From an uncultured Gammaproteobacteria bacterium (GTDB lineage: Bacteria; Patescibacteriota; Patescibacteriia; Veblenbacterales; UBA10138), in assembly GCA_964453605.1 (NCBI GenBank), contig CAYVOI010000002.1, positions 1 to 54,303 of the forward strand: 54,303 nt of DNA, read 5' to 3'. Made by a program: the position numbers and the translations under genes. Shown here one piece after another: positions 1 to 54,303 of the stretch. Each line of letters starts with the position of its first letter. Position 1 is the stretch's first letter. The notes beneath the pieces were generated by a model. It was given only the letters and a program-made list of their open reading frames with translations, was not told the DNA's origin and made no database searches.

Positions 1-1080
<1,080 letters not shown>

Positions 1081-1244
1081 AGAATTGTAGAGTGTTGAAG
1101 GCTCTATCAGTTTTGATCATTTTTTACCTGGACGATCAGGACACCACAGGTACCAGCAAGGTACCAGGGCGACCTATAAACCAGTTGCCTCGTTCCGCCA
1201 AAGGCGGACGGGCAGAAACTGACGTACTTGACTCTTCCTATCAC

Positions 1245-1257
1245 TTATTAAAGAACA
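1245..1257 (-). promoter_or_regulatory. boxA-like antitermination element in the 16S leader
   Basis: The minus strand reads TGTTCTTTAATAA, 11/13 against my recollection of the rrn boxA TGCTCTTTAACAA. It lies between the predicted promoter and the 16S 5' end. Confidence 0.45.
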
Positions 1258-1512
1258 AACTACATTTCAGGCGGTTTACCCCGCCTCTCCCATGCACCTC
1301 CCAAACTTCAAACGGCCTAACGTAAGGCGCAGCCGCTCTACTGTTTGATGGTTTGTTAACCTCTGGGAGATGACTAGGAGAGGAGGGGTAGAAAAAACAG
1401 AGATACTGGAGAGCTTGGCGCTCAAGTACCACTGTCTTTTCTCCTCCACACGAGTTGCTAGAGAAGTATGTTAGGTGGCTGGTTTGAAAGTTAGCTCTAA
1501 ATAGACCTTACT

Positions 1513-1541
1513 AGTATAAAGTGGCCCAGGGGCTTTGTCAA
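1513..1541 (-). promoter_or_regulatory. Candidate 16S rRNA promoter
   Basis: The minus strand has TTGACA (1536-1541), a 17-nt spacer and TATACT (1513-1518), about 430 nt upstream of the 16S 5' end. Confidence 0.5.
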
Positions 1542-1773
1542 CCCCTCGACTCACACCGCTAAACATAGCGAAAATTAGGCCGCTCGGGGTTGACCCTGAG
1601 GTGACTCGAATGGGTCAAGCACCCTTTGCCACAGGGTGTGAATAGGCTAAACTAGGCCTTTTCAGGGCTAAATAAAGCCTTAAAAATTGACAAACTAGGG
1701 GTAGGGTACTAAGGTAGGGCCAAACCGAAAAACCACAATCACCTTTTCTACTCTTCCGCTTCTAGCGTATAAA

Positions 1774-3111
1774 TTACTGATGCTTCAAAAGCTCGGCTGC
1801 ATCTGTATTAGCCGCCGCTGCCCATTTCAATTTTCCTTCGCTCTCCCACTCAGCGGCAGTCCGTTCGCACATCTGGGAGGCCTTATCGGTTTTACCAGCT
1901 AAACGATAACAAATGCGAGCAGCATACAAATGATTATTGCCTTCAAAAATAGCCGCCCATGAAGTAAGTTCTTCATTGGTCAATAGTTTTGCAATTTTAT
2001 CATTGTCTAACATGCTCCCCATAGCAGAGAGGTCATCCTTGTTATCTCTTATAAACTCGTCTAGCATCTCACGAGCCTTAGCTTGGTTACCCACCTGCGT
2101 AAAATATTCAATGCTCTTTTCGGCATAACCTTGAACGAAGGGGGACTTTCTGTCCAATGTTGCATCCTTCCTATAGCTATTAGCATACTCTTGGCCACTC
2201 TTTAGCGCCAACTCTTTAACTTCTTCATCTTGTAACCCCAATTCCTTGGCAAAATCTAATTTTACCGCTGCTGGGTACACCCAACCCTTGGGGTTAACAT
2301 ACCCATTCAGGTAATCGTGGTACGCTTTATCGTCATCTGCTATACGACATAATGCTAAAATTGACCGTATGTTACTGTCATTTCTATTAGTAGTGAAAAC
2401 TTGTTCCTTAACTTTAGCTCTTAAAATATGTACTATTTTTTCTAGAAAATCACCTTCACCGTAAGACGCTCTTATGCTATTTACCCTTTCCAAGAGAGGG
2501 TCAGCACCATCAACTAGCTTAAAATATTCAAGCCATTGCTTTTGGGCAAGATCTAGTGAACCCAATATCTCTTGTGCCTCTGCTTCAAGTATAAGATCTT
2601 CGCCCCATATGGAAAATTCTTCTCCTAGATTTTTGGCTTTAAAATATTCCGCACCAGCTTGCCCTTTCGCTCTATCAGTGGCCATGGTGTCCTTTAATAC
2701 TAACAGGTCCTGGAATTGATCCATTGCATACTTTCGTGCTTCTTCATGATCGCCGTATTTTGCGCACAGTTCTGCGGCAATGGAACAGTTAGAATATTTT
2801 TCATAAATTTCTTCATCCGAATAACTGGCAATTTGCGCGGCGGTCGCTCGCAATATTTTTTTGGCCCTATCCTCTTGGTGGTTTTTTATGAAATATAAAA
2901 TAGCGGCCTCGCTATCTCCCATATTAATTCTCATGCCTTGTTCAATAGATGCCTCAATATTTTCTGCGTATCTCTTGTTTAGTTCAGCTGCCTTTTTTTC
3001 AAGCTGAGCGATAGAGGGGTGTTTTTCGCGCGCTTTATCTTCGGCCACTGCCATTTCTAAAGCTTCATTGGAACTACTTATACGCCCTTCATTAAAGTGT
3101 TCGACTTCCAT
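1774..3111 (-). CDS. Hypothetical 445-aa soluble protein, predicted all-helical and repeat-like (TPR-like impression only)
   Basis: Long uninterrupted ORF with non-repetitive, protein-like composition rich in E/K/A/L. Visibly more AT-rich than its neighbours (not computed). I recognise no family motif. Confidence 0.7.
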   Translation of the reverse strand: MEVEHFNEGRISSSNEALEMAVAEDKAREKHPSIAQLEKKAAELNKRYAENIEASIEQGMRINMGDSEAAILYFIKNHQEDRAKKILRATAAQIASYSDEEIYEKYSNCSIAAELCAKYGDHEEARKYAMDQFQDLLVLKDTMATDRAKGQAGAEYFKAKNLGEEFSIWGEDLILEAEAQEILGSLDLAQKQWLEYFKLVDGADPLLERVNSIRASYGEGDFLEKIVHILRAKVKEQVFTTNRNDSNIRSILALCRIADDDKAYHDYLNGYVNPKGWVYPAAVKLDFAKELGLQDEEVKELALKSGQEYANSYRKDATLDRKSPFVQGYAEKSIEYFTQVGNQAKAREMLDEFIRDNKDDLSAMGSMLDNDKIAKLLTNEELTSWAAIFEGNNHLYAARICYRLAGKTDKASQMCERTAAEWESEGKLKWAAAANTDAAELLKHQ

Positions 3112-3154
3112 AACGATTCTAAAATTTAATTATAAGGATGTATTCTATAGCCGC

Positions 3155-3183
3155 ATCCTACCCCCCCCCGAGGCCTTTGTCAA
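3155..3183 (-). promoter_or_regulatory. Candidate promoter of the 445-aa gene with a G9 tract in the spacer
   Basis: The minus strand has TTGACA (3178-3183), the 17-nt spacer AAGGCCTCGGGGGGGGG, and TAGGAT (3155-3160). The C9 run on the plus strand is at 3161-3169. Confidence 0.5.
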
Positions 3184-3241
3184 ATCAAAAATCAACACCA
3201 CAAGAGTAGTGTCGCGACCTACCTGTAAACTAGTGGGTGCC

Positions 3242-3277
3242 TTACGGATTTATGTCCAGCTGGACATAAATCCGTAA
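3242..3277. repeat. 36-bp perfect palindrome TTACGGATTTATGTCCAGCTGGACATAAATCCGTAA
   Basis: The sequence equals its own reverse complement. It lies 13 nt downstream of the stop of the 3291-3866 gene. Confidence 0.97.
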
Positions 3278-3290
3278 TCTGTATTATTCA

Positions 3291-3866
3291 TTATTTACCA
3301 TGGGGGAGGTGCAAAAAATGTTCGGCGTGGAAAACGTTCACCCAGGGCTTGAGCTTAGCTTGGGCGACAAATTGCGCTACGAGTTTGTAAACATCTGCCC
3401 TGCTCACCCACACACTCTGCTGCAGCTTGGCAAACCCGCCTTGTCGCAACAACCACCGGAACTGACGGCGAGCAATATTTTGGCTTTCGGGTATATCAAA
3501 AACTACGACCGTTGAAAGCGTGTCAGGTCGCCGTGGAGCTCGTTTGAGCTGTGTCACCAGCGTGGCAGCGCGCCCTTTAGCGGTAAGGGTTACGAGAAGC
3601 CGTTTGCCGATTTTTTGTGCAGTAATATAGCGTGCCTGTCGCAGTTGCGTGAGTGCCCGTTTAGCTGCTGTTTCCTTACTTAGGCGCTGGTATTCTTTAA
3701 CCAGGGTGTGCCCGCCGCGTAAATAGGTACCGCGATGATACTTAAGGTCGTAGAGCATGGTAGAGAAGTCCACCGCTGTCTGCCCAGTAGTAGCGAGCAG
3801 ATTGAGTAGCACCTTCGTTAGTGGTGGTCGTTGATTTCGCGTCATAGTATAACTGGATTGTATCAT
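3291..3866 (-). CDS. Putative PaaX-like regulator: N-terminal winged-helix plus C-terminal Cas2-fold-like domain (191 aa)
   Basis: The C-terminal segment TVVVFDIPESQNIARRQFRWLLRQGGFAKLQQSVWVS resembles the beta-alpha-beta core of Cas2/PaaX C-terminal domains. The N-terminal part resembles a wHTH. Assignment is by motif recollection only. Confidence 0.6.
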   Translation of the reverse strand: MIQSSYTMTRNQRPPLTKVLLNLLATTGQTAVDFSTMLYDLKYHRGTYLRGGHTLVKEYQRLSKETAAKRALTQLRQARYITAQKIGKRLLVTLTAKGRAATLVTQLKRAPRRPDTLSTVVVFDIPESQNIARRQFRWLLRQGGFAKLQQSVWVSRADVYKLVAQFVAQAKLKPWVNVFHAEHFLHLPHGK

Positions 3867-3869
3867 GCA

Positions 3870-3905
3870 TTACGGAAATATGTCCAGCTGGACATATTTC
3901 CGTAA
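3870..3905. repeat. 36-bp perfect palindrome TTACGGAAATATGTCCAGCTGGACATATTTCCGTAA
   Basis: The sequence equals its own reverse complement. It ends 3 nt upstream of the ATG at 3866. It differs from the 3242-3277 copy at 2 positions per arm, changed symmetrically. Confidence 0.97.
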
Positions 3906-3919
3906 TTGATCTAACAAGC

Positions 3920-4615
3920 TTACTTCACGCTACTGTTCCGTGTTCGCCACAGGGCAATGCGTTTATGGTGTCCACCAAGCAAAACCTTGGGTACACGGTA
4001 CTTGCGTTTGCTGACTACAAACACCTCGGGCCTGGTGTAGTGGGGGTGCTCTAAATAGGGAGTAGGGTGTAGGGAGTAGTCAGTAGAAAAAGATTCATTT
4101 TCAACTGACTCTTGCTTACCTACAACTCCAGGAATCATACGCGAAACCGCATCAATAATCACAGCTGCTGGCAGCTCGCCACCGGTGAGCACATAGGGGC
4201 CCACTGAAATTTTTTCATCGATAAAGTTTTCTACACGCGCATCCACACCTTCGTACCGCCCGCAAATAAAAATAAGTCGGTCATACTTCGCCAGCCGTTT
4301 GGCCACACCCTGCGTAAATTGTTTTCCATTCGCCGCCAATAACATTGTTCTCGTTTTCCCTACACCCTTCCCCCTACCCCCTGTACCCTTAAGCGCCCTG
4401 AGGGCGCGCCAAATCGGCTCCGCCTTTATCACCATACCCGCTCCCCCGCCGTACACTCGGTCGTCCACCTTGCGGTGCTTGTCGCGGCTCCATTTCCGCA
4501 AATCATGTGTTTGGATTTTAATTAATTTCTTTTCTTGCGCACGCTTTAAAATGCTCGTGCCAAAGTACGAATCGAGGGAACTTGGAAAAATGGAAATAAT
4601 GTCAAAACGTTTCAT
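3920..4615 (-). CDS. trmD: tRNA (guanine37-N1)-methyltransferase TrmD
   Basis: MKRFDIISIFP...YGGGAGMV...LTGGELPAAV motifs are present. The start is taken at the internal Met (4615) because the conserved N-terminus begins there. Confidence 0.9.
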   Translation of the reverse strand: MKRFDIISIFPSSLDSYFGTSILKRAQEKKLIKIQTHDLRKWSRDKHRKVDDRVYGGGAGMVIKAEPIWRALRALKGTGGRGKGVGKTRTMLLAANGKQFTQGVAKRLAKYDRLIFICGRYEGVDARVENFIDEKISVGPYVLTGGELPAAVIIDAVSRMIPGVVGKQESVENESFSTDYSLHPTPYLEHPHYTRPEVFVVSKRKYRVPKVLLGGHHKRIALWRTRNSSVK

Positions 4616-4651
4616 AACCAGTGATACGTTACCATAGGACAACACTTTATT

Positions 4652-4689
4652 CAACAAAAAGAGTCAGCTGCGGTTGTGCAACTGACTCT
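4652..4689 (-). terminator. Intrinsic terminator downstream of the 113-aa ORF
   Basis: On the minus strand, hairpin GAGTCAG...CTGACTC is followed by TTTTTG. Confidence 0.6.
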
Positions 4690-4806
4690 AATATTTTGCT
4701 TCTTGACTGCCTCACGACAGTTTTTAGTTTCAGGCGGGAAGCTGCCCACCTAACCAGGGGCGCCACTGTTTTTCAGGGCGCTTTATTTGGATTTTTCCCA
4801 GCGGGA

Positions 4807-5148
4807 TTAATACAAGGTAATCTCCTGCTCACCACCCCTCGTCATTACCCTCAGTTTGGAAGGTTCTATAACCTTCAATACTTTGAGTGGGTAATTTTCA
4901 CGCCCCTTTCCCAAATATACGTACTTCGTACCTTCGGGAAAACTAGGGGAGTAAACTTTGACATAGAAGTGTTCTGTTTTACCACTACCCTGCATCCGTG
5001 CGACATCCTCACCAACGAATATGATTAACCAATTGTTGATGACGTGATGGGTCAGTGCTTGGCGCGACTGATACGCATCACTGTTTGGAATCACACCGGT
5101 TTTAAAGCACCCGTTGACGAGATTTTTAATGTTCTTCAAGTATTCCAT
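4807..5148 (-). CDS. Hypothetical 113-aa protein
   Basis: ORF with its own terminator, divergent from the TrmB-like regulator across an extremely AT-rich spacer. No motif recognised. Confidence 0.55.
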   Translation of the reverse strand: MEYLKNIKNLVNGCFKTGVIPNSDAYQSRQALTHHVINNWLIIFVGEDVARMQGSGKTEHFYVKVYSPSFPEGTKYVYLGKGRENYPLKVLKVIEPSKLRVMTRGGEQEITLY

Positions 5149-5310
5149 GATTTCGCTCCTTATAATTGTGAAAGAAATTATTTTTGTTTAACAGGTTATA
5201 GTAGAACAGGTGCAGAAAAATGTCAATGGTTATAAATATTATCACTTAATATATTTATTAATATTTTGCTAAAATTAGACAAATTATGTATCTATATAGT
5301 GTCAAAAATA

Positions 5311-5339
5311 TTGACAATATTTTAAATATAAGATAGTAT
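5311..5339 (+). promoter_or_regulatory. Candidate promoter giving a leaderless mRNA for the TrmB-like regulator
   Basis: TTGACA (5311-5316), a 17-nt spacer and TAGTAT (5334-5339). The ATG at 5346 is only 6 nt after the -10 box. Confidence 0.5.
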
Positions 5340-5345
5340 TTACTT

Positions 5346-6071
5346 ATGAAAACCACTGAACAGCTGCAGGCTCTGGGGCTTACAAAAAACGAGATTTCCT
5401 TGTATTTAGCCACCTTGCAAATAGGTCCGGCGCCTATTTCTAAGCTAGCGGGGAAAGCGGGGGTTAAACGACCTACAGCCTACAACCACCTGGACGATCT
5501 TATAGTCAAAGGGTTGGTACACCAGCTGGTTAAGGGAAAACGCAAACTCTATGCCACCCACCCACCAGAGCAACTGCTAGACGTGCTGGAACAACGCAGG
5601 CAGCAGGTGGTAGCACAACTCCCTTACCTAAACTCGCTGTACCGTGCTACACCTAAGCAACCTCGCGTTACCTACTACGAGGGTAAAGCAGGCCTCAAGC
5701 GCGCCTATACAGAAATTTGGAGCACGCCGCTCACTATTTACACAGCTTTTTCTCCGGAACGCTACTTTCAGGTATTTACCCCCGAGGATAACGAGGAATT
5801 TTATAAACTACTCAAACAGCATGGTGGGCAGATTAACGATTTGGTTGAGCAATCAGCGAAAGGAGAAGAATTTATGAAACACAGCTATCGCAAGGGTTCG
5901 GGCCAGGCTAAGTTTCTACCAGCCTCGACCAGGCTCGCGGTGGACTTTCTAGCTACCACTAAAGTAGTGGCGCTGGTATCTCTGAGAAACCAGACTGCGA
6001 CGGTAATAGAAGACCCTGATATTGCCAGTGCCCATGTAGCTTTATTTAAGACTCTTTGGGACTCAATTTAG
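5346..6071 (+). CDS. TrmB-family (sugar-type) HTH transcriptional regulator
   Basis: The N-terminus LGLTKNEISLYLATLQIGPAPISKLAGKAGVKRPTAYNHLDDLIVKGLV is typical of the TrmB wHTH. Confidence 0.75.
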   Translation: MKTTEQLQALGLTKNEISLYLATLQIGPAPISKLAGKAGVKRPTAYNHLDDLIVKGLVHQLVKGKRKLYATHPPEQLLDVLEQRRQQVVAQLPYLNSLYRATPKQPRVTYYEGKAGLKRAYTEIWSTPLTIYTAFSPERYFQVFTPEDNEEFYKLLKQHGGQINDLVEQSAKGEEFMKHSYRKGSGQAKFLPASTRLAVDFLATTKVVALVSLRNQTATVIEDPDIASAHVALFKTLWDSI

Positions 6072-6085
6072 GGTGCTTAAAACAA

Positions 6086-6116
6086 AACCACCCCCGCGAA
6101 TTTGCGGGGGTGGTTT
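6086..6116. terminator. GC-rich hairpin terminator (AAACCACCCCCGC...GCGGGGGTGGTTT)
   Basis: 13-bp stem with A/T runs on both sides. It follows the regulator stop on the plus strand and the KH-tail fragment on the minus strand. Confidence 0.6.
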
Positions 6117-6126
6117 AAAATCAAGA

Positions 6127-6251
6127 CTATATCTTCAAATCGTCGACTATGGAGGTGTCGGCCATGGGGGCGCCCACGTCGCCGCCGTGCATAGCCTCGC
6201 GCTCTTCACGCGAGCGGCAGGAAAAATAGAGATAATATCAAAGCGTTTCAT
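6127..6251 (-). pseudogene. Chimeric gene fragment: the trmD 5' end (11 codons, 6220-6251) fused out of frame to a copy of the KH-protein 3' end (6127-6219)
   Basis: ATGAAACGCTTTGATATTATCTCTATTTTTCC matches the trmD start. The following ~93 nt are about 87% identical (hand count) to 9127-9219. Confidence 0.8.
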
Positions 6252-6269
6252 ACTATAACCATAAATCAA

Positions 6270-6292
6270 GGGGCCGCCTTTCGACAAGCCCC
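6270..6292 (-). repeat. Hairpin GGGGCTTGTCGAAAGGCGGCCCC, copy 1 of 2
   Basis: Near-identical to 8568-8590. Both sit between the stop of an upstream ORF and a trmD-head fragment. Confidence 0.85.
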
Positions 6293-6302
6293 TAAGAAAT
6301 TC

Positions 6303-6772
6303 TTATACCGAAACCCCACCTAGTTTGTTACCTGATATGTCGAGCACTAACACCTGTATGCCGTCAAATGAAACTCCACGCAGCACAAACAAATCAAACA
6401 TCGTCAACAGGGCAGTGGGCACAACCACTATGTACTTACCACCATTAAATTTAGATTTAGAGAGCAATCTTTGGGCCTCGGCCAGCCCCAGGCCGAGGCT
6501 GGTGGTTTGCGTAAACTCACATTCAGGCGACAAACCCAGCTCCTGCCGACCGGGTATGGCCGAGGTGTCGCCCAAACGGTAAACCCAAAATACTCCTTTA
6601 AGGCTGCGGCTGTCACGCAAAACTTCCTTCGCTTTCTGCACGGCCTCAGCCGTTTCCATACCCCGCTGGTCAAACACCAGCGCGCCCGACGTGGCCTTGG
6701 CAACAGAGTGAAGGTTACTGTGGCCACCAATATTACCAGAAAAAGGCTCGCTACTATAGCTAAGCGTTTCAT
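6303..6772 (-). pseudogene. Exported or membrane-anchored ~155-aa protein gene interrupted by a frameshift (or assembly indel)
   Basis: AGGAGA-N6-ATG at 6772 opens a signal-peptide-like MKRLAIVASLFLVILVATVTF. That frame then becomes Arg-rich junk. The protein-like frame (6303-6677, open upstream to the start) has no start codon of its own. Confidence 0.55.
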
Positions 6773-6948
6773 GGTATTTCTCCTGTTTTGGTGTTGAATC
6801 TAGATTTATGAATGAACGATTAGCGACATCTTACGGCATGGCGGGTGATTAAGTCAAGCCAGCGTGAACGCTGTACCAACTGGAGCACGCTTTGTGAGCG
6901 GCGTTCTAGGTTAAAGCTATGGGTTACGGCACAGCGGCGCGGCTGGCT

Positions 6949-6978
6949 TTGACAACCGCACCTCAGGTTTGCTAAGGT
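6949..6978 (+). promoter_or_regulatory. Candidate glnA promoter
   Basis: TTGACA (6949-6954), an 18-nt spacer and TAAGGT (6973-6978). Confidence 0.4.
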
Positions 6979-7039
6979 ACAGCAACTATAAAACCGATAA
7001 TTCAGCTCATTCCCATACACCATATAAGGAGTAGTAGTC

Positions 7040-8422
7040 ATGCAAAAAAAGCTCACTCGCCTGCTCAAAAACGCGCAGGCTGTTCTGCTTACCTTTACCG
7101 ATCCCTTAGGAAAACGGCAAGAGGTGACCACCGTTCCACGGGAGATTGATGAAAACTCCCTCCGCAGCGGCATAGGGTTTGATGGCTCGTCCATCAAGCT
7201 CTTTAGCCCAATCCAAGAGTCGGACATGCTCCTGGTGCCGGACGAGGCCACCGCGTTCATGGACCCGTTCTGTGCCGTGCCCACCGTCAGCCTGACCTGC
7301 GACATTCGCGACCCGGTTACGGGTAAGTGGTTCACGCGCGACCCGCGCTACGTAGCGCGGCAGGCGCAGGCCGAACTCACCAAGAGTGGCCTGGCCGATA
7401 CCATGCTGGTCGGGCCTGAGCCTGAGTTCTTTATCTTCGATGGCGCTCGCTACCAACAGAACGCCCAGAGTGCACACTACGAGGTAGACGCAGAGGAGGC
7501 AGTCTGGAACTCCGACACCCAGGGCAACCGAGGACACAACATTCGGCACAAAGAAGGCTACGTGCCTGCCCGGCCAGAGGACAAACTTGGTGACATTCGC
7601 ACCGAAATGTTGCTGACGTTAGAAAAGCTCGGCATTCAGACTGAAAAGCACCACCACGAGGTAGCCACCGCCGGGCAAGCAGAAATTGATCTGGTGCGCC
7701 TGCCGCTGCTCGCCATGGCCGATGCCACCACAACTCTGAAGTACGTGGTCAAGAACGTGGCTGCCAAACATGGTAAAACGGCCACGTTCATGGCCAAACC
7801 TATCTTTGGGGACAATGGCAACGGCATGCACGTGCACCAGAGCTTGTGGAAAGGCGGCAAGCCGCAGTTTGCGGGCAAGAGGTACGCCGGCCTTTCAGAT
7901 ATGGCACTGTGGTACATCGGCGGGCTGCTGAAGCACGCCCGGGCACTCTCAGCGTTCTGTGCACCAACGGTCAACAGCTACAAGCGCCTGGTGCCAGGGT
8001 TTGAAGCGCCAACTAACCTGGTGTATTCGGGCCGGAATCGGTCGGCGGCTATCCGCATACCGCTGTACAGCAATTCACCCAAAGCCAAGCGGGTTGAATT
8101 TCGCTGCCCCGATCCTACCGCCAATCCGTACCTGGCCTTTGCCGCCATGCTCATGGCTGGACTCGATGGTATTCGCGAGGAAACCGACCCGGGCAAGGCG
8201 GTAGATGAGAACATCTACGAGAGTAAACTCAAGCTGCCGCAACTGCCAGGGAGCCTTAGTGAGGCGCTAGATGCGCTCGAAGATGACCACTTCTTCTTGG
8301 GGCTGGGTAGGGTATTCACGGAGGATCTGGTGCAGGCGTTTATCGCCCACAAGCGGCAAGAGGTAGCCGAACACAATATGCGCCCCACGCCGTACGAGTT
8401 CTGTACGACCTACGACGCGTAA
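7040..8422 (+). CDS. glnA: Glutamine synthetase, type I
   Basis: 460 aa with GS-I hallmarks (FDGSSI, PEPEFF, KPIFGDNGNGMH.H.S, NSYKRLVPG.EAP, R.P). Confidence 0.93.
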   Translation: MQKKLTRLLKNAQAVLLTFTDPLGKRQEVTTVPREIDENSLRSGIGFDGSSIKLFSPIQESDMLLVPDEATAFMDPFCAVPTVSLTCDIRDPVTGKWFTRDPRYVARQAQAELTKSGLADTMLVGPEPEFFIFDGARYQQNAQSAHYEVDAEEAVWNSDTQGNRGHNIRHKEGYVPARPEDKLGDIRTEMLLTLEKLGIQTEKHHHEVATAGQAEIDLVRLPLLAMADATTTLKYVVKNVAAKHGKTATFMAKPIFGDNGNGMHVHQSLWKGGKPQFAGKRYAGLSDMALWYIGGLLKHARALSAFCAPTVNSYKRLVPGFEAPTNLVYSGRNRSAAIRIPLYSNSPKAKRVEFRCPDPTANPYLAFAAMLMAGLDGIREETDPGKAVDENIYESKLKLPQLPGSLSEALDALEDDHFFLGLGRVFTEDLVQAFIAHKRQEVAEHNMRPTPYEFCTTYDA

Positions 8423-8437
8423 TCCTATTCAAACTAT

Positions 8438-8469
8438 GATGGAAGCCTGGCCAGCTTCCATCTTTTTTT
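8438..8469 (+). terminator. Intrinsic terminator of glnA
   Basis: Hairpin GATGGAAGC-7nt-GCTTCCATC followed by T7. Confidence 0.85.
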
Positions 8470-8548
8470 ACATACGCTTCAAAATGCTCGTGCCGAAGTA
8501 CGAGTCGAGCGGTGTGGAAAAAATAGCAATAATATCGAAGCGTTTCAT
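8468..8548 (-). pseudogene. trmD 5' fragment: an intact 26-codon ORF, MKRFDIIAIFSTPLDSYFGTSILKRM
   Basis: About 78% nt identity (hand count) to the first 78 nt of trmD (4538-4615). It ends at a stop inside the glnA terminator T-run. Confidence 0.75.
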
Positions 8549-8567
8549 AAACCTAACAATAATGAAA

Positions 8568-8590
8568 GGGGCCGCCGTTCGACAAGCCCC
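8568..8590 (-). repeat. Hairpin GGGGCTTGTCGAACGGCGGCCCC, copy 2 of 2
   Basis: Differs from 6270-6292 at one position and sits in the same position relative to a trmD-head fragment. Confidence 0.85.
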
Positions 8591-8600
8591 TCACCACAAA

Positions 8601-8978
8601 TTACTTTGGGTACCATCTATTGTGCGCCTCCAGAATCGCTTTTTCGTCCCAATGCCCAAATAACCAATTTTGTGCCAGCATTATACCCAACACAGTTACC
8701 GGTAAGTCCGAGCCGATTATAGCTATTGGTAAAACTCCCCAGTAAAGGCTCAAGTCCACGATGTGCAAGCCCAGCATTATCGCTACTCCAATCAACGCTG
8801 ACCAGAAAAACGCAAAAGTAAGTAGTGAAGGGCTACGACGGTGACCCCAAATGATAATGGCTGCGGCGAGATCGTTATTTTTTAATGCTTTAGAGCGAAA
8901 CAACCAGAGCTGGAGCCTAAATGCTATGGGTATCAAAACAACGGTGGTCACAATAGGTAAAACTATCGTTATGTTCAT
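8601..8978 (-). CDS. Hypothetical 125-aa integral membrane protein
   Basis: About four hydrophobic segments, an AAGGAG SD 5 nt upstream, and its own TTGACA-type promoter after the KH terminator. Confidence 0.65.
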   Translation of the reverse strand: MNITIVLPIVTTVVLIPIAFRLQLWLFRSKALKNNDLAAAIIIWGHRRSPSLLTFAFFWSALIGVAIMLGLHIVDLSLYWGVLPIAIIGSDLPVTVLGIMLAQNWLFGHWDEKAILEAHNRWYPK

Positions 8979-9086
8979 AACTTCTCCTTATTATTGAAAT
9001 TGGAAGGAATATAGTGTTAGATAATTGATTCTTTTTTTACCTCTACTGAAAAAGTTACTCCTAATATACCTCAGTGTCAACACAAA

Positions 9087-9113
9087 ATCACCCCGCCACC
9101 TCGGCGGGGTGAT
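9087..9113 (-). terminator. Terminator after the KH-protein gene
   Basis: On the minus strand, AATCACCCCGCC-GAGG-GGCGGGGTGATT is followed by TTGTGTT. Confidence 0.65.
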
Positions 9114-9126
9114 TATACAATCGAGC

Positions 9127-9486
9127 TTAAATCTTCAGGTCGTCGACTATAGCGGTGTCGGCCATGGAGGCGCCCATGTCGCCACCGTGCATAGCTTCGC
9201 GCTCTTCGCGGGAGCGGCGTGGGCCACGCGAACCCTCGGGTTCGTAAATTTTCAGGTTTACACGGGCGTTGTTCTTGGCGCCTACTACCCTGAGCAGGGT
9301 ACGAAGGCTGCGGGCAGTTTGGCCCTGGCGGCCGATTATCTGGCCCATGTCTTCAGGAGACACGTGGAGCGTAATGAGCACGCCCATTTCGTCTACCGTG
9401 CGTTCGGTCTTCACGGCTTCCGGGTGATCGACCAGCGCCTTTACGACGAAGTCGATGAACTGCTGGTCCTGTGGCATGTCGGACAT
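9127..9486 (-). CDS. KH-domain RNA-binding protein (YlqC/KhpA-like) with a charged C-terminal tail
   Basis: Contains the GQIIGRQGQTARSLRTLL (GXXG KH) motif. It lies directly downstream of rpsP, as in the conserved operon. Confidence 0.85.
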   Translation of the reverse strand: MSDMPQDQQFIDFVVKALVDHPEAVKTERTVDEMGVLITLHVSPEDMGQIIGRQGQTARSLRTLLRVVGAKNNARVNLKIYEPEGSRGPRRSREEREAMHGGDMGASMADTAIVDDLKI

Positions 9487-9529
9487 GTGTGTGCAAGTTA
9501 GGGTTAAAAGTACAACTAAATAACTTAAG

Positions 9530-9904
9530 TCAAGCTGCTGGCGCCTGGTCGGAAGATTCAGCGGACGCCTTGGCGGGAGCCTCTTCCTTCTTGGTGGCTG
9601 GTGCAGCTGCCGGAGCCTCAGTTGCGTCTTTCTTCTTGGCCTTCCACACGCGGAGCTTTTCAGCCTTAATCAGCTTTTGGTCTACCAAAAGGTTATGAAC
9701 CGAGGCGCTGGTTTGCGCGCCGTGGTCCAGCCAATGCTTCACGCGGTCAGCCTTAAGCACCACCTCCCACGGGTTCTTGTGGGGGTTCACGTGCCCCAAC
9801 AGCTCAAGGTAGTCGCCGTGGGTGTCTTTAGTTTTCTCAGAAACTATCAGGCGGAAGTACGCGTGCTTTTTCTTGCCGGTACGTGCCAGGCGGATGGTCA
9901 ACAT
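9530..9904 (-). CDS. rpsP: 30S ribosomal protein S16 with an Ala/Lys/Glu-rich C-terminal extension
   Basis: MLTIRLARTGKKKHAYFRLIV... is a canonical bS16 N-terminus. Confidence 0.93.
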   Translation of the reverse strand: MLTIRLARTGKKKHAYFRLIVSEKTKDTHGDYLELLGHVNPHKNPWEVVLKADRVKHWLDHGAQTSASVHNLLVDQKLIKAEKLRVWKAKKKDATEAPAAAPATKKEEAPAKASAESSDQAPAA

Positions 9905-9937
9905 GGGCTTTCCGAACAGTTAATTCAAGTAAAAATA

Positions 9938-9966
9938 ATAGTAGCCAATTATCCCTAGGGTGTCAA
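9938..9966 (-). promoter_or_regulatory. Candidate rpsP promoter
   Basis: The minus strand has TTGACA (9961-9966), a 17-nt spacer and TACTAT (9938-9943). Confidence 0.5.
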
Positions 9967-9975
9967 GCCTCTGGC

Positions 9976-12585
9976 TCAGGCCTTCTTAGCTGACCGCGAT
10001 TTGCCGGCTATATCATTCGCCTCGTCAAACTTCACGGAGAGAAGCCTCGAAACGCCGTCTTCACCGATGGTAACACCATAGAGAATAGCAGCACGTTTCA
10101 TGGTAGCGCGGTTGTGGGTGATGGTGATGAACTGCGTTTCGCCCATTAGGGAATCTAAGATGGCGGCAAACCGCTCACTGTTCGCTTCATCGAGTGCGGC
10201 GTCTACCTCGTCCAAAACTACAAAGGGCGAAGGGTTGTTGGAGATGATAGCGCAGATGAGCGCAATGGAGGTCAGCGCCCGCTCCCCGCCCGACAGCGCG
10301 GTTATGCTCTCTAGTTTCTTGCCCGCTGGTTTCGCGCTTATTTCCACACCCGAAAACAAGGATGCCCGGAGCCGCTCTTGAGCGATAAACTTTTCTTTGG
10401 CGCTTGGTACAGCTGCCTCGTCCGCTTCATCATCATCCTCGCCCCCCTCACCAAGTTCGGGCTCAGCTTCGGCTTTAGGTTCTTCCTTCTGCAGCACCAG
10501 CTGAGCACGGCCGCCTGAGAACAGCACCTGGAAGTACTTTGCGAACTTTTCGTTGATAGCTTTAAAGCTCACCAAAAACTTTTTCTCAATGGTTTGGTCC
10601 AAGTCGCGGATAATGCTCTCTAATGAAGCAATGGCGGTCTCAAGGTCGGCAAGTTGTGTGGTCAGAAAGTCGTAGCGGGTTTTGGTCTGCTGGTACTCGG
10701 TTACAACTTCGGGCTCTATGCCGCCCGTAAGCTCCAGCTGGTGCTTGAGCTTCTGAAGCTCGAGAGCAGTTGTGCCTTCATCGATATTCGCTACCGTTCC
10801 GGGCTCTTTAATTTCGTGTGCCAGCTCAGCTGGAATTTCTTGTGCCATTTCGCGCTCTAGGTCCTCAAGTTTAGTTTCTAATCTCGTGAGCTCTAGGCTC
10901 AGCTCATGCGTAACCTGCTCCAGCCTGCGTTCAGCAGTGGTGGCAGCTGTGAGTTCACGTTGCACGCTAAAGAACTCAGCCTTACGGGTTTCAGATTTAC
11001 TATGGAACGCAGCTAACTCCTGTTCTACAGTGGCAAGCTCTTGCTCCACAACGGTTATGCTCTGTGCCATTTCCGGCAAACGCGAACTCGCCTTCCCTTG
11101 AGGCGCACTGCCCAGAGAGTGCTCTACCTTACTAATAGCATCAGCCACTGTCAGCTCTCGCTCCTGCACATTTGTGAGTTCACGTTCCAAAGTTTTAGCG
11201 TTCGCCTGCAAAGCTGCCAGTTCCCCCACCAAAGCATCGCGCGCCGCGAGTGACTGGCTAAGCTCGTCGGCCGAAAGCTTGCCCTTGCGCTCTAAACGCT
11301 TCAGGAGGGCGCGCAGGCGCTCTTCCACTGCGCTCACGCGTTGCACGAGTATGTTCACCTCCGACAAATTTTTGAGAGCAGCGAGCGCCTGCCTAAGGTC
11401 AGCGTGCTCCTCTGCTAGCGCCGCCACTTCCTGAGCAACCCAAGCCTCACCACTCTGGTTCGCCAAACGGTCAAACTCTGCTACCGCCTCAGCCTGGACT
11501 TTTACTTTCCGCTCAAGCTCTTGGGCCTCTGCCTGCTGCTGCCGTTCCAGAGCCACACTGCGCTCACTAAGCTGCTTAAGCTCGGTTTTAAGTTCTGCCA
11601 AACGCTGCTTCAGCCAGGCCACCTCACCCTCACCGCGCTTCAGGTGTCCAACCTGTTCCTCAGCCTCCGCTACGGCCTGCTCTTTAAGAAGTTGGCTCAA
11701 TTTGCCGCGGAGTGCTGTTTGCTTACCTTGGAGCTCGTGCCAACCGCCCGCCGAGCTGTCGGCGCCCTCCAGCGCTTTGAGCTTCGCTTCCAAACCCCGG
11801 GCTGCCTTAGCTTGTTCGCTGAGGTCAGCCTGCTCGTCGGCAACTTTCGCAGCCAGCTCCCGGCGTTTACCCTCTAGCCCGTGGTAGCGGTAGCGGTAGT
11901 ACTGCTTCTGCAACTCCCGAAGTTCCTTCTCTAGCTCTTCACGGCGCTCCAGGCGCTTCACCGACCGAGTTAAGGCCCGAAGCCGTGGCTCGATTTCTTG
12001 AATGAGCGCCTGAGCCTGCTCCAGGTTGTCGTAGGTGGCAGTCAGCTTCCCTATAGCCTGCTCGCGCTTTAGCTGGTACTGCTTTACACCCGTGGCCTCT
12101 TCAAAAAACTCTTTGCGCTCGGCGGGGCTCGCTAGCAAAATCGAATCTATCATGCCTTGGCCAATGACGCTGTAGGTTTTTTGACCAAAGTTTGAACGCG
12201 CCAACAAGAGCTGAATGTCCTGGAGCCTGACAGGCGACTGGTTTAGCAAGTACTCGCTCTGCCCATCCCTAAACACCCGGCGCGTGATCACAATTTCGGC
12301 GAACTCTATCGGGGCCTGGCCATCCTCATTGTTGAGGTAGAGCGACACCTCCGCCATGCCGAGGCGACTCTTAAGATCGCTCCCAGCAAAAATAACGTCC
12401 TCGGCCCGTTTGCCACGCAGGAGCTTTATGGACTGTTCACCCAAAACCCACCGAATAGCATCAGCAATGTTGCTCTTGCCTGAACCATTAGGCCCAACCA
12501 CCGCCGTCAGCTGGCGGTTGAACTCGAGCCTGGTTTTGGTGGCAAACGACTTAAAGCCTTGAATGTCGAGCTTCTGGAGGTACAT
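9976..12585 (-). CDS. smc: SMC-family chromosome segregation ATPase, short form (869 aa)
   Basis: N-terminal Walker A (GPNGSGKSNIADAIRWVLGEQS). C-terminal signature and Walker B (LSGGERALTSIAL...VLDEVDAALD). The middle is a long coiled-coil. Confidence 0.88.
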   Translation of the reverse strand: MYLQKLDIQGFKSFATKTRLEFNRQLTAVVGPNGSGKSNIADAIRWVLGEQSIKLLRGKRAEDVIFAGSDLKSRLGMAEVSLYLNNEDGQAPIEFAEIVITRRVFRDGQSEYLLNQSPVRLQDIQLLLARSNFGQKTYSVIGQGMIDSILLASPAERKEFFEEATGVKQYQLKREQAIGKLTATYDNLEQAQALIQEIEPRLRALTRSVKRLERREELEKELRELQKQYYRYRYHGLEGKRRELAAKVADEQADLSEQAKAARGLEAKLKALEGADSSAGGWHELQGKQTALRGKLSQLLKEQAVAEAEEQVGHLKRGEGEVAWLKQRLAELKTELKQLSERSVALERQQQAEAQELERKVKVQAEAVAEFDRLANQSGEAWVAQEVAALAEEHADLRQALAALKNLSEVNILVQRVSAVEERLRALLKRLERKGKLSADELSQSLAARDALVGELAALQANAKTLERELTNVQERELTVADAISKVEHSLGSAPQGKASSRLPEMAQSITVVEQELATVEQELAAFHSKSETRKAEFFSVQRELTAATTAERRLEQVTHELSLELTRLETKLEDLEREMAQEIPAELAHEIKEPGTVANIDEGTTALELQKLKHQLELTGGIEPEVVTEYQQTKTRYDFLTTQLADLETAIASLESIIRDLDQTIEKKFLVSFKAINEKFAKYFQVLFSGGRAQLVLQKEEPKAEAEPELGEGGEDDDEADEAAVPSAKEKFIAQERLRASLFSGVEISAKPAGKKLESITALSGGERALTSIALICAIISNNPSPFVVLDEVDAALDEANSERFAAILDSLMGETQFITITHNRATMKRAAILYGVTIGEDGVSRLLSVKFDEANDIAGKSRSAKKA

Positions 12586-12627
12586 GAGGGCGAGGGCAAG
12601 TGTGGTAGAGCTAGTCGGGACGTAGCT

Positions 12628-12656
12628 ATTGTACTAAAAAAAAGTAATAACGCCAA
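12628..12656 (-). promoter_or_regulatory. Candidate smc promoter
   Basis: The minus strand has TTGGCG (12651-12656), a 17-nt spacer and TACAAT (12628-12633). It overlaps the upstream terminator. Confidence 0.45.
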
Positions 12657-12672
12657 CGTCGTTCCGTTGGCG
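12636..12672 (-). terminator. Intrinsic terminator of the 66-aa ORF
   Basis: On the minus strand, CGCCAACG-6nt-CGTTGGCG is followed (after TTATTAC) by T8. Confidence 0.8.
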
Positions 12673-12693
12673 CTATTCAATAACTCTGGTACG

Positions 12694-12894
12694 TTACGGC
12701 GGGGGCTTGGCGGGGCTGTTCCGATGATCATTGCAACGTTCAGTCACAACTGGTTGGTAAGGCCCGCGCACCAAGCCCACTTCCCAGGTACCATCAACTT
12801 TGGCTTGGGGACACCCCAGTACCGGACACTTCCAGAATATTTTTGCACTTGCTGATGTAATGATGTTGTTTGTGCTACTGTTTTTTTCAGGCAT
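12694..12894 (-). CDS. Hypothetical 66-aa protein with three Cys (CPVLGCP...C)
   Basis: GAGG SD 5 nt upstream of the ATG, a dedicated strong terminator, and position between the rnc terminator and the smc promoter. Confidence 0.45.
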   Translation of the reverse strand: MPEKNSSTNNIITSASAKIFWKCPVLGCPQAKVDGTWEVGLVRGPYQPVVTERCNDHRNSPAKPPP

Positions 12895-12932
12895 GAGTAC
12901 CTCGCATAGTTGGTGTTGGTATTACATAGTTT

Positions 12933-12957
12933 GAAAAAACCCAACCTGCGGGGTTGG
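12933..12957 (-). terminator. Terminator of rnc
   Basis: On the minus strand, CCAACC-5nt-GGTTGG is followed by a T-run (GTTTTTTC). Confidence 0.65.
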
Positions 12958-12990
12958 ATCCGATTTACGAATCTTTGTAGTAATAGTGAA

Positions 12991-13686
12991 CTAGCCGTTC
13001 CATTGCTTAACCTTTAATCCAGCCACAGCGGCAGCGACCTGCGCCTCTTGCTTAGAAGAGCCTGTGCCCTCAGCTACCAACTCTTCCCCCAGGTACAACC
13101 CCACCCTGAACTCCTTAGCATGGTCAGGGCCGTGCTCATCGAGCACCAAGTAGGTAGGGGTAACACCATGCTTTTCCTGTGCCAGCTCTTGGAAGCGGCT
13201 CTTGGGGTCGAGGTACCTTTTCTCCGCCAAAACACCCGGAAGCTCCACCAGTACGTGCTGGTGCACAAACGTACTGGCCGACGGTAACCCACCATCAAGG
13301 TACACTGCGCCGATCACGGCCTCAATGGCGTTGGCTAGAATGTACTGCCTTGCTTTGCTGCCAGCGTCCTTGGACTCGCCGCGCGATAGGTACAAAAAAT
13401 CCTCTAACCCTAAGCGACTCGCAATGCCAGAGAGCATAATGGCGTTCACCAGCGCCGCGCGCCAGTTGGTGAGCTCACCCTCGGGGTTGGGGAACTTGCG
13501 GAAAAGGTAGTCGGTCACCACGAGCTCTAGTACAGCGTCACCCAAAAATTCCAGCCGCTCATTGTGGGGCAGAGCAAAACCCGGGTTTTCGTTGAGGTAC
13601 GAGCGGTGCACCAGAGCCTGCTTCAGCAGCTCTTGGTCTTTAAAACTGTAGCCAATGGTCTGTTCTAAAATGCCAAAGTCCTTCAT
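12991..13686 (-). CDS. rnc: Ribonuclease III
   Basis: Contains the NERLEFLGDAVLELVV signature and a C-terminal dsRBD. The start is set at the internal Met (13686) because the upstream extension overlaps nusB and looks non-protein-like. Confidence 0.9.
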   Translation of the reverse strand: MKDFGILEQTIGYSFKDQELLKQALVHRSYLNENPGFALPHNERLEFLGDAVLELVVTDYLFRKFPNPEGELTNWRAALVNAIMLSGIASRLGLEDFLYLSRGESKDAGSKARQYILANAIEAVIGAVYLDGGLPSASTFVHQHVLVELPGVLAEKRYLDPKSRFQELAQEKHGVTPTYLVLDEHGPDHAKEFRVGLYLGEELVAEGTGSSKQEAQVAAAVAGLKVKQWNG

Positions 13687-13690
13687 AACG

Positions 13691-14239
13691 TTATACCGTC
13701 GGCGACGTATCGGAAGATGGCTCAGCATCATTATCAGCATCTGGGGCCGGCGCGTTCTGCTCAAACACCTGTTTAAAGTCTTCAATCGGCACTGTGCCCT
13801 CGGCTTGCAGCTCTTTGTACAGGCTACCGAGCACGCCGTTCACAAATTTGCTCGAAGAGTCAGAACCAAATGTTTTCGCCAGCTCAATAGCCTCATTGAT
13901 GGCAACTTTAGGGGGAATTTCTTTGCCGTACTTAAGTTCATACACCTCAAGCCGCAAAATGTTGCGGTCTATACCCGGCACCTGCTCAAGCGGCCACTCG
14001 GGCGCTAGGCGCTGCACCAGTGTGTCTATTTCGCTGAGGTGTTTAACCACGCCCTTACTCAACCTTTCAGCAAAACCATCGTCAGCCGCTCCAGGGGCAA
14101 GCTCTGCCAAATTCTTTTGTACCAGCGTCCAGAAATCACCTTGCTTACCCAAAAAGTCCCACTCGAACAGCGACTGGAGCACAACGGTGCGGGCAAGGTG
14201 ACGGTTTGAGGACATGAGTAGAGTTTCAGAAAACCTCAC
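13691..14239 (-). CDS. nusB: Transcription antitermination factor NusB with an acidic C-terminal extension
   Basis: [11 protein letters not shown] and the [16 protein letters not shown]....FVNGVL motifs are present. The start codon is uncertain (GTG 14239 or ATG 14215). Confidence 0.8.
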
Positions 14240-14270
14240 CCGGAATACCTAAGTGAGGTTGTCTAAAGTT

Positions 14271-14504
14271 TTAGGCCTTTTCCTCCTTGGGCTGAGCAGC
14301 CTTGGCACGAGCTTTGGCCGTCAGCTTGGACTTCACCGTAATAACCTGCCGGCCGCGGTAGTAACCGCAGTTCGGGCACACCTGGTGCGGCACCACCGGC
14401 TGCTTGCAGTGACTACAGACAGTAAGGTTAGAGGGCTTGAGCGCAAAGTGCGCGGCGCGACGGCGCTTGTGAGAGCTAGTTCTACGATGGCCAGGCAGAC
14501 CCAT
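14271..14504 (-). CDS. rpmF: 50S ribosomal protein L32
   Basis: MGLPGHRRTSSHKRRRAAHFALK...C.HC......H..CP.CG.Y is a canonical bL32. The start is the internal Met at 14504. Confidence 0.9.
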   Translation of the reverse strand: MGLPGHRRTSSHKRRRAAHFALKPSNLTVCSHCKQPVVPHQVCPNCGYYRGRQVITVKSKLTAKARAKAAQPKEEKA

Positions 14505-14612
14505 AGTTAAGTAGTTTAGAGCAATAAAGCTTAATTGAGTATAGCGGATTTTTAAATTTTGGCAAGCGCTAGCCCTAAACTGGCATTTGTTCCACCCACT
14601 GTTCCACAACCC

Positions 14613-14641
14613 TTGACATTTTGCCTGTTTAGGAGTATGTT
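14613..14641 (+). promoter_or_regulatory. Candidate promoter (CCTTGACATTTT type)
   Basis: TTGACA (14613-14618), a 17-nt spacer and TATGTT (14636-14641). Confidence 0.5.
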
Positions 14642-14647
14642 TAATAG

Positions 14648-14985
14648 TTCTTTAACAATAGCTGCTTCGTCAGCCACCCCGACGGTTATCGGGGTGAACG
14701 CGAAGCGCTCAACAGTCGTAAGTTGTCCCTACCACCCTGGGAGGCCCCGCAGGAGCACACTCGTGCCCTACGGGGTAAAGGAGAAAGGTAACTCGAGCTG
14801 CAGGCTGAGGTTGGTTTACTAACTGACCACTACCTGGGTGCCGAGCTATTCGGTACACTAGCCTTAGGGCATAAGGTGTGCCACGGGCTTTCGCTCGTGC
14901 TCCGACGTAACATCGGAGTAAAAGCCAAGCTTTTGTTCTCCTTCAGGGTAGTAGGGATAACAATAACAAAATAAAAGGTGATAAC
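14648..14985 (+). ncRNA. Unclassified structured RNA or long 5' leader (~340 nt)
   Basis: No credible ORF. It contains a chain of at least 7 hairpins (for example 14664-14706 nested, 14745-14775 nested, 14838-14856, 14861-14877, 14882-14899, 14900-14918, 14920-14934). Confidence 0.35.
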
Positions 14986-15345
14986 ATGGACATTCTTATA
15001 TCAATAATTTTGTGGGCTTCCTTCTTGTTTAGCCCAGTGCTGTGGGTTTTTCGGAAAGCCAAAGTTCAACTGGCGATGGCGTTCTTGACCAAAGCACAAA
15101 AACAGCTGCTCAGGGAACTCAATCAGTATCATAAAACATTTCGACAAGTCTACGGAGAGCTGTTAGAAGAAGATTGCGAGTACGTAGGCGCAAAATTTCG
15201 GCATGACATGTTGGGGAGCGCAGTGTTACAACGGCAAGTTGAGCAGGAGAGGGCAACTAAAGCGAAGATTAATACATTGATTCACCGATGCGAGGAGGTT
15301 GGAATATCAGGCTTTAGAATTCGAATGATTATAAAGCCGCAATAA
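14986..15345 (+). CDS. Hypothetical 119-aa protein: N-terminal TM helix plus a helical region
   Basis: AAAGGTGA SD, an ORF followed by a strong terminator, and an AT-richer region. Confidence 0.55.
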   Translation: MDILISIILWASFLFSPVLWVFRKAKVQLAMAFLTKAQKQLLRELNQYHKTFRQVYGELLEEDCEYVGAKFRHDMLGSAVLQRQVEQERATKAKINTLIHRCEEVGISGFRIRMIIKPQ

Positions 15346-15424
15346 TAAACAGATCCCATGGGCATAGGTAACATGATCATCGGGATTGGTGGAAAGATAT
15401 TCAAATGGGAGTAGCTTCGCAACA

Positions 15425-15458
15425 AGGGCTCGATCGATTGATCGAGCCCTGACTTTTT
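15425..15458 (+). terminator. Intrinsic terminator
   Basis: AGGGCTCGATC-GATT-GATCGAGCCCT followed by GACTTTTT. Confidence 0.8.
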
Positions 15459-15582
15459 ATACACATGATTAAACTACACAAAGTCACCCGCCTATGCTGC
15501 AGCTTCAGCCAGCAGGAGCTCACTAAACAAAGGCTATGGAAGTAGCCTGGCCATTCTCCTAGAACCACATAACGCGCACGCC

Positions 15583-15611
15583 TTGACATTTTAGCGGCTT
15601 TGACCTATACC
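15583..15611 (+). promoter_or_regulatory. Candidate promoter (CCTTGACATTTT type, twin of 14613)
   Basis: TTGACA (15583-15588), a 17-nt spacer and TATACC (15606-15611). The 12-nt CCTTGACATTTT is identical to 14611-14622. Confidence 0.4.
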
Positions 15612-15675
15612 TATGCTTAACAACTCTTTAAAAATCCAGTGATTAACTAATAAAAAATTAAAGGAGAAAATCACG

Positions 15676-16023
15676 ATGAAAAGTATGGTAGTTCCAAGAA
15701 CGGTCCTCGATTTGGTTCAGCGCCAGGCAGAAGAATTAGATCGGCTTCGTAAAAATATAGGAAATTATCATCTTGCTGAGTTTGAAATGCATAAAGAGTA
15801 TGCGGCAACTCTGCAGCGTGCAATGGATGTAGGAATGGAAAAATTGGATATTAAACCATACATCCTGAAAATCATGGGCCCCAACCCAAAAGATCATTCT
15901 GTGGCTGAACAGGTTAACACAACCTTCGAGGCATTAAAGAAAAACCTCAAGGAGGTTGAAGATCTTCATTTACTGACCTGTCAAGAGATTGCGCTTGGTT
16001 CACTCCTCGTAGATGATGAATAG
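15676..16023 (+). CDS. Hypothetical 115-aa helical protein
   Basis: AAAGGAG SD 7 nt upstream and a terminator downstream. No motif recognised. Confidence 0.55.
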   Translation: MKSMVVPRTVLDLVQRQAEELDRLRKNIGNYHLAEFEMHKEYAATLQRAMDVGMEKLDIKPYILKIMGPNPKDHSVAEQVNTTFEALKKNLKEVEDLHLLTCQEIALGSLLVDDE

Positions 16024-16037
16024 ATTTAAAAGAACTA

Positions 16038-16067
16038 ACCCATCACACTGATATCGATGGGTTTTTT
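16038..16067. terminator. Hairpin/T-run terminator shared by convergent genes
   Basis: ACCCATC-11nt-GATGGGT followed by TTTTTC on the plus strand, immediately before the gyrA stop. Confidence 0.65.
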
Positions 16068-16082
16068 CTTTATGTGAACAGT

Positions 16083-18551
16083 CTAAACAAAAGTAACAGA
16101 GGCCACCTGGTCTTTCTCTTCCTTAAACCGCATGATCCTTACACCTTGCGTAGCGCGGCCAAGGACGGAGACACTCTTTAACGGCAGCCTGATGACCTGG
16201 CCCTTTTCCGAAATAACCACCAAGTCTTCTTGCTCGCGCTTAGCATTCACTACAAAGGCCTGCACTACCTGGCCAGTCTTCGGCGTAACCTGGGCAGTCT
16301 TGATACCGCTGCCGCCCCTGCCCTGGACCTTGTACTCTTTAAGCGCCGTGCGCTTGCCATAACCGTTCGACATTATCACCAAGAGCTGCTCTGAAGCGGC
16401 AGCTTTACCCTCACTGAGCAAGTCCATACCCGTAACCTCGTCCCCGGGTCTAACCTTAATGCCCCTAACCCCTGCGGCGGTTCTGCCCATAGGCCTGACA
16501 CCTTTTTCCTTAAAGCGGATGCTCTGGCCGCGGGCTGTAACGAGCAGTACGTCGTCCTCCCCGGTACCAGGCTTTACCCACAATAGCTGATCGCCGGGTT
16601 TAAGGTTTATAGCAATCAAGCCTGAGCGGCGGACGTTAGCAAAAGCGTTAAGCTCTACCTTCTTAATAACGCCGTGCCTGGTCACCATGATGAGGTACTT
16701 GTACCCTTCCCAGTCCGTAAGCGACAGTACCTCGCTGACTTTTTCCTCCGGCGCCAGCTGCAGGAAATTGACCACGGCCTGGCCCTTAGCTGTGCGCGAG
16801 CCTACCGGCACATCGTAGGCCTTGAGCTCGAACACGCGGCCGCGGGTTGTAAAGAAAAGCAGGTCAGCGTGGGTGGTGGTGCTAAAGAGGTGCTCCACCG
16901 CGTCCTCCTCTTTAGCGGTTAGGCCGATAACCCCCTTGCCACCGCGGCCCTGGGCCTTGAACGTGTCAGGTGGGAGGCGCTTGAGGTAGCCGTCCTTAGT
17001 GATAATGACAACGCAGGCCTCGTTCGGAATTAGGTCTTCTTGGGTAAACTTATCGACTACGCCAGCGAACACCTGGGTCTTGCGCTCGGTAGCGTACTTG
17101 CCCCGAAGCTCGTCAAGCTCAGTTTTAATAACTGCCAAAATCTTCTTGGGGTGCGCCAGCAAGTCCTCCAGCTCAGCGATGAGTTTCTTTTTTTCCTTAA
17201 GTTCCTCTTCTACCTTCAAGCGTTCCAGGTTCGCCAGCTGCTGCAGCTTCATTTCCAAAATCGCCACGGCCTGCCGCTCCGAAAGCTTAAACTTCTGAAT
17301 CAGGTTCACCTTAGCATCTTCACGGTCCTTGGACTTCTTGATAGTGGCGATGATGCGGTCGATGTCCTCCAGCGCCATGACCAAGCCTTCCAAAATGTGG
17401 GCGCGGTCTTTGGCCTTGTCGAGGTCGTACTGTGTACGACGGCGCACCACCTCTTGACGGTGCTTAAGGTAAGCCTCGAGCACCGCCTTAAGCGTTAGCA
17501 CCCTGGGCTGAATGCCATCTACCAGTGCCAAGCAGTTCACGTGGAACGAGGTTTGGAAGGCGGTCAGCTTAAAGAGTTGGTTCAAAATTTTCCGAGGGTA
17601 CGCGTCGCGCTTCAGTTCTATTACTACCCGGATACCATCTTTATCCGACTCGTCCCTCAGGTCTTTTATGCCTTCAAGCTTTTTGTCCTTCACCAGCTCG
17701 GCAATGTGCATGATGAGTTCAGCCTTGTTCACCTGGTAGGGTAGCTCCGTGGCGACAATAGCAAAGCCCTGTTTAGCCTCCACAATTTCGGCCTTGGCGC
17801 GCATGACAATAGACCCTTTGCCGGTGGCGTAGGCCAGGCGGATGTCGTCCTTATTGAAAATGGCACCGCCAGTTGGGAAGTCAGGCCCTTTTACAAACTT
17901 TAACAGGTCGCCAATGTCGCAATCCGGATTTTCTATAAGGTGGAGGGTGGCGTCTACGACTTCCCCAAGGTTGTGCGGCGGAATGGAGGTGGCCATACCG
18001 ACCGCAATACCCATGGTGCCGTTGAGGAGTAAGTTCGGGAGCTTAGCCGGCAGTACCCCAGGCTCTTTGGTTGAACCGTCGTAGTTCGGGACAAAGTTTA
18101 CGGTTTCCTTGTCGAGGTCAGTAAGGAGCTCCTCAGCAATAGGGGCTAATTTTGCCTCGGTGTAGCGCATGGCGGCAGCCGAGTCGCCATCTACCGAGCC
18201 GAAGTTCCCCTGCCCGGTGACCAGTACCTCGCGCATGGAGAACGGCTGCGCCAGGCGAACGAGCGAATCGTACACCGCCACGTCACCGTGGGGGTGGTAC
18301 TTACCTAACACTTCACCAACCACGGTGGCGCTTTTGCGGAACTTGGCTCCGGGCTTTAGGCCTAGGTCCCACATGGCGTAGAGAATGCGGCGGTGTACAG
18401 GTTTCAAACCATCCCGCACGTCGGGCAAGGCGCGCGACACAATAACGCTCATGGCGTAGTCAAGGTACGACTCTTGCATCTCCTCAACTATGGGCCGTGG
18501 AGTTAGGGTGTTGGCTGGCTGTTGTATAACGTCTTTAGGGTCTTCAGGCAT
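16083..18551 (-). CDS. gyrA: DNA gyrase subunit A
   Basis: 822 aa with [23 protein letters not shown] and the active-site region AAMRYTE. Confidence 0.96.
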
Positions 18552-18560
18552 AACTTACAT

Positions 18561-18788
18561 TCAGGGAAAGTTGGCGTTAGCGAGTGGGCGCTTCATGAGG
18601 TTGGTGAGGTCACTAAACGGCTCGGCTGAAGTGCGTCCCAAATTATAGCGAACCGTAAAGTAGGTGAGCACCGCTACCACCACCACGGCCAGAAAAAAGA
18701 GTAACTGCCCGCGGCGGTTATGCGGAGTGAGGTGGCGTGCGGAGCGCTTAAGGATGAGGCGGGCAGGTGCACGGTGTTCATCAGGCAT
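18561..18788 (-). CDS. Hypothetical 75-aa single-pass membrane protein
   Basis: Basic N-terminus and one TM helix (LLFFLAVVVVAVLTYF). Tightly packed between the MBL hydrolase gene and gyrA. Confidence 0.5.
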   Translation of the reverse strand: MPDEHRAPARLILKRSARHLTPHNRRGQLLFFLAVVVVAVLTYFTVRYNLGRTSAEPFSDLTNLMKRPLANANFP

Positions 18789-18791
18789 AGG

Positions 18792-19445
18792 TTACGGGGA
18801 GAGTACCACCAATTTGGTTTCCTCCTGGGGCAAGTCTTTCTTGGTCACCTTAAGCTTATCGGTAACCTCGGGCTTGAGCCCGAGTTCGTGGGTAAACTTG
18901 TCTACTGGGTCAAGGTCAAACTTTAACCCCGGCAGCTTGTAGTGGATGGGGATGAGTATGCGTGGCTCCACCTGCGCGACAATCGCAGCCGCCTGCTTAG
19001 CGTTCACCGTGTAGGTACCCCCCACCGGCAGCACTAAAATGTCCGCGCCCTCCAAAGTCTCAAGCTGGGCTTGGGTGAGTTCGGCCTGACCAATGTCCCC
19101 CAGGTGCGCCAAGCTCAGGCCTTCGGCTTCAAGCAAGTACATGGTAATGGGCCCCCGCTCGCTCCCTCCCGAGTTGTCGTGAAAGCCTGGTACACCGTAA
19201 ATAAAAGTCTGCTTGACCTCGTACTCACCCGGCCCGGCTATGGTAAAGTAGTCGCCGCTTACCCCCGCAAGGTAGTTGTGGTCCGCATGGTCATGGGTTA
19301 CGGCTACTACATCGGCCGTAACTTTGGGGAGCTTTAACCCGACGTAGCCCGGGTCAAAAGGGTCAAAAAGTACGGCGACTTCGCCGTTTGCACCCGGTTT
19401 AGTTTGTACCTTGAGGCAGGCTTGCCCGAGCCACTGGATAACCAT
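18792..19445 (-). CDS. Metallo-beta-lactamase-fold hydrolase (UPF0173-like)
   Basis: VTHDHADH motif with downstream His/Asp ligands; 217 aa. Confidence 0.85.
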   Translation of the reverse strand: MVIQWLGQACLKVQTKPGANGEVAVLFDPFDPGYVGLKLPKVTADVVAVTHDHADHNYLAGVSGDYFTIAGPGEYEVKQTFIYGVPGFHDNSGGSERGPITMYLLEAEGLSLAHLGDIGQAELTQAQLETLEGADILVLPVGGTYTVNAKQAAAIVAQVEPRILIPIHYKLPGLKFDLDPVDKFTHELGLKPEVTDKLKVTKKDLPQEETKLVVLSP

Positions 19446-19508
19446 AAGCGATAGGCTAATCTTAGCAGCTTTTTAAGGCTTAGACAAGGGTAGGCAGGAG
19501 CCCCTCCC

Positions 19509-19537
19509 TTGCCAAAACCAACCACCTCAGGTAAGCT
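19509..19537 (+). promoter_or_regulatory. Candidate rpsA promoter
   Basis: TTGCCA (19509-19514), a 17-nt spacer and TAAGCT (19532-19537). Confidence 0.4.
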
Positions 19538-19660
19538 AGTTTCACCTTAAATTAACTGTCATCTTACTTCATCTGGACGGACAGCCTGCATTCCAGGCCT
19601 AACCCCCTCCAGAGCCCGCCGGACGCATTAAAAATCCGGACGCGGTTAAGACGATTTTTT

Positions 19661-19714
19661 AGTTGCTTGAGCAACTACTCCGACGTAACGTCGGAGTGGG
19701 AGCCCAGGCTCCCA
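19661..19714 (+). promoter_or_regulatory. Three contiguous hairpins abutting the rpsA start codon
   Basis: AGTTGCTTGAGCAACT (19661-19676), CTCCGACGTAACGTCGGAG (19678-19696) and TGGGAGCCCAGGCTCCCA (19697-19714). The ATG is at 19718 and there is no SD. Confidence 0.5.
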
Positions 19715-19717
19715 CCT

Positions 19718-20956
19718 ATGTCACCAAAAAAGAAACTCGAGAACCCCACCTCCAAAATGGCTGAGCTCCTAGCCAAGGAGGAGTATGTGGTTATTCCCCA
19801 GACGGGCGATTTGGTTGAGGGGACTATTGTATCAGTTGGGAAACGCGAAGTACGGGTCGACCTGCCTGGCTTTACCACTGGCGTGGTCCGTGGCCGGGAA
19901 CTGGTAGATGAGTCAGGCGAGTACTCCGAACTTAACGTGGGGGACCGTGTTACCGCCACGGTGCTCGATTTAGAAAACGAGAACGGCGAGCTGGAACTCT
20001 CCTTCCGCCACGCTGGACACCAGAAAGCCTGGGGGGCACTGGAAGAGCTCAGGCGTAAGAAAGAGGTGGTTAAGGTCCGCATTATGGACGCCAACAAGGG
20101 CGGTCTCATGGTAAAGCTCGGGCAGGTGCCGGGGTTCTTACCCGTGTCGCAGCTCACCGTGGAACACTACCCACGCGTTGAGGGTGGCGACAAAAACCGC
20201 ATCTTGGAACTGCTCAAGCAGTATATTGGCCAGGACTTTGAAGTTAAGGTGATAACAGTGGACGATGCCGAGGGCAAGCTGATTGTGTCTGAACGCGCCG
20301 CCTGGGAGGAAAAGCAGAAAGACAAGCTCGACATGTACCACGTGGGCGACACGGTGGAGGGGAAAATTTCTGGCGTGGTCGACTTTGGCTGCTTTGTGGA
20401 ATTTGGCACTGGGCTTGAGGGCTTGGTGCACATCTCCGAGCTCGCTTGGCAGCGCATCGACAACCCACGCGAGGTAGTTAAGGTGGGGCAGCCAGCCAAG
20501 GCCAAGATAATCAACATCGATGGTTCTAAAATTTCCCTCTCCTTCCGTAGGCTAATTGACGACCCGTGGAAAAAGGTGGCTGACAAGTACAAGGTGGGCG
20601 ACATTGTGGAGGGTAAGGTCATTAAGGTGAACCCGTTTGGCGTGTTCGTAGAGCTGGACGCCGAAATCCACGCCCTCTGCCACATCTCAGAGCTTAGCGA
20701 CAAGCCGGTGCAGGACGCCAATGAGTTCGTAAAAGTGGGTGAGACCAGGAAGTTCCGTGTTATCTCCATGGAGCCTAGGGAACACCGCCTCGGGCTCTCT
20801 ATTAAGGCTCTCAGCCAAAAGCCTAAAGCCGAAGAGAAGCCAGGGCCAGCAGAAGTGGTAACTAAACCAGCTGAGGGCAAGGAACCTGCACCAGTTGAAA
20901 CGGTTCCGGTGGCGACGGAAGAAACAAAAGCTCCCAACCCAGAACCAGCAACCTAA
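19718..20956 (+). CDS. rpsA: 30S ribosomal protein S1 (four S1 domains) with a Pro/Glu/Ala/Lys-rich tail
   Basis: Repeated S1 motifs (G..V.G.V......G..V.L..GV.G..H.SE). The start is uncertain (ATG 19718, ATG 19757 or TTG 19667). Confidence 0.88.
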   Translation: MSPKKKLENPTSKMAELLAKEEYVVIPQTGDLVEGTIVSVGKREVRVDLPGFTTGVVRGRELVDESGEYSELNVGDRVTATVLDLENENGELELSFRHAGHQKAWGALEELRRKKEVVKVRIMDANKGGLMVKLGQVPGFLPVSQLTVEHYPRVEGGDKNRILELLKQYIGQDFEVKVITVDDAEGKLIVSERAAWEEKQKDKLDMYHVGDTVEGKISGVVDFGCFVEFGTGLEGLVHISELAWQRIDNPREVVKVGQPAKAKIINIDGSKISLSFRRLIDDPWKKVADKYKVGDIVEGKVIKVNPFGVFVELDAEIHALCHISELSDKPVQDANEFVKVGETRKFRVISMEPREHRLGLSIKALSQKPKAEEKPGPAEVVTKPAEGKEPAPVETVPVATEETKAPNPEPAT

Positions 20957-21040
20957 CCTGCCACAGCTAGAGCAAAGCCGCCTTCGTTAGTCGGGCGGCT
21001 TTGTGGCGCTCATATGGTATTCATGCTACTTCACCTAAGC

Positions 21041-21454
21041 TCAAGGGGTGTCGAGGAACAGGCGCAGCACTCTAATACAGCTCACCAGTAGCAGGTTCCA
21101 CGCCAGCTTCAGCGGAAAGAGCAGTGCAGCCAGAGTTAGGTACGTGAGGTCGGAGCGGGCTGAGGCACGCGCCGAGAAGTAGTGGGTGAAACGTATCACC
21201 CCAGAGGTTTCTTGGATAGTTGACTCAAGTGGAAACAGTAGGAACGTCAGCACGTTCCATAGGGGGCGGGGCCGTACCAACACACGCCAGAACCCAAACA
21301 TAAGAACCGTAGCGCCCCCGGGTGGCAACAAAAACAAATCACGCGAGTACGGTGCCTTACCCTCGGGCAAACGATTAATAACCGTAGAGGCCCGGTAGAG
21401 CACGAGCGCGGCAAAGTGTATGAGCACCACTCCTAAGAGGTACACCATGAGCAT
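21041..21454 (-). CDS. Hypothetical 137-aa membrane protein
   Basis: Four hydrophobic segments. No motif recognised. Confidence 0.55.
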   Translation of the reverse strand: MLMVYLLGVVLIHFAALVLYRASTVINRLPEGKAPYSRDLFLLPPGGATVLMFGFWRVLVRPRPLWNVLTFLLFPLESTIQETSGVIRFTHYFSARASARSDLTYLTLAALLFPLKLAWNLLLVSCIRVLRLFLDTP

Positions 21455-21576
21455 AGGTTTTCCTTTCTTTGCTTAAAGAGCAGTTTTGTTACACTGTAGG
21501 CTAGAGCTTACGGGCCCCGGGCACCCTTGTCAAGACCAGCACACACCCCTATACTGTATAAGCACTACGCAACCGT

Positions 21577-23394
21577 ATGCGCGGACAACTCAAAAACTTC
21601 CTCATCATCTTCGCTGTGTTCCTGGTGCTCTACGCCATACTGTCTGGCATAGACTTTTCGGGCGTGAAAGCCGAACACGTGAGCCTAGACCAGGTGGTGA
21701 ACGCCATTGACGCCGAAACCGTTCAATCCATAGCTATCACTGGTAACGAGCTCCAGGCCACACTAAAAGACGGCAAAACCTTAGTAGCGAGCAAAGAGCC
21801 GTCAGACTCGTTGTCGAGCTTAACCAAGAACTACAACATCGACCCGGTAAAGCTCCGCCGTATTAAGGTGGAGGTTAAAGAACCTTCTGGTTTTAGCTAC
21901 TGGCTCGGCGCCTTGCTGCCGTTCCTGCTGCCGTTCCTGCTGCTGGCTGGGTTTATCTACTTTATGTCACGCCAGATACAGGGCGCCAACACCCGGGCGT
22001 TGTCGTTTGGCCAGTCGCGCGCCCGCGAAACCGACTGGCGTGACAAGCGCAACCGCATCACCTTTCAAGACGTGGCTGGTGTAAAAGAGGCCAAGCAAGA
22101 GCTGCAAGAGGTGGTGGAGTTTTTAAGATCACCCCAGAAGTTCTTAAACTTAGGAGCCAAGATCCCCAAAGGCGTGCTGCTGGTAGGCCCGCCCGGCACT
22201 GGTAAAACGCTGCTGGCGCGGGCGGTGGCGGGCGAAGCGAACGTGCCGTTTTTCCACATTTCGGGCTCAGAGTTTGTGGAAATGTTCGTAGGGGTAGGCG
22301 CTTCCCGCGTCCGCGACCTGTTTGCTCGCGCCAAAAAGAGCGCACCCTGCATTGTCTTTGTGGACGAAATTGACGCCGTGGGCAGGCAGCGCGGCACGGG
22401 TCTTGGGGGCAGCCACGACGAGCGCGAGCAGACGCTAAACCAGATACTGGTGGAGATGGACGGCTTTGAGCAGGGCACGAACGTAATTGTTATGGCGGCT
22501 ACTAACCGACCCGATGTGCTAGACCCAGCGCTCCTTAGGCCCGGCCGGTTCGACCGCAGGGTGGTGCTGGACCAGCCCGACATCAACGACCGAGAGGCTA
22601 TACTCAAAACACATACTGCCAGCAAACCCCTGGCGCCGGACGTGAACTTGCGAGCCATCGCCGAGCGCACGCCAGGGTTTTCGGGCGCAGACCTGGCTAA
22701 CCTCCTCAATGAAGCGGCCATTCTGGCAGCCAGGCGTAACGAGAAAAAAATTCCCATGGCCGACTGCCTTGAGGCCATTGAAAAGGTGCTCTTAGGGCCT
22801 GAGCGCAAGAGCCACATACTCTCTGACCAAGAGAAAAAGGTCACCGCCTACCACGAAGCTGGCCACGCCTTGGTCGCTCACTTCCAGCCTGAAGCCGACC
22901 CGGTGCACAAGGTTTCCATCATCTCCCGTGGCCGGGCCGCGGGCTACACCCTGAAGCTCCCCACCGAGGACAAACACATGCACCCGAAGAGCGAGTTTGT
23001 GGCTGACCTGGCCGTGATGCTGGCAGGACACGCTACGGAGAACGAAATTTTTGGCGAGGTAACAACTGGCGCCCAGAATGACCTTCGACAAGCTACCAAG
23101 CTCGCCCGTTCCCTAGTCACCGAGTTCGGCATGTCGGAAAAACTAGGCCCTCGTACCTTTGGCCTAAAAGAAGAGCTCATTTTCTTGGGCCGGGAAATTT
23201 CAGAGCAGCGCGACTACAGCGAAAAGGTAGCGCAGGAGATTGACGACGAAGTGTCGCAGTTCCTCAAAAAGGCCTACCTCAAAGCCCAAGGGTTAATCCG
23301 CAAGTACCGCACCAAGCTGGACCAACTGGCGAGCACCCTGATACAGAAAGAGGTGCTCGAGCGCGACGAGTTTGAAGCGCTGATGGCGAGTTAG
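21577..23394 (+). CDS. ftsH: ATP-dependent zinc metalloprotease FtsH
   Basis: [18 protein letters not shown], the SRH region, and the HEAGHA zinc motif. Confidence 0.96.
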
Positions 23395-23469
23395 TCAAAG
23401 CTAGAACTTCGCCTACCCCTGGTGTATACTGGTGGCAGGTACTATTAGCCATAAAAACAAAGGAGGACT

Positions 23470-24468
23470 ATGCGCATCTACCGCGATATCTTAAAAACTG
23501 CCTGGGCCTTGCTGTGGAAGTACCCCTGGCTGTGGGCCTTTGGACTGTTGGTAGCCCTGGTGGGAAATGGCAATGAGTACGACTCGCTGTTTAGCGCCAT
23601 AGGCTCCATCGCTGACCAGGGTACCTTCTTAGGGGCCCTGCAGAGCGCCGTGGCCTCGCACACGGTAGAGCAGGTGTGGCACAACGTTGGCTACACCCTC
23701 TCTCAAGCGCCAGCACTCTTTGCCTTGGGAGGACTGCTTACCCTAGCCGTGGGCCTGCTGGTGGTGTGGGTCATCACCGTTGCCAAGGGTGGCCTTATCT
23801 ATGCGCTGGGTGCACTGGACGCTGGCCAGCCGGTGCGGTTCTCACAGGCAGGTGTGGCAGGGGCCAATAGGTTCTGGGAACTCTTTATTCTAAACGTGCT
23901 GGCCAAATTCTTCAGCTACCTGGTGGTGCTGGTCGCCTTCCTCCCCTTCCTTATCTCGTTCCTGACCCAGCCCGCGGCCTGGGCGAGCTTCAACATGCTC
24001 ATTGTTATCTCCTTCCTGCTCTTTGTGCCCCTGGCGCTCATACTCTCGTTCGTCCTGAAGTACGCGGCTATTGAAATTGTGCTCAAAGGTAAGCGCTGGT
24101 GGCAGGGCCTAGAGCGGGGTATTAACCTGTTCTTTAGGAACTGGCTCGTGAGCTTAGAAATGGCGGCGGCGCTCTTTGTGCTGAACCTGGTGGTCAGCCT
24201 GGTGCTGCTCTTTGTGCTCCTGCCCGACACGCTAGCAATTCGCGACGAGTTGCTGCGGGTAGCGGCCAGTGGCAACACGTTACTCGTTAGTCGCCTCATC
24301 CTGACCGCACTCATTTTTGTGGCGGTCGGCACCTGGTTTGCCACCTTTGAGTACGCGGCTTGGATAGTGCTGTTTAGGCGCCTGGAGCAAGGGCCCGTAA
24401 CGCCCAAGCTGGTGCGCGCTACTGGCGATATGCCAAAGTACCTACCCACCTGGCTCGGTGGTAGGTAA
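23470..24468 (+). CDS. Hypothetical 332-aa polytopic membrane protein
   Basis: At least 6 hydrophobic segments and a GGAGGA SD upstream. Confidence 0.65.
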   Translation: MRIYRDILKTAWALLWKYPWLWAFGLLVALVGNGNEYDSLFSAIGSIADQGTFLGALQSAVASHTVEQVWHNVGYTLSQAPALFALGGLLTLAVGLLVVWVITVAKGGLIYALGALDAGQPVRFSQAGVAGANRFWELFILNVLAKFFSYLVVLVAFLPFLISFLTQPAAWASFNMLIVISFLLFVPLALILSFVLKYAAIEIVLKGKRWWQGLERGINLFFRNWLVSLEMAAALFVLNLVVSLVLLFVLLPDTLAIRDELLRVAASGNTLLVSRLILTALIFVAVGTWFATFEYAAWIVLFRRLEQGPVTPKLVRATGDMPKYLPTWLGGR

Positions 24469-24533
24469 GTAGCAACCATCACTAGGTCTGCCTGCCGTTC
24501 AGAAACAGTCAGTAAAGTAGCTTATTATACAAA

Positions 24534-24568
24534 ACAGGCTCAGGTTGATTCATTCAACCTGAGCCTGT
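24534..24568. terminator. 15-bp perfect hairpin between convergent genes
   Basis: ACAGGCTCAGGTTGA-TTCAT-TCAACCTGAGCCTGT. Confidence 0.65.
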
Positions 24569-24570
24569 GC

Positions 24571-25356
24571 TTACTGGTTGTGCTGCTCAAGCAGCTTGCG
24601 TAACGCGACCTGGGCGGTGCGTAGTTCTTTTTGTGTCGGCTGTCGTGTGGTGACATATTGTTGTAGTAATCGTGAGGCCTGCGCGGTAATAGGTAGCCTA
24701 TCAAGCCCCACCAGTTTATCGAGCCAGAGGGTACACTCGAGTACTGCCCCAAAAAAGAAGAGCGGGTGGCCAAACCATAAGCTCGTGGCCGAGAAGGCAG
24801 CGACTACCTGCAGAACTACTATGGGCAGGAAAAAACGACCACCACACTTTGGGTGAACCGGACTCTCTTGCTGAAACGCTGCCAGACTCGTTGCACCAGT
24901 ACGCTGGTAGGCAGCTATAGCCATATGCTCTGCTCCATGCCAAGGAGCAATGTACAGCTTACTGTATGCCATGAACAAGAGCATAAACACGAACAGTTCT
25001 ATCCAGGTTGGGTATGGCACCGGCAGGTGCTGTCCGGGGGCAGAGGGTGTATGGGGGGAAAGTACACCCATGGTCAAGGCAACCAGGATAACAAGCGCGA
25101 CGACTAAGGCCTGTGACACCTTAATCTTGAGCTGCCCGAGTATAAACAAGAGCACAACTACTAGCCTGGGAATTGGTAGGCGATCGAGCGTATACAAGAA
25201 ACGAGAGAGCCTGGGCAAGCGCTTAACTTCTGTGCTAATTTCCCCGCTTTGCTGATCGTACCGTGCGGTAACTCGGAATTCATTTGACTGGATGCTGATA
25301 CGGTGGTCAGACGAAAAACCGCCAATAATTTTAACTTTGGTTTTACTTTTAGACAC
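24571..25356 (-). CDS. DUF1385-like membrane protein
   Basis: The WHGAEHMAI and HP.CGG motifs are as I recall for DUF1385. Assignment is from memory only. Confidence 0.65.
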   Translation of the reverse strand: MSKSKTKVKIIGGFSSDHRISIQSNEFRVTARYDQQSGEISTEVKRLPRLSRFLYTLDRLPIPRLVVVLLFILGQLKIKVSQALVVALVILVALTMGVLSPHTPSAPGQHLPVPYPTWIELFVFMLLFMAYSKLYIAPWHGAEHMAIAAYQRTGATSLAAFQQESPVHPKCGGRFFLPIVVLQVVAAFSATSLWFGHPLFFFGAVLECTLWLDKLVGLDRLPITAQASRLLQQYVTTRQPTQKELRTAQVALRKLLEQHNQ

Positions 25357-25558
25357 GGTTACTCCTTGCTAGCACAGCTAGCCATTGAATTTACGGTTTA
25401 TAATTATAGTCCAAGAACAACCCTTGGACACAGGTAGGGCGCCACGGGTAAGCCATGAACGTTTGGTAAAGAACAGCTGCATTTAACAGGTTAAGCCAGA
25501 ACTTGTCAAGGGTTTCTTGTTCAGGCTGCCTCAAGCTGCTAGAGTTAAGGCAGAACCT

Positions 25559-27241
25559 ATGCCGAGCAAACCAAAACTCACCCTGGCCAGCGACAAGGTA
25601 ACAGAAAAATTCTCGAGCAAAATGCACGAGCTCGGAATTAAGGAACGCGAGCACGAGGTAAGCAAACATGCCCAAGCACTGGGGCTACCCTACGTAAACC
25701 TGCAGGGCTTTCCGGTGAGCCAAGAGACCCTGGCCCTCATGGCCGAGGCCGATGTGCGCCGGCTCCAGCTGGTACCAATTTTACAAGAGGGGAACGAGAT
25801 CCGCCTGGGGTGTTGTAACCCAGAGGCCGAGGGTATGGCAGACTACCTCAAAAGCTTGAAGCGCCGCAAACCCGGGGCCAACTTTGTGCTCTACCTTATC
25901 TCGCCCCATAGCCTAGAGGCAGTGCTTGAGCTCTATGGCCGGCTACCCAAAGTACGACCGATAACCTCGGGCGTGTCCCTGACTGAAGCCGACCTCAAGC
26001 GCTACCAGGGCGCCATGAAAAACTTTGCTGAAGTTAACGAGGTCCTGGGCAGCGCCAGCCTCACCGAACTCGTAGCTATTGTCATCAGTGGCGCGCTGGA
26101 GCTTAGGGCCTCGGACATCCACATTGAGGCTGAGCAAAAAACTATTACGGTCCGCTTCCGTATTGACGGCGTGCTCCACACCGTGGCCGAGCTGAAGCAC
26201 GAGCTCTGGGTACAAGTTGTCTCGCGCCTGAAACTCCTGGCTCACCTCAAGCTCAATGTAAGCTCCGAGCCACAAGACGGCCGTTTTACCATTAGCCTTA
26301 CGGGCGACACGGTCGATGTTCGCGTGTCCACCATCCCCACGGCTTGGGGCGAGTCAGTGGTTATGCGGCTGCTCCGCTCCTCTGCCACGGGCTTAGAGTT
26401 TGACGAACTAGGCTTGCGGGGTAGGGCCTACGAAGTGCTTAAGCGTGAGGTGGGACGCCCCAACGGCATGATTATGGCCACCGGCCCCACCGGCAGCGGT
26501 AAAACCACCACCCTCTACGCTATTTTGAATAAGCTCAACAACAGCGAAACAAAAATTATCACCCTGGAAGACCCGATTGAGTACAAGCTTAAGGGTGTAA
26601 ACCAGAGCCAAATAGACCACGAGGCAGGCTACGACTTTGCTAAAGGGCTGCGGGCGATACTCCGGCAAGACCCGGACGTAGTTATGGTTGGTGAAATTAG
26701 GGACTTTGAAACGGCTGACATTGCCGTGAACGCCGCACTCACCGGACACCTGGTTATTTCCACCATTCACACCAACTCAGCTGCCGGCGCCATTCCTCGC
26801 TTTCTGGCCATGGGGGTAAAGCCGTTCCTCTTGGCGCCAGCTTTAAACTGCATCATCGGCCAACGCCTAGTTAGGAAAATCTGCTCAGACTGCAAAGCAG
26901 AGGTTAAACTCAACGCCGACATGGCCAAACGCGCGCAAGAGCTGCTTAAAAACCTGCCCGCCCAAACAGGCTACAAGGCTAACCCAGCGGCAAACCACTT
27001 CTGGCGTGGCCAAGGCTGTGACAGTTGTGGCGGCCTTGGCTACAAAGGCCGCATCGGTATTTACGAGATTATGCCCCTCGGGCCAGAAATGGAACAGCTA
27101 CTCCTCTCTGGTGGTGCCACCGAGTATACTGTACAGGACCTAGCCGTTAAGCAAGGCATGGTCACCATGGCCCAAGACGGCCTGCTCAAAGCACTGGAGG
27201 GTATAACGACCGTGGAAGAGGTCTTCAAGGTAGCAGAGTAA
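25559..27241 (+). CDS. pilB: Type II secretion/type IV pilus assembly ATPase (GspE/PilB family)
   Basis: Walker A GPTGSGKTTT, Asp/His boxes, a tetracysteine motif (C..C...C..C) and the N-terminal GSPII domain. The start is taken at ATG 25559. Confidence 0.88.
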   Translation: MPSKPKLTLASDKVTEKFSSKMHELGIKEREHEVSKHAQALGLPYVNLQGFPVSQETLALMAEADVRRLQLVPILQEGNEIRLGCCNPEAEGMADYLKSLKRRKPGANFVLYLISPHSLEAVLELYGRLPKVRPITSGVSLTEADLKRYQGAMKNFAEVNEVLGSASLTELVAIVISGALELRASDIHIEAEQKTITVRFRIDGVLHTVAELKHELWVQVVSRLKLLAHLKLNVSSEPQDGRFTISLTGDTVDVRVSTIPTAWGESVVMRLLRSSATGLEFDELGLRGRAYEVLKREVGRPNGMIMATGPTGSGKTTTLYAILNKLNNSETKIITLEDPIEYKLKGVNQSQIDHEAGYDFAKGLRAILRQDPDVVMVGEIRDFETADIAVNAALTGHLVISTIHTNSAAGAIPRFLAMGVKPFLLAPALNCIIGQRLVRKICSDCKAEVKLNADMAKRAQELLKNLPAQTGYKANPAANHFWRGQGCDSCGGLGYKGRIGIYEIMPLGPEMEQLLLSGGATEYTVQDLAVKQGMVTMAQDGLLKALEGITTVEEVFKVAE

Positions 27242-27293
27242 AGAAACAGCCACCCCCAGGAATCGGAGATGGCTGCAAACGAGAGAGGCTGCT

Positions 27294-27536
27294 TCAGGCG
27301 TTCACTACGAACACCTTTTTACCCATGAGTTGGGCTTCCAGATCAGCTGGCAGATTAACGGGCGAGACGATGTTCTCAACCTTGCCATCTTCAGAGATGA
27401 CGACTTTCAGGTTGGGAAAACGTTCGGGGTCAATGGGTGCTTCTTGCGCACCCGATTCCAGCATGACCTTTACGACAGCTACCGCGTCGGATTGAAATGT
27501 TTCGGCGTAGGTCAGTTTACTCATTTCATTTTCCAT
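27294..27536 (-). CDS. Hypothetical 80-aa acidic protein
   Basis: ORF immediately downstream of the kinase-like gene on the same strand. No motif recognised. Confidence 0.5.
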   Translation of the reverse strand: MENEMSKLTYAETFQSDAVAVVKVMLESGAQEAPIDPERFPNLKVVISEDGKVENIVSPVNLPADLEAQLMGKKVFVVNA

Positions 27537-27576
27537 TTGTTGGGAAGGTTATTTTGCGTTATAAGATGCTAGCAAA

Positions 27577-28260
27577 TTAAACCTTGCTTGTCAAGTACTT
27601 CTGGAACTCAACTCTACACTCACGTAAACTCTGCCCGTCGTCCACGAATCTATCACGCTGACCACGAAGGGTGTGTGCTTCATTATACGGGTCTTCATCA
27701 CCGCCGGCGCGGGTAGCGTAGTTAAAGTCTATGAGCACAGGCTCGCAAGTCTCGTACTCCAGCATAATGTTCCTAAGGTGTAGGTCACGGTGGTGAATAC
27801 CATTGCTGTGGAGCGTGTTTACCTGCGTTTCGAGGCTGGCCCAGAAACGTTGAAAATCGAACCCAGGTGGTAAGTCTAACCCACCAACTATGATTTGTTC
27901 CAGGTTTTGCCCCTTGATGGTTTCCATTACCATAAACTGCTCTCCCTCTTCGGTCGTGAGAGAGAGGATTGGTTTTGGTACATGGACACCGAGTTTTAGG
28001 GCTTCAACCTGGTAGCGCATCTCTATGTCGATGTCATGGAGCAGATCAGGCGATGCATTATCCACTACCTGCTTAACACAGTAGTCCTGAAATCGCTCAT
28101 CATCCCCAAACACGCTTACCACTGCCGTGCGACCACTACCAATTTTCTCGGGGTTGTCGAGCACACGCTGTACGAGCTCATGCGCAATACGCACTGCCTC
28201 GCTGTCAGGACCTGCCTCAACAGCAAACTCTTCGTGTTCAATATGGAGCTCTCGGTGCAT
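27577..28260 (-). CDS. Small protein-kinase-like protein (RIO/Kdo-kinase-like fold)
   Basis: Gly-rich loop IGSGRTAVV, catalytic loop HHRDLHLRN, and IDFNYA (DFG-like). Confidence 0.7.
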   Translation of the reverse strand: MHRELHIEHEEFAVEAGPDSEAVRIAHELVQRVLDNPEKIGSGRTAVVSVFGDDERFQDYCVKQVVDNASPDLLHDIDIEMRYQVEALKLGVHVPKPILSLTTEEGEQFMVMETIKGQNLEQIIVGGLDLPPGFDFQRFWASLETQVNTLHSNGIHHRDLHLRNIMLEYETCEPVLIDFNYATRAGGDEDPYNEAHTLRGQRDRFVDDGQSLRECRVEFQKYLTSKV

Positions 28261-28313
28261 AGTTAATAATATACAATATCAGGATGTTACTACGCCGTCA
28301 AGAAGCATAGGTG

Positions 28314-30776
28314 CTACTTGGTTATTTGTCTAGAGTACTTAAAAATGATCGTGACATCAGGTAAATTAACCACCTTTCTTTCGTAATCACCCTCGTCAAT
28401 GATTTCACCTCCTACCGCCGGCATTACACGTGGGCTAATCTTTGTCTTACTGAATAGGCCAACAATCAGGTGTTCTTGTTCTTTGATTATTTGCTCAAAC
28501 TTAGAAGAACTAATAACACAATCTATTGGCACTTGATTGGAAAGGCCACTCTGAGAACGAAAATTTCTTATAGCGGCAATGATTTCCTGCATAAGTTTAA
28601 ATGCAAGTAATGCTACCCCATCTTCAATTTTTACACTGGATGGCCATCTTTGCACCATCAGAAATCCTGCACTCTCACCAAACGCTTCTTTCCACAGCAC
28701 CTCCGTGACAAAAGGTGTGTACGGGTGCCAGAGCTTGAGGAGGTTGGTGAGGAGGTACGAGAGCAGCTCGTCTTTTGCACCCTCAAGCTTAGCAACCTCG
28801 AGGTACCAGTCAGCCAGCTCATGCCAGGTAAAATCATACAGCGCTTCACCAGCTTCGGAGAATTGGTAGGTCTCGATTTTCTTGGTTACGAGGTCGATGA
28901 TAAACCGAAAGCGCGAGAGAACCCATCGGTCAGCCAAAGTCTTAGGTGCCGGCGGCGTGTCAGCCACCTTCACCTCACCAGCACTTAAGAAAATGTAGCG
29001 GCAAATGTTCCAGAGCTTATTGACGAAGTTACGGTAGCCGGCAATTTTCTCCTCATAGAGCCGAAAATCATTCCCCGGGGTAGTCCCGATGATCATGGAG
29101 AGCCTTAAGGCGTCGGCCCCATACTTCTCGATCATTTCTAATGGGTCAATACCGTTGCCCAGTGACTTTGACATTTTGCGGCCTTGCTTGTCGCGCACCA
29201 AACCGTGCAGGTACACGGTACGGAACGGCACCTGCTTTAAAACGTAGCTAGTCATGAGCACCATGCGTGCCACCCAGAAAAAGATTATATCGTACCCTGT
29301 TTCCATCACGCTCGTGGGGTGGAACGTTTTGAGCTCTGGGGTTTGCTCTGGCCAGCCTAAGGTAGTGAACGTCCACAAACTTGAAGAGAACCAGGTGTCT
29401 AAGGTGTCGTGGTCTTGCTCGAGTTTAGTGCCGTGACAATGCGGGCAGCTTGAAGGTACCTCAAGCGAAACCATCCACTTATTACACTGCGCGCACCTCC
29501 AAGCCGGAATACGATGCCCAAACCAAATCTGCCTGCTAATACACCAGTCGTGGAGGTTCTCCATCCACTGGAAGTAGGTTTTCTGAAATTTATCGGGGAT
29601 AATGTGTATAGCTCCACTGCGTACGGCGCGAAGCGCCAGGGCTTTCAGGGTGCTACGCCTAAACCAACCTTGCTTGAATGGTTTATCAACCGCCACAAAC
29701 CACTGTTCGCTTGGCATTGGTTCCACCGGCGTGCCACAGCGGTAGCACACTGAAAGGTTGTGGGTGTAGTTTTCGTCAATGTGGTCAAGCAAGCCCTTGC
29801 CCTCGAGCTCTTCCACAATCGCCACACGGGCTTGTTTTACATTGAGCCCAGCAAACTTGCCCGCGGCCTTGGTCAATTTGCCATCAGGCCCAATAATCTG
29901 CACCACCTCAAGGCCGTACTTTTGCGCCAGATCAAAATCCACAAAGCTGTGGGCTGGAGTTATAGTCATGGCTCCTGTGCCTGTACCCATCTCAGCTACT
30001 TTGTCAGCTATCACCCGGGCTTTCACCGTGCCGTCTATCCACGGTACATCGAACGTCTTTCCAATGTACTGCTTGTAGCGCGCATCGTCGGGGTGCACAA
30101 TGATAACCTTGTCTAGCACTTTTGTTTCCGGACGTGCCGTACCAATAACAATCGGGCCGTACTTGAGGTAGTAAAACTTTGCCTTTTGTTCCTTGTACTC
30201 CACCTCATCGTCCGCTAGCGTAGTGCCACAGCGGTAGCACCAGTTCACAATACGTACCCCACGGTAAATAAGCCCGTCCTGGTACAGCTTCACAAACACC
30301 TGTTGCACGGCGCGCGACAAGCCCTGGTCTAGGGTGTAGCGCTCCCTGGACCAATCACAACTGGCGCCCATAGCCCGAAGCTGGGTACGGATGGTGCCCT
30401 TAGACCCTTCCACAAACTCATTCACCTTACCCAAAAACTCCTCACGAGTGTAGTCGAACCTGGTTTTACCCTCTTCGGCTGTTAACTTTTTCTCCACCAC
30501 GTTCTGGGTGGCGATGGCGGCGTGGTCAGTGCCTGGTACCCAAAGCGTTCGCCGCCCCCGCAGGCGCCAGAACCTCACCATAAGGTCTTGGAGCGCCAAC
30601 ATGGTGGCGTGCCCCAGGTGCAAAATGCCGGTAGCATTTGGCGGCGGCATGCTAATGGAAAACGGCTCACCCGGAGCTTTCAGGTTATCGGGGTTAAAGT
30701 AACCCGAAGCCTCCCAAGCCTTGTAAACGGCCGACTCATACTGTTTGGCTTCGTACGTTTTGGCTAACTCTTTCAT
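28314..30776 (-). CDS. valS: Valine--tRNA ligase
   Basis: PPPNATGILHLGHA (HIGH), KMSKSLGN (KMSKS) and an editing domain. Length is consistent at 820 aa. Confidence 0.95.
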   Translation of the reverse strand: MKELAKTYEAKQYESAVYKAWEASGYFNPDNLKAPGEPFSISMPPPNATGILHLGHATMLALQDLMVRFWRLRGRRTLWVPGTDHAAIATQNVVEKKLTAEEGKTRFDYTREEFLGKVNEFVEGSKGTIRTQLRAMGASCDWSRERYTLDQGLSRAVQQVFVKLYQDGLIYRGVRIVNWCYRCGTTLADDEVEYKEQKAKFYYLKYGPIVIGTARPETKVLDKVIIVHPDDARYKQYIGKTFDVPWIDGTVKARVIADKVAEMGTGTGAMTITPAHSFVDFDLAQKYGLEVVQIIGPDGKLTKAAGKFAGLNVKQARVAIVEELEGKGLLDHIDENYTHNLSVCYRCGTPVEPMPSEQWFVAVDKPFKQGWFRRSTLKALALRAVRSGAIHIIPDKFQKTYFQWMENLHDWCISRQIWFGHRIPAWRCAQCNKWMVSLEVPSSCPHCHGTKLEQDHDTLDTWFSSSLWTFTTLGWPEQTPELKTFHPTSVMETGYDIIFFWVARMVLMTSYVLKQVPFRTVYLHGLVRDKQGRKMSKSLGNGIDPLEMIEKYGADALRLSMIIGTTPGNDFRLYEEKIAGYRNFVNKLWNICRYIFLSAGEVKVADTPPAPKTLADRWVLSRFRFIIDLVTKKIETYQFSEAGEALYDFTWHELADWYLEVAKLEGAKDELLSYLLTNLLKLWHPYTPFVTEVLWKEAFGESAGFLMVQRWPSSVKIEDGVALLAFKLMQEIIAAIRNFRSQSGLSNQVPIDCVISSSKFEQIIKEQEHLIVGLFSKTKISPRVMPAVGGEIIDEGDYERKVVNLPDVTIIFKYSRQITK

Positions 30777-31041
30777 ACCGTAAGTCTACGCGCTCTAAAT
30801 AAAAATCCCAAATACCTGAAACAGGTTTTGAGATAAGGTCCCGTAAAGTTTGCTACGCACACCACGGGAGGTACCACCTTATTTCCCCGTGGTCTCGTGA
30901 GGCGAGACTTTACGGGGCGCTTCATCTATACGCTGTGTCGGGCGAACCCCGGAGTGCTCTACTAACCCCGCTCGCGGCGGGAGGTTCTGCACTCAGCATG
31001 GGACATCTGATATCCCAGGTGCAGCGACATTACTCCGCACC
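30777..31041 (-). promoter_or_regulatory. T-box leader upstream of valS
   Basis: The minus strand contains AAGGTGGTACCTCCCG (the T-box core, revcomp of 30865-30880) inside an antiterminator-like helix, preceded by a long stem I-like region. Confidence 0.65.
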
Positions 31042-31047
31042 CTGTAA

Positions 31048-31076
31048 AGTTTAGCCGATACAAGTTACAACGTCAA
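31048..31076 (-). promoter_or_regulatory. Candidate promoter of the valS T-box leader
   Basis: The minus strand has TTGACG (31071-31076), a 17-nt spacer and TAAACT (31048-31053). Confidence 0.5.
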
Positions 31077-31101
31077 ACTATTGCTTTGCGCCGCAACCTT
31101 G

Positions 31102-31638
31102 TTAACGAAGCAGCTGCCATAGCCCCCAAATCAAACCTGCACCAACGGTGAAAAAGAAGATGAGCATTACCACGCCTGAAATAATGCCATGAACAAGTAT
31201 CAAACCAAAAGACCGCCAGCCAGAGATACTGTATAGGTCTTGCAAAAACTTAATCATTAACCATAAAACTCCTATGGCAAGGAATATTCTAACTACACTC
31301 AAAACGTTTTGACCCAAGCCAAGGCTGGCCAAGAGCAACAGAATCAAAATTTGGACTGCGACTAAACCAAAGTAATATCCCACGTATGAAAATGCCTTAA
31401 CGGCACTACGGTTTTGCCCACCTAACATTTTAGCAGTCAGCATCATGGTCAGCGCCAGAAACAACATCACCACAATGATCGCGGTGATGCTACCTAGGCC
31501 TGCTGCAAGCCGCCCACCCACAAGCGCAGAGATAAATAAAAAGAGCACAAAAAGAGCTGCACCTAAACCGCCTACCAGTCTATAGTTATGTAACAAAGTC
31601 GGGCGAGGAGTAGTGGGCGCAGAAAATGGTTGGTCCAT
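31102..31638 (-). CDS. Hypothetical 178-aa polytopic membrane protein (Yip1-like impression)
   Basis: Five hydrophobic segments. Confidence 0.65.
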   Translation of the reverse strand: MDQPFSAPTTPRPTLLHNYRLVGGLGAALFVLFLFISALVGGRLAAGLGSITAIIVVMLFLALTMMLTAKMLGGQNRSAVKAFSYVGYYFGLVAVQILILLLLASLGLGQNVLSVVRIFLAIGVLWLMIKFLQDLYSISGWRSFGLILVHGIISGVVMLIFFFTVGAGLIWGLWQLLR

Positions 31639-31754
31639 AAACTCTCTGTAATAATGGTTAAGTACAGCTTAAGCATAGCACTGGGGCCTATAGGGGTCAA
31701 TCAAAAAATCCCGCGACCCTGGGCGAGGGACGCGGGATTTCTTTTTTACACCAG

Positions 31755-32030
31755 TTACTTCAGGGCGTCTTTCAAAGCCTTGCCGGCTTTGAACTTCGGA
31801 ACGGTGACAGCGGGAATTTGCATCTTTTGCTCTGGGTGCTGGGGGTTGACACCCATGCGAGCAGCACGCTGCCGAGCCGAGAAGGTGCCAAAACCAGTAA
31901 TGGTAACCTCACCTCCGCTCTTCAGCGTGGTTACAACGGTGTCGGTCATGCAGTCTACCATGTCCTCCGCCTGCTTCTTGGTGACCTGCACCTTTTCCGC
32001 TATCTTCTCTATGAGTTCAGCTTTGTTCAT
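31755..32030 (-). CDS. hup: DNA-binding protein HU
   Basis: MNKAELIEKIAEK...GFGTF..R.R.AR.G.NP.T canonical sequence with an AAGGAGGTGA SD. The start is the internal Met at 32030. Confidence 0.92.
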   Translation of the reverse strand: MNKAELIEKIAEKVQVTKKQAEDMVDCMTDTVVTTLKSGGEVTITGFGTFSARQRAARMGVNPQHPEQKMQIPAVTVPKFKAGKALKDALK

Positions 32031-32187
32031 GATGTCACCTCCTTTGGCTATAGCTTGTGTTATATCAATGATTAATGGGTGCGGCGTGAGCTGACCTCCG
32101 CTGTCTCGCCCCGAAGTTCCGCCCGGGGCGGACACTTTTCGGGGTCACCTCCCCTCAAAGAGTTCTAAACACAGGGTAGCACAGACT

Positions 32188-32985
32188 TTAGGAAATGTGA
32201 ATGAAGTTAGTCAAGCGCTCGATTTTTGCCGCCTTGGCGAGGCCTGGGTCTAGGGTTATGAGCATGGCGGTAACCATAGCCGTGCCCACCTCAGCCGGCT
32301 CAAACCGAACCGGCCCGCCAGTTAAAAACCGTCCTAGAGAAAGTTCCGTCTTCACCCCCAGCACACTCTCGCGAATACCACACATGCCAATGTCGGTGAC
32401 GTAGGCCGTGCCTTTCGGCAGCACCCATTCGTCTGCGGTCGGAATGTGGGTGTGGGTGCCAAGCACTGCACTCACCCGACCGTCGAGGTGCCAGCCGAGC
32501 GCCACTTTTTCACTGGTGGCCTCAGCGTGAATGTCTACTACCACGCCCGCCACGTTCGGCTGATTTGTTTCTTCGAGAAGTTTGTCGATAGCTTCAAAGG
32601 GTGAACTAAACCCTTCGCGCATAAACACCTGGCCCATAGCGTGCACAAGCAGCAGTTCACGGCTCCCGACGTGGAGGCGCACTGAACCTACGCCTGGTGT
32701 GCCCGGCGGTGCGTTCAGTGGTCGCAGGAGTTTTACCGAAGTGTCGCCAAGCAGTGCCTGGCCTTCCGGCGTATCGAAAATGTGATCGCCCGAGGTAAAA
32801 GCGTCAAAGCCTAACCGTGCAAGCTCACCTAGGGTTTTAAGCGAAGCGCCTTTACCATGTGCCAGGTTGTCGACGTTACCAATGATGACGTCAGGGTTGT
32901 GCTGCTCCCGCCACTTTGGTAGCACGGAGCTCACAGCAGTCCGGCCCGCTCGAGCTACAATGTCGCCAAAGAAAAGAATTTTCAT
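32188..32985 (-). CDS. ymdB: YmdB-like 2',3'-cyclic-nucleotide phosphodiesterase (metallophosphoesterase)
   Basis: MKILFFGDIVARAGR... and GNVDNLAHGKG motifs. It lies directly downstream of rny, as in Bacillus. Confidence 0.85.
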   Translation of the reverse strand: MKILFFGDIVARAGRTAVSSVLPKWREQHNPDVIIGNVDNLAHGKGASLKTLGELARLGFDAFTSGDHIFDTPEGQALLGDTSVKLLRPLNAPPGTPGVGSVRLHVGSRELLLVHAMGQVFMREGFSSPFEAIDKLLEETNQPNVAGVVVDIHAEATSEKVALGWHLDGRVSAVLGTHTHIPTADEWVLPKGTAYVTDIGMCGIRESVLGVKTELSLGRFLTGGPVRFEPAEVGTAMVTAMLITLDPGLAKAAKIERLTNFIHIS

Positions 32986-33002
32986 GAGCGACAGAGAAGA
33001 AA

Positions 33003-34532
33003 TTAACGCGCGTACTCGATCACGCGAGTTTCGCGAATCACGTTCACCTTAATTTCGCCAGGGTACTTAAGCTCTTGCTCAATTTTATCGGCCACGGAAC
33101 GCGCGAGCTTGGTTGCTTGGTAGTCATCAATCTTGTCAGGCTGCACAAACACCCTGACCTCGCGACCAGCCTGAATAGCGTACACCTTCTCCACCCCCTC
33201 AAAGCCCGAGGCCACGTTCTCCAGCTCTTGCAAGCGCTGGAGGTAGTTCTCATAAGTGTCCTTACGAGCGCCTGGGCGGGCACCGGAAATAGCGTCAGCC
33301 ACCTTATTAATAAGGCCTTCTAGCGTCTTAGGCGAGTCCTCATGGTGGGCAATTGCTAGGTAGGCAACCTCCTCAGGTAGGCCAAACTTTTTCATGATAT
33401 CGTAGCCGATTTCTGAGTGCGTCCCTTGAATTTCGTGGTCCACGGCCTTACCAATGTCGTGGAGCAGACCGCCCTTGGTAGCCACTGGTACGTTGGCCTT
33501 GAGCTCCTCAGCTAAAATTTTAGAAAGCAGCGCTACCTCTTTGGAGTGCTGGAGCACGTTCTGCCCATAGCTGGTGCGGAACTTCAAGCGCCCCAAAAGC
33601 TGAATAAGTTTAGGGTCAAGTCCAGCGACGCCCACATCGTAAGCCGCTTCCTCGCCTGCCTTGCGCATGTCGTCGGCCATTTCGCGCTTGGCTTTTTCAA
33701 TGGCCTCTTCAATACGCCCAGGGTGAATGCGCCCGTCGGCAATGAGTGCCTCCAGCGCTCGCCTCGCCACGTGCCGCCTAATGGGGCTAAAGCCTGACAG
33801 CACAATAGCGCCTGGCGTTTCATCCACAATTATCTCCACTCCGGTCTGTTGTTCAATGGCTTTGATGTTCCTACCCTCTTTACCAATGATGCGCCCCTTC
33901 ATTTCGTCATTGGGGAGCGTCACGACCGTGGTGGTGGTTTCTACCACGTGGGAGGAGGCAATGCGCTCCATAGACGTGGCAATCATGGTACGAGCTCGAC
34001 GTTCAATTTCCTCGGTGCTGGCCTCTTCAAGCTTGCGAATGCGAACCGTGAGGTCTTCCTTTACCCGCTCCTCAGTGTTGACAAACAGCACGTTCTTAGC
34101 CTCCTCTTGGGTAAGGCCGGCTATTTTCTCGAGCTTCTGGAGCTGCTCCTCGCGAATCTTCTTCACCTCTTCGCGGGCAGCTTCAAACTTAGCCTTTTCC
34201 TCTTCGGCCTTTTGCTTCTGCCCCTCGAGCTCTAGGAGTTTCTGGTCAAAGACGCTCTCACGCTTCTCTAGGCGCTCTTGGAGATGGGCCACGTCCTTAC
34301 GACGCGTAGCCTCTTCTTGTTTAGCCTCCTCAATAACTTTTAAGGCCTGCTCCTTGGCGCGAATCTGAATATCCTTCTCCTCGTTCCGGGCTTGATTGAT
34401 GATGGCCGTGGCCTCGGCCTCGGCCGCGTCCTTACTCCGCACGGCCAAGAGCTTGCGGATAAGGTACCCCACCACCAACCCCACAATGAGGCTAACGGCT
34501 ATGAATATAGTAGTAAGCACAATAGCTGGCAT
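33003..34532 (-). CDS. rny: Ribonuclease Y
   Basis: N-terminal TM helix, coiled coil, KH domain (GRIIGKEGRNI) and HD domain (LLHDIGK). Confidence 0.94.
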   Translation of the reverse strand: MPAIVLTTIFIAVSLIVGLVVGYLIRKLLAVRSKDAAEAEATAIINQARNEEKDIQIRAKEQALKVIEEAKQEEATRRKDVAHLQERLEKRESVFDQKLLELEGQKQKAEEEKAKFEAAREEVKKIREEQLQKLEKIAGLTQEEAKNVLFVNTEERVKEDLTVRIRKLEEASTEEIERRARTMIATSMERIASSHVVETTTTVVTLPNDEMKGRIIGKEGRNIKAIEQQTGVEIIVDETPGAIVLSGFSPIRRHVARRALEALIADGRIHPGRIEEAIEKAKREMADDMRKAGEEAAYDVGVAGLDPKLIQLLGRLKFRTSYGQNVLQHSKEVALLSKILAEELKANVPVATKGGLLHDIGKAVDHEIQGTHSEIGYDIMKKFGLPEEVAYLAIAHHEDSPKTLEGLINKVADAISGARPGARKDTYENYLQRLQELENVASGFEGVEKVYAIQAGREVRVFVQPDKIDDYQATKLARSVADKIEQELKYPGEIKVNVIRETRVIEYAR

Positions 34533-34930
34533 AAAAACATTCCCCTATTGGTTGTGGGGGCAAGCAGATGACTCTTCAACTGTAGCGCACGTACTGAACT
34601 CGCCAAACACGCTCGAGGTACTCGAGCTTACTCTCAAACTTCTAGTCGTTTTGGCTTGGGCCCGACCTAGGGCAAAGTTCAAATACCATAGTGTATAGAA
34701 AACCGTATGTAGCGCTACAACCAAAAGGTACTGCTTGCAACCCGAAAACCCTTAATTGGTAACGCCTGGATTATAGCCTAAGCGGCTAAAAAAGGCAAAT
34801 GGAGCGCACCTCACAGTCCAAAACATTAATAAACGTAAGGGTGCTGGAGCGGAACCCCCTATCGAAAGCCTGCGTCAGGTATCGCCCAATCTACTCACTG
34901 GCCGATGGCTTTCTGGTGTGGGGCCTAAAG

Positions 34931-34956
34931 CAAAAACGCCCCGAAAACGGGGCGTT
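34931..34956 (-). terminator. Terminator of clpP
   Basis: On the minus strand, AACGCCCC-GTTTTC-GGGGCGTT is followed by TTTTG. Confidence 0.8.
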
Positions 34957-34973
34957 ACCAAAAAGCCAAGAGC

Positions 34974-35570
34974 CTAGTGTGAGGGCTTAATGATTTTGTC
35001 CACGATGCCGTACTTCAAAGCCTCCTCGGCCGTCATAAAGTTGTCACGGTCAGTGTCGCGCTCAATTTTCTCTAAGTTTTGTCCGGTGTGCTTGGCGAGA
35101 ATTTTGTTGAGCCGGTCCCTAAGCCTTAAAATGTGCTCGGCGCGAATCTTAATATCGGTAGCCTGACCCTCAGCCCCACCCATAATTTGGTGGATCATGA
35201 CCTCGGCGTTAGGGAGAATAAACCTCTTACCCTTTGTGCCGGCAGACAAAAGCACCGCGCCCATCGAGGCCGCAATGCCAACGCAAATGGTGGCCACGTC
35301 GCACTTTACGTACTGCATAGTGTCGTAAATCGCCATGCCGGAGGTTACGAGGCCACCCGGCGTATTGACGTAGAGTTTTATCTCTTTCTTTGGGTCCTGG
35401 CTTTCCAAAAACAAGAGCTGCGCAATAACAGCGTTAGCCAAGTTATCGTCAATAGGGTCCCCGAGAAAGATAATGCGCTCTTTGAGGAGCCGAGAGTAGA
35501 TGTCGTAGGCGCGCTCACCAAACTGCGACTTCTCTACCACCATGGGTATAAGGTTCATTTTGGTAGCCAT
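34974..35570 (-). CDS. clpP: ATP-dependent Clp protease proteolytic subunit
   Basis: [27 protein letters not shown] and MIHQ motifs (Ser-His-Asp triad context). Confidence 0.96.
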
Positions 35571-35579
35571 ACAAGGTTA

Positions 35580-35608
35580 ATTTTAAACCTTGGGAGGTAA
35601 AAAATCAA
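35580..35608 (-). promoter_or_regulatory. Candidate clpP promoter (near-leaderless)
   Basis: The minus strand has TTGATT (35603-35608), a 17-nt spacer and TAAAAT (35580-35585). The ATG is 9 nt after the -10 box. Confidence 0.45.
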
Positions 35609-35627
35609 GCCCTGGATTTTTAATATG

Positions 35628-35668
35628 AAAAAAAGAAAACCCTTTGCAGAAATGATTGCAAAGGGTTT
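35628..35668 (-). terminator. Terminator of the 207-aa ORF
   Basis: On the minus strand, AAACCCTTTGCA-8nt-TGCAAAGGGTTT is followed by TCTTTTTTT. Confidence 0.8.
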
Positions 35669-35706
35669 TTTGAAACGCGACCAAGGTTCCAAGTGGAACC
35701 AAGGAC

Positions 35707-36330
35707 TTACTGCCCAAGCGTCCAAGGCTTGCGGACGGCGGCAAACCACCAGCTGACACCCCAGGCGCGATCATCCCGGCCGACGCGGAGGTCGCGCCTG
35801 CCGCCGTGCTCGTCGAGGCAGACAGAATGATAACGACCTTTCTTGTCTTTCCACGTGGTGGCGTACGGCTTCTTCCGCTGCAGGTTAGGCATTTGGGCTC
35901 CGAGGGCGAGCGTGGCTCGCGGGTCGAATAGCAGGTCGGGGTGCTTAGCCATAACAACAGCATCAAGCTCCTGCTGGGTGAGGTAACGGCCCTCTTGAAA
36001 AAGAACTATCTCGACTGTTTGGGTGCCACTACCGCGGCGGGTGACTTCCGAATCGTCGTCGTCGATGTATTTCCAGTCAGGGTTCACGGCCTTGACTAGT
36101 TCATCGAGCGACAGGTCATAGTTGACCGTCACGACGTAGGTGTTGGTGAGCTGGCCAATCACGGCATCGATCTGCGGATTGACTGCGTCTTGCAGCACAC
36201 CCCCGTTCTTGACGAGCTCTTGAGCGACGGCTCGAGGCAGGGAACGAAACTTCTTGTCGAACAAGCCTTTCAGATGGCCAATCTGGTCATCAGTGGCTAA
36301 TTCGATGGTCGACGTGTTCTGGGTAGACAT
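35707..36330 (-). CDS. Hypothetical 207-aa protein ending ...GRYHSVCLDEHGGRRDLRVGRDDRAWGVSWWFAAVRK...
   Basis: Clean ORF with a GGAGATACGACG ATG context and a strong terminator. No named family recognised. Confidence 0.65.
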   Translation of the reverse strand: MSTQNTSTIELATDDQIGHLKGLFDKKFRSLPRAVAQELVKNGGVLQDAVNPQIDAVIGQLTNTYVVTVNYDLSLDELVKAVNPDWKYIDDDDSEVTRRGSGTQTVEIVLFQEGRYLTQQELDAVVMAKHPDLLFDPRATLALGAQMPNLQRKKPYATTWKDKKGRYHSVCLDEHGGRRDLRVGRDDRAWGVSWWFAAVRKPWTLGQ

Positions 36331-36433
36331 CGTCGTATCTCCTTATTTTGTTTGTATTGTCCCGTGGACATAACCACGGGCGTTTGTTAAGATGTCGCCG
36401 TACGTACAGGTACGGTAACAAAGTAGTATACAC

Positions 36434-37420
36434 CTAAACCGCGGATTTGTCAATAGGTTCCACGAGCCAACCAGCGGGGCCTTCCACTAAACGACCAGCT
36501 ACAGTGAAACCAGCGGCTTTCTTGTGTCCCCCACCACCAAACGTTTTAGCCATGGCCGCTACGTCGACATCGTCTCGCGTAGTACGGAGAGAACCCTTGA
36601 CCGTGCCATCAGCCTGCTCCTTAAGCACCAGCACCGCGCGGTAGCCCTCGAGCTCAGTTAGAAAATTTGCTACACCCTCCAAAGACTCAGCCGTACCACC
36701 AAGCTCCTTAAGGTCAGCTTGGGTTATAGCCGTACTGACCAAACCCTGCTCTGGGTCTTCTTGCAACCGCTCCAAAGCTCGACCCCACAGCTTGAGCTCG
36801 GTTAGGGTTTTATTGTGGGCTACCTTCTGGAGAACCTCGGACACCAAGGCGCCTTTGAGCAAGAGCCGAGCAGCGGTAGCGAGGGCGGCCTCGTTAGTGG
36901 CAGCGTTCACGAATAAGCCAGTGTCGGTAAGGAGCCCCGTGAGGAGACAGGTGGCGACCTTTTGGTCGATGGGGTAGTGGGCGTGCTCAAACCACTGGTA
37001 GAGCATGGCGCAGGTGGCGGGCGCCGAACGGTCCACCAAATTTAGGTCGCCGTAGTCAGAGTTGGTAAGGTGGTGGTCGAAGTTAACTGTAGTAAGCCCT
37101 TGTGGGCGCGCATCCCAGCGGTCCGCCAGGCCGGTCATGTGCGGTTCGCCAGCATCAACACACAACAGTAAATCGTAACCATCAAAATCCACCAACCTTG
37201 GGTCGGTGACTATGGCCTCCGTACCCGGGAGGAACGAGAACGTTTTAGGGACTGGAGCAGGTAAACACGGCAGTACCTCTTTACCCTGGGCCTCGAGCAC
37301 CAAACGACACGCGGTCACCGCGCCCGTGGCATCACCACAGTTAGCGTGACTTACCACAATAATGCGCTGGCTCTTTTTGACGAGCTCAGTCAGCTGTTTA
37401 AAATTGGCTGGTGGTACCAT
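36434..37420 (-). CDS. nrnA: DHH/DHHA1 phosphoesterase (NrnA-like oligoribonuclease/pAp phosphatase)
   Basis: DHH (FDHHLTN), TDTG and GGGHKKAAG motifs are present. Confidence 0.82.
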   Translation of the reverse strand: MVPPANFKQLTELVKKSQRIIVVSHANCGDATGAVTACRLVLEAQGKEVLPCLPAPVPKTFSFLPGTEAIVTDPRLVDFDGYDLLLCVDAGEPHMTGLADRWDARPQGLTTVNFDHHLTNSDYGDLNLVDRSAPATCAMLYQWFEHAHYPIDQKVATCLLTGLLTDTGLFVNAATNEAALATAARLLLKGALVSEVLQKVAHNKTLTELKLWGRALERLQEDPEQGLVSTAITQADLKELGGTAESLEGVANFLTELEGYRAVLVLKEQADGTVKGSLRTTRDDVDVAAMAKTFGGGGHKKAAGFTVAGRLVEGPAGWLVEPIDKSAV

Positions 37421-37462
37421 AGGTAAGCGGTAGGGTTCGCTCTGGAACCACGTAGCTTACCC

Positions 37463-37840
37463 CTACTGCTTAAGTCTGTCAAGCAGGTGCTCTATGCGAC
37501 CGGCGCGCTCAGGCGTTTCGTCTAAGGTAAGCACCAGTTTAGGCACATGGAACATGGTCAAGGTAGTGTTGAGGTGATGCTGCAGGGAGGGCAACATGCC
37601 CGTGAGCAGCGCTAGCACCTCACTCGCCCGTACAAACGGCAGCACGCTCACCTTAACGTGGGCTTCTTTGTAGTCAGGTAGTACTTTCACACGGGTAATA
37701 GTGGCCAGGACCCCGGGCGGCAACTCAACTTCGCGAGCTAGCAGCTGGCCAAGCTCAGCTTGGAGCACGCTGGCAAGCTGCTCCAAGCGCCTGGTGCCTG
37801 CCGTGGCTTTAGGTGACGACGCGGTTGCGGATTTCTTCAT
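37463..37840 (-). CDS. rbfA: Ribosome-binding factor A
   Basis: RR...L..VLQ.ELG.LL... and the ITRVKVLPDYKEAHVKVSVL pattern. It is downstream of infB and overlaps the infB 3' end by 32 nt. Confidence 0.82.
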   Translation of the reverse strand: MKKSATASSPKATAGTRRLEQLASVLQAELGQLLAREVELPPGVLATITRVKVLPDYKEAHVKVSVLPFVRASEVLALLTGMLPSLQHHLNTTLTMFHVPKLVLTLDETPERAGRIEHLLDRLKQ

Positions 37841-39800
37841 GGTATACCTCGAGCGTATCGCCAATCTCCACCACCGGGTCACCCTGGAACTTTAGGCCGC
37901 ACTCACCACCTTCAGCTACCTCGCCCACTACCTCTTTCCCGAGACGTACTTCGATGAGCTTACCCTCCACCACAACCTGGCCACCCCGCAGAGCCCGCAC
38001 CACGGTGCTACCGCGGACCACACCACGCACTACCTTGGCGCCAACTATCATGTCGCGCTTGCCGCGACGGAACACCTGCACCACCCGCACTTCACCAAGC
38101 TGACTCCGCACGAGCTCGGGCTTAAGGAGTGTAGTGAGCTGCTTCTTCACCTCATCTAGTAAATCGTAAATGACTTTGTAGGTGCCCACGACCACACCCT
38201 TGGCCTTGGCCAACATCTCAGCCTGGGGCTGCAGCGGCACGTTAAAGCCAAGGAGTACGGCGTGGCTGGCCTCGGCCTGGAGCACGTCGTGCTCCGTTAT
38301 GGTGCCTAAGCCCGTGCGCACCACCTTTACCCCTACACCGTCTTTGGTGAGCGACGCGAGCGAGGCTACAATCGCTTCTCTGGACCCCAGCACGTCAGAC
38401 TTCAGCATGAGGTTCAGCTGGGCTGCTACCGGCGTCTGGTTTTCAGACTCGCTCTCGCTTTGAATTTTCGGCAGTTCTACGCTCCGCTGGAACTTAGGCG
38501 CTTTCCTCAAAACTTCTCTGACTTCGCCTTCATCGGAAGCGACCCTAAAAACCTCACCAGCGCGAGGAGCCTGCTTTAATCCTAGAATACGCACGGGGGT
38601 AGAGGGTGTGGCGGCCTTAAGCGTGACGCCCGTGTAGTCACGCATAGCCCTCACCTTACCAGCCACGCTGCCTACCACGAGGTAGTCACCAACGTTCAAG
38701 GTCCCTGCTTGAACCAGGGCCGTAGCTACTGGCCCCTCGCCTTTATCGACGTGTGCTTCCACAATAGTCCCCACCGCTAAACGGTTAGGGTTAGCCTGCA
38801 GCTTCTCGATGTCAGCAAGCAAGAGCACCATGTCGAGGAGTTCAGGAATGCCCTTCTTGGCCTTAGCCGAAATGGGTACACAAATAGTTTTACCGCCCCA
38901 GTCCTCAGGCAACAGGTTGAGCTCAGCCAAAGCTTTTTTCACTCGCTCGATGTCTGCAGTTTCCTTGTCTACCTTATTTATAGCAATGAGAAAGGGGAGC
39001 TTCTCGCGCTGGGCAATTTCTATAGCCTCTAGAGTCTGCGGTTGCAGACCGTCGTCAGCGGCGACTACGATAATAGCAATGTCGGCAACTCTACCGCCGC
39101 GGGAACGCATGGCGGAAAAGGCCTCGTGGCCTGGCGTGTCGAGGAAGGTCAGGGTGCGGCCCTTTTCGGTAACCTGGTACGCGCCGATGTGCTGCGTAAT
39201 AGCACCACTCTCGCCAGCAGCCACGTTAGTTGAGCGAATAGCGTCGAGCAAGGTGGTCTTGCCATGGTCCACATGACCCATAACCACCACCACTGGCGGA
39301 CGTGGCTTGAGCATACTGGTGTCGGACTCTGCTAAGAGCCCGGTTAGAGTAGTGGCTTCTTTCTCTTCAGCTACCTCCTCGTTCGAGGTGGCGGCGGAGG
39401 TGGCAAAGCCCAGGTCCTGGGCGATGATGGACGCAGTTTCAAAATCAATGCGCTCGTTAATGGAAGCCATGATGCCGTTCTTGAAGAGCTCCCCCACCAC
39501 CGTAGCCACCGGCAATCCAAGAAGTGCTGCAAACTCGCGTGGGGTGAGCGTCGGCGGCAGTGCCACGCTACGCTGAGCGGCCGGCTGTGCTGTACCATCG
39601 CCCAGGCGCTTTTCCACGATCGCGTACTGGCTGGCCTTAAGTTTCTTCTGGCGCTCTGCCCAGGCTTGGGTAACCTTCTCAGCCACCACGTCGTCTATTT
39701 TTATAGCTCGCCGGCCAATATCAAAACCTAAGCGCGGGAGTTCTTCCTTGAGCTGCTGGGTGGGGATCTTTAACTTTCTGGCAAGTTCGGTAATGTTCAT
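37809..39800 (-). CDS. infB: Translation initiation factor IF-2
   Basis: G-domain VVVMGHVDHGKTTLLD, DTPGHEAF and NKVD motifs; 663 aa. Confidence 0.96.
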   Translation of the reverse strand: MNITELARKLKIPTQQLKEELPRLGFDIGRRAIKIDDVVAEKVTQAWAERQKKLKASQYAIVEKRLGDGTAQPAAQRSVALPPTLTPREFAALLGLPVATVVGELFKNGIMASINERIDFETASIIAQDLGFATSAATSNEEVAEEKEATTLTGLLAESDTSMLKPRPPVVVVMGHVDHGKTTLLDAIRSTNVAAGESGAITQHIGAYQVTEKGRTLTFLDTPGHEAFSAMRSRGGRVADIAIIVVAADDGLQPQTLEAIEIAQREKLPFLIAINKVDKETADIERVKKALAELNLLPEDWGGKTICVPISAKAKKGIPELLDMVLLLADIEKLQANPNRLAVGTIVEAHVDKGEGPVATALVQAGTLNVGDYLVVGSVAGKVRAMRDYTGVTLKAATPSTPVRILGLKQAPRAGEVFRVASDEGEVREVLRKAPKFQRSVELPKIQSESESENQTPVAAQLNLMLKSDVLGSREAIVASLASLTKDGVGVKVVRTGLGTITEHDVLQAEASHAVLLGFNVPLQPQAEMLAKAKGVVVGTYKVIYDLLDEVKKQLTTLLKPELVRSQLGEVRVVQVFRRGKRDMIVGAKVVRGVVRGSTVVRALRGGQVVVEGKLIEVRLGKEVVGEVAEGGECGLKFQGDPVVEIGDTLEVYHEEIRNRVVT

Positions 39801-39920
39801 GCTGTTCTCTCAAGTTTAGCCTTAAAACTAAGCAAAAGCCCTGTAAAGACTTGTTCTAGTTTACGCTTCCTTGACGTTTCCGTCAACCGCTGGTATAGTA
39901 TAAGGTCACCTCAACCAGCC

Positions 39921-41105
39921 TTGACACCTAAGCTGCCCCAGGCTAAGGTGATTCGATTACCTATGGCACTAACCCCTTCAGAACAAGCTAAAGCCTTGAT
40001 TGTAAAGGCTAAACGAGTCCTCATCACCTTCCCCCCGGGGCACGGTGGCGACGCCGTGGCCTCGGGCTTGGGGCTAGCACGGACCTTGGGTAAGCTTGGC
40101 AAGCACGCGGATATCATTTCCCCAGGGTTTGCGCTACCTGGCAGCCTTCGCTTTCTCCTGGGCGCTAAAGACATAAAAACTGAGGCCAGGGGCCTCCGGA
40201 AGTTTATTGTTTCTGTTGGCATAGAGCGCACGGGGCTTACCGACCTAAGCTACAGTGTCGACCACGACAAGCTCCACGTTTACCTCACACCCCAACGCGG
40301 CGCGCTCACGAGCTCTGACCTTACCACCCAAAACGCGGACTTTGCCTACGACCTTATTGTGGCCGTTGATACACCGGACCTTAAAACGTTAGGTGAGCTA
40401 TTCGCCAGCAACACCGAGTTCTTCTACCAAACTACCATCCTGAACCTGGACCACGCGACCGCCAACGAGCACTTTGGCCAGGTGAATTTGGTAGACTTCA
40501 ACGTACCATCTACTGCCGAAGTGGTCTTCCGTTTGATCAAAGAGGTGGCACCTGAAACGATTGACGCCGATATAGCTACCTGCTTCTTTGCCGGGTTAAC
40601 CAGCGCCACTAAGAGTTTCACCAGCGCCCTGGTTACACCTGACACGCTGGCACGTGCAGCTGAGCTGGTCTCTCTAGGTGCTCGGCGCGACGAAGTGGTG
40701 GGGCACCTCTACCGCACCAAACAACTTACCACCTTAAAGCTCTGGGGGAGGGTGCTGGCGCGGCTAAAGAGTGACTCCAGCCGTAAGCTCGTCTGGTCAC
40801 AGCTTGTACCAGATGACTTCACCAAGGCAGGAGCCGGGGAACACGAGCTCCCAGGTGTTATTGATGAGCTCATCACTACTGCGCCTGAGGCAGGCTCGGT
40901 CGTGCTACTCTACGAACTGAACGCAGGAACTACCGTGGCTATTCTGTCAGCTGGACAAGGTCGGCATGCACTGGAACTCATGAAGCCATTTGACCCAACC
41001 GGCGACCGACACCGTGCCAAGGTGGTACTCATAGGTAAAGCTGTACTCGAGGCTGAGAAGCTCATTATTGAGCACCTCAAGAATGCCATACCAGCACTTG
41101 AGTAG
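39921..41105 (+). CDS. DHH-family paralog with degenerate catalytic motifs
   Basis: Same overall layout as NrnA, but it reads DHA instead of DHH, TSAT instead of TDTG, and GDRHRAKV instead of GGGH..AAG. The start is uncertain (TTG 39921 or ATG 39963). Confidence 0.7.
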   Translation: MTPKLPQAKVIRLPMALTPSEQAKALIVKAKRVLITFPPGHGGDAVASGLGLARTLGKLGKHADIISPGFALPGSLRFLLGAKDIKTEARGLRKFIVSVGIERTGLTDLSYSVDHDKLHVYLTPQRGALTSSDLTTQNADFAYDLIVAVDTPDLKTLGELFASNTEFFYQTTILNLDHATANEHFGQVNLVDFNVPSTAEVVFRLIKEVAPETIDADIATCFFAGLTSATKSFTSALVTPDTLARAAELVSLGARRDEVVGHLYRTKQLTTLKLWGRVLARLKSDSSRKLVWSQLVPDDFTKAGAGEHELPGVIDELITTAPEAGSVVLLYELNAGTTVAILSAGQGRHALELMKPFDPTGDRHRAKVVLIGKAVLEAEKLIIEHLKNAIPALE

Positions 41106-41161
41106 CCTGCCAGGTGGTGATAGAATGGCAGGGCTACACGGAGGTATGGACGGCGGGTTTG

Positions 41162-41236
41162 GGGCGAGTAGCTCAACGGTAGAGCAGCCGTCTTATATAC
41201 GGCCGGTTCATGGTTCGAATCCATGCTCGCCCACCA
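41162..41236 (+). tRNA. tRNA-Ile, anticodon UAU, CCA encoded
   Basis: Hand-folded cloverleaf: GGGCGAG/CTCGCCC acceptor, anticodon arm GCCGT-CTTATAT-ACGGC, and a TTCGAAT T-loop. Confidence 0.88.
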
Positions 41237-41237
41237 G

Positions 41238-41314
41238 GGGTGTATAGCTCAGTTGGTTAGAGCGTCACATTGACATTGTGAAGGTCCGTGGTTCGAGTCC
41301 ACGTACACCCACCA
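41238..41314 (+). tRNA. tRNA-Val, anticodon GAC, CCA encoded
   Basis: GGGTGTA/TACACCC acceptor, anticodon arm TCACA-TTGACAT-TGTGA, and a TTCGAGT T-loop. Confidence 0.9.
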
Positions 41315-41365
41315 TTAGATAAGCAAACCCTGTCCTAGGGGCGGGGTTTTTGTTATGGTGATGGT

Positions 41366-42853
41366 ATGAAACCTGAGCTCCGCAAAATGCTCCCCGAGGC
41401 CCTTCTTAAGCTAACTCAGGGCCTAACCCAAGACCTCACTGGCAGTGAGGTCTACTTGGTTGGTGGGGCGGTGCGCGACCTACTGCTCGGGCGCGAAACC
41501 AAAGACTACGACCTGGTGGTGAGGGGTGTTGAGGCTAAAAAACTTGAACAGTGGCTGGCAAAGAGCGGCACAGTTTCCCTGGTTGGTAAAACCTTTGGCG
41601 TGTTTAAGTGGCAGCCTGAGAGCTGGGCCGGCGAGGTAATTGATGTGGCACTCCCAAGGACTGAGCACGTAGTCCAAGGCACGGGCCAGTACCGGGATTT
41701 TGAGGTACAGAGCGACACTACACTCTCAATAGAAGTCGACCTCTCACGACGCGACTTTACCATAAACGCGCTGGCACTAAACCTTGCTTCAGGCGAACTC
41801 GTTGACCCGTACAACGGGCGAGTTGACCTGGAACAAAAGGCTATTCGTACGGTAGGAAAACCGGAAGCGAGGTTCACTGAAGACCTGTCGCGCACCTTGC
41901 GCGCGCTTCGCTTCGCCTGCCAGCTGGGCTTTACTATTGAGGAACAAACGTGGGCGGTGCTCAAAGCCAAGGCCGAACGCACAGCCTTAGGCAAACACAG
42001 CGACGACTTTCTGGTGCCCCGTGAAGTCATGGCGCGCGAACTACTAAAAGCACTGGTTAGTAACCCTAAACGAGCGCTCGAGCTCTTGGATGAGAGTGGC
42101 TTCCTACCACACCTATTGCCCGAGGTGGTAGCTATGAAAGGTTGTCCGCAGCCACCTCAGTTCCATAGTGAGGGCGATGTATTCCAACACACCAAGCTCG
42201 CGCTTGCCGCACTGGCATCACCTAGCTGGCAAGAGTTCTTCGGCAGTGCGAAACCATCACTCAACACTGTAGTCGCTACCTTACTGCACGACATCGGCAA
42301 ACCCCTCACCCTCAAGACTCCCGAACGTGATGGCGTAGACCGCATTCGCACCAACGACCACGACACGGCTGGCGCAAACTTAGTGCCTAAAGTGTGTGAA
42401 CGGCTAAAACTTTCAAGCTACGTCGACCCTGAACGCGGACAGGTAGAGCCTGAGGTAGTAACCTGGCTGGTGCAGCACCACCTCATTTTGGTACACGGTA
42501 AACCCGAAGCCCTAAAACCTTCCACTATTTACCGCTACTTCCTCAAAGATGCACCTCGCGGATTAGCGCTGCAGCAGCTCATTTTTGCCGATGCCTCTGC
42601 CAGCTGGCCAGAACAGGGTAAACCGAGCGCGGAACTGCTAGAACGCCTGCGCGCTCGTTTACCAGAGATAGAGGCTAAGCTTACCACCGGCAAGCTCCAG
42701 CTTCTCATGTCAGGTGATGATATAATGAAAGCTTTTAGCCTTTCCCCCGGGCCCAAGGTAGGCGAACTCCTGCAAGCGCTCGAGGAGGCACAGCTCGAGG
42801 GCACGGTGAAAACAGCCGAGCAGGCTAAAGACTTTCTACACACTAAGCTATGA
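41366..42853 (+). CDS. cca: CCA-adding tRNA nucleotidyltransferase with an HD domain
   Basis: GGAVRDLLLGRETKDYDLV head motif, RDFTINA, and a C-terminal HD (LLHDIGKP). Confidence 0.85.
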   Translation: MKPELRKMLPEALLKLTQGLTQDLTGSEVYLVGGAVRDLLLGRETKDYDLVVRGVEAKKLEQWLAKSGTVSLVGKTFGVFKWQPESWAGEVIDVALPRTEHVVQGTGQYRDFEVQSDTTLSIEVDLSRRDFTINALALNLASGELVDPYNGRVDLEQKAIRTVGKPEARFTEDLSRTLRALRFACQLGFTIEEQTWAVLKAKAERTALGKHSDDFLVPREVMARELLKALVSNPKRALELLDESGFLPHLLPEVVAMKGCPQPPQFHSEGDVFQHTKLALAALASPSWQEFFGSAKPSLNTVVATLLHDIGKPLTLKTPERDGVDRIRTNDHDTAGANLVPKVCERLKLSSYVDPERGQVEPEVVTWLVQHHLILVHGKPEALKPSTIYRYFLKDAPRGLALQQLIFADASASWPEQGKPSAELLERLRARLPEIEAKLTTGKLQLLMSGDDIMKAFSLSPGPKVGELLQALEEAQLEGTVKTAEQAKDFLHTKL

Positions 42854-43776
42854 AGCAAGACTTTCCTGTTCCTGAGCTCACGGGCCCCACCCGCCTCGAC
42901 AAATTTCTGGTCCAAAAACTAACTCGTTTGTCGCGTAGCTTTATCCAGCACGCTATTAAAGCTGGCAAGGTGCTCCTTAACGGGAAACGAGTTCCAGTAC
43001 ACCACTTCCTAAAACCTGGCGAGGTGGTAACAGTGGACGTAGCTGAGCCTGAAACACCACACGCACTAACTCCAGCGCCCGAAGTCGCTTGGAAGTTAAT
43101 TGCAGAAACGCCTGACTACCTAGTGGTGGAAAAACCGGCTGGCGTAGTCGTGCACCCCGCCGCTGGCGTACACGAGCCAACCTTGGTAGAAGGGTTACTC
43201 GCCAAGTACCCAGAGCTCGCAGGTGTGGGTGACGACCCAACCCGGCCGGGGCTGGTCCACCGATTAGACCGCGATGTCTCAGGCCTCATGGTAGTAGCGC
43301 GCACTCCTGAAATGTTCCAGTGCTTGAAAGAACAATTCCAAACCCGAACCATTACCAAGCAATACCTAGCGCTGGTGGTTGGTCGGGTAACACAAGAGGA
43401 GGGCACCATCAACTTCCCCCTCGCCCGCTCCAGGAGCAAACATGGTAAAATGGCAGCTAGGCCAGAGAGCTCAGGTGATACACATGAAGCTATTACTCAC
43501 TACGAGGTGGTGCAGCATTTTCAACAAGCTACGCTCCTCCAGGTGACCTTAGAAACCGGGCGTACCCACCAAATACGTGCTCACCTGAACGCGCTTGGGT
43601 ACCCCCTAGTAGGTGACCCCCTCTACCACCCCAAGCACCTAAACTTCAGAGCTACCCCCGGCCGACTCTTCCTCCATGCAGCGAAGCTCGCTTTCAATGA
43701 CCTCACAGGCGAGCATCAAGTATTCGAAAGCCAGCTCCCCCCAGAGCTCAACGAATTCCTTGCTAAGTTGAGGTAA
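42850..43776 (+). CDS. rluD: RluA/RluD-family 23S rRNA pseudouridine synthase
   Basis: N-terminal S4 domain, HRLDRDVSGLMVVA catalytic motif and THQIRAH. The ATGA start/stop overlaps cca. Confidence 0.88.
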   Translation: MKQDFPVPELTGPTRLDKFLVQKLTRLSRSFIQHAIKAGKVLLNGKRVPVHHFLKPGEVVTVDVAEPETPHALTPAPEVAWKLIAETPDYLVVEKPAGVVVHPAAGVHEPTLVEGLLAKYPELAGVGDDPTRPGLVHRLDRDVSGLMVVARTPEMFQCLKEQFQTRTITKQYLALVVGRVTQEEGTINFPLARSRSKHGKMAARPESSGDTHEAITHYEVVQHFQQATLLQVTLETGRTHQIRAHLNALGYPLVGDPLYHPKHLNFRATPGRLFLHAAKLAFNDLTGEHQVFESQLPPELNEFLAKLR

Positions 43777-43780
43777 ACGT

Positions 43781-44347
43781 ATGATCGTAACTATCTCCGG
43801 CACACCAGGCAGCGGCAAGAGCACCCTCGCTCGCGCCTTAGCGCACAAGCTCAACTACACGTACCTATACATGGGTGGCCTGAGACGCGAGATAGCGCGG
43901 AGGCATAACTTAACCTTGGCTGAACTTAATACGGTTGGTGAAACCGAAGCGTGGACCGACCGAGAAGCCGACGACTACCTTCGCGCTGAGGTAGCCAAAC
44001 AACCAAACAGTGTGGTTGATAGCCGTACAGCGTTCTATTTCTTTCCCCATTCTTTCAAAATATTTGTCACGGTAGCGCCTGAAGTTGGCGCGCAACGTAT
44101 TTGGGGCGCGCTCCAAAAAAACTCAAGGAAGCGGAACGAAGCGGCGGCCCTCCACTCGGTTGAGGACGTAGTACGGGCGAACCAAGAACGCATGGCCTCT
44201 GATAGGCTTCGCTACCACAAGTACTATGGTATAGAGAATGGCATGGACTATAAACACTACGACCTCGTACTCGACACTACCAACCTAAACCCAACTGAAG
44301 CCCTAGACGCGCTCTGGCAGCAGGTAGCTCCACACCTCGTCACCTAA
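43781..44347 (+). CDS. cmk: P-loop nucleotide kinase, cytidylate kinase type 2-like
   Basis: MIVTISGTPGSGKST Walker A; 188 aa. The family is assigned from N-terminal and length resemblance only. Confidence 0.65.
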   Translation: MIVTISGTPGSGKSTLARALAHKLNYTYLYMGGLRREIARRHNLTLAELNTVGETEAWTDREADDYLRAEVAKQPNSVVDSRTAFYFFPHSFKIFVTVAPEVGAQRIWGALQKNSRKRNEAAALHSVEDVVRANQERMASDRLRYHKYYGIENGMDYKHYDLVLDTTNLNPTEALDALWQQVAPHLVT

Positions 44348-44352
44348 CCTCT

Positions 44353-45075
44353 ATGATCAGCCTCATCATTCCCACCTTGAACGAAGCCCGGGGCCTACCA
44401 CGTCTCCTGTCGAGCTTTCCGCCACACCTCAGGTCTCGCTTCGACCTTGAAGTGGTGGTCTCTGACGGCGGCAGCACCGACCAAACCCTCGAGGTGGCCA
44501 AACAGTTTGGTGCTCGTATCGTACAGCACACTGCTGATACACCGCAGACTATCGCTGAGGCCAGAAACTTGGGAGCCACCAGAGCGCGGGGCGAGGTGCT
44601 AATCTTCATGGACGCCGATTCAACTATCTCTGAACCCGAACACTTCCTACAGCGAGTGCAGGAAACTATGCGCTCCCCCAAAATTGTGGCGGCCACGGTG
44701 CGCATAGAAATCGCACCCGAGCTCCGCACCCTCACTGACCGTTTCTGGCTCATGGTTTTCAACCTCACGTTCCGGTGGTCAAATGCCTTGGGCCTGGGTA
44801 CGGGCCGTGGCAACTGCCAAATTGTGCGCCGTCGGGCGTTTACCAAGGTCAGCGGCTATAACGAAAACCTAGTAGCGGGCGAGGACTTCGACCTGTTCCA
44901 CCGCCTGGGGCGGTTAGGGCACATCGCCTTTCTCTGGGACGTGGTGGTCTACGAGTCACCGCGGAGGTTCCGGCACCTAGGCTACGTACGCACCTCGGCC
45001 CTCTGGTTTATAAACTTCCTCAGTGTTCTCCTTACTAAACACTCATGGTCTAAACGCTGGCAGCGGGTAAACTAG
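44353..45075 (+). CDS. Family 2 glycosyltransferase
   Basis: ISLIIPTLNE...VVVSDGGSTD...FMDAD (DXD) pattern. Confidence 0.8.
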   Translation: MISLIIPTLNEARGLPRLLSSFPPHLRSRFDLEVVVSDGGSTDQTLEVAKQFGARIVQHTADTPQTIAEARNLGATRARGEVLIFMDADSTISEPEHFLQRVQETMRSPKIVAATVRIEIAPELRTLTDRFWLMVFNLTFRWSNALGLGTGRGNCQIVRRRAFTKVSGYNENLVAGEDFDLFHRLGRLGHIAFLWDVVVYESPRRFRHLGYVRTSALWFINFLSVLLTKHSWSKRWQRVN

Positions 45076-45149
45076 GCAAGCCTTGACGTATGCAACAAAA
45101 ACCGCTATCCTAAGTAAGCCTTAGAACCTAAGATTTCTCCCTATTTCGT

Positions 45150-45491
45150 ATGACTACCGAAGCTTCAACCACCCGTTTTGATAACATTCAACCCGGCCAG
45201 CTGGTACGAGTGCACCAGCGCATTAAGGAGCAAAACAGCAAGGGTGAGGACAAAGAGCGTATCCAAATTTTTGAAGGTACCGTACTCTCCCGTCATGGTG
45301 GTAGGGGTACAAACGCCACCATCACGGTACGTAAAGTTTCCGACGGCATTGGCGTGGAACGCATCTTCCCCCTTGAACTCCCCACCCTCAGCGAGATTGA
45401 AGTGGTAAAAACCTTCAAGACCAACCGCGCTAAACTCTACCACCTCAAGGGCTACCAAAAGAAGCTCAAAGAGGTGGTGGCCAAAGCTTAA
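45150..45491 (+). CDS. rplS: 50S ribosomal protein L19
   Basis: G..V.V........ER.Q.FEG.V......G...T.TVRK.S.G.GVER.FPL canonical bL19. Confidence 0.93.
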   Translation: MTTEASTTRFDNIQPGQLVRVHQRIKEQNSKGEDKERIQIFEGTVLSRHGGRGTNATITVRKVSDGIGVERIFPLELPTLSEIEVVKTFKTNRAKLYHLKGYQKKLKEVVAKA

Positions 45492-45499
45492 GTTTACAG

Positions 45500-45586
45500 G
45501 CGGACGTGGCGGAACTGGTATACGCGCAGGCTTGAGGTGCCTGTGGGGGCAACCCCGTGGAGGTTCAAGTCCTCTCGTCCGCACCA
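45500..45586 (+). tRNA. tRNA-Leu, anticodon GAG (class II, long variable arm), CCA encoded
   Basis: GCGGACG/CGTCCGC acceptor, anticodon arm CAGGC-TTGAGGT-GCCTG, variable arm GGGGGCAACCCCGT. Confidence 0.9.
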
Positions 45587-45601
45587 CCTCGTACAATGCG
45601 G

Positions 45602-45678
45602 GGACGCTTAGCTCAGCTGGTTAGAGCGTCTCGTTTACACCGAGAAGGTCGGGGGTTCGAATCCCTCAGCGTCCACCA
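45602..45678 (+). tRNA. tRNA-Val, anticodon UAC, CCA encoded
   Basis: GGACGCT/AGCGTCC acceptor and anticodon arm TCTCG-TTTACAC-CGAGA. Confidence 0.9.
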
Positions 45679-45794
45679 TGAAATATGTGCTCGTCTTACT
45701 CACACAACTTCATGGCAAGCCATGAGCACATACTTCATGCCCTGAAGCGGTGCCCAAGACACCTACTTCAGGGCAACACTAACGCTTAACAGCT

Positions 45795-46046
45795 ATGCAT
45801 ATCGTTGTCGGGCTCATCATGGTAGCAGTTGGGTTTTTGCTCGTTTGGAAAACTGAGTGGTTGGTAGAAAACTTTGGCCACGTCGACTGGGCTGAACAGC
45901 ACCTCGGCTCAGATGGCGGCACCAGGCTGTTCTGGAAGCTTATTGGCATACTCATCATACTCATAGGCTTTGGTACCCTAACCGGTATTTTCCAAGATAT
46001 CTTAGTTATCACCTTAAGCCCCCTGTTCCGAGGGGTCCAGAGCTAG
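45795..46046 (+). CDS. Hypothetical 83-aa two-TM membrane protein
   Basis: Two hydrophobic helices flank a short polar loop. No SD is obvious. Confidence 0.5.
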   Translation: MHIVVGLIMVAVGFLLVWKTEWLVENFGHVDWAEQHLGSDGGTRLFWKLIGILIILIGFGTLTGIFQDILVITLSPLFRGVQS

Positions 46047-46051
46047 CTCAC

Positions 46052-46334
46052 GGGCCGATAGCTCAGCCCCGATGCCCTGGTCGGGGCTCCGACAGCTGAG
46101 CTCGTCGGAGCTGGTAGAGCACCGCCTTTGTCCCAAAGCACTAGGCCTATCTACATTGACAAAAGACATCGGGATCCCGACTGATTTTGGTGGGCCCGTA
46201 GCTTAGTGGCAGAGCATCCGGTTTGCATCCGGAAGATAGGGGTTCGATTCCCCTCGGGTCCACCACATGAGCCCACCAAAATCCATCGGGACAACGTGTG
46301 GGGGTCAGGGGTTCGAATCCACTTCGGTCCACCA
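46052..46334 (+). other. Interrupted tRNA-like gene (outer cloverleaf, Ala-like G3:U70, CCA encoded) enclosing tRNA-Ala
   Basis: The 5' part is GGGCCGA TA GCTC AG[44-nt insert]CTGGTA GAGC A CCGCC. The 3' part is TGTGG GGGTC AGGGG TTCGAAT CCACT TCGGTCC A CCA. The acceptor arms are complementary 7/7. Confidence 0.5.
46192..46265 (+). tRNA. tRNA-Ala, anticodon UGC, CCA encoded
   Basis: GGGCCCG/CGGGTCC acceptor with G3:U70, anticodon arm TCCGG-TTTGCAT-CCGGA, T arm AGGGG-TTCGATT-CCCCT. Confidence 0.92.
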
Positions 46335-46476
46335 GCTTATCAAAAATTATAAGCAGTAACCCTGAGAAGGTAACTGTTGTTTTTGTTTTTACTAGGCTCT
46401 GGACTTCGTTACAGAATTGTGCTACTGTCCAACCAGAAAATTGCACCTACACAACCACATATAAGAGGAATGCACC

Positions 46477-47079
46477 ATGGAACAAACAGATTGTTTTTCT
46501 TCGTATACGTATAGCGAAGGCAAAACAGGTGGTGGCCAGTTAGTTGAATTCACCTGCCCGCCTGAAGCTGCCGCAGACGTTAAGGCGTTCTTACAACAGA
46601 ACGTCCGCACCATCAACCCTCCAACTACCTATAAAACCAAGGCCGGACATGGCGCGTACGGCATGTACAGTCGCTATAGCATCAAGCAGCACAGGTACGC
46701 TGGCGGCGGCCCAGACGAAGGGGGCAGCTGGGGCTACATTGAAATTCTCGAAATCAAAAACCCGCCAGATGGCCGCTGGGGTATTATCATCAATGAGTGC
46801 ACAAGTTTACAAGGCGGGGTGTTCAGCGAATGGGAAACGCTGAAGCAGGCGCGGGCAGCGTTTACCAAGTGCCAGAGCACTCTGAGCACCGAGAACGAGT
46901 TCCCCAAGCTTCCCGGGTTCAAGCGCCGTGTTGTCTGTGGCGCACTCAGACCGTGGTTCTACGCCATTGGCGACGAAGAGCTCATAGGCGACTACTCCTT
47001 CCCTGATGGCTGCAAGACGATGCCGTATACCGCTTTGGCCAACAATTCGTGGTCATTAACGACGACGTGCCGGCAATAA
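46477..47079 (+). CDS. Hypothetical 200-aa protein
   Basis: AAGAGGA SD 7 nt upstream and protein-like composition. No motif recognised. Confidence 0.6.
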   Translation: MEQTDCFSSYTYSEGKTGGGQLVEFTCPPEAAADVKAFLQQNVRTINPPTTYKTKAGHGAYGMYSRYSIKQHRYAGGGPDEGGSWGYIEILEIKNPPDGRWGIIINECTSLQGGVFSEWETLKQARAAFTKCQSTLSTENEFPKLPGFKRRVVCGALRPWFYAIGDEELIGDYSFPDGCKTMPYTALANNSWSLTTTCRQ

Positions 47080-47603
47080 AAACCTGCATGGGCACCCGCA
47101 TTATACGAGAGAAATCTAATCAGTACTCCCCCTTCCCCCACGAGAAGGAACGAGAACACATCTACCGTTTGGTCTACTGGGATGACGGAAGCGTATGGGA
47201 CGAGCGCCAGGGTGGTACCCCACCTCGAGCGATGGAGAGAGGCGAAGAGTGGGTCACGGAAGCGATTCACCAGTTCAAGCAGCTTCTAGCTGGTAAGATC
47301 ACTAAGTTCGCCATTAACTTTACCGATGGCAACACGTTTGTCGGCAGGTTAACACGAGCACACCATCGTGCCCCGTGTGCAGAAGGTCGCTACTTCATCA
47401 CCGCCCGACTTAAGGGTAAAAAGAAACTCCGAGAAGGCTGGGTGGACTTTAAGCCGAGCCCGCAAGCCCCTGACGTCGTTCAGCACGTCACCCAGCGCCT
47501 TGCCCAAGGTGGGCAGATGGTTCAACACATCGAGGTTAAAGACTGCCAAACAGAGAAGGGCGGCAAGAAGTGGTCCGGGGTGTTCTTTCATCCCCCACAC
47601 TAA
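47049..47603 (+). CDS. Hypothetical 184-aa protein (GTG start, overlaps the upstream ORF by 31 nt)
   Basis: The frame opens at 47007 and the first start codon is GTG 47049. A strong terminator follows. Confidence 0.55.
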   Translation: MVINDDVPAIKTCMGTRIIREKSNQYSPFPHEKEREHIYRLVYWDDGSVWDERQGGTPPRAMERGEEWVTEAIHQFKQLLAGKITKFAINFTDGNTFVGRLTRAHHRAPCAEGRYFITARLKGKKKLREGWVDFKPSPQAPDVVQHVTQRLAQGGQMVQHIEVKDCQTEKGGKKWSGVFFHPPH

Positions 47604-47624
47604 TACGGTCAGAACAGCGAGTTG

Positions 47625-47665
47625 GCCGTGGCATAATTTCATCCAGATTATGCCACGGCTTTTTT
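47625..47665 (+). terminator. Intrinsic terminator
   Basis: GCCGTGGCATAAT-9nt-ATTATGCCACGGC followed by T6. Confidence 0.9.
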
Positions 47666-47737
47666 AATCACCACTCCACGCAGTACCGCTGCAACGAGAT
47701 TGCGGTGACCTCTAGTTGTAAAAAGTTTTCCACAGGC

Positions 47738-47766
47738 TTGTAACTCGACAAAAAATCTGCTATAAT
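47738..47766 (+). promoter_or_regulatory. Strong candidate promoter for the basic-peptide gene
   Basis: TTGTAA (47738-47743), a 17-nt spacer and consensus TATAAT (47761-47766). Confidence 0.6.
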
Positions 47767-47869
47767 GGGTAGTAGATTAGTGGATATTAAAAGTTAGAGG
47801 TACTTCAGGAACAGTTTTCTGTTCACCCAGGCCTCTAACTTCAGCACAAATGGTAAGGAGGTGAGACAG

Positions 47870-47941
47870 ATGGCAAAGAAAAGGAAGATGAAAAAGACTA
47901 AGAAGATGACTAAGAAGCGCAAGAGCAAGAAGCGCCGCTAG
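47870..47941 (+). CDS. 23-aa poly-basic peptide MAKKRKMKKTKKMTKKRKSKKRR
   Basis: Below the ORF-track cutoff. It has a perfect AAGGAGGTGA SD 6 nt upstream, its own promoter and an 18-bp-stem terminator. Confidence 0.55.
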   Translation: MAKKRKMKKTKKMTKKRKSKKRR

Positions 47942-47965
47942 TTCTCATCTTGATCTGAGATTCCT

Positions 47966-48035
47966 ACAAACCCCACGCTTGTCGTAGCTACGCTAGATCT
48001 CACGTAGTGATGACAAGTGTGGGGTTTGTGTTTTG
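47966..48035. terminator. Long hairpin terminator between convergent genes
   Basis: ACAAACCCCACGCTTGTC (47966-47983) pairs 17/18 with GACAAGTGTGGGGTTTGT (48012-48029). GTTTTG follows. Confidence 0.75.
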
Positions 48036-48051
48036 TCTATGGGGCCATAAC

Positions 48052-49371
48052 CTAGAGTAGCGTTGCCTGTGGCGCCTCATCGGGTTCAAATAGGGCTATA
48101 TGCCCGTACTCGCCATCGTACCCAGGCTGAATCGATGCCACCTTAGCTTGTCGCAAACGGCTAATCGCCTCGACTACACGAGGAGTAGTGACCTTACCAA
48201 GTTCAGCTAACGGCGCATCAAGCAGCGCTTGCAGCTCACCGCTGCCGGTGGAAACTATATTCCAGTACTCAGCTTCCACTGTCTTAGTAGCACGACCTTT
48301 TACACCTTGGGCCTGGGCAATCACCTTATCAAGCTCAATAAGACTTGTGAAGGGTAGTACACCAGTGGGTTTGGTACCTGGCGTTCTATCGGCCAGCTCG
48401 TCCACACGGTTCAGCACGCCAATAGTTAGGGGTCGGCCACACGTGGGGCAGATACCTTTTACCTTGGCTGACTCTTGCGGTGACAAGTACACCTTGCACT
48501 CGCGGTGGCCATCAAAGTGGTATCTGCCTTCATCAGGGAAAAATTCTATGGTGCCAGCGAGCCGGAGGGGTAGGTTTTTATCTTCGCCTGCGGCTACGGC
48601 GCGTGGGCTACCATGGCGGATAGCATTCATAACTGTATCGTAGGAAAGCTCATCGCCTTCAAAAATATCGGCCTCACGCCCGAGGTTTGGGAGTGAATGT
48701 GCATCGGAGTGAGAAACCAGAGCAACGTTGTCGAGTGCACTCACGCGCCAATTCATTGCCGGATCGGACGATAACCCGGTCTCAATAGCAAAAATGTGCT
48801 TCGACATACCTTCAAAACACTCGTCGATTGAATTATAACCCGACTTAGAACCAAAAATAGCAAACCACGGCGTCCAGGCGTGGGCGGGAATGAGCACACT
48901 CCGGCTGTCTATATCGAGCATGAGCTTAAGCAGGTCTTGCGATGAAAGCCCTAAAATAGGGCGCCCGTCAGCTTTAAGATTCTTACCGAGTTTCGTTAAC
49001 TCTTCATTGAGTTTAGCGACTGCTTCTAAGCTTGGCATGTACAAACAGTGGTGCACACGCCTAGTCGCTTCACCGTGCTTGTAGATACAAGCCACCTCGG
49101 TACCACATATGAAGCGCACGTCGACCTCGGTTTTAGGTTTAAACCTGGGGTCGTTGAGCCTAAACTGAGGCTTGAGGCGGTACAAACCGGCCTCGGCTGG
49201 CTCCAGCTTTTCTGACAGGTCGGCAAACCATTTGGGGTGTGTAAAATCGCCTGTGGCTACCAGACCAATACCCTTAATACGGCACCACAGATCGATATTT
49301 TCTACCGTCAGCTGTGGCGAGCACGCTCGAGCATAGCGCGAATGGATGTGGAGGTCGGCATAAGTGCGCAT
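48052..49371 (-). CDS. Endonuclease Q-like PHP-domain protein with a Zn-ribbon
   Basis: The N-terminus ADLHIHSRYARA...GDFTHP (PHP) and CPTCGRPLTIGVLNRV match my recollection of archaeal/Bacillus EndoQ. Confidence 0.75.
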   Translation of the reverse strand: MRTYADLHIHSRYARACSPQLTVENIDLWCRIKGIGLVATGDFTHPKWFADLSEKLEPAEAGLYRLKPQFRLNDPRFKPKTEVDVRFICGTEVACIYKHGEATRRVHHCLYMPSLEAVAKLNEELTKLGKNLKADGRPILGLSSQDLLKLMLDIDSRSVLIPAHAWTPWFAIFGSKSGYNSIDECFEGMSKHIFAIETGLSSDPAMNWRVSALDNVALVSHSDAHSLPNLGREADIFEGDELSYDTVMNAIRHGSPRAVAAGEDKNLPLRLAGTIEFFPDEGRYHFDGHRECKVYLSPQESAKVKGICPTCGRPLTIGVLNRVDELADRTPGTKPTGVLPFTSLIELDKVIAQAQGVKGRATKTVEAEYWNIVSTGSGELQALLDAPLAELGKVTTPRVVEAISRLRQAKVASIQPGYDGEYGHIALFEPDEAPQATLL

Positions 49372-49377
49372 AAGGCT

Positions 49378-49406
49378 ATTTTATCAGAGAATGGTAGGGT
49401 GTGGAA
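49378..49406 (-). promoter_or_regulatory. Candidate promoter giving a leaderless EndoQ-like mRNA
   Basis: The minus strand has TTCCAC (49401-49406), a 17-nt spacer and TAAAAT (49378-49383). The ATG is 6 nt after the -10 box. Confidence 0.4.
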
Positions 49407-49440
49407 TTAAAAGAGCCCGAGGAAAACTCTCCAGGGGCTC
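49407..49440 (-). terminator. Terminator after the 170-aa ORF
   Basis: On the minus strand, GAGCCC...GGGCTC is followed by TTTT. Confidence 0.5.
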
Positions 49441-49462
49441 AAATATAACAACGAGGCATCGG

Positions 49463-49975
49463 TTACGTTTTTGGACGAAGGAGAAATACAAAGGTATTGT
49501 GATCGTCAAACATGTCATCGTCATCACCGCCATCGTCAGCATCGAGGTACAATACGTCATCATCCCCATGGACCACCCGGAAAATGGCCCGGTGACCCAT
49601 TGAGCTATAAATAGGCTCCATGCCAATGCGTAACCATTCTTTTGCCGGTTGGTCGAGATACTGCTCGCGTAGTGCTGGCCCGACTTCACTGGGGCAAAGC
49701 TCAACCACGTAACGTTTATCGTCGATCACCACCTCAGAACCAACCACCTTGCGACAAATTTCGCCAAATTCAGTAGGCTCAGCAAACCCAAGCTCTGCTA
49801 CCGTAATACCGCCGAGCAAAACGGTCATTGGGTCTGGGGCGGTAGTGAAGGCGGCTTTAGTCATGAGATCCCGAGCTGAATCGGTAGTGACACAATGATT
49901 GCTCTCTAACGAGCGTACAAAAACAGAGGCCTTCTCATGCCTCCCTAAGTTAAGGTTCCATGTTCTCCATGACAT
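49463..49975 (-). CDS. Hypothetical 170-aa protein with an Asp-rich C-terminal region ending FVFLLRPK
   Basis: AAGGAGA SD 6 nt upstream. It starts 66 nt after the 5S rRNA 3' end. Confidence 0.62.
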   Translation of the reverse strand: MSWRTWNLNLGRHEKASVFVRSLESNHCVTTDSARDLMTKAAFTTAPDPMTVLLGGITVAELGFAEPTEFGEICRKVVGSEVVIDDKRYVVELCPSEVGPALREQYLDQPAKEWLRIGMEPIYSSMGHRAIFRVVHGDDDVLYLDADDGGDDDDMFDDHNTFVFLLRPKT

Positions 49976-50041
49976 CTTGATTCTCCTTATGGTTTGTATG
50001 GGTTTCGGTTTTCTATATGTTGCAATACATGAGGTACAGAA

Positions 50042-50159
50042 TTCTCGCGCTGGCCTACTTTCCCACAGACTAATGTCTGAGTATCATTGGCGCAAATGGG
50101 CTTAACTGCTCTGTTCGGGATGGGAAGAGGTGTTGCCCCATCGCTTGAAGCACGAGAAC
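50042..50159 (-). rRNA. rrf: 5S rRNA
   Basis: The revcomp contains CCCATCCCGAACAGAGCAGTTAAGC (loop B/helix III region). The terminal helix I pairs TTCTCGTGC with GCGCGAGAA. Confidence 0.9.
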
Positions 50160-50399
50160 TCTATACCCCAGTGGCCGGGGTGGTCGCCAAAAGCGTGACC
50201 TGTTTTTTATTTTACTGCCCGAAGAAAACTGGCGGCGTGAGGTAGAAAATGACTCCTACCACTCCCGTAATCAGGAGAAGCCCTACGCTCAAGCGTAAGC
50301 CCTCTAGTTTGATATTCAGCATGAAAGTATTATAGCATATAATGCGCACTCCGTCAATTCCACCCCTGAGAGGAATAGCAGAATGTACACCTACTCGTT

Positions 50400-54015
<3,616 letters not shown>

Positions 54016-54303
54016 AGAATGAGTAGACTTACCCTGAAGTCACCTTATATTGGGTGTACTTCATGGGTCATTCTTGTTGCTTCATGCTTGATACTCTATT
54101 TCTCTCTCTGTATTCAGTTGGTAATGAACGTTCCTTTAAAACCCTCTGGCAACAAAAAGTCGCTTGTTTCCAAGCGACTAGAGGTGACAACAAGAGAAGC
54201 TACAACCTCAGTCGGGTCGCTTGGCTAAAAATAAGGACTTCGTGTTGCTCATAGGGTGTAGAAGTGCCCTGTGGATAACTCTTTAGGGCTTAGGTAGTAT
54301 ACC

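What the first reader, a model, noticed from the sequence alone, without database searches (positions are those of the whole stretch)
3242..3905. A wHTH/Cas2-fold regulator gene bracketed by two near-identical 36-bp perfect palindromes with symmetric compensatory differences
- **The repeats.** TTACGGATTTATGTCCAGCTGGACATAAATCCGTAA (3242-3277) and TTACGGAAATATGTCCAGCTGGACATATTTCCGTAA (3870-3905) are each perfect palindromes centred on CAGCTG.
- **How they differ.** They differ at two positions per arm, and the changes are mirrored in both arms, so perfect dyad symmetry is kept in each copy. That argues for selection on the hairpin or the dimer-binding site.
- **Position.** They sit 3 nt upstream of the ATG and 13 nt downstream of the stop of a single 191-aa gene. 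That gene's product looks like a PaaX-type wHTH fused to a Cas2-like ferredoxin fold. The upstream copy also lies 14 nt after the trmD stop.

Inference, possible roles:
- Autoregulatory operators.
- 18-bp RNA stem-loops that insulate or stabilise the transcript and mask its start.
- Boundaries of a single-gene cassette. Because each end is palindromic, the two ends are both direct and inverted repeats of each other.
Basis: partly seen in the sequence, partly recalled or inferred. Interest (0 to 1): 0.65.

Follow-up and report, generated by a model that had tools for sequence, protein, structure and literature searches.

The report
Palindrome-bracketed Cas2-fold DNA-binding gene cassette
A small gene for a DNA-binding protein with a Cas2-like fold sits between two near-identical 36-bp perfect palindromes, and this layout turns out to mark a large, undescribed and patchily distributed gene family of Patescibacteria whose palindromes also occur alone between other genes.

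Summary
Two perfect 36-bp palindromes (3242-3277, 3870-3905) bracket one minus-strand gene. They differ only by mirrored changes.

- **The protein.** It has a winged helix plus a Cas2/PaaX_M ferredoxin fold.
- **The arrangement is a family trait.** About three quarters of close homologues, and about half of distant ones, have cognate 30-50-bp palindromes on one or both sides. All are in Patescibacteria-type MAGs, often several per genome.
- **The palindrome anatomy.** The core near the dyad is conserved (TGTCC-N4-GGACA). The outer arms covary without sequence conservation: 95.6% Watson-Crick pairs with no G·U excess. That indicates DNA-level symmetry, not an RNA-only stem.
- **The promoter.** The predicted promoter has its -35 (TGGACA) inside the upstream palindrome, and the real start is probably M8.
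- **Insertion evidence.** A relative with 96.5% 16S identity has trmD without the cassette. Genomic contexts differ between loci.
- **Solo copies.** In relatives the same palindromes also occur alone, mostly at gene 3' ends, in a REP-like way.

Best reading: these are cognate DNA sites of the encoded dimer, giving autoregulation within a horizontally acquired module. The live rival is that the protein is the enzyme that spreads the palindromes. No paper on this was found.

The parts
3870..3905 (.). Upstream palindrome, 36 bp and perfect, of the 'A-type' (outer arm-AAAT-ATGTCCAG|CTGGACAT-ATTT-outer arm). It lies 14 nt after the trmD stop. Its gene-proximal arm carries the predicted -35.
   Evidence: It is homologous in position and sequence to the palindrome that follows trmD in L111.
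3242..3277 (.). Downstream palindrome, 36 bp and perfect, of the 'T-type' (outer arm-TTTAT-GTCCAG|CTGGAC-ATAAA-outer arm). It lies 13 nt after the stop of the gene.
   Evidence: It is identical over the 33 nt visible in L195, the closest homologue locus, although the proteins there are only 71% identical.
3291..3866 (-). Gene for a wHTH plus Cas2/PaaX_M-fold protein. The ORF is 191 codons. The likely true start is M8 at 3845, giving 184 aa. Residues including D124 (the Asp at the end of β1, as in Cas2), R133, R137, Q149, S151 and W153 are invariant in the 25-sequence alignment.
3857..3886 (-). Predicted sigma-70-type promoter: TGGACA (3886-3881), an 18-nt spacer, then TACAAT (3862-3857) with an upstream TG. 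It would give a near-leaderless mRNA starting a few nt before ATG 3845.
   Evidence: 10 of 12 matches. A similar layout is seen by eye in L029 and L113. Across loci the support is only moderate.
3193..3214 (-). Conventional terminator-like hairpin with a T run, directly after the downstream palindrome. It is the probable transcript end of the cassette gene.

Best explanation
The two palindromes and the gene between them form one conserved module of Patescibacteria.

- **The protein.** The gene encodes a small protein with an N-terminal winged helix and a C-terminal Cas2-like ferredoxin domain. In Cas2 and PaaX this kind of domain makes dimers.
- **The sites.** The palindromes are the cognate, DNA-level, dyad-symmetric sites of that dimer. 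The conserved core (TGTCC-N4-GGACA flanked by A/T tracts) is what the protein reads.
- **Regulation.** The upstream copy overlaps the -35 of the gene's own promoter, so binding represses the gene (autoregulation). The downstream copy is a second site that closes off the unit.
- **The outer arms.** The extra 6-10 bp per arm are not conserved in sequence but are kept strictly complementary. This means the DNA also has to pair with itself, as a hairpin or cruciform, or that one arm is repaired or copied from the other.
- **Origin.** The module was acquired by insertion between trmD and the rRNA promoter. In related genomes the same kind of palindrome also exists alone at the 3' ends of genes, as REP-like elements.

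**Shown:** the sequence anatomy, the fold, the family-wide association, the covariation, the insertion polymorphism and the solo copies.

**Inferred:** dimerisation, binding, repression, and any hairpin state.
For: - **Exact palindromes.** They are present as described and not expected by chance.
- **Fold.** PaaX_M scores 7.8e-15. The AF2 model has pLDDT 85, with a wHTH plus βαββαβ. The best structural matches are E. coli PaaX and then Cas2 proteins. The Cas2 motif FD(I/V)P...R..FR..L...GF..LQ.SVW is present.
- **Promoter.** The predicted -35 lies inside the upstream palindrome.
- **Flanking repeats.** 32 of 44 close homologue loci carry similar sequences on both flanks (palindromes listed). 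19 of 35 distant homologues have a palindrome on at least one side. In an independent metagenome set, 30 of 62 complete loci have one, against a background of 0.05 per kb.
- **Core varies by clade.** The core changes with the protein clade (GTCCGGCCGGAC, CACGGCCGTG, TGCGGCCGCA, CGATCG...).
- **Covariation.** 95.6% of pairs are Watson-Crick against 58% in shuffles. The covariation score is 0.897 against 0.197, and slid controls give 0.15-0.19. All 18 pairs change on both sides. Positions 13-18 carry almost no sequence information yet are 70-97% paired.
- **No wobble excess.** G·U pairs make up 9 of 936 cells.
- **Palindrome conservation.** The downstream palindrome is identical in the 71%-identical homologue locus L195.
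- **Empty site.** L109 has 96.5% 16S identity and trmD with no cassette.
- **Contexts.** Neighbouring genes are unrelated between loci.
Against: - No binding or expression data exist. Only assembled contigs of two DNA runs hold this sequence.
- A simple autorepressor needs only one operator, not a second copy after the stop codon. It also does not need 36-50 bp of perfect symmetry.
- Solo copies in relatives sit mostly between convergent or tandem genes, where operators are not expected.
- Support for the '-35 inside the palindrome' layout across loci is weak: 12 of 27, against 14 of 37 for an irrelevant orientation.
- In some loci the two copies differ in their outer arms yet each stays symmetric (L061, L066, L071). 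Recognition by the protein alone does not explain this.
- The Asp at the end of β1 (D124), at the position of the Asp regarded as catalytic in Cas2, is invariant in the 25-sequence alignment. That keeps an enzymatic role open.
Confidence: 0.5

Rival explanations
1. The module is, or descends from, a mobile element, and the protein is its enzyme. In this reading the wHTH-Cas2-fold protein nicks, cuts or recombines at its palindromes. It thereby moves the cassette and seeds the solo palindromes. This is analogous to RAYT transposases and their REP/REPIN repeats, or to enzymes that work through DNA hairpins. Copying one arm from the other in a hairpin state would produce perfect symmetry and mirrored differences automatically.
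For: - The gene is flanked on both sides, as transposase genes are. Identical 36-nt palindromes occur both around the gene (L065) and as at least 3 solo copies (L134, L155, L158) in one genome.
- There are several diverged paralogues per roughly 1-Mb genome, each with its own palindrome.
- Presence is patchy and an empty site exists. Contexts are unrelated.
- The symmetry is strictly Watson-Crick with no wobble excess, and differences are mirrored.
- The Asp at the Cas2 catalytic position is invariant.
- Recurrent 'hybrid' palindromes combine one arm of each type (L015, L041, L195, L196, L197).
Against: - No known transposase, recombinase or HUH motif is present.
- There are no target-site duplications next to the palindromes.
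- Copy numbers are low.
- No excision or empty-site junction appears in the available contigs.
- No gene remnants lie near 27 solo copies.
- No near-identical cassette copies were found at different sites, and none in the phage or plasmid collections.
- The duplicated host-gene ends around some cassettes also occur around unrelated inserted genes in this window. They therefore reflect a general way of taking up DNA, not an activity of the element.
Confidence: 0.28
2. The palindromes are transcript-level elements: bidirectional terminators or 3'-end stabilising hairpins that insulate a stand-alone gene. The protein would have no specific relation to them.
For: - Solo copies lie mostly at gene 3' ends: about 7-8 between convergent genes, about 10 between tandem genes and 1 between divergent genes.
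- Many solo copies and the window's upstream copy have the shape A-tract, GC stem, T-tract.
- The upstream copy sits 14 nt after the trmD stop.
Against: - The core sequence is conserved across distant lineages and changes with the protein clade. Terminators do not need that.
- G·U pairs are not enriched.
- In 22 of 42 loci the upstream neighbour is divergent, so the upstream copy is not at a 3' end.
- Most downstream copies are 'T-type', with the T-run before the stem and the A-run after it, so they are not terminator-shaped. In the window a conventional terminator follows the downstream copy anyway.
- Enrichment next to this one gene family is about 30-fold.
Confidence: 0.12
3. The arrangement is a relic or relative of a CRISPR adaptation module: two 36-bp repeats around a Cas2-type gene.
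For: - The C-terminal domain matches Cas2 at motif level, best to type II-A Cas2.
- The repeat length of 36 bp is in the CRISPR range.
Against: - There is no array, no cas1 signal and no spacer-sized intervals. The 'spacer' is the gene itself, about 590 bp.
- The repeats are perfect palindromes.
- Pfam places the domain in PaaX_M, not in Cas2 proper.
Confidence: 0.03

Closest known systems
PaaX-type transcriptional repressors (E. coli PaaX, PDB 8a39; Jannaschia 3l09)
   Same: The two N-terminal domains are the same and in the same order, a winged helix followed by a Cas2-like ferredoxin domain (PF20803). These are the best structural matches. PaaX binds palindromic operators and represses transcription (my own knowledge of the family).
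   Different: The protein is about 180 aa and lacks the PaaX C-terminal domain. It scores 23 bits against a family cut-off of 264. It has no link to phenylacetate genes. Its sites are 34-50-bp perfect palindromes on both sides of its own gene, and the Asp at the end of β1 is kept as in Cas2.
REP/REPIN repeats and their RAYT (TnpA-REP) genes
   Same: In both, a gene is bracketed by short palindromic repeats that are specific to that gene copy. The same repeats also occur alone in intergenic regions, preferentially at gene 3' ends (REP/RAYT features from PMC3116915 and PMC3337134).
   Different: The protein is not an HUH/Y1 transposase. There is no GTAG/CGTC tag. The palindromes are perfect and longer. 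There are a handful of copies rather than hundreds. Several diverged paralogues occur per genome, whereas RAYTs are single-copy. The 54-kb window itself contains no solo copy.
Cas2 of CRISPR adaptation modules
   Same: The fold is the same βαββαβ, and the motifs match (FD.P...R.FR..L...GF...Q.SV[WY]).
   Different: The domain is fused to a wHTH. No cas1 or CRISPR array is present. Only 40 of 96 model positions match.
Replicated hairpin-telomere junctions and other enzyme target sites that are long perfect palindromes (protelomerase sites of phage N15 or Borrelia)
   Same: Both are long, perfect, Watson-Crick-only palindromes with a conserved part near the axis. In those systems the symmetry arises because one arm is copied from the other (my own knowledge).
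   Different: No tyrosine-recombinase-like enzyme is present, there is no linear replicon, and there is no evidence of hairpin ends. This is an analogy only.

Membership tests
PaaX family (TIGR02277 / PF07848+PF20803+PF08223) | N-terminal winged helix followed by the central Cas2-like domain | tested here: met
   PF20803 scores 7.8e-15. The AF2 model shows a wHTH plus βαββαβ. The top Foldseek hit is PaaX 8a39 at E 2.4e-5.
PaaX family (TIGR02277 / PF07848+PF20803+PF08223) | C-terminal PaaX domain and a full-length match to the equivalog model | tested here: not met
   The protein is 184-191 aa and ends with the Cas2-like domain. TIGR02277 scores 23.3 bits against a cut-off of 264.55. There is no PaaX_C hit.
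PaaX family (TIGR02277 / PF07848+PF20803+PF08223) | Control of phenylacetate catabolic genes, with phenylacetyl-CoA as effector | tested here: not met
   The neighbours are trmD, an orphan 445-aa gene and the 16S rRNA. Neighbours in 47 loci are unrelated to paa genes. Ligand binding cannot be tested with these tools.
Cas2 (CRISPR adaptation) | Ferredoxin-like fold with a conserved Asp at the end of β1 and the Cas2 motifs | tested here: met
   D124 is invariant in the 25-sequence alignment. The motif aligns to type II-A Cas2. Cas2 chains are among the structural matches.
Cas2 (CRISPR adaptation) | Stand-alone protein of about 90-110 aa, next to cas1 and a CRISPR array | tested here: not met
   The domain is fused to a wHTH. 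No regularly spaced repeat array is found in the window. PADLOC gives only partial Cas2 hits for this protein.
Cas2 (CRISPR adaptation) | Match to TIGR01573 above its cut-off | tested here: inconclusive
   The score is 25.2 bits against a cut-off of 24.5, but it covers only model positions 4-43 of 96.
REP/REPIN-RAYT systems | Associated gene flanked by its own palindromic repeats | tested here: met
REP/REPIN-RAYT systems | The same repeats dispersed at many extragenic sites of the genome | tested here: inconclusive
   Relatives have solo copies, for example at least 3 in one genome that are identical to the gene-flanking pair, and at least 20 solo sites overall. Numbers are low, and the 54-kb window holds no copy besides the two flanking ones.
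REP/REPIN-RAYT systems | Associated protein is an HUH/Y1 (IS200/IS605-type) transposase | tested here: not met
   No such Pfam, NCBIfam or PHROG hit is found. No His or Tyr is among the invariant residues; Y48 is nearly invariant.
REP/REPIN-RAYT systems | Conserved GTAG/CGTC tetranucleotide at the repeat end | tested here: not met
   The outer positions of 64 aligned palindromes carry no conserved sequence.
Insertion sequences / MITEs | Terminal inverted repeats with short target-site duplications just outside them, and a transposase | tested here: not met
   No direct repeats beyond chance were found in 23 of 24 loci. There is no transposase domain.
Autoregulated wHTH repressor with palindromic operator | Dyad-symmetric site overlapping the regulator's own promoter | tested here: met
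   This rests on prediction only. TGGACA-18-TACAAT has its -35 inside the palindrome. Across loci the layout holds in 12 of 27.
Autoregulated wHTH repressor with palindromic operator | Specific binding of the protein to the site and repression | not testable with these tools
   This needs EMSA or footprinting and a reporter assay.
Intrinsic (rho-independent) terminators | GC-rich stem-loop followed by a U run on the transcribed strand | tested here: inconclusive
   On the gene's strand the scan finds the conventional hairpin at 3214-3193, not the palindromes. It flags 3242-3277 only for the opposite strand. The upstream copy has a weak ATTT tail.

The most novel reading that the evidence does not exclude
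The wHTH-Cas2-fold proteins are a new class of enzymes that act on DNA palindromes. Each would cut or recombine at its cognate palindrome through a hairpin state. That would regenerate perfect symmetry, move the single-gene cassette, and seed REP-like solo palindromes in the tiny genomes of Patescibacteria. This would be a palindrome-repeat-plus-associated-protein system built on a Cas2 fold rather than on an HUH transposase.
Probability: 0.2. Interest if true: 0.9.

Novelty: new variant of a known kind. Interest (0 to 1): 0.66.

Why it matters
- **Family size.** The family has 1,342 clusters at 50% identity with E up to 1e-10.
- **Misleading names.** The names seen for homologues in the protein search were 'CRISPR-associated endonuclease Cas2', 'DNA-binding transcriptional regulator PaaX' or 'hypothetical protein'. 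The first two labels do not fit.
- **A testable pairing.** The family comes with a built-in candidate DNA partner, so a direct experiment is possible: protein plus 36-mer.
- **If it is a regulator.** It would be one of the few transcription factors of Patescibacteria for which a candidate target site can be read directly from the sequence.
- **If it is an enzyme.** It would be a second, unrelated solution to the REP/RAYT lifestyle. It would also be a Cas2-fold protein that handles palindromic repeats outside CRISPR, which bears on ideas about where Cas2 came from.
- **Assembly.** The long perfect palindromes break de Bruijn-graph assemblies at these loci.

Tried and rejected
- **Further copies in the window.** No third palindrome and no paralogue of the gene were found.
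- **Known RNA families.** Rfam gave nothing at the gathering threshold and only noise at E up to 1.
- **Defence and phage libraries.** PADLOC and PHROGs gave only partial Cas2 hits and Csa3-like wHTH hits.
- **Phage and plasmid collections.** No homologue was found.
- **Excision or empty-site forms in reads.** Only Logan contigs of two rock-metagenome runs hold the sequence. Unitigs break at the palindromes and no joint lacks the cassette.
- **Relatives of the 445-aa neighbour.** trmD homologues were used instead.
- **Short target-site duplications.** None were found outside the palindromes.
- **Gene remnants near solo palindromes.** None were found.
- **The -10 spacing test across loci.** It did not discriminate.
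- **Nucleotide-level mapping of the insertion against the empty site.** A global alignment misplaced the short sequence. A local alignment found only the shared TTGACAAAGG, which is not significant on its own.
- **Duplicated host-gene ends as an element-specific scar.** This was rejected because the same kind of duplication surrounds unrelated inserted genes upstream of trmD in this window.
- **Literature.** Five searches found nothing on this family or on palindromic repeats of Patescibacteria.
Full report
**1. The observation**

Each is a perfect palindrome around CAGCTG. They differ only at two positions per arm, and the changes are mirrored, so both stay perfect. None of 100 shuffles of the window gave a match. 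Even with three mismatches, or with the 16-nt core alone, the 54-kb window holds no third copy. As single strands each folds into a 16-bp stem with a 4-nt loop at -15.3 kcal/mol, z about -10 to -11.

The only ORF between them is 3291-3866 on the minus strand, 191 codons.

**2. The gene**

- **Family scans.** Pfam finds the PaaX central Cas2-like domain (PF20803, 7.8e-15), a weak winged-helix match and a weak Cas2 match. NCBIfam gives a partial Cas2 hit just above cut-off, and a PaaX score of 23 bits against a cut-off of 264.
- **Structure.** An AlphaFold model built on 25 homologues (pLDDT 85) shows a winged helix followed by a βαββαβ domain. Its best solved matches are E. coli PaaX and a PaaX-like protein, then a series of Cas2 chains.
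- **Motifs.** The profile aligns to type II-A Cas2 at motif level, FD(I/V)P...R..FR..L...GF..LQ.SVW. The Asp at the end of β1 is invariant in the 25-sequence alignment.
- **Conclusion on the fold.** It lacks the C-terminal domain and any link to phenylacetate genes.
- **Start codon.** Homologues begin 6-9 residues before the conserved P-x-T-K. That points to M8 (ATG 3845) as the start. The gene caller's 155-aa version is too short.

**3. The promoter**

The only good sigma-70-like site upstream is TGGACA-18 nt-TACAAT with an upstream TG, at 3886-3857 on the minus strand. Its -35 is the gene-proximal half of the palindrome core. The -10 ends 11 nt before ATG 3845, so the mRNA would be nearly leaderless and would not contain the upstream palindrome. 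A conventional terminator hairpin with a T run (3214-3193) follows the downstream palindrome.

The same '-35 in the palindrome' layout is visible in L029 and L113. Across 27 loci it holds in 12. That is better than for the outward direction (3 of 27) but no better than an irrelevant control (14 of 37). I treat it as plausible for this subfamily, not as a rule.

**4. The arrangement is a family trait**

- **Extent of the family.** The protein has relatives only in Patescibacteria-type metagenome bins, a few of them labelled otherwise. There are 117 loci among GTDB species representatives and 120 in JGI metagenomes, and up to six diverged copies in one genome. An exhaustive profile search finds 1,342 clusters at 50% identity with E up to 1e-10. 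None are in the phage or plasmid collections.
- **Close homologues.** In 32 of 44 loci the two flanks of the gene share a sequence that matches in both orientations, that is, a palindrome. The palindromes are 30-50 bp. Their centres lie a median of about 60 nt before the start and about 40 nt after the stop.
- **Distant homologues.** Among those at 25-35% identity, 19 of 35 have such a palindrome on at least one side and 6 on both.
- **Independent set.** In the metagenome loci, 30 of 62 complete loci have one (14 on both sides). The background is 0.05 per kb of surrounding sequence, so enrichment is roughly 30-fold.
- **Core and clade.** The core differs by clade: TGTCC-AGCT-GGACA in the window's closest relatives, TGTCC-GGCC-GGACA in most, and CACGGCCGTG, TGCGGCCGCA or CGATCG-centred cores further out.

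**5. What is conserved in the palindromes**

I aligned 64 palindromes on their dyad.

| Positions from the centre | Sequence conservation | Pairing |
|---|---|---|
| 1-7 | conserved | paired |
| 8-12 | A or T only | paired |
| 13-18 | almost none | 70-97% complementary, all four pair types |
| beyond about 19-20 | none | falls to chance |

The formal count on 52 distinct palindromes:

| Measure | Observed | Shuffled | Partner slid by 1-3 columns |
|---|---|---|---|
| Cells that are Watson-Crick pairs | 95.6% | 58% | 34-47% |
| Covariation score | 0.897 | 0.197 | 0.15-0.19 |

- All 18 pairs change on both sides.
- Only 9 of 936 cells are G·U. That is no more than their share of random mismatches. 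An RNA helix under selection normally shows wobble intermediates, so the constraint is on both DNA strands at once.

Of 97 positions that differ between the upstream and downstream copy in 25 loci, 52 are changed in both arms of both copies with pairing kept.

In the window's subfamily the difference is systematic. The upstream copy has A-run, core, T-run. The downstream copy has T-run, core, A-run.

In L195, the closest homologue (71% protein identity), the visible 33 nt of the downstream palindrome are identical to the window's. The whole palindrome can therefore be far better conserved than the gene.

**6. Insertion and context**

- **Empty site.** L109 carries a 16S gene 96.5% identical to the window's. 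There trmD is followed after 28 nt by a TTGACAAAGG promoter, a leader homologous to window 1541-1385, and the 16S gene. It has no cassette, no palindrome and no 445-aa gene. In the window the same promoter motif lies 57 nt beyond the downstream palindrome.
- **Limits of the mapping.** The flanks are too diverged to map the junctions to the base.
- **Occupied site in another relative.** L111 (TrmD 75% identical) has a related palindrome, TTTCGGAAATATGTCCGGCCGGACATAT..., starting about 10 nt after the trmD stop. The contig breaks there.
- **Other loci.** The neighbours are mostly unrelated: 88 neighbouring ORFs fall into 69 clusters.
- **Conclusion.** The module is gained and lost, and it sits in many contexts.
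- **Duplications.** I found no short target-site duplications outside the palindromes. Some loci show direct duplications of the end of a host gene 100-250 nt outside the palindromes (L030, L033, L054, L060, L069, L197). The same kind of scar surrounds unrelated inserted genes upstream of trmD in this very window. I read it as the general way these genomes take up DNA, not as an activity of the cassette.

**7. Solo palindromes**

I scanned all GTDB representative genomes for WWWWTGTCCGGCCGGACAWWWW. It returned 83 stretches, most of them in Patescibacteria.

- About 26 sites flank 19 homologue genes.
- At least 20 long-armed copies (14-33 bp per arm), each with 800 nt or more of sequence on both sides, have no homologue nearby and no gene remnant.
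- They are intergenic: about 7-8 between convergent genes, about 10 between tandem genes and one between divergent genes.
- In one genome the identical 36-mer flanks the gene (L065) and occurs alone at three further sites (L134, L155, L158).

The picture resembles REP elements and their RAYT genes (PMC3116915, PMC3337134). The associated protein, however, is of a completely different kind.

**8. How it most likely works**

I commit to the following, at about 0.5. The protein is a dimer, with the Cas2-like domain as the dimerisation module as in Cas2 and PaaX. The dimer reads the conserved core of its palindromes as double-stranded DNA. Binding to the upstream copy, which overlaps the -35, represses its own gene. 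The downstream copy is a second site that delimits the unit.

The strict complementarity of the unconserved outer arms needs something more. Either the DNA must pair with itself, as a hairpin on single-stranded DNA or as a cruciform, or one arm is copied or repaired from the other.

That extra requirement keeps the main rival alive, at about 0.28. Other points in its favour are the second copy, the solo copies at 3' ends, the multiple paralogues each with a private palindrome, and the invariant Asp at the position regarded as catalytic in Cas2. In the rival reading the protein is the enzyme that cuts or recombines these palindromes and spreads them. Against it:

- no known catalytic motif of a transposase or recombinase is present;
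- there are no target duplications;
- copy numbers are low;
- there is no sign of excision in the only available data.

A purely RNA-level role as terminator or stabiliser gets about 0.12. It is disfavoured by the conserved, clade-specific core, by the lack of wobble pairs, by divergent upstream neighbours in half of the loci, and by the non-terminator shape of most downstream copies. A CRISPR relic is unlikely: there is no array, no cas1, and the 'spacer' is the gene.

**9. Novelty**

Five literature searches found nothing on this family, on PF20803 proteins of Patescibacteria, or on palindromic repeats in these genomes. The parts are known kinds: a PaaX/Cas2-fold wHTH protein, palindromic operators and REP-like repeats. 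The combination is not known, so I rate it a new variant of a known kind. There is a modest chance that it is an enzymatically new repeat-handling system.

Noticed in passing
window 4528-4617, 6220-6293, 8461-8591; 6079-6218 and 9079-9218: There are nested direct duplications upstream of trmD. The trmD 5' end (MKRFDIISIFP...) occurs as two extra remnants, one of 26 codons and one of 11 codons. The preceding terminator-like hairpin occurs twice, and the 3' end of an upstream gene occurs twice, at 80-84% identity. Between the copies lie inserted genes: glnA, a TrmB-like regulator and small ORFs. In relatives trmD directly follows the KH-protein and rpsP genes. Gene insertions here are therefore flanked by duplicated host gene ends.
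   Followed up: partly
window 1774-3183 versus L109 4185-4390: The 445-aa gene has no relative among the species-representative genomes. It sits between a promoter (TTGACA-17-TAGGAT, 3183-3155) and the 16S leader (1541-1385). In the relative L109 these form one continuous rRNA promoter-leader. The gene therefore looks inserted into the 16S leader region.
   Followed up: partly
L033/L024, L054, L060, L069, L030, L197: Homologue cassettes are flanked, 100-250 nt outside the palindromes, by direct duplicates of the end of a host gene. The genes are the DHH/NrnA 3' end at the GGGGH motif (in three separate loci including L113's neighbourhood), a glycosyltransferase 3' end, the prfB 5' end, a nucleotidyltransferase 5' end (28 nt identical) and a gyrA-like end.
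   Followed up: partly
L015 3040-3075; L041 upstream copy; L195 585-620; L196 and L197 flanks: 'Hybrid' palindromes recur, with a T-run on both sides of the core (one arm of each type). They are imperfect in the A/T tract. They have the form expected if an upstream-type copy and a downstream-type copy had recombined.
   Followed up: no
L120, L135, L153, L184, L189 (Verrucomicrobiota bin) and L119, L124, L145 (Limnocylindria bin): The same core with long arms (up to 33 bp) occurs several times in two bins labelled outside Patescibacteria. One copy (L124) lies next to a homologue of the gene (E 2e-22). This is either a wider host range or contamination of the bins.
   Followed up: no
window 50403-54012 and 1-1083: The 23S rRNA gene spans 3,610 nt against a 2,925-position model. 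That is about 690 extra nt, with no internal ORF of 110 aa or more. The 16S and the 23S-5S genes are unlinked, about 49 kb apart.
   Followed up: partly
window 14900-14920, 19678-19698, 51003-51023; L195 40-62: A 20-21-nt palindrome, CTCCGACGT(A/T)ACGTCGGAG, occurs three times in the window, once inside the 23S gene. It also occurs upstream of the closest homologue cassette in L195. There is no Rfam match.
   Followed up: partly
window 41162-41236: A tRNA-Ile with anticodon TAT lies next to a tRNA-Val.
   Followed up: no
window 3242-3277 and 3870-3905; ends of L111, L112, L113, L195: Assemblies break at these palindromes. Logan unitigs end inside them, and several public contigs start or stop within a palindrome. 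Family members will therefore often sit at contig ends or be missed.
   Followed up: yes

Follow-up and report, generated by a model that had tools for sequence, protein, structure and literature searches.

Truncated versions of the KH–trmD gene interval stacked in a Patescibacteria genome: a probable record of accessory-gene gain by recombination with relatives' DNA

The region between the KH-domain gene and trmD in a 54,303-nt stretch of DNA (hereafter the window) from a Patescibacteria/CPR genome reads best, on comparison with related loci, as three truncated versions of the KH...trmD interval stacked in series, each with a counterpart in a relative. The most probable source, to which we give a probability of about 0.6, is recombination with DNA of close relatives, either homologous on one side and illegitimate on the other or of the Campbell type. 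From the comparison we infer the direction and order of the events, uptake of the DNA by transformation, and an origin of the added versions in other lineages and not in situ. Gene gain in the ultrasmall, host-dependent CPR/Patescibacteria, which have few classical mobile elements, is poorly understood, and the locus is an unusually legible record of it, three alternative versions of an island being preserved together. One of them would have brought a complete glutamine synthetase gene (glnA), which is present in none of the 20 family relatives searched.

Results

The host genome is roughly 0.9 Mb in size (933,652 bases, 99.84% complete), and the features of the locus are collected in Table 1. 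The first-pass annotation of this DNA had described the rpsP–KH–trmD operon as broken up, with rplS distant and rimM missing. Both points hold: rplS lies far from trmD, and no RimM domain (PF01782) was found anywhere in the genome. Relatives also have the order smc-rpsP-KH-trmD without rimM, and the break-up of the operon is lineage-wide.

Table 1. Positions of the genes, gene fragments and hairpins, counted from the first letter of the window; versions are numbered from the KH side.
Feature	Position	Strand	Details
Intact trmD	3920..4615	-	PF01746, 5e-50
Terminator after RNA-like element	4660..4689	-	intrinsic; -20.2 kcal/mol, z -6.7; ~45 nt before trmD start
RNA-like element	4694..4804	-	three hairpins, ~110 nt; begins 2 nt past orf113 stop
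orf113	4807..5148	-	orphan 113-aa ORF; version 3 cargo; no family
TrmB-like HTH regulator	5346..6071	+	version 3 cargo; PF01978, 1.9e-12
Terminator copied with KH tail	6085..6116	.	-26.7 kcal/mol; also ends convergent TrmB-like gene
KH tail fragment	6127..6219	-	last 31 codons including stop; 86% to 9127-9219
11-codon trmD head fragment	6220..6252	-	33 nt, 87.9% to 4584-4616, BLASTN E 7e-4
23-nt hairpin, copy 2	6270..6292	-
Exported-protein gene	6303..6772	-	version 2 cargo; frameshifted, two overlapping frames
glnA	7040..8422	+	type I glutamine synthetase; TIGR00653, 597 bits (cut-off 429)
glnA terminator	8438..8462	+	-13.9 kcal/mol; abuts end of trmD head fragment
trmD head fragment	8461..8550	-	~90 nt, 80% to 4528-4617, BLASTN E 8e-16; contains 26-codon mini-ORF 8468-8548 (head26)
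23-nt hairpin, copy 1	8568..8590	-	terminator of upstream cargo gene
125-aa membrane protein	8601..8978	-	version 1 cargo; no family match
KH-gene terminator	9086..9114	-	intrinsic; 13-pair stem and T-run; -23.5 kcal/mol, z -5.8
Intact KH-domain gene	9127..9486	-	KhpA-like; PF13083, 3.6e-22
rpsP	9530..9904	-	ORF; ribosomal protein S16; syntenic in relatives
smc	9976..12585	-	869-aa ORF; conserved core gene; upstream flank of hot spot; adjoins rpsP-KH in relatives
rplS	45156-45476

BLASTN with positions 3800-9600 as the query against the whole 933,652-base genome, together with a repeat search, established that the copies of the trmD head and the KH tail reported at first pass are real and statistically significant, and set their boundaries (E values from 2e-30 to 7e-4). 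The KH tail is duplicated together with its terminator (6079-6218 against 9079-9218, 141 columns, 81.6% identity, E 2e-30; 86% over the last 93 coding nucleotides), and the two head fragments are also alike over their hairpins (6222-6293 against 8519-8591, 73 columns, 83.6%, E 1e-13). Outside this locus the same search gave no additional copies of them. The 23-nt hairpin occurs at exactly two genome sites with up to three mismatches, those claimed for it, and its copies have folding energies of -16.3 and -17.1 kcal/mol. Similar terminators had been said to come after both KH 3' ends, and both fold strongly indeed (z about -6 for each), the differences between the copied and resident stems being paired changes. 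The head-to-tail, out-of-frame junction between a trmD head and the KH tail was located at 6219/6220, where codon 11 of trmD is fused to the last 93 nt (31 codons) of KH and the frame is off by one base. This join, with microhomology of about 2 nt at most, is illegitimate and unites non-homologous sequences.

We then compared the locus with those of 20 other species genomes of the family, none of the same genus; no same-genus relative was present in the collections searched, and the trmD of the closest metagenome contig is 75% identical. In the 11 family relatives whose KH and trmD share a contig, the two genes lie only 78-130 nt apart in five, without cargo, and are separated by 1.2-2.6 kb of differing cargo in six. 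Five more family contigs carry cargo beside KH or trmD at the contig end, and metagenome contigs show the same pattern of variable content between the two genes. The cargo of the relatives (NTase/HEPN, Gp49-HTH (HigBA-like), AbiEii, HATPase-DUF4325, pilin-like, TerC-like and orphan genes) includes toxin-antitoxin pairs, membrane or exported proteins and regulators. Spare gene ends also occur at exactly the same place: trmD heads in the genomes and contigs G015, G016, L033 and L035, KH tails in G011 (54 nt, 92.6%) and G031, and a trmD tail in G016. The idea of a hot spot put forward at first pass therefore gains from the synteny comparison, and the rpsP-KH-trmD neighbourhood is a family-wide hot spot of accessory genes. 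Other gene-end duplicates are found in this genome as well, e.g. at C1 534223/534782, 698156/698639 and 467664/468944.

Read from the KH side, version 1 consists of KH, its terminator, the 125-aa membrane gene, a hairpin and trmD nucleotides 1 to ~90. The same order of KH, membrane gene, hairpin and head26 is seen in L033, whose membrane gene gives a weaker, N-terminal match, and a gene for a 52%-identical protein follows KH in G016. Version 2 consists of glnA on the opposite strand, the exported-protein gene, a hairpin and trmD nucleotides 1 to 33; its order of exported-protein gene, hairpin and trmD recurs in G005, G020 and L035. The second frame of the exported-protein gene is homologous to the L035 exported protein encoded upstream of a hairpin and head (E 6e-13), and a match was found in G005 as well. 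The context 'hairpin + tttattgttag + ATG' of the hairpin at 8568..8590 is also found upstream of the true trmD in G005 and G020. Version 3 begins with the last 93 nt of KH, a terminator, the TrmB-like gene on the opposite strand and orf113, and continues with the RNA-like element, a terminator and the complete trmD. A 53%-identical TrmB homologue lies upstream of trmD in G014, and the RNA-like element, terminator and trmD are collinear in G012 (80% over 200 nt; the segment 4602-4798 has 80% identity to the one upstream of trmD there).

orf113 had no match in Pfam, NCBIfam, PADLOC or Atlas, and no similarity to the ORF at the equivalent position in G014. The best database matches of glnA are at most 61% identical, the named ones being from non-CPR phyla, and by these matches and its absence from the 20 family relatives searched it is presumably an acquired accessory gene. 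The HigBA, NTase/HEPN, HATPase and SDR-like cargo of the relatives has no homologue anywhere in this genome, showing that no remnant of those cassettes is present here. The three-hairpin element between orf113 and trmD is conserved and RNA-like: it scores 125 bits with the model R1, and in eight copies 88.6% of cells are paired and nine pairs are changed on both sides. It had no Rfam match at E<=1, and a search of 2500-10500 at this threshold returned only two chance-level Leu_leader matches, lying on the terminator.

The copies differ from the intact genes mainly at third codon positions. In six head pairs, each a fragment compared with its own gene, differences at codon positions 1/2/3 numbered 16/6/52, and in the KH tail 6/0/9; all five differences between the 11-codon head and trmD are at third positions. 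Among functional genes compared with one another, 22/14/63% of the differences fall at these positions, and this likeness, like the differing cargo, favours a foreign origin of the copies. Gene conversion between fragment and intact gene could be another source of the bias: in G016 and L035 the fragment has 86% identity to its own gene and 77% to the other fragment, even though the fragment-HigBA-trmD unit is collinear throughout. Against a foreign origin, no clear mosaic breakpoint was found in trmD, where sliding identity against six relatives traced only the general conservation profile.

A distinctly less likely origin is in-situ tandem duplication of the interval from KH tail to trmD head, in one or more rounds, by unequal or illegitimate recombination between sister chromosomes, with later divergence of the copies and replacement of cargo. 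The topology, in which a trmD head runs into a KH tail, is precisely the one a tandem duplication junction would show, and no fragment has a closer counterpart than the gene in the window itself. Identity of head26 is 79% with the trmD of the window and 74% or less with all others, and that of the KH tail is 86% and 62% or less; these are ungapped values for fragments too short to resolve the matter. In-situ duplication is therefore equally good on that count, and no donor can be named. The two 23-nt hairpins, moreover, share lineage-specific letters that are unseen in the hairpins of relatives, and a CTC Leu codon common to fragment and own gene occurs otherwise only in L033. However, the units have no cargo in common and share only the 140-nt KH tail with terminator and the trmD head, and each resembles the arrangement of a different relative. 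Second-position differences, about 6-8 of 89 (head 6/74, KH 0/15), are also below the expectation for neutral decay of one copy after the duplication, a shortfall that gene conversion could mimic. The simple tandem duplication suggested earlier is thus right about the head-to-tail topology, but it requires units of the same content, and their cargo is unrelated.

Rather doubtful, and a little less likely still, is a more elaborate form of exchange in these presumably competent, integrase-poor Patescibacteria, in which gene-end fragments and structured sequences after cargo stop codons would act as portable homology arms, the KH–trmD gap would be a RecA-based, integron-like landing pad, cassettes would be exchanged between lineages by transformation, and the fragments would be kept open and free of indels by selection or gene conversion. 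The structured sequences meant here are the 23-nt hairpin and the 110-nt three-hairpin element.

The first-pass annotation had also offered site-specific cassette capture at a site overlapping the trmD start, which did not fare well. A recombinase acting in trans, or since lost, would leave one head per event at an att site in the trmD 5' end, much as integrative elements accrete in tandem; we consider this improbable. It would account for heads that begin at the start codon and, in four of six cases, end within about 10 nt of one another (nt 80-90), for the island-like cargo with toxin-antitoxin modules, and for the scatter of fragment-bearing genomes on the trmD tree (four changes, at least two forced by well-supported branches), and the genome has genes for four large serine recombinases at other loci. 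On the other hand, a Pfam scan of 36 ORFs (10 of the window and 26 from 13 relatives' loci) found no integrase, transposase or resolvase domain; the ORFs of L033, L035, L036 and L038 were checked for recombinases by eye only. The head fragments end at trmD nt 33, 51, ~80, ~85-88, ~88 and ~90, two of them thus well outside the cluster, duplicates of the KH tail and the trmD tail also exist, and no common motif was seen by eye at the cargo edges. The boundary at the start codon is simply explained by differing upstream neighbours. The fragment boundary at about 85-90 nt that G016 and L035 share lies within one collinear 1047-nt alignment of a fragment-HigBA-trmD unit, pointing to one inherited or transferred event and not to repeated targeting.

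The two tyrosine recombinases of the genome are Xer-like: against the integron-integrase model TIGR02249 (cut-off 265) they score 70 and 58 bits, lower than on Xer models, and no convincing inverted arms of a dif-like (Xer) site were seen by eye at the nt 80-90 boundary. We considered and rejected an integron, as IntI is absent by these scores and the hairpins after the cargo are simple terminators. The target-site duplication of a transposon was rejected too: such duplications are short, identical and of fixed length, unlike these repeats of 33-140 nt with 80-88% identity, and the cargo blocks have neither flanking inverted-repeat ends nor a transposase domain.

Retention of the fragments for a function, with the mini-ORF, hairpin and start region serving as leader or expression signal or as homology arms, seems very improbable. 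Four head fragments in different genomes do form open, indel-free frames with conserved residues, and fragments differ from one another at 31/13/68 by codon position, as real genes do. The G016/L035 fragment dates back to the split between the two trmD genes, the divergence of the unit matching that of trmD (71.7% vs 70.8%). Fragments can therefore survive for long without acquiring indels, an oddity, in a streamlined genome, for DNA of no use. Against this, the mini-ORF of the window has lost the otherwise invariant Pro11 and has 5 of 26 residues changed, the G015 fragment has clearly decayed (12 unique states over all codon positions), and the mini-ORF tails differ and are unrelated.

An assembly artefact from collapsed or mis-joined repeats can practically be dismissed. 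The repeats, which are short (<=140 nt), are not collapsible at only 80-88% identity, and each of two runs yielded a 10,785-nt Logan contig, built with another assembler, that covers 3877-10500 with 0 differences. The spanning contigs have even depth (17.7 and 12.8); both runs are from one study and perhaps from the source samples, giving reproducibility and not independent sampling. Among other joints seen in the reads' contigs, a depth-2 contig in X1 running from 9165 back to 6171 with 8 extra letters may stem from the KH tail of a relative, from a circle or from a duplication; it was too weak to use. The joints 4048>9321 and 4451>9714 have a short side of only 21 letters and probably belong to other organisms, and those within glnA, which are numerous, derive from the glnA of other organisms.

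Discussion

Recombination with relatives' DNA, the reading we prefer, would proceed as follows. The KH–trmD interval gains, loses and swaps accessory genes across the family, and a cell would take up DNA of a close relative with a different version of the interval. The incoming DNA would find homology on the trmD side and be joined illegitimately on the other (homology-facilitated illegitimate recombination, HFIR), or, equivalently, a circularised piece would enter by a single crossover. By either route the incoming version would be placed beside the resident one and not in its stead, and the two trmD heads and the KH tail would be leftovers of such additive events. The genome encodes the proteins for uptake and recombination, ComEC (PF03772, 1.9e-52), DprA (PF02481, 1.3e-80) and RecA (PF00154, 1.2e-138), and natural competence has been demonstrated in Saccharibacteria (PMC10187176).

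The locus records gene gain and is not a new kind of mobile element or mobile-element machinery. It supports a simple route, transformation followed by one-sided or single-crossover recombination, which is testable, since laboratory transformation is now possible for some Saccharibacteria.

Several known systems resemble the locus in part. The locus is like an integron in that a single site has accumulated accessory genes that are small and mostly poor in promoters, with structured sequences directly following their stop codons; it is unlike one in lacking IntI, in having ordinary terminators for hairpins and in carrying cargo in both orientations. Integrative elements that insert at gene ends supply a replacement end, such as SXT in the 5' end of prfC and e14 and phage 21 in icd. 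They likewise leave a displaced, diverged copy of the gene end beside the inserted DNA while the gene stays intact; our locus differs in having no integrase and apparently no constant crossover point, in its cargo of only one to three genes, and in the duplication of 5' and 3' ends of different genes.

A likeness of setting is found in chromosomal integration hot spots: conserved core genes enclose them, recombination in these flanks keeps their accessory genes turning over, and many lack mobility genes. Here, too, the flanks are conserved (smc-rpsP-KH and trmD), the content varies across relatives, and no mobility genes lie at the locus (36 ORFs scanned), whereas the host belongs to the Patescibacteria and has a genome of roughly 0.9 Mb, both flanking genes have left partial copies that are kept, and several alternative versions are stacked in one genome.

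The proposed mechanism finds its match in HFIR during natural transformation, described for Acinetobacter, Streptococcus pneumoniae and Pseudomonas stutzeri (PMC3240628). There, incoming DNA is anchored by homology at one end, which would be trmD here, and joined illegitimately at the other, which would be the join of trmD codon 11 to the KH tail with ~2 nt shared; no dedicated recombinase takes part, and uptake and RecA genes are present in our genome. Unlike those experimentally observed cases, ours is deduced from a natural genome, the anchor and the direction included. It further differs from what is described there in that the product would be additive, with the resident version retained, and that at least two events would have occurred at one site.

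Results

The operon genes smc, rpsP, KH and trmD all lie on the minus strand in that order, and the copied gene ends found between KH and the intact trmD (see table; "head" denotes a 5' end fragment, "tail" a 3' end fragment) withstood re-examination: sequence comparison bore out every repeat listed by the first-pass annotation, the KH tail being 86% identical over 93 coding nt, and the proposed hairpins and terminators are predicted to fold as claimed. No further copies of the listed KH-tail, trmD-head and hairpin repeats were found in the 933,652-base genome, and a search for the 23-nt hairpin allowing up to 3 mismatches returned the two known sites only. The operon is broken up as described, with rplS far away and a RimM domain not found anywhere in the genome. 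An assembly artefact is ruled out, since a different assembler produced a 10,785-nt contig that covers 3877-10500 in the same order with 0 differences (two runs of one study, which may be the source samples).

The window's last 55 bases match exactly the first 55 of C1, another contig of the same genome, so the two contigs probably abut. Just 3' of trmD, two perfect palindromes of 36-38 nt, ~88% alike, bracket a gene for a 191-aa PaaX_M/Cas2-like winged-helix protein; they may serve as operator sites or bidirectional terminators, or may mark the edges of cassettes. Palindromic hairpins of 36-52 nt, 88-97% alike, are dispersed in this genome.

Features of the KH-trmD interval and related sites (window positions unless C1 or an L contig is named; L028 and L015 belong to relatives G011 and G016, and other L numbers are relatives' or metagenome contigs; ordinals count from the KH gene in gene direction)
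Feature	Position	Strand	Remarks
smc	12585..9976	-	
rpsP	9904..9530	-	
KhpA-type KH gene	9486..9127	-	
KH terminator			1st
125-aa membrane protein gene			2nd
23-nt hairpin, first copy			3rd
trmD start copy			4th; 90 nt, 26-codon mini-ORF
glnA	7040-8422	opposite	5th; its terminator abuts the 90-nt trmD start copy
Exported-protein gene			6th; frameshifted
23-nt hairpin, second copy			7th
11-codon trmD start fused to last 31 KH codons			8th; out of frame
KH-type terminator, second			9th
TrmB-like regulator		opposite	10th
orf113, orphan 113-aa ORF			11th
Conserved structured element	4804..4694	-	12th; 110 nt
Terminator			13th; then intact trmD
trmD, intact	4615..3920	-	4.5 kb beyond KH gene
Winged-helix gene	3291-3866		
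Palindromes	3242-3277 / 3869-3906		
rplS	45156-45476		
Repeat, KH tail + terminator	6079-6218 / 9079-9218		141 columns, 81.6%, E 2e-30
Repeat, trmD head	4528-4617 / 8461-8550		90 nt, 80%, E 8e-16
Repeat, hairpin + head	6222-6293 / 8519-8591		73 columns, 83.6%, E 1e-13
Repeat, 11-codon head	6220-6252 / 4584-4616		33 nt, 87.9%, E 7e-4
Contig-end identity	54249-54303 / C1:1-55		
Element, second copy	C1:442675-442782	-	
Element copies, other genomes	L139 593-703; L137 546-658; L134 555-657; L138 546-655; L135 593-700; L133 546-661		
KH-tail repeats	L028 3702-3755 / 5686-5739		92.6%
Direct repeats, 43 nt	L028 4833-4875 / 5610-5652		93%
trmD 3' end duplicate	L015 5137-5218 / 5784-5865		~650 nt downstream, 78%
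75-nt repeat around rpsP	L015 918-992 / 1549-1622		89%
Gene-end duplicates, examples	C1 534223/534782; 698156/698639; 467664/468944		genome-wide self-comparison
Palindromic hairpins, examples	C1 143673-143724; 652146-652197; 731316-731358; 732567-732606		
Serine recombinase genes	C1 424318-424764; 856788-857225; 158209-158640; 245095-245532		

We compared the interval across the family (20 other species genomes, none of the same genus). Among the 11 relatives for which a single fetched contig holds both KH and trmD, the gap is 78-130 nt in five (G001, G006, G007, G009, G013) and 1.2-2.6 kb in six (G005, G012, G015, G016, G017, G020), and five more contigs (G008, G010, G011, G014, G019) end within cargo adjoining KH or trmD. 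The cargo is unlike between genomes, comprising NTase/HEPN pairs, Gp49-HTH (HigBA-like) pairs, AbiEii, HATPase-DUF4325 proteins, pilin-like proteins, a TerC-like protein, small membrane or exported proteins and orphans. KH and trmD are mostly adjacent in more distant metagenome contigs. The earlier hot-spot idea, with duplication and insertion, is right in outline, cargo varying at this site among family relatives.

Spare gene ends recur as well. Additional trmD heads are present in G015 (17 codons), G016 (28 codons; L037 is near-identical to its contig) and the contigs L033 (26 codons) and L035 (27 codons), and additional KH tails in G011 (54 nt, 92.6%) and G031 (33 nt); in G016 there are also an extra trmD tail and, on both sides of rpsP, a 75-nt repeat. 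In G011, a Gp49-HTH (HigBA-like) pair lies between 43-nt direct repeats, which are the end of the preceding HATPase-DUF4325 gene, and the whole block is bracketed by KH-tail repeats; these nested repeats are scars of the same kind as those in the window.

Every part of the window is matched by an arrangement in some relative, and the interval can be read as three truncated versions, or layers. The first, KH-terminator-membrane gene-hairpin-trmD head, has the same order in L033, and a 52%-identical homologue of its membrane gene directly follows KH in G016. The second, exported gene-hairpin-trmD head, matches the arrangement of the intact trmD in G005 and G020 and of the head fragment in L035; the context "hairpin + tttattgttag + start codon" is shared, and the exported proteins are homologous (E 6e-13 against L035). 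The third runs KH tail-terminator-TrmB-orf113-element-terminator-trmD; a 53%-identical TrmB homologue lies upstream of trmD in G014, and the stretch from element to trmD start is collinear over 200 nt at 80% in G012. Repeat and BLASTN comparisons within the window and genome revealed nothing else common to the layers. The second and third are joined illegitimately, out of frame, with ~2 nt in common. The complete glnA encodes a bona fide type I glutamine synthetase, which was not found in any of the 20 family relatives and is present in only 2 of 20 other genomes of the same class. Its best database matches are at most 61% identical, the named ones coming from non-CPR phyla (Bacteroidota, Ignavibacteriae, Gemmatimonadales, Verrucomicrobiota); it is likely to be an old lateral acquisition, adding nitrogen assimilation to a reduced genome.

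The element preceding trmD forms three hairpins, one of them capped by a GNRA-type loop. It occurs as 8 copies in 6 genomes: the window's own (two, one on C1), G012, G004, G017 (two) and two more Patescibacteria-type MAGs. The last two came from scanning 185,579 species genomes for the motif, which gave 10 pattern matches; six of these scored >60 bits with the element model, and two of the six were new. In the 8-copy alignment, which was fitted to the model, 88.6% of cells are paired versus 31-55% with partners slid, both sides changed in 9 of 23 pairs, and the covariation score was reached by 0 of 500 shuffles; in an independent MAFFT alignment of 6 rows, the figures were 88.5% paired and 7 pairs changed on both sides. 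Rfam returned no match. In 7 of 8 copies the element begins no more than 13 nt from the upstream ORF's stop codon, and every copy is followed at 10-25 nt by a hairpin, which has a clear T-run in seven of the eight (by eye). In 6 of 8 copies the upstream ORF is an unannotated gene that differs from copy to copy; G012 and G017a have an SDR-like one in common. What the window has in common with G012 is the element and the trmD flank, not the preceding ORF, and therefore the element, like the 23-nt hairpin, marks a boundary of cargo swapping. It may be a 3'-UTR element, an sRNA or a portable homology patch.

Discussion

The picture that best fits these observations is that alternative versions of the KH-trmD interval were stacked by ordinary recombination. 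Whether the copies arose locally or came from outside can be approached from how they differ. Head fragments differ from their own genome's intact gene by 16/6/52 changes at codon positions 1/2/3 (six pairs), and the window's KH tail from the intact KH by 6/0/9; fragment-to-fragment differences (31/13/68) resemble the gene-to-gene pattern (22/14/63%), and the substitutions between the two KH-type terminators are paired, leaving the stem intact. Such third-position bias and paired changes are expected if the copies diverged as working genes in different genomes, and would be less expected for a decayed local duplicate. The pattern does not settle the matter, since gene conversion templated by the intact gene would produce it too. 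The fragments of G016 and L035 are 86% identical to their own gene and 77% to each other, yet their fragment-HigBA-trmD unit forms one collinear 1047-nt alignment at 71.7%, as diverged as the trmD body (70.8%). Each window fragment is likewise closest to the window's own gene, so any donor would be a close relative absent from the collections. We infer a foreign origin for the window copies.

Site-specific cassette capture, the other possibility raised by the first-pass annotation, would have an integrase act at a site overlapping the trmD start. Head fragments do start at the start codon, four of them end at about nt 80-90, and fragment-bearing genomes are scattered on the trmD tree, needing four changes, at least two forced by supported branches. 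However, the start-codon boundary follows simply from unlike upstream neighbours, other heads end at nt 33 and 51, KH and trmD tails are duplicated too, and the G016/L035 boundary reflects one shared event. In L033 a HigA remnant is still fused upstream of trmD, suggesting that the cargo behind an older scar was replaced later. No insert scanned holds a recombinase (0 of 36 ORFs with such a domain), the genome's two tyrosine recombinases are Xer-like, and its four large serine recombinases are encoded away from this locus, on C1; such enzymes are not known to create long repeats. On balance, integrase-driven capture is therefore unlikely. The four serine recombinase frames (515-610 aa, in a 0.93-Mb genome) suggest integrated elements elsewhere on the chromosome.

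For the stacking of interval versions, DNA uptake followed by homology-facilitated illegitimate recombination (HFIR) or a single crossover is the most economical account. A relative's DNA with another version of the interval would enter the cell and pair with trmD on one side, the other side being joined illegitimately, a process described as HFIR in PMC3240628; alternatively, integration of a circularised piece through a single crossover would have the same outcome. By either route the incoming version would be added beside the resident one, leaving a spare gene end, and two such events would explain the window. Cargo could later be lost by recombination between direct repeats, and this would account for the patchy distribution. 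ComEC, DprA and RecA are present in the genome, and natural competence has been demonstrated in Saccharibacteria (PMC10187176). Both the order of events and the uptake route are our inference. As an example of gene gain in a CPR genome, the locus is both clear and instructive, and it fits the pattern of gene-end duplicates seen elsewhere in the same genome rather than a new kind of mobile system.

What the first reader, a model, noticed from the sequence alone, without database searches (positions are those of the whole stretch)
46052..46334. A complete tRNA-Ala(UGC) nested inside a second, interrupted tRNA-like gene whose halves still pair
Seen directly: 46192-46265 is a canonical tRNA-Ala(UGC) with G3:U70 and an encoded CCA.
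- **Outer cloverleaf.** The tRNA-Ala lies between two segments that together form a second cloverleaf. The 5' part is 46052-46066 plus 46111-46126 (GGGCCGA TA GCTC AG..CTGGTA GAGC A CCGCC). The 3' part is 46297-46334 (TGTGG GGGTC AGGGG TTCGAAT CCACT TCGGTCC A CCA).
- **Pairing of the outer halves.** The outer acceptor arms pair 7/7 across about 270 nt and again give G3:U70. The outer anticodon-stem strands pair 4/5.
- **Helices below the outer anticodon stem.** A 6-bp helix TGTCCC/GGGACA (46129-46134 with 46288-46293) follows, separated by a 3-nt bulge on the 3' strand (ACG, 46294-46296). A perfect 13-bp stem GATTTTGGTGGGC/GCCCACCAAAATC (46183-46195 with 46271-46283) then closes off the inner tRNA. 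An 8-nt direct repeat CATCGGGA (46167-46174 and 46284-46291) flanks that module.

So the ~170 nt (46127-46296) lying between the outer anticodon-stem strands, where the anticodon loop would be, are organised like an intron or insert carrying its own tRNA. I know of no described bacterial tRNA gene with this layout.

Inference, alternatives:
- (i) It is an intron-containing or cis-split tRNA whose halves stay base-paired after RNase P/Z release the inner tRNA.
- (ii) It is a small tRNA-bearing insertion with a target duplication.
- (iii) It is a decaying pseudo-tRNA.

Arguing for decay: there is a G-A mismatch in the outer T stem and C-U at 31:39, and I cannot reconstruct a clean 7-nt anticodon loop with a purine at position 37.
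Basis: partly seen in the sequence, partly recalled or inferred. Interest (0 to 1): 0.8.

Follow-up and report, generated by a model that had tools for sequence, protein, structure and literature searches.

The report
tRNA gene split by tRNA-carrying mobile hairpin
A bacterial alanine-tRNA gene has been broken in its anticodon loop by a small palindromic mobile element that carries a complete spare alanine-tRNA gene, and the same trick recurs across many uncultured (CPR) bacteria, where intact copies also encode a tiny GIY-YIG nuclease.

Summary
An independent assembly is identical over 491 nt, and several related genomes show the same layout.

**What it is**
- The outer gene is the native tRNA-Ala(UGC) of this syntenic site. 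Relatives carry it uninterrupted.
- It is split exactly between anticodon positions 35 and 36 (TTTG^CAA) by a 161-nt insert (46131-46291).
- The insert is two side-by-side hairpins with TCCCG.../...CGGGA feet. The second hairpin's loop holds the complete inner tRNA-Ala(UGC).

**The family**
- The same architecture occurs in at least 17 CPR genomes from about 10 candidate phyla, in tRNA-Ala(UGC) and tRNA-Thr(UGU). The inner tRNA always has the outer's identity.
- In full-length copies the first hairpin loop encodes an 81-aa stand-alone GIY-YIG nuclease. It resembles the recently described Ssn hairpin-binding ssDNA nucleases.

**State of the window copy**
- It has lost the nuclease.
- Its outer gene is decaying: a second 44-nt double hairpin in the D-loop, 2 extra nt in the anticodon stem, and a T-stem mismatch.

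**Reading.** This is a selfish insertion that brings a replacement for the gene it breaks, not a spliced intron. About half of the outer genes in other genomes are truncated or broken.

I found no published description of the tRNA-nesting form.

The parts
45795..46046 (+). Conserved 83-aa ORF (no Pfam hit). It is the syntenic marker immediately upstream of the tRNA-Ala site.
   Evidence: Orthologues in L082, L085 and L088 are 49-81% identical. The order L19, tRNA-Leu, tRNA-Val, ORF, tRNA-Ala is conserved.
46052..46066 (+). Outer (native) tRNA-Ala, 5' exon part 1: acceptor 5' strand GGGCCGA, TA, D-stem GCTC, AG.
   Evidence: Identical to the start of the uninterrupted orthologue L088 5027-5102.
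46067..46086 (+). D-loop insertion, hairpin 1 (CCCCGA tgccctgg TCGGGG), inserted at CAG^CTG.
   Evidence: I12. Absent from L085 and L088.
46087..46110 (+). D-loop insertion, hairpin 2 (CTCCGAC agctgagctc GTCGGAG).
   Evidence: I14. Absent from L085 and L088. Comparable hairpin pairs lie in the D-arm of L102 and the T-loop of L155.
46111..46130 (+). Outer tRNA-Ala, 5' exon part 2: CTGGTA GAGC A CCGCC TTTG, ending at anticodon position 35.
   Evidence: 100% identical to L085.
46131..46174 (+). Element module A, a 44-nt remnant (TCCCAAAG...CATCGGGA). In full-length relatives this hairpin's loop holds the GIY-YIG gene.
   Evidence: No GIY-YIG coding remnant in the window (tblastn).
46175..46191 (+). 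Element module B, 5' foot TCCCGA plus leader strand of the stem that encloses the inner tRNA (GATTTTGGT).
   Evidence: (I1).
46192..46265 (+). Inner cargo tRNA-Ala(UGC), 74 nt, G3:U70, encoded CCA. Presumed to be the functional gene.
   Evidence: Identical in L085, L086 and L115. 85% identical to the cargo tRNA of a nuclease-bearing Saccharibacteria element (L176). Only 78% identical to the outer gene.
46266..46291 (+). Module B trailer (CATGA GCCC ACCAAAATC CA) plus 3' foot TCGGGA.
   Evidence: (I1).
46292..46334 (+). Outer tRNA-Ala 3' exon, from C36 to CCA. It is decayed: CGTGTGG instead of GGCGG, and T-stem CCACT instead of CCCCT.
   Evidence: In-silico removal of both inserts gives a frame-shifted cloverleaf that ARAGORN calls 'Cys(gca)'.

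Best explanation
**What happened (shown by comparison)**
- A native tRNA-Ala(UGC) gene was invaded at the centre of its anticodon loop (TTTG^CAA, positions 35/36).
- The invader belongs to a family of palindromic double-hairpin mobile elements that is common in CPR/Patescibacteria.
- The scaffold is [TCCCGA...loop A...TCG(A/G)GGA][TCC(C/T)CGA...loop B...TCGGGA].
- In full-length copies loop A encodes an 81-aa single-domain GIY-YIG nuclease.
- Loop B holds a complete tRNA of the same identity as the gene that was broken, enclosed by a leader/trailer stem.

**State of the window copy (shown)**
- It has lost the nuclease gene.
- Its outer gene has since picked up a second, cargo-less double hairpin in the D-loop, and point defects.

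**Consequences (inferred)**
- The insert is not spliced out.
- The inner tRNA is released from the transcript by RNase P and 3' processing, and does the decoding.
- The outer halves are a pseudogene.

**How it moves (inferred, by analogy with Ssn nucleases; PMC11893778)**
- Ssn nucleases bind TCCCG/CGGGA-type hairpins in single-stranded DNA and cut a few nt upstream.
- Here the nuclease would act on the hairpin feet or at hairpin-apex targets in ssDNA.
- Repair or recombination would then copy the element, together with its spare gene, into new alleles.
- Carrying the spare makes insertion into an essential single-copy gene survivable.
For: 1. **An empty site exists.** L088/L089/L090 and L093 carry an uninterrupted tRNA-Ala at the same syntenic position. 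It is 96% identical to the joined outer exons.
2. **The same insert occurs with perfect exons** in L085, L086 and L115.
3. **The junction is CPR-specific.** The motif TGGTAGAGC-N6-TTTG|TCCCG found 28 places in 185,579 species genomes. About 19 are interrupted tRNAs, nearly all in CPR phyla. All have the same two-module architecture. All that are complete carry an inner tRNA of the same identity: Ala in Ala, and Thr(UGU) in Thr four times.
4. **Long copies carry an ORF in loop A that is a GIY-YIG domain** (Pfam PF01541, E = 1e-12 to 1e-17). The nearest solved structures are stand-alone UPF0213 proteins.
5. **This ORF family is tied to tRNA genes in general.**
   - Of its 80 best genomic relatives, 66 have a complete tRNA within about 700 nt.
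   - 74 of the 80 have a tRNA or a T-arm motif.
   - 46 of the 80 have a GTCCCG...CGGGA hairpin.
6. **The stem around the inner tRNA covaries.**
   - 94.7% of cells are paired, against 56% in shuffles.
   - 11 of 12 pairs show changes on both sides.
   - The covariation score is 1.06 against 0.24 (0 of 500 shuffles reach it).
7. **Outer genes decay.** Only 9 of about 17 outer genes give a recognisable tRNA when joined in silico. The others lack the 3' exon or carry further inserts. The window's own outer gene is defective.
8. **In protein-coding targets an intact duplicate of the broken 5' part follows the element** (rpmE in L172, tpiA in L183, a CQNC-motif gene in L255 and others). Compensation by duplication is therefore the family's general habit.
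9. **Serial re-invasion** leaves stacks of orphan 5' halves, each ending ...TTTG|TCCCG (L140, L157, L168).
Against: - There are no RNA data, so non-splicing is inferred and not shown.
- The window holds only 54 kb. I cannot show that the inner tRNA is the genome's only tRNA-Ala(UGC).
- Nine outer genes are still perfect when joined in silico. That fits recent insertion, but it would also fit selection on a spliced product.
- The window copy has no nuclease, and none is encoded elsewhere in the window. Its link to the GIY-YIG gene rests on shared architecture with other genomes.
- The hairpins do not match the published Ssn-related motif. The regex hits 0 times in the window and in 1 of 80 nuclease loci.
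- I could not test whether the ORFs fall in the Ssn clade (cd10448).
- GIY-YIG enzymes cut but do not join DNA, so the insertion chemistry is unknown.
- In L155 the inner and outer anticodon arms are identical. A simple 'immune replacement copy' model does not explain how the inner gene escapes cutting.
Confidence: 0.8

Rival explanations
1. It is a genuine intron of a new kind. The conserved G|UCCCG...CGGGA|C boundaries are recognised at the RNA level, the insert is excised and the exons ligated, so that both the outer and the inner tRNA are functional.
For: - The boundaries are precise and conserved.
- The intron ends pair with each other.
- 9 of about 17 outer genes are perfect when joined in silico.
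- The 5' exon is 100% identical between the window and L085, although ribosomal protein L19 is only 77% identical.
Against: - No Rfam intron or ribozyme family hits the region, even at E <= 10.
- The 5' exon ends in G and the insert ends in A, which does not fit group I.
- The two junctions lie directly opposite each other in one continuous helix, so there is no bulge-helix-bulge.
- An intact same-identity tRNA is always retained.
- Many outer genes are truncated or further disrupted.
- Protein-gene insertions come with a duplicated intact copy instead of an in-frame exon junction.
- Covariation shows that the feet pair within each module, not across the whole insert (L158, L165, L168).
Confidence: 0.07
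2. After RNase P and 3' processing release the inner tRNA, the two outer halves stay paired as a two-piece tRNA-like RNA. Because it has G3:U70 it can still be charged by AlaRS, and it has a non-decoding role, comparable to the tRNA-like domain of two-piece tmRNA.
For: - The outer acceptor stem is 7/7 with G3:U70.
- It differs from the inner stem by compensatory changes at 6:67 and 7:66.
- The weak Rfam hit to permuted tmRNA covers only the T-arm (25.9 bits against a gathering score of 47).
Against: - The compensatory differences are explained by the outer gene being the native tRNA.
- In the window the T-stem has a G-A mismatch and the D-loop carries 44 extra nt.
- In many genomes the 3' half is missing altogether.
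Confidence: 0.03
3. It is a scar of integrase-mediated integration and excision at a tRNA gene, that is, attL/attR-type partial duplications left by a prophage or integrative element.
For: - tRNA anticodon loops are classic integrase targets.
- Orphan tRNA pieces accumulate at these loci (L102, L104, L140).
Against: - Integration of that kind duplicates the 3' part of the same tRNA. It does not leave a matching 5' and 3' half around a different, complete tRNA.
- The insert is 161 nt with palindromic ends, and there is no integrase nearby.
- The same small architecture recurs in many phyla, with a GIY-YIG gene and not an integrase.
Confidence: 0.03
4. It is an assembly chimera that joins reads from two tRNA-Ala genes.
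For: None beyond the general risk with repeated tRNA sequence in metagenomes.
Against: - A second assembler gives the identical 491 nt.
- Contigs from ENA, NCBI and JGI samples of another species show the same nesting.
- More than 15 further genomes show the same nesting.
Confidence: 0.01

Closest known systems
Ssn nucleases and their hairpin repeats (NTS/SRM), Chenal et al. 2025, Nat Commun (PMC11893778)
   Same: - A single-domain GIY-YIG protein of about 80-94 aa.
- It is associated with hairpin repeats whose palindrome core is TCCCG...CGGGA (NTS = CGTCATTCCCGCG..GCGGGAATC).
- The hairpin loop can carry extra sequence.
- The authors note an IS-like repeat-gene-repeat layout.
   Different: - Here the gene lies inside one split hairpin, not between two complete repeats.
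- The hairpins fail the published SRM motif (GTC is fused directly to CCCG).
- The elements sit inside tRNA genes and carry a tRNA.
- The word tRNA does not occur in that paper's main text.
- Membership of the ORFs in cd10448 is untested.
Free-standing GIY-YIG homing endonuclease SegB in the phage T4 tRNA gene cluster (PMC2330249)
   Same: - A GIY-YIG nuclease gene embedded among tRNA genes.
- It promotes inheritance of itself together with neighbouring tRNA genes, without being a self-splicing intron (abstract).
   Different: - SegB is a multi-domain phage protein located between genes.
- It does not split a tRNA gene.
- It has no hairpin scaffold.
- It does not nest a replacement tRNA.
Group I introns in bacterial tRNA anticodon loops (tRNA-Leu UAA, tRNA-fMet, tRNA-Arg, tRNA-Ile; reviewed in PMC3984707)
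   Same: - An insertion in the anticodon loop of a bacterial tRNA gene.
- Sometimes it carries a homing endonuclease gene.
   Different: - No ribozyme core and no Rfam hit.
- The boundary nucleotides do not fit.
- The non-cargo sequence is too short (87 nt in the window).
- The element carries a spare tRNA instead of splicing.
Archaeal tRNA introns at non-canonical positions and their transposition (Fujishima et al. 2010, cited in PMC10714607)
   Same: - Several small inserts in the D-, anticodon- and T-loops of one tRNA gene.
- The inserts behave as mobile units.
   Different: - The host is bacterial.
- There is no bulge-helix-bulge motif.
- An intact spare gene accompanies the insert.
- Outer genes decay.
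Insertion sequences that target the apex of REP/PU hairpins (IS1397-type), and IS200/IS605 or REP/RAYT hairpin elements (own knowledge; the latter also discussed in PMC11893778)
   Same: - Hairpin-defined ends, no target duplication, and short non-autonomous hairpin derivatives.
- The targets are centres of small palindromes: TTG^CAA, CAG^CTG, TTC^GA(A/G).
   Different: - The enzyme is a GIY-YIG nuclease, not a Y1 or DDE transposase.
- The element is not enriched genome-wide in this window.

Membership tests
Ssn / SRM hairpin-nuclease elements | Single-domain GIY-YIG protein of about 90 aa encoded at the locus | tested here: not met
   The window has no such ORF (tblastn best E = 0.29). Full-length relatives of the same element do have one: 81 aa, PF01541, E about 1e-16.
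Ssn / SRM hairpin-nuclease elements | Hairpin repeats with a TCCCG/CGGGA palindromic core flanking the gene | tested here: met
   In the window: TCCCGA 46175-46180 with TCGGGA 46286-46291, and TCCC 46131-46134 with GGGA 46171-46174. Among nuclease loci, 46 of 80 carry GTCCCG...CGGGA.
Ssn / SRM hairpin-nuclease elements | Match to the published SRM search motif HGTCWY..YYVSBRH..WNVSBRG..RNCYNB | tested here: not met
   The regex recognises the NTS control. It finds 0 matches in the window and matches in only 1 of 80 nuclease loci.
Ssn / SRM hairpin-nuclease elements | Protein belongs to CDD family cd10448 and cleaves only single-stranded DNA next to its hairpin | not testable with these tools
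   No CDD search and no SsnA sequence were available. The nearest solved structures are UPF0213 proteins, at E = 1e-5.
Group I intron in tRNA | Conserved ribozyme core (P3-P9) detectable by the Rfam Intron_gpI model | tested here: not met
   No intron or ribozyme family hit at E <= 10 in 45950-46480.
Group I intron in tRNA | 5' exon ends in U (U.G pair in P1) and the intron ends in G | tested here: not met
   The 5' exon ends ...TTTG and the insert ends ...GGGA.
Archaeal-type (bulge-helix-bulge) tRNA intron | Two 3-nt bulges separated by a 4-bp helix at the exon-intron junctions | tested here: not met
   By inspection, the two junctions lie opposite each other in one continuous helix (G35-C36 stacked on TCCCGA/TCGGGA). 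The rRNAs are bacterial.
Homing-type mobile insertion in a conserved gene | Occupied and empty alleles of the same site in related genomes | tested here: met
   Empty: L088-L090 and L093. Occupied: the window, L085, L086 and L115.
Homing-type mobile insertion in a conserved gene | The element encodes a site-specific nuclease that cuts the empty allele | not testable with these tools
   A nuclease gene is present in long copies. Its substrate is unknown.
Integrase att-site duplication at a tRNA gene | A recombinase gene, plus a direct repeat of the tRNA 3' part derived from the same tRNA | tested here: not met
   There is no recombinase in the insert or its flanks. The inner and outer 3' halves are 86% identical, with compensatory differences that match their own 5' halves.
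tRNA pseudogene (outer gene in the window) | Cannot form a canonical cloverleaf with a 7-nt anticodon loop, even after the inserts are removed | tested here: met
   ARAGORN folds the joined exons only as a 78-nt 'Cys(gca)', with a mismatched 6-bp anticodon stem and a T-stem mismatch. The L085 exons give a clean tRNA-Ala(UGC).

The most novel reading that the evidence does not exclude
The window holds one decayed copy of a class of mobile elements that has not been described as such. These are palindromic double hairpins, mobilised by a minimal GIY-YIG (Ssn-like) nuclease, that insert at the apex of hairpin-forming sites. Their targets are the D-, anticodon- and T-loops of tRNA genes, and TTG^CAA-type sites in protein-coding genes. 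They make insertion into essential genes survivable by carrying an intact copy of the gene they break, or by duplicating it. Related nuclease genes sit beside tRNA genes with hairpin-substituted partial tRNA copies in many bacterial phyla, so the phenomenon would be bacteria-wide and a recurrent route of tRNA gene replacement.
Probability: 0.5. Interest if true: 0.85.

Novelty: new variant of a known kind. Interest (0 to 1): 0.75.

Why it matters
- **A different survival strategy for a selfish element.** It can live inside an essential single-copy tRNA gene without being able to splice, because it brings its own spare. That differs from both introns and integrase elements.
- **tRNA annotation in CPR genomes.** It explains orphan tRNA halves and odd tRNA calls there, and it warns that tRNA gene trees in these lineages can reflect element-borne replacement rather than descent.
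- **A possible biological role for part of the Ssn-like family.** These minimal GIY-YIG nucleases have so far been characterised mainly in Neisseria.
- **A link to CPR rRNA insertions.** The elements add to the known tendency of CPR structural-RNA genes to collect insertions.
- **A natural case for enzymology.** Hairpins with very large loops (a whole gene, or a whole tRNA) may serve as substrates, which bears on the proposed use of these enzymes as programmable ssDNA cutters.

Tried and rejected
- **Group I intron, ribozymes and permuted tmRNA.** Only a sub-threshold tmRNA hit, on the inner T-arm.
- **Bulge-helix-bulge intron.** Rejected by inspection.
- **Genome-wide REP-like repeat.** NCCCG...CGGGN' pairs in the window number 65 per strand, against 64.4 in shuffles, so the hairpin feet are specific to this locus.
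- **The NTS-like hairpin at 31709-31737.** It is an ordinary bidirectional terminator.
- **Published SRM regex.** No match.
- **Promoter and terminator scan of 45100-46600.** Nothing informative.
- **L19-based scan of species genomes.** Closer ones came from the protein database.
- **Viral contigs.** No copy of the junction.
- **First stem alignment.** MAFFT put it out of register, so I redid it with a neutral linker.
- **Stem for L085.** The automatically chosen partner was spurious, and I replaced it with the homologous position.
- **Literature.** Ten searches found no description of a tRNA nested in a tRNA, nor of GIY-YIG/hairpin elements in bacterial chromosomal tRNA genes. The library is limited to open-access papers and bioRxiv.

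Full report
**1. Is it there?**

Yes.
- ARAGORN and Rfam call a canonical 74-nt tRNA-Ala(UGC) at 46192-46265.
- The long inverted repeat around the inner tRNA (46175-46195 with 46271-46291, 21 nt, 90% complementary, 13 bp perfect) and the CATCGGGA repeat are confirmed.
- The region folds better than all of 100 shuffles (z = -3.8).
- A Logan assembly of run SRR12313479 is identical over 491 nt, so a chimeric assembly is very unlikely.

**2. Host and context.**
- The window is from a CPR/Patescibacteria genome.
- It has bacterial rRNAs with an over-long 23S gene, and the 16S and 23S genes are unlinked.
- The closest L19 proteins are from Kerfeldbacteria and related MAGs, at 77-82% identity.
- The gene order is CCA-adding enzyme, RluD-like pseudouridine synthase, kinase, glycosyltransferase, L19, tRNA-Leu, tRNA-Val, an 83-aa ORF, then the tRNA-Ala locus.
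- This order is conserved in relatives.

**3. Orthologous loci settle the anatomy.**

| Locus | State of the site |
|---|---|
| L088/L089/L090, L093 | One uninterrupted 76-nt tRNA-Ala(UGC) with the outer gene's acceptor stem (GGGCCGA/TCGGTCC), 96% identical to the joined outer exons |
| L085/L086/L115 | Same nesting as the window, with flawless exons |
| L082-L084 | The outer gene carries a different tRNA-Ala(UGC) inside a D-loop insert, plus a 32-nt insert at the same 35/36 site |

- In L085/L086/L115 the exons read GGGCCGATAGCTCAGCTGGTAGAGCACCGCCTTTG | insert | CAAGGCGGGGGTCAGGGGTTCGAATCCCCTTCGGTCCACCA.
- ARAGORN folds the joined exons as a perfect tRNA-Ala(UGC).
- The insertion point is therefore between G35 and C36.
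- The window's insert is 46131-46291 (161 nt).
- Compared with L085, the window's outer gene has three defects:
  - a 44-nt insert in the D-loop (46067-46110);
  - two extra nucleotides in the 3' strand of the anticodon stem;
  - a C-to-A change in the T-stem.
- With both inserts removed it still does not give a proper tRNA-Ala.

**4. The insert is a defined element.**

It consists of two adjacent hairpin modules.
- Module A is 46131-46174 (TCCCAAAG...CATCGGGA).
- Module B is 46175-46291 (TCCCGA-CT-GATTTTGGT [tRNA] CATGAGCCC-ACCAAAATC-CA-TCGGGA).

I scanned one genome per species (185,579 species) for TGGTAGAGC-N6-TTTGTCCCG.
- This gave 28 places. About 9 are chance hits inside ORFs.
- About 19 are interrupted tRNA genes.
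- Nearly all are in CPR phyla: Saccharibacteria, Yanofsky-, Taylor-, Buchanan-, Wildermuth-, Gottesman-, Kerfeld- and Doudnabacteria, and Microgenomates.
- A few are in bins with other labels.

All share one plan: 5' exon ...TTTG | TCCCGA-loop A-TCG(A/G)GGA | TCC(C/T)CGA-stem-[complete tRNA]-stem-TCGGGA | CAA... (Ala) or TAA... (Thr UGU).
- The inner tRNA always has the identity of the outer one.
- Variants with TCCCGC/GCGGGA feet in module A but TCCTCGA/TCGGGA in module B (L158, L165) show that each module pairs within itself.

**5. The stem around the cargo tRNA is maintained.**

I tested twelve leader positions against their trailer partners in 11 distinct elements.
- 94.7% of cells are paired, against 56% in shuffles.
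- 11 of 12 pairs change on both sides.
- The covariation score is 1.06, against 0.24 in shuffles (0 of 500 reach it).
- Sliding the partner by one column gives at most 0.32.
- Caveat: the partner offset was chosen by best pairing.

It does not say whether the constraint acts on RNA or on single-stranded DNA.

**6. Full-length copies encode a nuclease.**
- In L151/L187, L157/L170, L161, L162, L173, L175, L176 and L190, loop A holds an 81-aa ORF.
- It is a stand-alone GIY-YIG domain (PF01541, E = 1e-12 to 1e-17).
- Its nearest solved structures are the UPF0213 proteins BH0048 and EF2693.
- The window has no trace of it. Its 44-nt module A is a remnant.
- A profile of four such ORFs finds 542 relatives in species genomes. 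Among the best 80:
  - 66 have a complete tRNA within about 700 nt;
  - 74 have a tRNA or a T-arm motif;
  - 46 carry a GTCCCG...CGGGA hairpin.
- Outside CPR the usual layout is [intact tRNA][ORF][partial copy of the same tRNA whose anticodon arm is replaced by the hairpin], or the mirror image. Many tRNA identities and phyla are involved.

**7. Relation to the literature.**
- Chenal et al. 2025 (PMC11893778) describe the Ssn family. These are about 94-aa single-domain GIY-YIG enzymes.
- They bind a hairpin repeat (NTS, CGTCATTCCCGCG..GCGGGAATC) only as ssDNA and cut a few nucleotides upstream.
- They tolerate any loop, and they often lie between two repeats, like an IS.
- Size, domain, the TCCCG/CGGGA core and the nuclease-plus-hairpin association match.
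- The published degenerate motif does not match, and I could not test the clade assignment.
- That paper does not mention tRNA.
- Ten searches found no description of the nested-tRNA arrangement.
- The closest functional analogue is phage T4 SegB, a GIY-YIG homing endonuclease in a tRNA cluster (PMC2330249).

**8. Spliced intron or replacement?**

Several lines favour replacement.
- No ribozyme or BHB features are present (and inspection).
- An intact same-identity tRNA is always retained.
- Only 9 of about 17 outer genes can be joined into a tRNA. The others have lost the 3' exon or carry more inserts, for example a T-loop insert at TTC^GAG in L155.
- Serial invasions leave orphan 5' halves, each ending TTTG|TCCCG (L140, L157, L168).
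- Cargo-less double hairpins occur at TTG^CAA sites near the 5' ends of protein-coding genes.
  - Each is followed, a few nucleotides later, by a fresh complete start of the same gene (rpmE in L172, tpiA in L183, a CQNC-motif gene in L255 and relatives).
  - So the family compensates by duplication and not by splicing.

The perfect exons in some genomes fit recent spread.
- The cargo tRNA is 100% identical between the window and L085, although L19 is only 77% identical.
- The cargo tRNA's next relative (85%) is the cargo of a Saccharibacteria element.

**9. Targets.**
- The insertion points are centres of small palindromes at the tips of hairpin-forming sequence:
  - TTG^CAA in the anticodon loop;
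  - CAG^CTG in the D-loop of the window;
  - TTC^GA(A/G) in the T-loop.
- The element scaffold is itself two-fold symmetric, with centre GGA|TCC.
- This, together with the ssDNA specificity of Ssn enzymes, suggests action on single-stranded DNA hairpins. That is inference.

**10. Verdict.**
- The window copy is an old, nuclease-less, decaying example.
- The class it belongs to seems undescribed in its tRNA-nesting form.
- It is worth experimental follow-up.

Noticed in passing
window 50403-54012 (-), 50042-50157 (-), 1-1083 (-): The 23S rRNA gene spans 3,610 nt against a 2,925-nt model, so it carries about 700 nt of insertions. No ORF of 90 aa or more lies inside them. The 16S gene lies about 49 kb away from the 23S-5S pair (unlinked rRNA genes).
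   Followed up: partly
window 41162-41236; also L091 446-520: A tRNA-Ile with anticodon UAU is encoded next to tRNA-Val(GAC). Most bacteria read AUA with a lysidine-modified CAU tRNA, so this is an uncommon decoding solution.
   Followed up: no
L170-L249 (for example L204, L206, L213, L221, L233, L240, L245): Outside CPR, relatives of the GIY-YIG ORF sit between an intact tRNA and a partial copy of the same tRNA. In the partial copy the anticodon arm (or part of the D-arm) is replaced by a 17-nt hairpin (G)TCCCG-loop-CGGGA(A). This occurs in Bacteroidota, Desulfobacterota, Chloroflexota, Acidobacteriota, Poribacteria and others, and for at least 15 tRNA identities.
   Followed up: partly
L172, L183, L185; L250-L273 (for example L255, L251, L261, L268): Cargo-less or nuclease-bearing double hairpins also sit at TTG^CAA-type sites in or near protein-coding genes. 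In rpmE (L172), tpiA (L183) and a small CQNC-motif gene, an orphan 5' gene fragment precedes the element. A complete new gene start follows 8-12 nt after it.
   Followed up: partly
L140 1727-2169; L168; L157 6023-6600: Stacks of two or three orphan tRNA 5' halves, each ending ...TTTG|TCCCG, lie upstream of one intact tRNA. Only one 3' half follows downstream. This looks like repeated invasion of successive replacement tRNAs, with loss of the 3' halves.
   Followed up: partly
L082 4989-5252 (also L083, L084, L092); L101/L103: In these genomes the replacement tRNA-Ala sits in a D-loop insert with different, non-TCCCGA ends, enclosed by a 10-bp stem. L082 also has a 32-nt insert (TC...GA) at the 35/36 site. 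This may be a second, unrelated kind of tRNA-bearing insert.
   Followed up: no
L159, L164, L175, L169, L273: Copies of the element occur in bins labelled Thermodesulfovibrionia, Gammaproteobacteria, Nanoarchaeota and Woesearchaeota. These could be mis-binned CPR contigs or real occurrences outside CPR, including DPANN archaea.
   Followed up: no
window 46266-46278; L152, L151, L158, L165: In several elements a short extra segment lies between the CCA end of the cargo tRNA and the trailer stem (GAGCCCACCA in the window). It repeats the 3' acceptor/CCA sequence and can pair with the first 4 nt of the tRNA. This gives a structure that competes with the acceptor stem.
   Followed up: no
window 31709-31737: A hairpin TCCCGCG...CGCGGGA, flanked by an A-run and a T-run between convergent genes, resembles the NTS core. 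It looks like an ordinary bidirectional terminator.
   Followed up: yes
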